IMG/VR virus record: IMGVR_UViG_3300045988_046501
Span: 1 to 5,733 of that record
Direction: 5' to 3' (one strand)
Length of the DNA: 5,733 nt
Source: a virus
In this document: in pieces, positions 1-5,733 of the stretch
Position numbering within the stretch: the first letter of the stretch is position 1
How the letters are laid out: each line of letters starts with the position of its first letter
Notes under the pieces: generated by a model
Database searches by the model: none
The model's input: the letters and a program-made list of their open reading frames with translations, nothing else
What the model was told of the DNA's origin: nothing
Translations under genes and position numbers: made by a program

Positions 1-129
1 AGCGTCCCGGATTATATCACTTTCGGTATATCGTGTATTTTCCAGAGTACATGCCTTGATGTGTTCTAGTGATTTGATTTCTTTCTCTGTTAGGTTGATG
101 TTTATTCGTTTGACTATTTGACTTCTCAT
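1..129 (-). CDS. 5' part (first 43 codons) of the RHH gene. This is a duplicate partial copy created by the terminal redundancy; the intact gene is 5554..5721.
   Basis: ATG at 129->127 is preceded by AGGAGG (141->136) with a 6-nt spacer. The reading frame runs off the left edge of the window and continues at 5592 in the circle. Confidence 0.6.
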   Translation of the reverse strand, partial: MRSQIVKRININLTEKEIKSLEHIKACTLENTRYTESDIIRDA

Positions 130-141
130 GTTGTTCCTCCT
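1..141. repeat. Terminal redundancy: 1-141 is identical to 5593-5733 (assembly wrap-around of a circular genome, unit length about 5,592 nt)
   Basis: I compared the two 141-nt strings base by base and found no mismatch. The repeat cuts through a gene that is intact only when the ends are joined. Confidence 0.95.
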
Positions 142-169
142 AGATGAAGTGTGTGATTAGTACACTCAT

Positions 170-198
170 ATTATACACCTCCTGTTCTTTCCTGTCAA
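170..198 (-). promoter_or_regulatory. Perfect consensus sigma70/sigmaA-type promoter TTGACA-17 nt-TATAAT driving the RHH and Rep genes
   Basis: On the minus strand, TTGACA is at 198->193, a 17-nt spacer (ggaaagaacaggaggtg) at 192->176, and TATAAT at 175->170. The -35 box directly abuts the VP2 stop codon (201->199). The RHH SD and ATG lie about 30-40 nt downstream. Confidence 0.6.
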
Positions 199-1083
199 TT
201 AGTGTTTTATTTTGCCCTCAATTTTGCCGGATACTTCATATTCTTTGCTCTGTGTTTCTTCGCTGTACTGGTTCCTTTCTGTTTTGCTCAGCTGGCCTAC
301 CTGTCTTGCGCTGGAGTCTGTGATCTGGCTCATCATACCTTGCAGCTGTTCTGCTGTCCAGTAGTCATTTGACTGTTTGGCGCTGTTGATTGCTGCTTGC
401 ATGTTCGTCAGTACCTGTGCTGTGTTGTTACCATAGTCATACATGGCCTGCATTGTTGCCGTTTTGGCTGCTGGAATTGCCATTGCTTGTGTATGGCTGT
501 AGGTCTGACCTCCGCCCACTGATGCATAACCGCCGTTTGGAGTGCTTGCGCCGTATCCGTTGTAAGCCGCCAAGATCGGATTTAATCCTGCTGCTTTGAG
601 GTCTTTTACGCCTCTCTGATAGGCTGTGGAACTCATTCGTTCTTCCCAGTCTCTTTGCAGCTGTGCTTCCTTTGCGTTGTACCTCATTGCGCTGCTTTGG
701 CTTGCTGCACTCATTGCATTGGTTGCTAAGCTTGCTCCTAAGTTGATGATGTTTCCGAGTTTCCATTGACTGGTTTGCAGGTCGTTTGCTGTTGTTGCAC
801 TGCCTAAGTTGAAATCAGCTGCGGTTTGACTGTTGTTTCCTGTAGGCGTTCCCAGGGCTGTGGATAGTAGGTTTCCGAGTGCTGAGGTGTTGCCTGTCTG
901 CACACTTCCTCCGGCTCCTGTGGTGGTTTGAGTGTTGTTTCCGGTGACTGTACCACTCGAGATGGTATTGTTCATTGTGTTCTGTCCGGTTGCGCTGGAT
1001 GAATTGCCTTTGAGGTTTGAGTAGATGCTTGATAGCATTCCTGCTATTTGCAATCCACCCATGAGTGTTGTAAACAAGCCCAT
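199..1083 (-). CDS. VP2-like minor capsid / DNA pilot protein (functional analogue of phiX174 H), 294 aa
   Basis: Contains the gokushovirus VP2 hallmark block [37 protein letters not shown]. It has a hydrophobic N-terminus followed by a long S/T/N/G-rich low-complexity segment. The SD AAGGAGGGG lies 7 nt upstream of the ATG, and the gene sits immediately downstream of VP1. Confidence 0.85.
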
Positions 1084-1095
1084 TTTGTCCCCTCC

Positions 1096-2778
1096 TTAAA
1101 TCGTTTCCAGGCCCGGGATGCTGTAGATCGGGAGAGGTCTTGTCCACGTCTGGTCGAAGTAGAAGTTGCAGATGAATTGATGGCTGTTGGAGCTCTGAAC
1201 TGCCAATGTTCGGTCGATGTTTGTTTTATTTTCTGTTATCCATCTTCCGCTTAGTTTTGGCAGCTCGTTGTATTTGTCCGCATAGTGCCATGCATCCAGT
1301 GTCTGTGCGTAGGTGCTGCGCATTTCGCTCGTTACCATGTTTGTGCGGTACCTGTAATCGGCCCAGGCTTCCTGGTAGCCAAAAACCTCTTCATCTTGTG
1401 CGGTTCCCTGTGCATAGATTTCCTGATTTAAAACGGCTTGTTCGCCCAGGTTTGCCAGCATTGGGTCATAGTAGCTGAATCTGGTGCTCCGCGTCCACAT
1501 TCGCGCAAGGCCTTGCTGATAGCTGTGTTCTACTCGTACTGCCGCCAGTCCAATGATGAATCCATGTTCTGTTGCCGAATAGGTGCACATGTTTCTGGAC
1601 ATGGTTGTCATACTGTATGCGCCGGTGTTGCCCTGCGGACTTGTGCTGTCTGTGCTGGAGGTCTGCACTACCTGATTGATGTTGATTGGCAGTCTGTATC
1701 CGCCAATGTATTCGCTTCGGTCGAGTCTTGCATCCGGCGAGGTGACCCCCCAGGCCCCCTGTAAGATTTCTTTGTACCTGGTGCCGGTTCTGGCATCTCG
1801 TTCCAGAATATGTTGTACTGCGATTGCTTGTCTGAGTTCGTTGATGGTTGTGCTTGTGGTATTGCTCAGATCTGCGCCGATGTAAGTTGTTTTGGTTGGG
1901 TTAATATTCCCTTGTTCTACGAAATTATAGTCGTCTTTTGCTTTTCCAATCAGCCTGCTTTGGAATTTTTGGATATCATCAAGGTCGAAATGTTGCTGAA
2001 GTTCTGCTTCTGTGTCTCCCCATGTCCATGGCGAGTAGTATATTTCTGGTTTTCCGATTGCGGCCGCTTGTTTTGTCATTTCTTTATCAGTGTATGTTCT
2101 GATTGGTGCGTTGCCTGTCAGTGGCAGCGTCACTGCTTCGCCTTTTTGAGGGCTCGGCAGGCAGCTTGTGAAGTAGTCTTTATATTTGGTTACTTTTAAG
2201 ACTTGTCCGCCTCTTTCCGGTGAATTTAGCCCGTCACTATCTTCGTTTGCTCCGTCCGTTGTTTCGTCTCCTGTGCTCATTGGCCGTGGTTCGCTAAGAT
2301 TTTCGTCTCTGAACCACTCATTCCAGATTTTTGTGTATGCTCGTAACGGTAGGCTGTTTACTTCTATGTTTTCAACGCCTGTCGGGATTCCGAAGTAATC
2401 AGCGACAGTTCCGACCTTCCATCCGCCTTTCGGTGCTTTGGTTTTCGGAGTCGTGTACTCTATGGGTTCCGCCCAGTAACTGCTGTCGTTCTGTCCCATG
2501 AGGTTTTCAAAGTGATCCCACAGCAGACGTGACGGCACGAAGAAGAAGTAGAAGTCGCAGTTGCAGTTATCCATGACCGGATAGAGTGGTGTACTCATTC
2601 TCATGAGTGCGTTCATGCTGATTTTTGCGGTATCGCCCGGCAAAACTTCATCACAGTAGATTGGCACCAGATCGCCCTCGTTGATTGTCGTCAGCAGGTT
2701 AAAATCTCGTTTGAATCGTGATCTCCGGATTTCTGCTCGTGGCACTTGTGCATAGTGCTGTTCGCTGTTTCGATTCAT
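1096..2778 (-). CDS. VP1 major capsid protein (Microviridae F-protein family), 560 aa
   Basis: Characteristic blocks are present: RSRFKRDFNLLTTINEGDLVPIYCDEVLPGDT, DFYFFFVPSRLLW, INELRQAIAVQHILERDARTGTRYKEIL, QVVQTSST, EHGFIIGLAAVR..YQQG, LANLGEQAVLNQEIY and FGYQEAWADYRY. The SD is AAAGGAG. The ATG overlaps the VP3 stop (ATGA). Confidence 0.97.
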   Translation of the reverse strand: MNRNSEQHYAQVPRAEIRRSRFKRDFNLLTTINEGDLVPIYCDEVLPGDTAKISMNALMRMSTPLYPVMDNCNCDFYFFFVPSRLLWDHFENLMGQNDSSYWAEPIEYTTPKTKAPKGGWKVGTVADYFGIPTGVENIEVNSLPLRAYTKIWNEWFRDENLSEPRPMSTGDETTDGANEDSDGLNSPERGGQVLKVTKYKDYFTSCLPSPQKGEAVTLPLTGNAPIRTYTDKEMTKQAAAIGKPEIYYSPWTWGDTEAELQQHFDLDDIQKFQSRLIGKAKDDYNFVEQGNINPTKTTYIGADLSNTTSTTINELRQAIAVQHILERDARTGTRYKEILQGAWGVTSPDARLDRSEYIGGYRLPININQVVQTSSTDSTSPQGNTGAYSMTTMSRNMCTYSATEHGFIIGLAAVRVEHSYQQGLARMWTRSTRFSYYDPMLANLGEQAVLNQEIYAQGTAQDEEVFGYQEAWADYRYRTNMVTSEMRSTYAQTLDAWHYADKYNELPKLSGRWITENKTNIDRTLAVQSSNSHQFICNFYFDQTWTRPLPIYSIPGLETI

Positions 2779-3269
2779 TTATTTTCTCCTTTTTGCACAT
2801 CTTTTTCCGTTGCTGCAGCGGTTTCTTTTTGTGCATTTTGCTGTTTTTCAAAGCCCATGGCTTTCATCCAGTTTTCATCACCTGCGGTTGCTGCCCACTT
2901 TTCAAAGGACATTCCGAACGCTGCCCGGATGTTGAGCGGCAGTTTTTCGAATTTTTCTCGCTGTTCGTTCATGAGGTTCATGAATTCGGTGTAGCTGCTC
3001 GGTAGCTTGCTGGTGTCGATGTACCAGCCCGGTTTTGCAAGGGCAGTCTGATCTCCGGCTGCGTATCGGCTGAGGATGCTCATAATGTCGCATTCATCCC
3101 GGTAACTCTGGATTTTTTCATAGACGTTTACTTCGCCCACTTTTTCGAGATAGGCTACGCCTCGTTCATCATACCGCTCCTTATACTGCGGTTCCATGAT
3201 GCTGCCTGGATCGTTGAACAGCGCTGGCGGTTTTTCGTCTTCGTATGGTTTAAAGATTCTTACTGCCAT
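2775..3269 (-). CDS. VP3-like internal scaffolding protein, 164 aa
   Basis: The size, acidic and helical character, and motifs typical of gokushovirus VP3 (YEKIQSYRDECDI..IL.RYAAGD and FEKLPLNIRAAF) all fit. The SD is AAAGGAG. Translation appears coupled to VP1 through a 4-nt overlap. Confidence 0.8.
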   Translation of the reverse strand: MAVRIFKPYEDEKPPALFNDPGSIMEPQYKERYDERGVAYLEKVGEVNVYEKIQSYRDECDIMSILSRYAAGDQTALAKPGWYIDTSKLPSSYTEFMNLMNEQREKFEKLPLNIRAAFGMSFEKWAATAGDENWMKAMGFEKQQNAQKETAAATEKDVQKGENK

Positions 3270-3513
3270 TTTCCTGCTCCTTTTTCATGATTTCGAGGTT
3301 ATAGACCATCTCCGGCATTCCGTTCGGCACGATTTGGCCGCTTTCGTTGTCGTACTGGGCCATCAGATAGACTCGTTTGTCTTCCGTGTCGCTCTTTTCC
3401 ATCTCCTGTGCCATCCACTTAAAGGTGCGTGCTGCCACCTTTTCGTTGACTACCATCAGATTGCCGAAAGTCCCGGCCAGTTCGTCTTTTACTGCATATA
3501 CCTGAAAAATCAT
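3250..3513 (-). CDS. VP5-like small non-structural protein, 87 aa
   Basis: The N-terminal pattern MIFQVYAVKDELAGTFGNLMVVNEKVAARTF and the later YLMAQYDNESGQIVP resemble, from memory, the conserved ~85-aa gokushovirus ORF5 family. The SD GGAG lies 8 nt upstream. The gene overlaps the VP3 start by 20 nt. Confidence 0.55.
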   Translation of the reverse strand: MIFQVYAVKDELAGTFGNLMVVNEKVAARTFKWMAQEMEKSDTEDKRVYLMAQYDNESGQIVPNGMPEMVYNLEIMKKEQENGSKNL

Positions 3514-3525
3514 GTTTTTTTCTCC

Positions 3526-3645
3526 TTACAGTCGGATACCACCCCGAGACGGCTTCGGGTTGATATTGATTTTCTTCGTCTTCTTTGCCGTGTTGGTGAA
3601 GATTTTCTTATCCTTTTTCGGATTTACGGGCATTCTGTGTGCCAT
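3526..3645 (-). CDS. Small, highly basic DNA-binding/packaging protein (gokushovirus ORF8-like, analogue of phiX174 J), 39 aa. It is below the ORF-track length cutoff.
   Basis: My hand translation gives MAHRMPVNPKKDKKIFTNTAKKTKKININPKPSRGGIRL*. The SD AAGGAGGAG lies 5 nt before the ATG at 3645. The protein is K/R-rich with a C-terminal RGGxRL motif typical of these proteins. Its stop overlaps the SD of the next gene. Confidence 0.6.
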   Translation of the reverse strand: MAHRMPVNPKKDKKIFTNTAKKTKKININPKPSRGGIRL

Positions 3646-3755
3646 TTTTACTCCTCCTTATCGAGTTCCAAAGCGTGATAGATTTTGTCCAGCATGGCCA
3701 GGATCTTCCGAAGCTGGTTGAAGATTCCCTTGACGTCTCTCAAAGTAATTATTGG

Positions 3756-4139
3756 TTATACCCCCTTTCTGTAAAAGTCTTTTCTTACATCGACATGCAC
3801 AAAGTTTGTGTATAAGATCACTCCTCCGTGTGTGCCGAGGATTTCACTTGCTGTCTGAGCTACTTTTCGAGGACTTACATTTTTCACCCAGATGTCCGCT
3901 GCCATTCCGGCCAGGTGGTAGCTGTAAGCTTTTCCGCCTACTTTTTCATTCCATTTTTCGGTTCTGAACCCTGAGTTGATGTGCAGTACTCCGAGTCTGT
4001 TTCGGATTTCCTGCAGCAGCTCTGCCAGTTCATCTGCTATCAGCACAAGATCGCTGCCATCTTTACAGGCATATTCCCTGACCTTGAAATTTTCTGTCAC
4101 TTGTCCGTTTCTGTCGTTGTGCATTCTGTAGATTTTCAC
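3756..4139 (-). CDS. Zinc D,D- or L,D-peptidoglycan peptidase, Peptidase_M15 (M15A/M15_3, LAS-fold) family, 127 aa; a putative endolysin
   Basis: The family signature is readable: FKVREYACKDG ... INSGFRTEKWNEKVGGKAYSYHLAGMAADI (H-x6-D zinc ligands) ... FVHVDVR (third His, then Asp). The start is GTG at 4139, with GGGGGA 8 nt upstream. The nearby ATG at 4141 is immediately followed by TGA. There is no signal peptide, transmembrane segment or wall-binding domain. Confidence 0.85.
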   Translation of the reverse strand: MKIYRMHNDRNGQVTENFKVREYACKDGSDLVLIADELAELLQEIRNRLGVLHINSGFRTEKWNEKVGGKAYSYHLAGMAADIWVKNVSPRKVAQTASEILGTHGGVILYTNFVHVDVRKDFYRKGV

Positions 4140-4163
4140 ATTTTTAATCCCCCTTTCGTTTTT

Positions 4164-4190
4164 ATTTTAGCAAAAAAAAAAAAATTGCAA
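4164..4190 (-). promoter_or_regulatory. Candidate late promoter with an extended -10 element: TTGCAA - 15 nt (T13 GC) - TAAAAT, with TGn directly upstream of the -10
   Basis: The minus strand reads ccTTGCAA-TTTTTTTTTTTTT-GC-TAAAAT-aaaaacgaaaGGGGGAttaaaaatGTG. TGC at 4172->4170 gives TGnTAAAAT. The promoter sits just upstream of the first gene of the structural block. The 15-nt spacer is short, so the -35 assignment is weak. Confidence 0.4.
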
Positions 4191-4211
4191 GGTCTTTGTT
4201 TGAGGCCTTGC
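4172..4211 (-). terminator. Intrinsic (Rho-independent) terminator downstream of Rep
   Basis: The minus-strand RNA would be GCAAGG-CCUCAAACAAAGA-CCUUGC-AA-U13. The stem pairs 4211-4206 with 4192-4187, and two further pairs are possible inside the loop. A 13-nt U tract (4184->4172) follows. Confidence 0.55.
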
Positions 4212-4215
4212 GCTA

Positions 4216-4234
4216 GGCACGGTTGCCCCGTGCC
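4216..4234. other. GC-rich hairpin B: GGCACGG-ttgcc-CCGTGCC (7-bp perfect stem, 5-nt loop)
   Basis: Read directly from the sequence. It lies in the largest non-coding region, and its function is unknown. Confidence 0.5.
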
Positions 4235-4245
4235 GTATGAAAAGC

Positions 4246-4283
4246 AAGGCGCAACCCAGTGTTCTGCATCCGGATTGCGCCTT
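4246..4283. other. Hairpin C: AAGGCGCAA-20 nt-TTGCGCCTT (9-bp perfect stem)
   Basis: Read directly from the sequence. On the coding strand it begins 13 nt after the Rep stop codon. Confidence 0.5.
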
Positions 4284-4296
4284 TAATTGCCGTTCC

Positions 4297-5406
4297 TTAT
4301 ATTTCGTCTCTTATCAGTTTTTTGAATTTGTCTTGAATTAGTTGATTTTCCTTGTTATAATATTCCTGTAGGGTTAAGCCGTTGTTCTGTTTGAGCTTAG
4401 CGAAGAGTGCGTCATTTGCGAGTTTACGACGCTTTCTTTTTATCGCTTTAAGTTCATCGGACTCGGCTTTTTCTGTTATCAGCTCAATATCTTCTACTTC
4501 TGATTTCGAGAGTGGTTTTTTCAGACATTGTGCATCATACAGCTTGTCGAAATATCGTGGTGGTTTGCACACTTTCCCATTTTTCAGTTGAATCTTGTCG
4601 TTTTCGTAGATTTCCTTGCTGTGTTCTTCAAAATATCTCGCTCCAATTGCTGGTCTTTTGCTCATGTTGCATTTTTCTGGCAGAATTCCGAGCTCGTTAT
4701 AAAATTCTTTGCCCTCCTTTCCGTATACCTTTTTTGTGGTGTATCTGGCTGTGTATGCCATTGCTTTCCATTCTGCTGGAGCAATGACAACATAACCCAA
4801 ACCCCACAATTTTGTAATCCAATCGACGTTGTAATATACAGCGCCGTTTTTCTTTTTGTAGATCTTCAACTCTTCATTTTTTATCGGTAAATCGTAAACT
4901 ATTGCATGATAATGTGGCCTGTGTGTTTTTCCACCGTATTCACCACATTGAAAGTACATCAGTTGACCGCAGTTTTTTTCATGGTATCTGATGTGATCTC
5001 TGAGCCGTTTCCAAAATTTTTGCATGTCATCATACTTGAGCGAGTAGTTTTCGGTGTAGATTTCGCCTGTTTCCTCGTTCCATACTGCTCGAAGTGGTAC
5101 ATGCTCTTCATCGTATGTCAAGGTGATGAACCATGCATTTTTATGATACGGCAATTCTAATTCCATTCGGTTTGCCCAGCTGCTTGCTGCTGCCATTTTG
5201 CAAGCCGGACAGTGTCCACATGGTAGTAGCTGTGCATCCTGGTTCTTCAGCTGCTCTTTGATTTTTTTCTCGTTCCTGGCTTGAGTCTTTTTGTCTGCGT
5301 TCTGGTTCAAGAATAAGCCTGTGTGTTCTATGTACCCTTTCAGGCTGACTATGCGGTATTCTCCGCTTTTGGTCGGTACTCTTATGAGTGGTCTTGTACA
5401 TGCCAT
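4297..5406 (-). CDS. VP4 replication initiation protein (HUH rolling-circle endonuclease, phiX174 A-protein superfamily), 369 aa from the ATG
   Basis: Motifs present: LPCGHCPACK, motif 1 FITLTY, motif 2 RPHYHAIVY (HUH), and motif 3 AYTARYTTKK (two catalytic tyrosines, Y-x3-Y). I chose the ATG at 5406 (MACTRPL..., a typical VP4 N-terminus) over the TTG at 5442 used by the ORF track. GGAGGAGG lies 14 nt upstream of that ATG. Confidence 0.93.
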   Translation of the reverse strand: MACTRPLIRVPTKSGEYRIVSLKGYIEHTGLFLNQNADKKTQARNEKKIKEQLKNQDAQLLPCGHCPACKMAAASSWANRMELELPYHKNAWFITLTYDEEHVPLRAVWNEETGEIYTENYSLKYDDMQKFWKRLRDHIRYHEKNCGQLMYFQCGEYGGKTHRPHYHAIVYDLPIKNEELKIYKKKNGAVYYNVDWITKLWGLGYVVIAPAEWKAMAYTARYTTKKVYGKEGKEFYNELGILPEKCNMSKRPAIGARYFEEHSKEIYENDKIQLKNGKVCKPPRYFDKLYDAQCLKKPLSKSEVEDIELITEKAESDELKAIKRKRRKLANDALFAKLKQNNGLTLQEYYNKENQLIQDKFKKLIRDEI

Positions 5407-5429
5407 ATTGTTTCGTTGCACCTCCTCCC

Positions 5430-5472
5430 CAATGGGCCCCAATAACTCTCTTGATGTTATTGGGGCCCATTG
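5430..5472. repeat. Perfect 17-bp inverted repeat with a 9-nt loop: CAATGGGCCCCAATAAC-tctcttgat-GTTATTGGGGCCCATTG
   Basis: The arms are 5430-5446 and 5456-5472, with no mismatch. Each arm contains GGGCCC. On the coding strand the stem ends exactly where the Rep SD (GGGAGGAGG) begins. Confidence 0.9.
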
Positions 5473-5553
5473 ACAGAAAATTTAGCTCTTGCCCAAAAAA
5501 ACCTATGGACAGATGTTGCAGAACTGGACGGGTCTCCCCGGCCATGTTCGTTT

Positions 5554-5721
5554 CTAGTCCTGCAAGCCCATTGTTTCTGCATACATGTTGATAGCGTCCC
5601 GGATTATATCACTTTCGGTATATCGTGTATTTTCCAGAGTACATGCCTTGATGTGTTCTAGTGATTTGATTTCTTTCTCTGTTAGGTTGATGTTTATTCG
5701 TTTGACTATTTGACTTCTCAT
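5554..5721 (-). CDS. Ribbon-helix-helix (CopG/Arc/MetJ-type) DNA-binding protein, 55 aa. It is not in the ORF track and is intact only across the circular junction.
   Basis: My hand translation gives MRSQIVKRININLTEKEIKSLEHIKACTLENTRYTESDIIRDAINMYAETMGLQD*. The layout is a classic RHH: a basic N-terminal beta-strand with alternating polar residues (KRININL), helix A (TEKEIKSLEHIKA), a turn, then helix B (ESDIIRDAINMY). AGGAGG lies 6 nt before the ATG at 5721, and the TAG stop is at 5556->5554. Confidence 0.65.
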   Translation of the reverse strand: MRSQIVKRININLTEKEIKSLEHIKACTLENTRYTESDIIRDAINMYAETMGLQD

Positions 5722-5733
5722 GTTGTTCCTCCT
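5593..5733. repeat. Second copy of the 141-nt terminal redundancy
   Basis: Identical to 1-141. Confidence 0.95.

What the first reader, a model, noticed from the sequence alone, without database searches (positions are those of the whole stretch)
3756..4139. Enzymatic peptidoglycan hydrolase (M15 zinc peptidase) in a 5.6-kb ssDNA phage, with no holin, signal peptide or SAR domain
Cultured microviruses either lyse through a single-gene inhibitor of murein synthesis (phiX174 E blocks MraY) or, for gokushoviruses, have no identified lysis gene. Here the first gene of the structural/late block encodes a 127-aa LAS-fold M15 peptidase with an intact H-x6-D...H-x-D zinc site. This is the catalytic module used by endolysins of tailed phages. 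I found no transmembrane-containing ORF in any frame on the coding strand. The four alternative-frame ORFs are hydrophilic and basic, and the peptidase has no secretion signal, so how it reaches the wall is open. It might use host secretion, VP2-mediated membrane damage, virion association for entry, or a very small unrecognised membrane peptide. The gene is likely a horizontal acquisition. I recall M15 peptidases being noted occasionally in metagenomic microviruses but cannot verify that here, so I claim novelty for the holin-less context rather than for the domain itself.
Basis: partly seen in the sequence, partly recalled or inferred. Interest (0 to 1): 0.68.

Follow-up and report, generated by a model that had tools for sequence, protein, structure and literature searches.

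The report
Gokushovirus M15 wall peptidase, no holin
A small gut ssDNA phage carries an intact zinc cell-wall peptidase and no recognisable membrane-hole protein, but this arrangement has been known in such phages since 2012, so the gene is an ordinary member of an already described accessory gene family.

Summary
Window 3756-4139 (- strand) encodes a 127-aa single-domain M15_3/LAS zinc peptidase. Its H75, D82, H115 and D117 site is invariant in 30 aligned relatives, the AlphaFold model has pLDDT 97, and dN/dS is 0.04-0.17. The host genome is a circular 5,592-nt gokushovirus. No frame of the coding strand contains a transmembrane-grade hydrophobic stretch, and the peptidase has no signal or SAR segment.

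The novelty claim does not hold. M15_3 peptidases in human-gut gokushoviruses were reported, and contrasted with holin-endolysin lysis, by Roux et al. 2012. Cultured microviruses with wall hydrolases now exist.

Four results are new here:
- All 65 microvirus copies sampled form one clade, apart from 82 Clostridia (pro)phage copies.
- 57 of those 65 genomes have no TM-grade ORF at all.
- The gene sits in a hypervariable slot after VP4 and is absent from about two thirds of genus-level relatives, so it is dispensable.
- An unannotated, strongly constrained 34-aa amphipathic ORF lies immediately downstream.

The best reading is an accessory endolysin that uses a membrane lesion made by something other than a holin. 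The host is probably a Clostridia bacterium. Interest is modest.

The parts
3756..4139 (-). 127-aa single-domain M15_3/LAS zinc peptidoglycan peptidase with a GTG start. Zn ligands are H75, D82 and H115; the catalytic residue is D117; the substrate-binding motif is S56-x-x-R59.
   Evidence: dN/dS is 0.04-0.17.
4148..4156 (-). Shine-Dalgarno AAAGGGGGA, 9 nt upstream of the GTG start.
   Evidence: Every gene in the genome has a comparably strong SD.
4165..4296 (-). Intergenic region after VP4. It holds three G+C-rich hairpins, the last followed by T13 (4172-4184), which is terminator-like. Next comes TTGCAA-15 nt-TGCTAAAAT, which I read by eye as an extended -10-like promoter; the scan tool did not call it.
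   Evidence: Fold z-score -5.0, with 0 of 200 shuffles as stable. The region is conserved in relatives with and without the peptidase. The scan did not call this site (15-nt spacer).
3648..3752 (-). Conserved small ORF directly after the peptidase stop. It is 34 aa if it starts at ATA 3752-3750, and 31 aa from TTG 3743. Relatives start at ATG or GTG. It forms an amphipathic helix with the motif ...ILAMLDKIYHAL....
   Evidence: Hydrophobic moment (muH) is 0.65. dN/dS is 0.065. It has no PHROG hit and is unannotated in most GenBank records.
3526..3645 (-). 39-aa Lys/Arg-rich ORF. I read it as a VP8/J-like DNA-binding protein from its composition; the only hit, PHROG 10695, has unknown function. 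Its antisense is the spurious hydrophobic + strand ORF at 3512-3721.
1024..1080 (-). N-terminal hydrophobic segment of the VP2 pilot protein ([19 protein letters not shown]). It is the most hydrophobic stretch within any ORF of 20 aa or more with a start codon on the coding strand. It is an inferred candidate for the membrane lesion, not a shown one.
   Evidence: Kyte-Doolittle score 1.29. The equivalent segment scores 1.68-1.73 in L165 and L028.
4297..5406 (-). VP4 replication initiator, which forms the upstream boundary of the accessory slot. The likely start is ATG 5406, with GGAGGAGG upstream, giving 369 aa as in relatives.

Best explanation
The ORF encodes a soluble, cytoplasmically made, single-domain zinc peptidoglycan peptidase of the LAS fold and Pfam family M15_3. 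It serves the phage as an accessory endolysin.

Expression: it is the first ORF after the terminator-like hairpins that follow VP4. It has a strong Shine-Dalgarno sequence, so it is probably made together with the structural proteins.

Action: at the end of infection it cuts peptide stems or cross-links of the host wall and speeds or completes cell bursting.

Access to the wall: no dedicated holin, signal peptide or SAR anchor takes it across the membrane. About two thirds of its closest relatives lack any wall hydrolase and any membrane protein yet must still get out. The genus must therefore have a peptidase-independent way of compromising the envelope, and the peptidase exploits that lesion.

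Candidates for the lesion, all inferred: the hydrophobic N-terminus of the VP2 pilot protein, the conserved 34-aa amphipathic peptide encoded next to the peptidase, or simple loss of membrane integrity in the dying cell.

Host: probably a Clostridia bacterium (Oscillospiraceae or Lachnospiraceae type).

Shown here: the enzyme family, the intact site, purifying selection, the accessory status, and the absence of TM, signal or SAR segments.

Inferred: muralytic activity, timing, role in release, route to the wall, and the host.
For: Enzyme identity and integrity.

Purifying selection: dN/dS 0.04-0.17 over eight genomes.

Homologues in tailed phages sit in lysis cassettes:
- In FP_oengus the annotated endolysin shares 42.6% identity and an annotated holin lies two genes downstream.
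- 71 of 74 non-microvirus loci with full flanks have a TM-grade ORF within 1.5 kb on the same strand.

The holin-less state is general and long-lived:
- 57 of 65 microvirus genomes with this peptidase have no TM-grade ORF anywhere on the coding strand. Two of the eight exceptions are VP2 N-termini.
- All 65 copies form one clade, separate from 82 cellular or dsDNA-phage copies.

Accessory status:
- The four closest GenBank genomes (about 75% nt identity) and about 22 of 33 VP1 relatives lack the gene.
- They carry unrelated small hydrophilic ORFs, or nothing, in the same slot.

Host hint:
- The 80 best cellular loci (43-54% identity) are nearly all Clostridia MAGs or genomes.
- Every gene has a strong GGAGG-type Shine-Dalgarno sequence.

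Literature:
- A lysis role was proposed by PMC3394797.
- A microviral wall hydrolase (Ebor Gp7) was shown active in zymograms (PMC11980548).
Against: - No activity, expression or localisation data exist for this protein or any close relative.
- The bond it cleaves is unknown. The only NCBIfam hit, MepK, scores 37 bits against a cutoff of 185.
- Because close relatives do without it, it cannot be the essential lysis factor. Its benefit could lie elsewhere, for example in entry, clearing debris or attacking neighbouring cells.
- The lesion-making factor is not identified.
- The hydropathy scan cannot detect non-TM membrane-active proteins.
- The tree is neighbour-joining, midpoint-rooted and without support values, and it was built on best-hit samples.
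Confidence: 0.6

Rival explanations
1. The peptidase acts from outside, during entry. It is carried in or on the virion, or released with the progeny, and locally thins the thick wall of a Gram-positive-type host so that a tailless 5.6-kb phage can reach the membrane. An enzyme working from outside needs no holin.
For: - The inferred host class is Clostridia, which has a thick wall.
- No export device is present.
- Ebor Gp7, a microviral wall hydrolase, was detected in purified virions, though only in trace amount (PMC11980548).
Against: - Close relatives with 72-75% identical VP1 lack the gene yet would face the same wall.
- The protein has no extra domain that could dock to VP1 or VP2.
- In tailed phages the nearest homologues are free-standing genes in lysis cassettes next to holins, not fusions with tail proteins.
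- A T=1 capsid leaves little spare volume. This last point is from general knowledge and was not tested.
Confidence: 0.15
2. The peptidase is a released 'public good'. It is freed only when the cell bursts by another mechanism. It then degrades wall debris so that progeny are not trapped on fragments, or weakens neighbouring cells from without.
For: - It is dispensable within the genus.
- It has no route across an intact membrane.
- Externally added endolysins are active on Gram-positive-type walls. This is established knowledge and was not tested here.
Against: - There is no direct evidence.
- The idea is hard to separate from an accelerating role in lysis.
- Strong purifying selection fits either role.
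Confidence: 0.15
3. A holin exists but was missed. The candidate is the 69-aa, two-TM ORF on the complementary strand at 3512-3721 (+), or another non-canonical product.
For: - It is the most hydrophobic ORF in the window, with Kyte-Doolittle score 2.93 and an ATG start, and it lies next to the peptidase.
- Roux 2012 noted one complementary-strand ORF next to a microviral peptidase (PMC3394797).
Against: - It is the in-register antisense of the Lys-rich 39-aa VP8-like ORF, so Phe/Leu richness and openness are expected.
- The whole antisense strand is hydrophobic, with 308 of 3,012 windows at or above 1.6, because the coding strand is 37% A and 17% T.
- Its ends differ among the window, L001 and L002.
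- The differences are conservative in VP8 (K/R, I/V) but disruptive in the antisense frame (KIF to NTR).
- Microvirus genes are all read from one strand.
Confidence: 0.04
4. The gene is a decaying or neutral passenger picked up recently from a bacterium or prophage.
For: - Its distribution within the genus is patchy.
- The slot it occupies is variable.
Against: - dN/dS is 0.04-0.17.
- All catalytic residues are invariant.
- The microvirus-specific clade has 65 members spanning 43-96% identity.
- The best cellular relatives are at most 54% identical.
Confidence: 0.02

Closest known systems
M15_3 peptidases of human-gut Gokushovirinae and Alpavirinae (Roux et al. 2012, PMC3394797), for example KX513868, KX513876 and KX513877, annotated 'peptidase M15'
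   Same: - Same Pfam family.
- Same size and single-domain build.
- Same kind of genome and habitat.
- Same affinity to Faecalibacterium/Clostridia homologues.
- Same lack of a holin.
- The copies fall in one clade in my tree.
   Different: - Only 43-53% identical to the GenBank microvirus copies.
- This sub-lineage (81-96% identical copies) is so far seen only in IMG/VR, ENA and Logan contigs.
Endolysin of Faecalibacterium phage FP_oengus and related Clostridia (pro)phage M15 peptidases
   Same: - Single-domain peptidase of about 130-140 aa with the same catalytic residues.
- 42.6% identity for FP_oengus, and 43-54% for the cellular loci.
   Different: - These sit in lysis cassettes with a holin.
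- The window genome has none.
Ebor Gp7, peptidoglycan hydrolase of a cultured Rhodobacter microvirus (PMC11980548)
   Same: - Accessory wall hydrolase in a microvirus.
- The only one with demonstrated activity.
   Different: - Its authors' best HHpred template is 6SSC_A, not an M15 enzyme. I did not compare the sequences.
- Ebor also encodes a predicted 45-aa membrane protein (Gp1).
- Different subfamily, and a Gram-negative host.
M15 peptidases of cultured marine and soil microviruses (vB_RpoMi-Mini, CRPss roseophages, Rhizobium microviruses; PMC9865509, PMC11499846, PMC9512667)
   Same: - M15-type or 'endolysin' gene in tiny genomes with no reported holin.
- A lysis role is assumed.
   Different: - Different microvirus families and alphaproteobacterial hosts.
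- Sequence relationship to this copy was not tested.
phiX174 protein E (single-gene lysis, MraY inhibitor)
   Same: Lysis device of a microvirus without a holin.
   Different: - E is a small membrane protein overprinted in another gene, and it has no enzymatic activity.
- Nothing comparable exists on the coding strand here.
Streptomyces albus Zn DD-peptidase (PDB 1lbu) and other LAS enzymes (VanXY, LysB4, Shh-N)
   Same: - Same fold.
- Same H-x6-D...H zinc site.
   Different: - Distant: 23% identity and TM-score 0.57.
- Bond specificity cannot be transferred.

Membership tests
Peptidase M15 / LAS zinc peptidases (Pfam PF08291 Peptidase_M15_3) | Profile match above the curated threshold | tested here: met
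   72.8 bits against a cutoff of 23.2, E 3e-20, covering profile positions 7-108 of 108.
Peptidase M15 / LAS zinc peptidases (Pfam PF08291 Peptidase_M15_3) | Zinc ligands H-x6-D and a distal H, plus the catalytic D of the H-x-D motif and the S-x-x-R substrate motif | tested here: met
   H75, D82, H115, D117, S56 and R59 are invariant in 30 sequences. The H-x6-D motif aligns to the same motif in 1lbu.
Peptidase M15 / LAS zinc peptidases (Pfam PF08291 Peptidase_M15_3) | LAS fold | tested here: met
   The model has pLDDT 97.2. The top PDB hits are 1lbu, Shh-N, VanXYc and LysB4. Phage peptidases in BFVD match at TM-score 0.95.
Peptidase M15 / LAS zinc peptidases (Pfam PF08291 Peptidase_M15_3) | Zinc-dependent cleavage of peptidoglycan peptides | not testable with these tools
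   This needs purified protein and sacculi.
Microviral accessory M15 peptidase (Roux 2012; Kirchberger 2022) | Encoded in a genome with microvirus VP1, VP2 and VP4 | tested here: met
   Phage_F 9.8e-167, Chlamy_scaf, Phage_ORF5, Rep and pilot protein PHROGs. The unit is a circular 5,592 nt.
Microviral accessory M15 peptidase (Roux 2012; Kirchberger 2022) | Groups with other microviral copies rather than with cellular or tailed-phage copies | tested here: met
   In a neighbour-joining tree of 147 sequences, the 65 microviral copies form one clade. The tree has no support values.
Microviral accessory M15 peptidase (Roux 2012; Kirchberger 2022) | Accessory, meaning patchy among close relatives | tested here: met
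   Absent from L001-L004 and from about 22 of 33 VP1 relatives.
Canonical holin-endolysin cassette of tailed phages | Small membrane protein (holin) encoded with the endolysin | tested here: not met
   No Kyte-Doolittle window at or above 1.6 in any frame of the coding strand. The positive control found such ORFs next to 71 of 74 homologous peptidases in non-microvirus loci.
Secreted or SAR endolysins | N-terminal signal peptide or signal-anchor-release segment | tested here: not met
   The N-terminus MKIYRMHNDRNGQVTENFKV is hydrophilic and the protein maximum Kyte-Doolittle score is 0.99. An upstream in-frame stop lies at 4167-4169. No SignalP was available.
Single-gene lysis proteins (phiX174 E type) | Small, usually overprinted, membrane-anchored protein | tested here: not met
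MepK (peptidoglycan L,D-endopeptidase, NCBIfam NF053624) | Equivalog score at or above the cutoff | tested here: not met
   37.3 bits against a cutoff of 185.

The most novel reading that the evidence does not exclude
Gut gokushoviruses of this group infect Gram-positive-type Clostridia and breach the membrane without a transmembrane holin. The lesion would come from the conserved, unannotated 34-40-aa amphipathic peptide encoded right after the peptidase slot, or from the VP2 N-terminus. That peptide would be the core release factor of the lineage, and the M15 peptidase would be a swappable booster that uses the lesion to reach the wall.
Probability: 0.1. Interest if true: 0.7.

Novelty: new member of a known kind. 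Interest (0 to 1): 0.3.

Why it matters
How gokushoviruses leave their hosts is still unknown, and no cultured microvirus infects a Gram-positive bacterium. This gene does not answer either question. M15 peptidases in gut gokushoviruses are a published observation.

The comparative results sharpen the problem in three ways:
- The peptidase is an optional, long-maintained, microvirus-specific module that has persisted without a holin in dozens of genomes.
- The essential release function must therefore lie in the conserved core genes.
- The enzyme's relatives point to Clostridia as hosts.

This narrows where to look, namely VP2 and the conserved 34-aa amphipathic ORF, once a culturable member or a synthetic genome is available.

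Tried and rejected
1. Complementary-strand 69-aa two-TM ORF (3512-3721 +) as a holin. Rejected as the antisense mirror of the Lys-rich VP8-like ORF. Its ends vary, its substitutions are non-conservative, and hydrophobicity is strand-wide.
2. N-terminal extension of the peptidase, as in the 177-aa P0006. This is a gene call running through the intergenic hairpins and T-run, and the window has an in-frame stop there.
3. TM segments of 12-19 aa, or segments lacking a start codon, on the coding strand. No 19-aa window in any frame reaches 1.6. Shorter windows reach it only at isolated sites: 1 of 3,699 at 15 aa and 6 of 4,030 at 12 aa, for example LLLLLRAVTSAV in an alternative frame of VP1. I did not examine these further.
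4. A more basic or membrane-active microviral version of the enzyme. The pI and charge distributions do not differ from tailed-phage copies (pI 9.49 vs 9.60, p = 0.34).
5. MepK equivalog assignment, to infer bond specificity. The score is far below the cutoff.
6. The small ORF as a peptidase-specific partner. Rejected because it is present in most peptidase-less relatives.
7. PHROG searches of the small ORF, of the slot ORFs of relatives and of the small TM ORFs gave nothing useful.
8. Literature searches for an explicit treatment of holin-less microviral endolysins found only Roux 2012 and passing remarks.

Full report
**The sequence**

The window is a circular genome assembled with a 141-nt terminal overlap (1-141 = 5593-5733), so the unit is 5,592 nt. 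All recognisable genes are on the - strand:

| Gene | Coordinates | Evidence |
|---|---|---|
| Ribbon-helix-helix-like ORF | 5554-5721 | Pfam RHH_1, 20.0 bits against a cutoff of 20.5 |
| VP4 replication initiator | 4297-5442; probable start ATG 5406 | PHROG 942, 2.5e-95 |
| Peptidase | 3756-4139 | see below |
| Small ORF | 3648-3752 | conserved in relatives |
| Basic 39-aa VP8-like ORF | 3526-3645 | PHROG 10695 |
| VP5 | 3250-3513 | Pfam Phage_ORF5 |
| VP3 scaffold | 2775-3269 | Pfam Chlamy_scaf |
| VP1 capsid | 1096-2778 | Pfam Phage_F, 9.8e-167 |
| VP2 pilot | 199-1083 | pilot protein PHROGs |

This is a gokushovirus layout. Three further features stand out:
- A perfect TTGACA-17-TATAAT promoter lies at 198-170 on the - strand, ahead of the RHH ORF.
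- Every gene has a strong GGAGG-type Shine-Dalgarno sequence.
- The coding strand is 36.7% A and 17.3% T.

**The observation**

The ORF at 3756-4139 encodes 127 aa from a GTG start, with AAAGGGGGA 9 nt upstream.

- It matches Pfam Peptidase_M15_3 at 72.8 bits against a cutoff of 23.2. It also matches DUF882 more weakly and PHROG 894 'endolysin' at 1.2e-33.
- In an alignment of 30 homologues with 43-95% identity, S56, R59, H75, D82, H115 and D117 are invariant. These are the S-x-x-R substrate motif, the H-x6-D plus H zinc triad, and the catalytic Asp of LAS enzymes.
- AlphaFold2 gives pLDDT 97.2.
- The best PDB matches are the Streptomyces Zn DD-peptidase 1lbu, hedgehog N-domains, VanXYc and the endolysin LysB4.
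- Predicted phage peptidases in BFVD superpose at TM-score 0.95.
- Pairwise dN/dS against seven related genomes is 0.04-0.17, so the gene is under strong purifying selection.

The description of the enzyme is therefore correct.

**No holin, signal peptide or SAR domain**

- A Kyte-Doolittle scan of all ORFs of 20 aa or more on the coding strand finds nothing at or above 1.6. The top scores are the VP2 N-terminus (1.29) and a core beta-strand of the peptidase itself (0.99).
- Ignoring start codons altogether, 0 of 3,310 stop-free 19-residue windows on the coding strand reach 1.6, against 308 of 3,012 on the antisense strand. This asymmetry follows from the A-rich, T-poor coding strand.
- The peptidase N-terminus is hydrophilic.
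- The longer 177-aa product called in one relative (P0006) is a read-through of the intergenic hairpins. The window has an in-frame stop there.
- The most hydrophobic ORF in the window (3512-3721, + strand, 69 aa) is the in-register antisense of the Lys-rich VP8-like ORF. Its boundaries differ among relatives. Its differences are disruptive in the antisense frame and conservative in the VP8 frame. I reject it as a gene.

As a control, the same scan finds a TM-grade ORF within 1.5 kb on the same strand next to 71 of 74 homologous peptidases in non-microvirus loci with full flanks. Many of these are obvious holins. In cultured Faecalibacterium phage FP_oengus the homologous endolysin has an annotated holin two genes downstream. 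The control is not very specific, because it counts any-frame ORFs, but the contrast is large.

**How general the arrangement is**

- IMG/VR holds at least 555 relatives of the peptidase. The best 80 are mostly 5.4-6.2-kb circular contigs.
- Of 65 loci that carry both a VP1 and this peptidase, 57 have no TM-grade ORF anywhere on the coding strand. Two of the eight exceptions are VP2 N-termini. The other six are short ORFs of 29-49 aa. Four of them (L169-L172) share a related FVVVVV-rich sequence in the VP4-peptidase intergenic region, which I take to be repeat or T-run sequence rather than a gene. None occurs in the window or its nearest relatives.
- In a neighbour-joining tree of 147 peptidases, all 65 microviral copies form one clade, apart from 82 copies from Clostridia genomes and tailed phages. 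The tree is midpoint-rooted, has no support values and was built on best-hit samples.

The holin-less state is thus an old and stable property of a microvirus-specific peptidase lineage, not a peculiarity of this genome.

**Accessory status**

- The four closest GenBank genomes (MG945797, KX513873, MG945186, MG945569) are about 75% identical in nucleotide sequence over 79-85% of the genome. They have the same gene order but no peptidase.
- Among 33 genomes with 65-95% identical VP1, the peptidase is present in the window's own species (L005, L006, L173) and in L165 and L167. A different copy with 53% identity is present in L023 and L027. It is absent from about 22.
- The region between VP4 and the small ORF is a hypervariable slot. 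It holds unrelated hydrophilic ORFs of 52-76 aa, or nothing.
- The flanking intergenic hairpins, T-run and small ORF are conserved.
- The three hairpins fold far better than shuffles (z = -5.0), and the last is followed by T13.

Because close relatives do without any wall hydrolase, the genus must have a peptidase-independent release mechanism, and the peptidase must be a dispensable enhancer.

**Host**

- The 80 best cellular loci (43-54% identity) are almost all Clostridia. They include Oscillospiraceae, Oscillibacter, Faecalibacterium, Acutalibacteraceae, Lachnospiraceae, Lacrimispora and Peptococcaceae, often on long contigs.
- Together with the uniformly strong Shine-Dalgarno sequences, this supports a Bacillota host, as Roux et al. 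suggested in 2012.
- This remains an inference from gene relatedness, not a host assignment.

**The neighbouring small ORF**

- An ORF of 28-40 aa, with the motif ...IKDVK...ILxxLDxIYHAL..., starts 0-4 nt after the peptidase stop in most peptidase-bearing microvirus loci. In a few it follows VP8.
- In the window the homologous ATG is ATA (3752-3750), with the Shine-Dalgarno sequence 8 nt upstream. A TTG at 3743 is the alternative start.
- It is strongly amphipathic, with Eisenberg hydrophobic moment 0.65-0.75 and mean hydrophobicity about 0.1.
- It is under strong constraint (dN/dS 0.065).
- It has no PHROG match and is unannotated in nearly all of 31 GenBank gokushovirus records that contain it.
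- It is also present in most peptidase-less relatives, so it is a core small gene of this lineage rather than a peptidase partner.
- Whether it is membrane-active is unknown.

**Mechanism**

I commit to an accessory endolysin. It is a soluble zinc peptidase made late, and it degrades the wall once the membrane is compromised by a factor other than a holin.

- Candidates for that factor are the VP2 N-terminal hydrophobic helix, the amphipathic small protein, or non-specific membrane failure. None of these is shown.
- The rivals are an entry or virion-associated role and a released 'public good' role. A missed holin and a decaying passenger gene are essentially excluded.

**Comparison with what is known**

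- Roux et al. 2012 (PMC3394797) reported M15_3 peptidases in five human-gut gokushoviruses and six alpaviruses. They linked them to Faecalibacterium and prophage lysis cassettes, contrasted them with phiX174 E and with holin-endolysin systems, and proposed a lysis role.
- Kirchberger et al. 2022 (PMC9239249) list peptidases as the recurrent microviral accessory gene and document its exchange between microviruses.
- Cultured microviruses with M15 or 'endolysin' genes exist (PMC11499846, PMC9512667, PMC9865509).
- Ebor Gp7 is an experimentally active microviral wall hydrolase, found in trace amounts in virions, in a genome that also has a predicted 45-aa membrane protein (PMC11980548).

**Verdict**

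The gene is a new member of a known kind. Interest is 0.3. The finding itself is ordinary, but the comparative results sharpen an open question about gokushovirus release. Those results are the single microviral clade, the dispensability within the genus, the systematic lack of membrane ORFs, the Clostridia affinity, and the conserved unannotated amphipathic ORF.

Noticed in passing
window 3648-3752 (-); also L001 1604-1708, L167 2880-2987 and most of L005-L084: Conserved, unannotated 28-40-aa amphipathic ORF (...ILxxLDxIYHAL...) directly after the accessory slot. dN/dS is 0.065 and it has no PHROG or Pfam match. It is present with or without the peptidase. In the window its ATG is replaced by ATA.
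   Followed up: partly
L002 1841-1933 and L189 (MNEVQLIIK..TLSLLIADLYMIVKMIRRK); L183 and L184 (MVDILQSTAIVLIAAYIIMNEIRNWRK): Two unrelated 27-30-aa single-TM ORFs with basic C-termini recur in four peptidase-less relatives; in L002 the ORF lies between VP8 and VP5. They are possible small lysis proteins. None occurs in the peptidase-bearing genomes of the genus.
   Followed up: partly
slot between VP4 and the small ORF: window 3753-4296; L001 1111-1603; L174-L194: Hypervariable accessory slot. Relatives carry at least five unrelated hydrophilic ORFs of 52-76 aa (for example MYNKG..., MKSYYEEEVENCAAALYDGGW..., and Cys-rich MENLYKDLDTETLNWMDYRYEHCDGACEKCPCH...), or nothing. In L001 and L002 the slot ORF has its own TTGACA-17-TATAAT promoter.
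   Followed up: partly
window 170-198 (-) and 5554-5721 (-): A perfect sigma-70 consensus promoter (12 of 12) lies just downstream of VP2. It precedes a 55-aa ribbon-helix-helix-like ORF (Pfam RHH_1, 20.0 bits against a cutoff of 20.5) that is conserved in nearly all genus relatives, upstream of VP4. It is a possible transcriptional regulator, which is unusual for a microvirus.
   Followed up: partly
window 5430-5472: A perfect 17-nt inverted repeat (CAATGGGCCCCAATAAC / GTTATTGGGGCCCATTG, 9-nt loop) lies about 25-65 nt upstream of the probable VP4 start at ATG 5406, inside the longer 381-aa TTG reading. It could be an operator for the RHH protein or an origin hairpin.
   Followed up: no
many peptidase-bearing loci, e.g. 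L007, L008, L010, L169 4239-4460, L172 4524-4745: A second conserved ORF of 73-75 aa (motif KxWNVRDQT...) follows the small ORF in many gut gokushoviruses. It is absent from the window's lineage and its function is unknown.
   Followed up: no
whole window: The coding strand is 36.7% A and only 17.3% T. This by itself suppresses hydrophobic reading frames on the coding strand and fills the antisense strand with spurious TM-like ORFs.
   Followed up: yes
L023, L027: These genomes have VP1 66-84% identical to the window but carry an M15 copy only 53% identical to the window's. This suggests cassette replacement between gokushoviruses at the same slot.
   Followed up: no

Follow-up and report, generated by a model that had tools for sequence, protein, structure and literature searches.

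Microviruses are among the most abundant phages of the gut, and their gene expression is taught as being hard-wired through the strength of promoters and terminators. The locus examined here raises the question of whether a gokushovirus may regulate the synthesis of its replication initiator, Rep, through a small protein encoded directly upstream of it. An answer would give a handle on how gokushoviruses time replication versus packaging, and on whether they can persist without lysis. Surveys of microviruses report almost no accessory genes and leave regulators unmentioned (PMC9239249).

The window, by which we mean the whole 5,733-nt stretch of DNA that was analysed (IMG/VR record IMGVR_UViG_3300045988_046501), contains the genome of a circular gokushovirus. 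Because the window ends repeat each other (positions 1–141 are identical to 5593–5733), the circle measures 5,592 nt and features can be read across the junction. Besides a 55-aa open reading frame (ORF), the genome encodes Rep, an M15 peptidase, VP5, VP3, VP1, VP2 and two small conserved ORFs; an Rfam scan of the window gave no family match. A sequence-only reading of this DNA had listed a promoter matching the consensus at 12 of 12 positions, the 55-aa ORF, a 17-bp inverted repeat, Rep and a terminator, and every one of these features was found.

The 55-aa ORF (5554–5721, minus strand; product MRSQIVKRININLTEKEIKSLEHIKACTLENTRYTESDIIRDAINMYAETMGLQD) is a real gene under purifying selection. 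It is intact and syntenic, in the order VP2-ORF-Rep, in ~100 related genomes; among the IMG/VR loci this order holds in 41 of 42, whose Reps are 48–95% identical to that of the window. Codon-position differences within the gene (420:256:1135) are dominated by third positions. Searches with tblastn uncovered unannotated homologues, at 47–54% identity, in six GenBank microviruses. In a metagenome protein collection the family forms 282 clusters when grouped at 90% identity (45 at 50%); among those of the 282 that were listed, no contig is longer than ~5.9 kb, the size of a microvirus.

The product of this gene is most likely a ribbon-helix-helix (RHH) DNA-binding protein, putatively CopG-like, as judged from profile comparisons and structure prediction. 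All weak database matches of the ORF fall in RHH families. The window protein scored 20.0 bits against Pfam RHH_1 (E = 6.4e-4), 0.5 bit short of the gathering cut-off of 20.5, and the same family was matched at E <= 0.01 by 7 of 46 diverse members (best 8.6e-5). Weak NCBIfam matches, all below cut-off, include the RHH families ORF56 copy control, RelB, BrnA, NikR, aCcr1 and CdrS. A profile search of the PDB with the broader alignment (A3) had TTHA0139, CopG twice, ORF56 and ParD among its weak matches (E = 0.04–1.2); the narrower alignment (A1) found no RHH protein in the sequence-only PDB search. When the family profile was compared with CopG (1b01) by hhalign, the two aligned with a probability of 75–82% over 40 columns corresponding to CopG residues 2–41, which is the whole of CopG. 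The score of 26.2 beat all 300 of 300 shuffles (8.3 ± 1.8, maximum 17.4). In the equivalent comparisons, none of ParG, Arc and omega matched significantly.

The AF2 monomer (pLDDT 75.5) is extended over residues 1–14 and forms helices at residues 15–31 and 36–50, which is the strand-helix-helix order within a ~45-residue domain. Residues R8, N10, N12 and T14 are invariant and alternate along the predicted strand. A natural tandem fusion in the family (P0126) was modelled as E-H-H-E-H-H with low confidence (pLDDT 54). Foldseek gave no matches for the AF2 monomer in the PDB and BFVD, a query that consisted of a small protein in a monomer model only, and nothing meaningful in the PDB for the low-confidence model of the tandem member. 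Thus, of the anticipated RHH match to CopG, Arc or omega, the CopG part was borne out by hhalign, while those to Arc and omega were not and Foldseek returned no matches. The anticipated survey of small ORFs upstream of VP4 did reveal a conserved, intact ORF with an RHH-type profile that is closest to CopG.

Members of this family differ at their C-termini. An acidic stretch followed by [LI]PF (e.g., EEEDLPF or DDDDDLPF) ends 44 of 162 family proteins, in several sub-lineages and with differing linkers; the protein of the window has no such tail. This ending, present in about a quarter of the family, appears to be SSB-like, as the C-terminal hexapeptide of SSB, DDDIPF, is the docking site of many replication and repair proteins (PMC5872125). 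In one contig, L064, a canonical RHH gene and a tailed variant lie next to each other.

Promoter P1 (170–198, minus strand), which starts right behind the VP2 stop codon, consists of TTGACA (198→193), a 17-nt spacer and TATAAT (175→170), as the sequence-only reading had it. P1 is the sole 12/12 consensus match that a promoter scan detected in the window, while by our own arithmetic a perfect match is expected by chance ~0.002 times per 11 kb. The promoter is conserved in relatives: TTGAC(A/G) and TATAWT at a distance of 16–18 nt are kept in 46 of 48 aligned related genomes. The Shine-Dalgarno (SD) sequence of the RHH gene, TAGGAGGAAC (133–142, minus strand), precedes an ATG at 129→127, equivalent to 5721→5719, and AGGAGG or GGGG is conserved at this position among relatives.

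Three hexamers, repeated every 13 bp, form an array on the P1 core (148–179, minus strand). GGTGTA (179→174) overlaps the -10 box, AGTGTA (166→161) lies around +1 and CACACT (153→148) is inverted. The element AGTGT-N9-ACACT (166→148), previously put forward as a weak operator candidate, belongs to this RGTGTA array and is strongly conserved, making the array a putative operator. The array is conserved as three to four RGTGTA sites over the -10/+1 region, and the block GGTGTATAnTATGnGTGTAnnAATCnnACACnT is almost invariant among 38 distinct sequences even though Rep identity has fallen to 48%. The coding strand of the entire genome has only two copies of GTGTA, both within the array, and a hexamer triple at the array spacing arose in 1 of 2,000 shuffles. 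The array is repeated in 24 of 40 relatives at a second promoter, P2, which is located downstream of Rep and shows the same -35/-10/+1 register; the window has P1 only. At both P1 and P2 the hexamers keep a strict 13-bp period and occur in both orientations, while the intervening bases differ. The 19-mer core of the motif was found in 53 IMG/VR contigs, 50 of which have the RHH gene; the gene starts 48–54 nt downstream of the motif in 49 contigs, and the fiftieth (L086) was confirmed by eye.

Two other explanations of this region were considered and rejected. That the array region acts as an RNA hairpin in the 5'-UTR, and not as an operator, was ruled out by its RNA fold, which at -5.9 kcal/mol (z = +0.6) is no better than that of shuffles. 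A nine-codon leader ORF (ATG AGT GTA ... TAG, encoding MSVLITHFI, with an SD-like AGGAGG 8 nt upstream) was set aside because relatives vary at the first and second positions of the loop codons, because its ATG is missing in the P2 copy of the array and because transcription is expected to start at that ATG or downstream of it.

Sister genomes provide a natural contrast, by presence and absence, that backs a link between gene and array. The RHH gene is absent from Dulem viruses 202, 205 and 206 (Rep 48–52% identical) and from MG945870, and no RGTGTA-N7-RGTGTA pair exists genome-wide in any of these four. Nor was a P1-type promoter found in the VP2–Rep spacer of the RHH-less relatives. No sequence co-occurs with the RHH gene except the array, which lies on the P1 and P2 promoter cores. 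The RHH gene, P1 and the array make up a self-contained cassette of ~250 nt between the VP2 stop codon and the pre-Rep hairpins, as delimited by comparing genomes that have it with genomes that lack it. It is carried by a single clade of gokushoviruses from the pig and human gut.

The 81-nt spacer that separates the RHH gene from the 17-bp inverted repeat (5553→5473, minus strand) contains, just past the RHH stop codon, a hairpin that is seen in the fold (hairpin 1; 5526–5543, minus strand; GGCCGGG-GAGA-CCCGTCC, one mismatch). Most relatives have a GC-rich hairpin of another sequence at this position. In the RHH-less Dulem virus 202 its counterpart lies directly behind the VP2 stop codon, and hairpin 1 thus delimits the inserted cassette on its 3' side. 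As it is not followed by a T-run, hairpin 1 is not a canonical terminator; it could attenuate read-through into Rep.

The Rep-proximal hairpin (5430–5478, minus strand) is composed of the flank TTCTGTCA, in which TGTCA is invariant, a 17-bp stem and the loop ATCAAGAGA, in which TCAAGA is invariant. Its inverted repeat is indeed perfect (5430–5446/5456–5472), although the 9-nt loop makes it a hairpin and not the contiguous palindrome that had been described. The fold has a z-score of -5.3. Across 26 sequences, 14 of 18 pairs show compensatory double changes and 95.7% of cells are paired, none of them as G-U, and 0 of 500 shuffles attain the observed score; the lack of G-T pairs in a covarying stem fits a DNA hairpin. 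The sequence-only reading had offered this repeat as a second operator, a role that we ruled out because the RHH-less relatives (4/4) retain the hairpin with the same TGTCA flank and loop. Also, no RGTGTA pair was found near it. The repeat is distinct from the cassette: it is a DNA hairpin that gokushoviruses share, which probably works as an origin and is a candidate for that of the viral or the complementary strand. In the loop complement, TCTCTTGAT, we find CTTGAT, which is the core of the nick site of phiX174 (AACTTG/AT), a match of 6 nt only that lies on the non-coding strand; unlike the hairpin here, the phiX174 origin is located inside gene A and does not need a hairpin. For the reekeekee- and roodoodoovirus clades, too, a conserved intergenic DNA hairpin close to Rep has been reported, in which stem changes are compensatory and the loop is conserved (PMC9865509).

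Between the RHH stop codon and the Rep ATG (5407–5553), scans found neither a promoter-like nor a terminator-like site, which makes co-transcription of the two genes plausible. On the opposite strand, no antisense promoter (>=9/12 matches) was found at 5400–5560; by sequence reading, the TTGACA at 5469–5474 has no usable -10 box. Rep (VP4; 4297–5406, minus strand) is a 369-aa HUH rolling-circle initiator (PF23343, 2.3e-15; phrog_942, 1.4e-94), and its start, MxCTRP, is conserved and agrees with the annotated VP4 starts of the GenBank relatives. The Rep SD, GGGGAGGAGGTG (5430→5419, minus strand), lies 13–14 nt from the ATG, which is beyond the optimal distance, and for this reason Rep may be controlled mainly at translation. 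Downstream of Rep there are three hairpins (4172–4283, minus strand), the last of which (4211→4172) is followed by T13 and is, by its sequence, a canonical intrinsic terminator of the RHH-Rep unit. A simple terminator scan missed this hairpin because its loop exceeds 8 nt.

CopG, a 45-aa protein, is co-transcribed with repB, and four of its dimers bind over ~50 bp that include the -35 and -10 boxes (PMC2724298). On balance, we favor the view that the RHH protein is a CopG-like autorepressor of the RHH-Rep operon, a reading that we hold to be probable rather than secure. RHH dimers would bind the hexamer array cooperatively and thereby occlude P1. This would repress synthesis of the RHH protein itself together with that of the HUH Rep, both being encoded on one transcript that would extend to the post-Rep terminator. 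The supply of Rep would then be held roughly constant, or be shut off early, as replicative-form copies build up. Such repression of P1 would equal the action of CopG at Pcr of pMV158. In relatives with the array at P2, the RHH protein would probably be the repressor of a small early regulon. Dimerization, DNA binding and repression by the protein, like co-transcription of the operon, are predicted here from sequence comparison.

The microvirus locus shares several properties with copG-repB: a 45–55-aa RHH gene just upstream of an HUH initiator, on the same strand and behind one strong promoter; a multi-site operator, putative in the microvirus, of ~45–50 bp across the promoter core; and CopG (1b01/2cpg) as the best profile match of the microvirus family. 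However, the Rep is of the microviral VP4/gene A type and not RepB (Rep_2), the intergenic region has no antisense promoter equivalent to that of RNAII, and the putative origin hairpin is located between the two genes and not upstream of them. Moreover, the 13-bp period puts successive dimers off a single face of B-DNA, unlike CopG, and the microvirus element is a lytic-type virus and not a plasmid. Thus, the earlier proposal that the locus matches copG-repB holds for gene order and promoter, while membership in the pMV158 cassette does not, given the missing antisense promoter, the other Rep family and the hairpin placement.

Similar logic is found in other systems. In the Sulfolobus plasmid pRN1, a replication gene is repressed by ORF56, a small RHH protein whose own gene lies upstream on the same transcript. 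The microvirus family shows weak, below-threshold matches to NCBIfam ORF56 (1e-4) and PDB 2k9i, but the ORF56 system is archaeal and its replication protein is a primase-polymerase and not an HUH enzyme. Omega of the inc18 plasmids is an RHH repressor that acts on short direct and inverted repeat arrays at several promoters, and Arc and Mnt of P22 are phage-encoded RHH repressors. The single motif at both P1 and P2 in microvirus relatives resembles the omega arrangement; unlike the contiguous omega heptads, the microvirus hexamers are 13 bp apart, and neither Arc nor omega has profile similarity to the family that hhalign can detect.

The RHH protein might act on replication itself, as an accessory or host-factor adaptor that is anchored near Rep and the origin hairpin and aids melting or the recruitment of host proteins, in parallel to the RHH accessory proteins of HUH relaxases; relatives would act through their SSB-like tails. 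The gene does adjoin Rep, ~80 nt from the conserved hairpin, and the tails, together with the neighboring canonical and tailed genes of L064, are what such a role would lead one to find. We nevertheless consider it unlikely. The window protein is tail-less, and the hairpin and its flank are equally conserved without the gene, which indicates that the hairpin is independent of it; accessory-dependent sites beside a nick-site hairpin, of the TraY/MobC type, are not what is seen when hairpin, flank and loop persist in 4/4 gene-less genomes. In addition, the gene co-occurs only with the array on the P1 and P2 cores, which is where a transcription factor sits. That the protein is an antitoxin-like or partition-type factor unrelated to Rep control is suggested by the weak NCBIfam and PDB matches to the antitoxins RelB, BrnA and ParD, yet it is highly improbable, as the 5.6-kb genome has no toxin or ParA-type gene, all its other ORFs are accounted for and the downstream partner of the RHH gene is Rep.

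A different concern is that the P1 block is an intrinsic promoter or leader signature, serving polymerase escape, a host factor or the 5' end of the mRNA, to which the RHH protein does not bind; the protein would then act elsewhere, for instance in superinfection exclusion or on genes of the host. Two unrelated, non-microviral phage contigs (L083 and L089) also have the 19-mer core with TTGACA at 17 nt, together with the ATGRGTGTAA leader, and no RHH-family ORF was found in the contig DNA examined for either. GGTG immediately before TATAAT is frequent among phage contigs, and a scan of these for TTGACA-N13-GGTGTATAAT gave at least 120 matches, which is near the chance expectation and makes the scan uninformative; since this combination is common in phage contigs, part of the conserved P1 block could be a host promoter or leader signature. 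The outer inverted-repeat pair of the array occurs as A-T, G-C and G-T but never as A-C, a pattern that base pairing within one strand could explain. On the other hand, the region folds as RNA no better than shuffles, the strict period in both orientations recurs at two promoters with differing intervening bases, and the array is missing from the RHH-less sister genomes. We therefore regard a signature unbound by the RHH protein as quite unlikely.

Autorepression at P1 could also be part of something larger, in which a member of a supposedly strictly lytic family without regulators has acquired the cassette as a plasmid-style module for copy control that throttles Rep and permits a low-copy episome or carrier state, while tailed relatives additionally recruit the host SSB interactome. 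This extension is speculative and rather unlikely. If true, the SSB C-terminal mimic (...EEDLPF) would recruit or hijack PriA, primase and others at the phage genome and would couple transcription control to replication. The tail variants in any case suggest a further link to host replication proteins.

A literature search for RHH, CopG or repressor proteins in microviruses yielded no prior description beyond that of Microvirus-AZ-2020 (ON111452), a gokushovirus that likewise has a small ORF directly upstream of Rep; its 68-aa product was annotated as a "putative transcription regulation protein" with DNA binding predicted from HHpred and ColabFold (PMC9584320, 2022), and the study describes neither a promoter nor an operator of this ORF and does not compare it across genomes. 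Unlike the family described here, the 68-aa protein has no KRxNxNLT strand motif, no evident similarity by eye and no Pfam RHH match, and homology to the 55-aa protein was ruled out by inspection and Pfam. The claim that microviruses have no known regulator thus needs softening, although the protein annotated in that study is an unrelated putative DNA-binding one. What is new is a conserved, putative transcription-factor cassette, unannotated in the six GenBank relatives examined, with candidate operators at one or two promoters. The cassette and its candidate operators make regulated Rep expression directly testable in a gokushovirus.

Beyond the RHH-Rep unit, a candidate promoter of the extended -10 type, P3 (TGCTAAAAT; 4164–4172, minus strand), abuts the T-run of the terminator and has no RGTGTA array. 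Of the 25 relatives whose sequence extends far enough, 17 keep a T-run with TGnTAAAAT behind it, and P3 is probably the promoter of the M15 peptidase gene and the structural genes.

Bases 1-141 of the window repeat bases 5593-5733, indicating that the genome is circular and 5,592 nt long (G + C = 46%); every gene lies on the minus strand. The virus is a gokushovirus-type microvirus whose closest relatives in GenBank originate from the faeces of pigs and humans. In transcription order, a 55-aa ORF (the RHH gene, 5721->5554) is followed by Rep/VP4 (5406->4297; PF23343, phrog_942), an M15 peptidase (4139->3756), two small conserved ORFs (3648-3743 and 3526-3645), VP5, VP3 (Chlamy_scaf), VP1 (Phage_F, E = 1e-166) and VP2. 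The ORF at 3648-3743, directly 3' of the M15 peptidase gene, reads (ITL)RDVKGIFNQLRKILAMLDKIYHALELDKEE from a TTG or ATT start codon, while that at 3526-3645 encodes a basic protein of 39 aa (phrog_10695) that probably serves in DNA packaging as protein J does in phiX174. All elements listed in the sequence-only reading were found where it had placed them: the TTGACA-17-TATAAT promoter at 198->170 (P1), the sole 12/12 promoter match within the window; an SD and the 55-aa ORF downstream of it; an 81-nt spacer, then a 17-bp palindrome that is a perfect inverted repeat with a 9-nt loop; and SD, Rep and terminator, with three hairpins 3' of Rep and T13 after the last one.

The 55-aa ORF is a gene. 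Intact, unannotated homologues with 47-54% identity were recovered by tblastn from six GenBank microviruses, in all six within the VP2/VP4 gap. An exhaustive profile search of a metagenome protein collection gave 45 family clusters at 50% identity; at 90% identity there were 282, and for the 120 of these listed the longest contig was at most ~5.9 kb. The order VP1-VP2-ORF-Rep was found in 41 of 42 IMG/VR loci with a homologue, among which Rep identity to the window falls to 48%, and the gene was also present in four more loci chosen by Rep. Between moderately diverged pairs of family genes, nucleotide differences at codon positions 1:2:3 were 420:256:1135.

Although no test of the fold was decisive singly, weak matches point repeatedly to RHH (ribbon-helix-helix) families. 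Pfam RHH_1 scored 20.0 bits against the window protein (cut-off 20.5) and was matched at E ≤ 0.01 by 7 of 46 diverse family members, phrog_876, a transcriptional repressor family, matched the window protein with E = 9.5e-4, and sub-threshold NCBIfam matches included the RHH families ORF56 copy control, RelB, BrnA, NikR, aCcr1 and CdrS. TTHA0139, CopG, ORF56 and ParD were among the PDB chains matched by the family profile. The profile-sequence comparison with CopG (sequence identical to PDB 1b01) spanned CopG residues 2-41 of 45 with a probability of 75-82% and scored 26.2, versus 8.3 ± 1.8 (maximum 17.4) for 300 shuffles. AlphaFold2, given a 46-sequence alignment, predicted an extended N-terminus followed by two helices (pLDDT 75.5); a Foldseek search with the AF2 models gave no informative match. 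The motif K/R-R-x-N-x-N-L-T is invariant in the predicted strand of the family proteins, as is S-D-x-x-R-x-A-I in helix 2. In one natural family protein, P0126 (125 aa), the RHH unit occurs twice in tandem within a single chain, and the single-sequence AF2 model of P0126 shows strand-helix-helix twice, at low confidence (pLDDT 54). We assign the 55-aa protein to RHH with high confidence.

Alignment of the VP2-to-ORF spacer from 48 genomes showed that P1 is conserved and that the same spacer contains a conserved block, GGTGTATAnTATGnGTGTAnnAATCnnACACnT, beyond what the promoter alone explains. This block holds hexamers with a 13-bp period, GGTGTA over the -10 box, RGTGTA at ~+1 and an inverted YACACY; in many genomes a fourth site, of varying orientation, directly follows the -35 box. 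AGTGT-N9-ACACT (166->148), previously proposed as a weak operator candidate, belongs to this conserved array. On the coding strand of the window genome GTGTA occurs only twice, both times within the array, and the hexamer triple at array spacing was found in 1 of 2,000 shuffles. The region is unstructured as RNA (z = +0.6), which argues for a DNA-level element. The 19-mer core of the array is present in 53 IMG/VR contigs, 50 of them microviruses with the RHH gene, and in 49 contigs the scan placed the RHH start 48-54 nt downstream of the motif. Two non-microviral phage contigs of 8.2 kb and 90 kb (L083 7822-7900 and L089 9622-9700) carry TTGACA-17-(GGTG)TATAAT-ATGRGTGTAA, sharing promoter core and leader with P1, and have no RHH-family ORF in the DNA examined. 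Overlapping the array is a 9-codon mini-ORF, MSVLITHFI (144-170, minus strand), which lies 8 nt downstream of AGGAGG and whose stop codon falls inside the SD of the RHH gene; its variation pattern argues against a selected peptide. The relative MG945373 has an additional 61-aa ORF between P1 and the RHH gene (3691-3950) and a second small RHH-like ORF at 175-360 (MKDTVNVYLEPGITEELLEWAQ..., Pfam RHH_5 E = 0.013).

The 17-bp inverted repeat before Rep (5430-5478, minus strand) combines a TGTCA flank, a covarying stem and a conserved loop. Among 26 distinct sequences, compensatory double changes occur at 14 of 18 pairs, 95.7% of cells are paired with zero G-U or G-T cells, and neither the loop core TCAAGA nor the 5' flank TGTCA varies; no shuffled or slid control came near the observed covariation. 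The conservation of the loop and the lack of wobble pairing suggest a hairpin formed by DNA, which would be recognised in its loop and flank. The hairpin, with an (A/T)CAAG loop, is also kept in RHH-less gokushoviruses with Rep 37-52% identical (L117 ~2660-2715; L118 and L119 ~2640-2700; L120 ~5690-5745), which rules it out as a dedicated operator of the RHH protein, a role for which the palindrome had been the second candidate in the sequence-only reading. Comparable conserved hairpins are known from other small microviruses (PMC9865509), and this one is a natural candidate for the viral-strand origin used by Rep or for a complementary-strand priming signal. The loop complement of the window hairpin (TCTCTTGAT) also contains CTTGAT, which forms the core of the nick site AACTTG/AT in phiX174; this likeness of 6 nt on the non-coding strand may be due to chance.

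Dulem viruses 202, 205 and 206 (Rep 48-52% identical to the window) and MG945870 (37%) have a VP2-Rep gap of 96-151 nt that retains the Rep-proximal hairpin and contains neither a homologous ORF nor TTGACA-17-TATAAT; the RGTGTA-N7-RGTGTA pair is absent genome-wide. In Dulem virus 202, hairpin 1, the GC-rich hairpin just after the RHH stop in the window (5526-5543), lies directly 3' of the VP2 stop codon. Promoter, array, SD and ORF thus come and go together, as a single insertion/deletion unit, and, because the outgroup is without it, gain within the window's clade is the simpler explanation. The first ORF after Rep in Dulem viruses 205 and 206 (L118 4073-4261, L119 4023-4211) matches the family profile weakly (E = 0.003-0.007, small search) and has no Pfam match; it may be a relocated, diverged regulator.

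A second promoter, P2, lies downstream of Rep in 24 of the 40 relatives for which enough sequence was available; it reads TTGACA-AGTGTA-N7-GGTGTA(TAAT)-N7-GGTGTA, with the hexamers of P1 in identical register and different bases between them. The three RGTGTA repeats of P2 are direct and have a 13-bp period (TTGACA-AGTGTA-N7-GGTGTATAAT-AAA-GGTGTA; for example KX513873 (L001) ~1205-1290, L010 ~2186 and L020 ~4501). This putative consensus promoter and array drives a variable accessory ORF in the relatives; neither the window nor its closest relatives have it. In the window, a terminator hairpin and T13 are followed by TGCTAAAAT (4211-4164, minus strand, with TGCTAAAAT at 4172-4164), an extended -10 type promoter candidate that probably drives the M15 peptidase and structural genes; the arrangement of hairpin, T-run and TGGTAAAAT is kept in 17 of 25 relatives. 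As the array lies on P1 and none was found at the TGCTAAAAT candidate, the genome seems to be laid out as a repressible early unit and a constitutive one.

We infer that the RHH protein is probably a CopG-like negative autoregulator that would bind and repress P1 and be co-transcribed with Rep. RHH dimers would occupy the hexamer array across -10/+1 and block an otherwise very strong promoter, limiting synthesis of the RHH protein itself and of Rep, which would be read from the RHH transcript as far as the terminator (4211-4172). CopG (45 aa) is co-transcribed with repB from promoter Pcr, and four CopG dimers bind ~50 bp covering the -35 and -10 boxes (PMC2724298). The match to the copG-repB cassette drawn in the sequence-only reading would hold for this proposed way of working but not for family membership, because the Rep family differs, no antisense-RNA promoter was found in the RHH-Rep intergenic region and the putative origin lies between the two genes. 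The literature searched yielded no account of an RHH regulator for Microviridae; the accessory genes named in a global microvirus survey are limited to peptidases, methyltransferases and small unknown proteins (PMC9239249), and one genome announcement proposes a small DNA-binding protein, unrelated to the RHH protein, that is encoded upstream of Rep (PMC9584320). Counting against a repressor are the 13-bp period, which does not place the sites on one helix face, the sharing of the P1 core and leader by the two non-microviral contigs, and the common occurrence of GGTG immediately before TATAAT among phage contigs. Hairpin 1 might also attenuate read-through into Rep, and 13-14 nt separate the Rep SD GGAGGAGG from the ATG (5404-5430, minus strand). 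A conserved GAAAC stands between this SD and the conserved ATG in all relatives and, with the SD distance, suggests that Rep translation is deliberately weak or regulated.

The main rival to autoregulation, that the protein is a replication accessory or host-factor adaptor, is based on the C-terminal tails of some relatives. Of 162 family proteins fetched, 44 (~27%), in several sub-lineages with differing linkers, have a C-terminus made up of an acidic stretch and [LI]PF (EEEDLPF, DDDDDLPF, NDDLPF and others; for example P0123, P0134, P0135, P0139, P0143, P0150, P0153 and P0161, and L001 5273-5485, L003 5204-5416 and L006 5273-5485); the window protein has no such tail. Firmicute SSBs end in DDDLPF. 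The SSB C-terminal tip is DDDIPF (PMC5872125), and by sequence the tails would mimic the bacterial SSB tip at which PriA, primase, RecQ and other such proteins dock, which suggests that in some relatives the RHH protein also touches the host replication machinery. The tails also underlie a combined reading, an acquired plasmid-style copy-control module whose SSB mimic additionally recruits the host SSB interactome in tailed relatives, which we consider unlikely. In L064 (IMGVR_UViG_3300045988_022642, ~1866-2500), a tandem pair of RHH genes stands behind a single P1; the first is canonical (KRINVNLT), and the second, whose start overlaps the stop of the first (ATGA), is a variant (KIFKVKLT) with a DDLPF tail.

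Follow-up and report, generated by a model that had tools for sequence, protein, structure and literature searches.

What purpose might a perfect inverted repeat serve just upstream of the replication gene of a microvirus? The question arises at positions 5430 to 5472 of a 5,733-nt stretch of viral DNA (IMG/VR record IMGVR_UViG_3300045988_046501; "the window" denotes this whole stretch), where a sequence-only reading had proposed three functions that need not exclude one another: a nick-site or origin hairpin for the HUH-type Rep, a symmetric operator for a dimeric ribbon-helix-helix (RHH) protein, or an mRNA structure tuning Rep translation. To our knowledge, the origin of replication has never been mapped in the Gokushovirinae, a large subfamily. 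The comparisons described here indicate that the palindrome is most likely the replication-origin hairpin of the phage, running opposite in direction to all of its genes.

Genome and genes of the window

The window contains a complete circular genome of 5592 nt (positions 1 to 141 are identical to 5593 to 5733) and is a gokushovirus-type microvirus. The minus strand carries every gene: the VP2 pilot protein (199 to 1083), the VP1 capsid protein (1096 to 2778), the VP3 scaffold protein (2775 to 3269), VP5 (3250 to 3513), an M15 peptidase (3756 to 4139), VP4/Rep (4297 to 5406), and a 55-aa RHH-like gene (5554 to 5721) whose match to RHH_1 lies just under the cut-off (E 6.4e-4). Rep is a phiX-A-type HUH endonuclease (PF23343; phrog_942, 1.4e-94); its HUH motif reads HYHAIV and its two-tyrosine motif AYTARYTTKK, compared with HFHAVH and FYVAKYVNKK in phiX174 protein A, so that HUH and YxxxYxxKK are common to both. 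A perfect consensus promoter (TTGACA-17-TATAAT) occupies 170 to 198 on the minus strand, reading from 198 to 170 on the coding strand, and drives the RHH gene and probably Rep as well. The nearest GenBank records are pig and human gut gokushoviruses with 73 to 76% nucleotide identity, and the clade to which the window belongs is abundant in the pig and human gut.

A 134-aa open reading frame (5141 to 5545, minus strand) runs through the palindrome and overlaps the 5' end of Rep in another frame. With no match in Pfam or PHROG, and with its frame broken in relatives by an indel beside the hairpin, it is unlikely to be a gene. GenBank record MG945186 annotates a shorter overlapping "hypothetical protein" within the 5' end of VP4.

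A perfect hairpin adjoining the Rep ribosome-binding site

The arms of the palindrome (5430 to 5446 and 5456 to 5472, 17 nt each) are 100% complementary, without a mismatch, and enclose a 9-nt loop (5447 to 5455) that reads TCTCTTGAT on the plus strand, with CTTG at 5450 to 5453. The description of a mismatch-free repeat far above chance expectation was thus accurate: about 6e-6 perfect hairpins with loops of 3 to 20 nt are expected in 5.6 kb (5592 x 18 x 4^-17). As DNA, the 54-nt element has folding z scores of -8.7 and -8.0 on its two strands, and no shuffle folds as well; the 171-nt region gives -5.1 and -5.8. The Rep Shine-Dalgarno sequence, GGGAGGAGG, abuts the hairpin as originally described, following the 3' arm directly on the coding strand (5429 to 5421, minus strand), with 14 nt to the ATG at 5406, an unusually long spacing. 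The 21 to 23 nt from hairpin to Rep ATG (5407 to 5429) read GGAGGTGCAACGAAACAATATG in the window and GGAAAGGCGCAGCGAAACTATATG in relatives and are nearly invariant, a degree of conservation that exceeds the need of a Shine-Dalgarno sequence alone.

Two familiar kinds of element were considered and rejected. An intrinsic terminator does not fit: a search of both strands gave none, the stem is followed on the coding strand by GGGAGGAGG and on the opposite strand by ACAGAAAAT, and there is no U-tract. The dif sites of XerCD have a 6- to 8-bp centre flanked by 11-bp arms; the palindrome has 9 nt between 17-bp arms, and its loop motif is phiX-like. In Rfam 15, no family matches the palindrome, the only match being a 21-bit chance match to an miRNA model with a gathering score of 75.

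Further conserved DNA lies between the hairpin and the RHH gene. A non-coding block at 5495 to 5519 (GCAACATCTGTCCATAGGTTTTTTT on the coding strand, given also as GCAACATYTRTCCATAGGTTTTTTT) is highly conserved even where the RHH gene has diverged. A small GC-rich hairpin with the core CGGG-GAGA-CCCG follows the RHH stop codon (5521 to 5549) and shows compensatory changes in relatives; in loci L004 and L005 it has a mismatch that is A.C on the coding strand and G.T on the plus strand. Both the block and this hairpin, with its GAGA loop, are conserved better than the RHH gene and might serve as an origin for the complementary strand or as an accessory region for Rep binding.

The loop is conserved while the stem covaries

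We compared the VP4-upstream regions of relatives, as the sequence-only reading had suggested, using 16 IMG/VR loci found by Rep similarity, 4 GenBank genomes, and 80 further loci with a Rep alignment. These searches were blind to the hairpin, none being conditioned on its presence. About 50 related gut gokushoviruses share the palindrome upstream of Rep, and every relative with upstream sequence (Rep identity, 48 to 95%) has a hairpin 19 to 31 nt before the Rep ATG. The stems of the relatives differ completely yet always pair (e.g., GGGCCCCAATAAC, CTAGCCCCTATAAC, GGGGGGAATAGAC, and GGGGGGAAATGT; further divergent but paired stems are CAATGGGCCCCAATAAC, CAGTGGGCCCCTATAAC, CACCTAGCCCCTATAAC, AGTAAGCCCCTATAAG, AGTGGGGGGAATAGAC, and CACTGGGGGGAAATGT), whereas the loop, which reads (A/G)TCAAGA(G/A)G on the coding strand, is almost invariant. 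The stem-loop is therefore conserved, and the stem is kept by compensatory changes. The intergenic region as a whole shows higher conservation than the adjoining RHH gene. Conservation of the loop together with covariation of the stem suggests a structured nucleic-acid signal that a sequence-specific protein would read.

Two details of the earlier description do not extend to the relatives. The hexamer AATAAC, which had been thought phiX-like, is stem sequence and varies (TATAAC, ATAGAC, and AAATGT), and of 20 close relatives only 2 carry the second copy of the tandem ATTGGGG beside the hairpin.

The palindrome is an inverted copy of a gokushovirus module

In relatives with 30 to 40% Rep identity a hairpin is again found upstream of Rep, with a loop that is the reverse complement on the coding strand. 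Examples from the coding strand are ACCTCTCTTGATGTAAT (L103), GTCTCTTGATGTAA (L100), and TCTCTACTTGATTTATAAT (L115), each then followed by TGACACC. Classical isolates carry the same arrangement on the coding strand: CTAGCGTATAACAG-tctacttgat-CTGTTATACGCTAG-GTGATAG in Chp2 and TGGGGCATAT-attacttgttata-ATATGCCCCA-TTGACG in SpV4. The non-coding strand of the window, CAATAAC-TCTCTTGAT-GTTATTGGGGCCCATTGACAG, matches this coding-strand module of distant gokushoviruses, and the palindrome is thus the same module, inverted. The box TGACAC lies about 20 nt downstream of the loop CTTG in the gokushovirus module; its counterpart in the window is TGACA on the plus strand (5471 to 5475), where most gokushoviruses have TGACAC(C).

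An alignment of 43 modules from sense-oriented genomes, from which the clade of the window was excluded, has as invariant columns CTTG (C31 T32 T33 G34) and T51 G52, with A53, C54, and A55 at 90% or more. Its 11-bp helix is 80.5% paired, compared to 59.7% in shuffles, with 102 double-change cells versus 34 and a covariation of 0.507 versus 0.172; none of 500 shuffles reached these values, and slid controls scored 0.09 to 0.14. A covariance model built from this alignment (R1) matched positions 5419 to 5490 of the window, i.e., the whole origin-like module with the hairpin and both flanks, on the plus strand, antisense to the genes, with 34.6 bits (E 9.5e-8); the minus (coding) strand gave 6.3 bits (E 0.75). 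All 22 sampled loci from the clade of the window match antisense, with 31 to 49 bits. Sense matches were obtained in Chp2 (2892 to 2962, 30.5 bits), phiMH2K (3284 to 3354, 28.9 bits), and SpV4 (496 to 565, 26.0 bits). The window and the classical gokushoviruses (Chp2, SpV4, and phiMH2K) have in common an intergenic location, a covarying stem, a loop containing CTTG, and a TGA(C/T)A flank, and in Chp2 and phiMH2K the module also lies upstream of Rep. The palindrome is, then, an inverted copy of a module common to the Gokushovirinae: it has a compensated stem of at least about 10 bp and carries CTTG and TGACA(C) on the same strand, and it departs from the module elsewhere in lying off the usual coding strand.

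The distance from module to Rep start ranges from about 20 to several hundred nt, and in one genome (L119) the module is downstream of Rep. Sense-oriented sister genomes carry the module in the same slot between VP2 and Rep as the window does. In a circle, inverting a 60-bp module is topologically the same as inverting all the genes. The RHH gene is specific to one clade, and the clade that gained it is the clade with the inverted module.

Likeness to the origin of phiX174

The sequence-only reading had given the phiX174 origin core correctly, as the phiX174 record confirms: the record gives CAACTTG|ATATTAATAAC with the nick annotated at 4306, and the origin there reads CAACTTG|ATATTAATAACACTATAGACCAC with the nick at 4305/4306. 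The hexamer CTTGAT is indeed common to the phiX174 origin core and to the plus (non-coding) strand of the window (5450 to 5455). It had been regarded as a hint only, on account of its strand; from the comparisons above, this non-coding-strand hexamer is the central conserved feature and not a coincidence. Both the 30-nt origin of phiX174 and the gokushovirus module combine a CTTGAT core with a GAC(A/C)AC box 17 to 20 nt past the cut; GACA lies 19 nt after the predicted nick in the window, and GACCAC lies 17 nt after the nick in phiX174. Over the decamer, TCTCTTG|ATG of the window is identical to CAACTTG|ATA of phiX174 at 7 of 10 positions. Model R1 finds no match in phiX174, so the link to the phiX174 origin rests on the short motif and its spacing. 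A second CTTGATGT octamer occurs on the plus strand at 5647 to 5654 (equal to 55 to 62), in the region of the RHH gene and outside any hairpin; the predicted cleavage core is thus not unique on that strand.

The settings of the two elements differ. The phiX174 origin forms no hairpin and is embedded in the coding strand of the Rep gene, whereas the module in the window is intergenic, presents its motif in the loop of a 17-bp hairpin, and is on the non-coding strand. In this respect it resembles the CRESS-DNA viruses and the rolling-circle plasmids pT181 and pMV158, in which an HUH Rep cuts a hairpin loop beside its own gene, as we propose here, although the Rep family and the loop motif of those systems differ from those of the window.

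Module orientation and strand composition

How often is the module inverted? A pattern survey of viral contigs with CTTGATGTWA...TGACAC returned 62 microvirus contigs, 58 with the module on the coding strand, as in the classical gokushoviruses, and 4 with it antisense (two from the clade of the window, plus L164 and L196). Relatives of L196 and L164 included many more antisense genomes. We then assembled 120 contigs of 3.9 to 6.5 kb with a full VP1, assigned module orientation by nhmmer (the covariance model agreed in 43 of 43 cases), and recorded the base composition of 4-fold degenerate sites, read on the coding strand. The resulting fraction of antisense genomes, 47 of 120, overstates their frequency, as the set was partly chosen by following antisense lineages; the survey figure is 4 of 62.

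Among the 47 antisense genomes, A exceeded T at 4-fold sites in 97.9%, with a median T/(A+T) of 0.20; among the 73 sense genomes, A exceeded T in 21.9%, and the median was 0.72. On the CTTGAT strand, antisense and sense genomes alike are rich in T; the T-rich strand thus goes with the module rather than with the genes. The window itself has A 0.46, C 0.25, G 0.21, and T 0.08 on the coding strand, and hence T 0.46 and A 0.08 on the CTTGAT strand, close to the virion strand of phiX174 (T 0.56, A 0.10); the synonymous sites of the window are T-rich on the CTTGAT strand, as are those of phiX174 on the virion strand. The 4-fold T content of SpV4 is 0.66 and that of Chp2 is 0.50. Cardinale and Duffy (2011; PMC3278643) document a preference of ssDNA phages for NNT codons, which is ascribed to C-to-T pressure on the single-stranded DNA.

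Composition by itself was discarded as a marker of orientation, since A-rich genomes with sense modules exist, and we therefore adopted phylogenetic contrasts. In a maximum-likelihood tree of VP1 from the 120 genomes, orientation changed at least 8 times. Because a binary sign test on this tree had too little power (median p 0.125), we used quantitative contrasts: T/(A+T) of each antisense lineage was compared with that of its nearest sense relatives (n = 8). The clade of the window (31 tips) has a median of 0.21 versus 0.86 to 0.89 in L207, L282, and L161, although the node joining it to these sense sisters has low support (35). The L164 clade (8 tips) has 0.16 to 0.20 versus 0.78 to 0.92 in 9 sense tips. 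Four smaller antisense lineages differ in the same direction: L303 (0.26 versus 0.72 in L183), L265 (0.24 versus 0.80 in L264), L196 and L256 (0.19 and 0.24 versus 0.78 to 0.82 in L262 and L177), and L260 (0.39 versus a median of 0.60 in 5 sense tips). L312 shows no shift (0.64 versus 0.56 to 0.73 in L198, L152, and L275), and L298 and L299 (0.39 and 0.33) differ from L189 (0.24) in the opposite direction. Thus, 6 of the 8 contrasts shift as predicted, by -0.21 to -0.65 (Wilcoxon signed-rank test on all 8, two-sided p = 0.039). With exceptions, the strand that is rich in T at synonymous sites can be predicted from module orientation, and these mutation patterns suggest that the phage group to which the window belongs packages the non-coding strand.

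The exceptions are of two kinds. In phiMH2K (L136), L189, L273, L309, and L311, the module is on the coding strand and yet A exceeds T, so that the composition rule fails; T/(A+T) is 0.34 in phiMH2K (A 0.44, T 0.23, G 0.08), 0.24 in L189, 0.32 in L273, and 0.25 in L311. L189 may be a recent flip back, as 3 of its 4 nearest relatives are antisense. Conversely, L312 carries an antisense module (32.7 bits) with a T/(A+T) like that of its sense relatives and may be a recent inversion or an assembly artifact. Four contigs, L164 (8974 nt), L297 (8803 nt), L290, and L313, each hold a pair of microvirus genomes in head-to-tail order that are related without being identical, with one antisense and one sense module in L297; assembly has probably joined strains that occur together, and these double-genome contigs were left out of the tree.

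Folding does not separate the two strands of the perfect hairpin in the window, each forming it equally well (-20.4 and -20.6 kcal/mol). Reading 147 distinct hairpins on the CTTGAT strand, we counted 12 internal G.T wobbles and 3 A.C mismatches (binomial p = 0.035); within the clade of the window the counts are 3 and 1. This excess speaks modestly for selection of the structure on the CTTGAT strand, which in the clade of the window is not the mRNA strand.

A candidate origin that would direct packaging of the antisense strand

We propose that the palindrome is a viral-strand (rolling-circle) origin in which a hairpin or cruciform would present the Rep cleavage sequence CTCTTG/AT in its loop. 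With the TGACA box about 20 nt past the loop, the module would be the gokushovirus counterpart of the 30-nt origin of phiX174. By analogy with phiX174 CAACTTG/ATA, we infer that Rep (VP4) would nick the plus strand between G5453 and A5454. Since the module is inverted relative to all genes, the circle displaced and packaged after a nick on that strand would be the complement of the mRNAs, and the virion would carry antisense ssDNA. A parallel exists in the CRESS-DNA viruses, in which the orientation of the origin relative to the open reading frames differs between genera (circovirus and cyclovirus) and defines the packaged strand. Judging from the conserved motif, its spacing, and the composition data, we consider it fairly probable that the palindrome is the Rep nick-site hairpin, with the predicted cut at G5453/A5454 on the plus strand, and that the clade packages the antisense strand. 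Of the three functions first suggested for the palindrome, an origin or nick-site hairpin for the HUH Rep is thus the best supported, but it holds on the strand that the sequence-only reading had set aside. For the subfamily, we lean toward the view that gokushoviruses have inverted the origin repeatedly (at least 8 times in 120 genomes), that whole clades are negative sense, with virions carrying the template strand, and that synonymous composition tracks the packaged strand.

The antisense strand would still be packaged if the nick were elsewhere and the module were some other single-strand signal, such as a complementary-strand origin or a hairpin for primosome or RNA polymerase entry. A complementary-strand origin would account for the coupling of orientation to composition just as well; this coupling and the G.T bias need only the CTTGAT strand to exist as ssDNA, and a published study (PMC9865509) describes hairpins beside Rep in reekeekee- and roodoodoo-microviruses, with identical loops and compensatory stem substitutions, which it reads as potential sites for initiating the negative strand, without settling on a function. 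Those hairpins belong to other clades and have sequences different from that of the window, and neither a nick-site motif nor an analysis of strand orientation is reported there. Against such a signal, the invariant loop CTTG(AT) and the GAC(A/C)AC box fit the known layout of cleavage and binding in phiX174, and it is because of this match in motif and spacing that we rank a complementary-strand origin second. Known single-strand origins are, moreover, usually larger, and we know of no account in which their primary sequence is conserved between phages of hosts as far apart as Chlamydia, Spiroplasma, and gut Firmicutes. We regard this explanation as unlikely.

Alternatively, the module might be a Rep site or cruciform that acts at the level of the duplex and works in either orientation; the coding strand would then still be packaged, and A-rich codons would have arisen from, e.g., host codon usage or selection on mRNA. 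Sense-module genomes that are also A-rich (phiMH2K, L117, L185, L189, L273, and L311) show that A-richness can arise without inversion. However, at each of six independent inversions T/(A+T) is much lower than in the nearest sense relatives, a nick site is by nature strand specific, and the loop and flank are asymmetric and strictly conserved. On balance, a duplex-level site seems to us rather improbable.

It is very unlikely, in our estimation, that the hairpin works in the RHH-Rep mRNA as a stabilizer, a processing site, or a modulator of translation from the Rep Shine-Dalgarno sequence. It will form in the transcript, since neither a consensus promoter nor an intrinsic terminator was found in 5300 to 5733 and none separates RHH from Rep; it abuts the Shine-Dalgarno sequence in the clade of the window, and the RNA fold has a z score of -5.1. 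Because the DNA module has the opposite orientation in most gokushoviruses, however, the RNA loop there would be the complement. Outside the clade the distance to Rep varies, and the L119 module is downstream of its Rep gene. In the mRNA the stem mismatches are A.C, the non-coding strand having G.T at these places, and the element has neither a U-tract nor an Rfam family. The specific switch that had been suggested, in which the 5' arm pairs with an alternative ATTGGGG, is not supported either: the second copy is found in 2 of 20 relatives, and the loop sequence is conserved in the opposite orientation in other clades, so that the RNA would differ.

Perfect dyad symmetry next to the RHH gene recalls CopG-RepB cassettes, but an operator for the dimeric RHH protein encoded just upstream, another of the functions first suggested, is barely credible: RHH homologues, sought with a profile of the RHH proteins of the clade, occur in 31 of 31 genomes from the clade of the window and in 0 of 89 other module-bearing genomes, so the module long predates the RHH gene; the RHH proteins have diverged strongly, the loop has not; and half-sites free to vary by compensation around an invariant, asymmetric center are the opposite of a dimer operator, to which a conserved loop on a covarying stem is ill fitting.

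Implications for the Microviridae

Microviridae are the textbook positive-sense ssDNA phages. In the literature searched, which did not extend to the original Chp2, SpV4, and phiMH2K papers (these could mention hairpins), we found no mapped gokushovirus nick site or origin, no account of hairpin orientation or antisense packaging, and no description of orientation variants in Microviridae. Of the claims made here, that the virion strand of the window is antisense is one that we infer from the orientation of the module and from synonymous composition.

The hairpin with its CTTG/AT loop and TGACAC box provides a concrete, testable candidate origin for the subfamily, and a single covariance model finds the module in the classical isolates as well as in hundreds of genomes from metagenomes. 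Should the packaged strand be set by module orientation, polarity would be a variable and repeatedly switched trait within Microviridae. Methods for codon usage analysis and host prediction in ssDNA phages would then have to take account of the packaged strand, and strand-aware virome libraries could both test and annotate polarity. The repeated inversions would also offer a natural experiment on the effect of single-strandedness on mutation bias.
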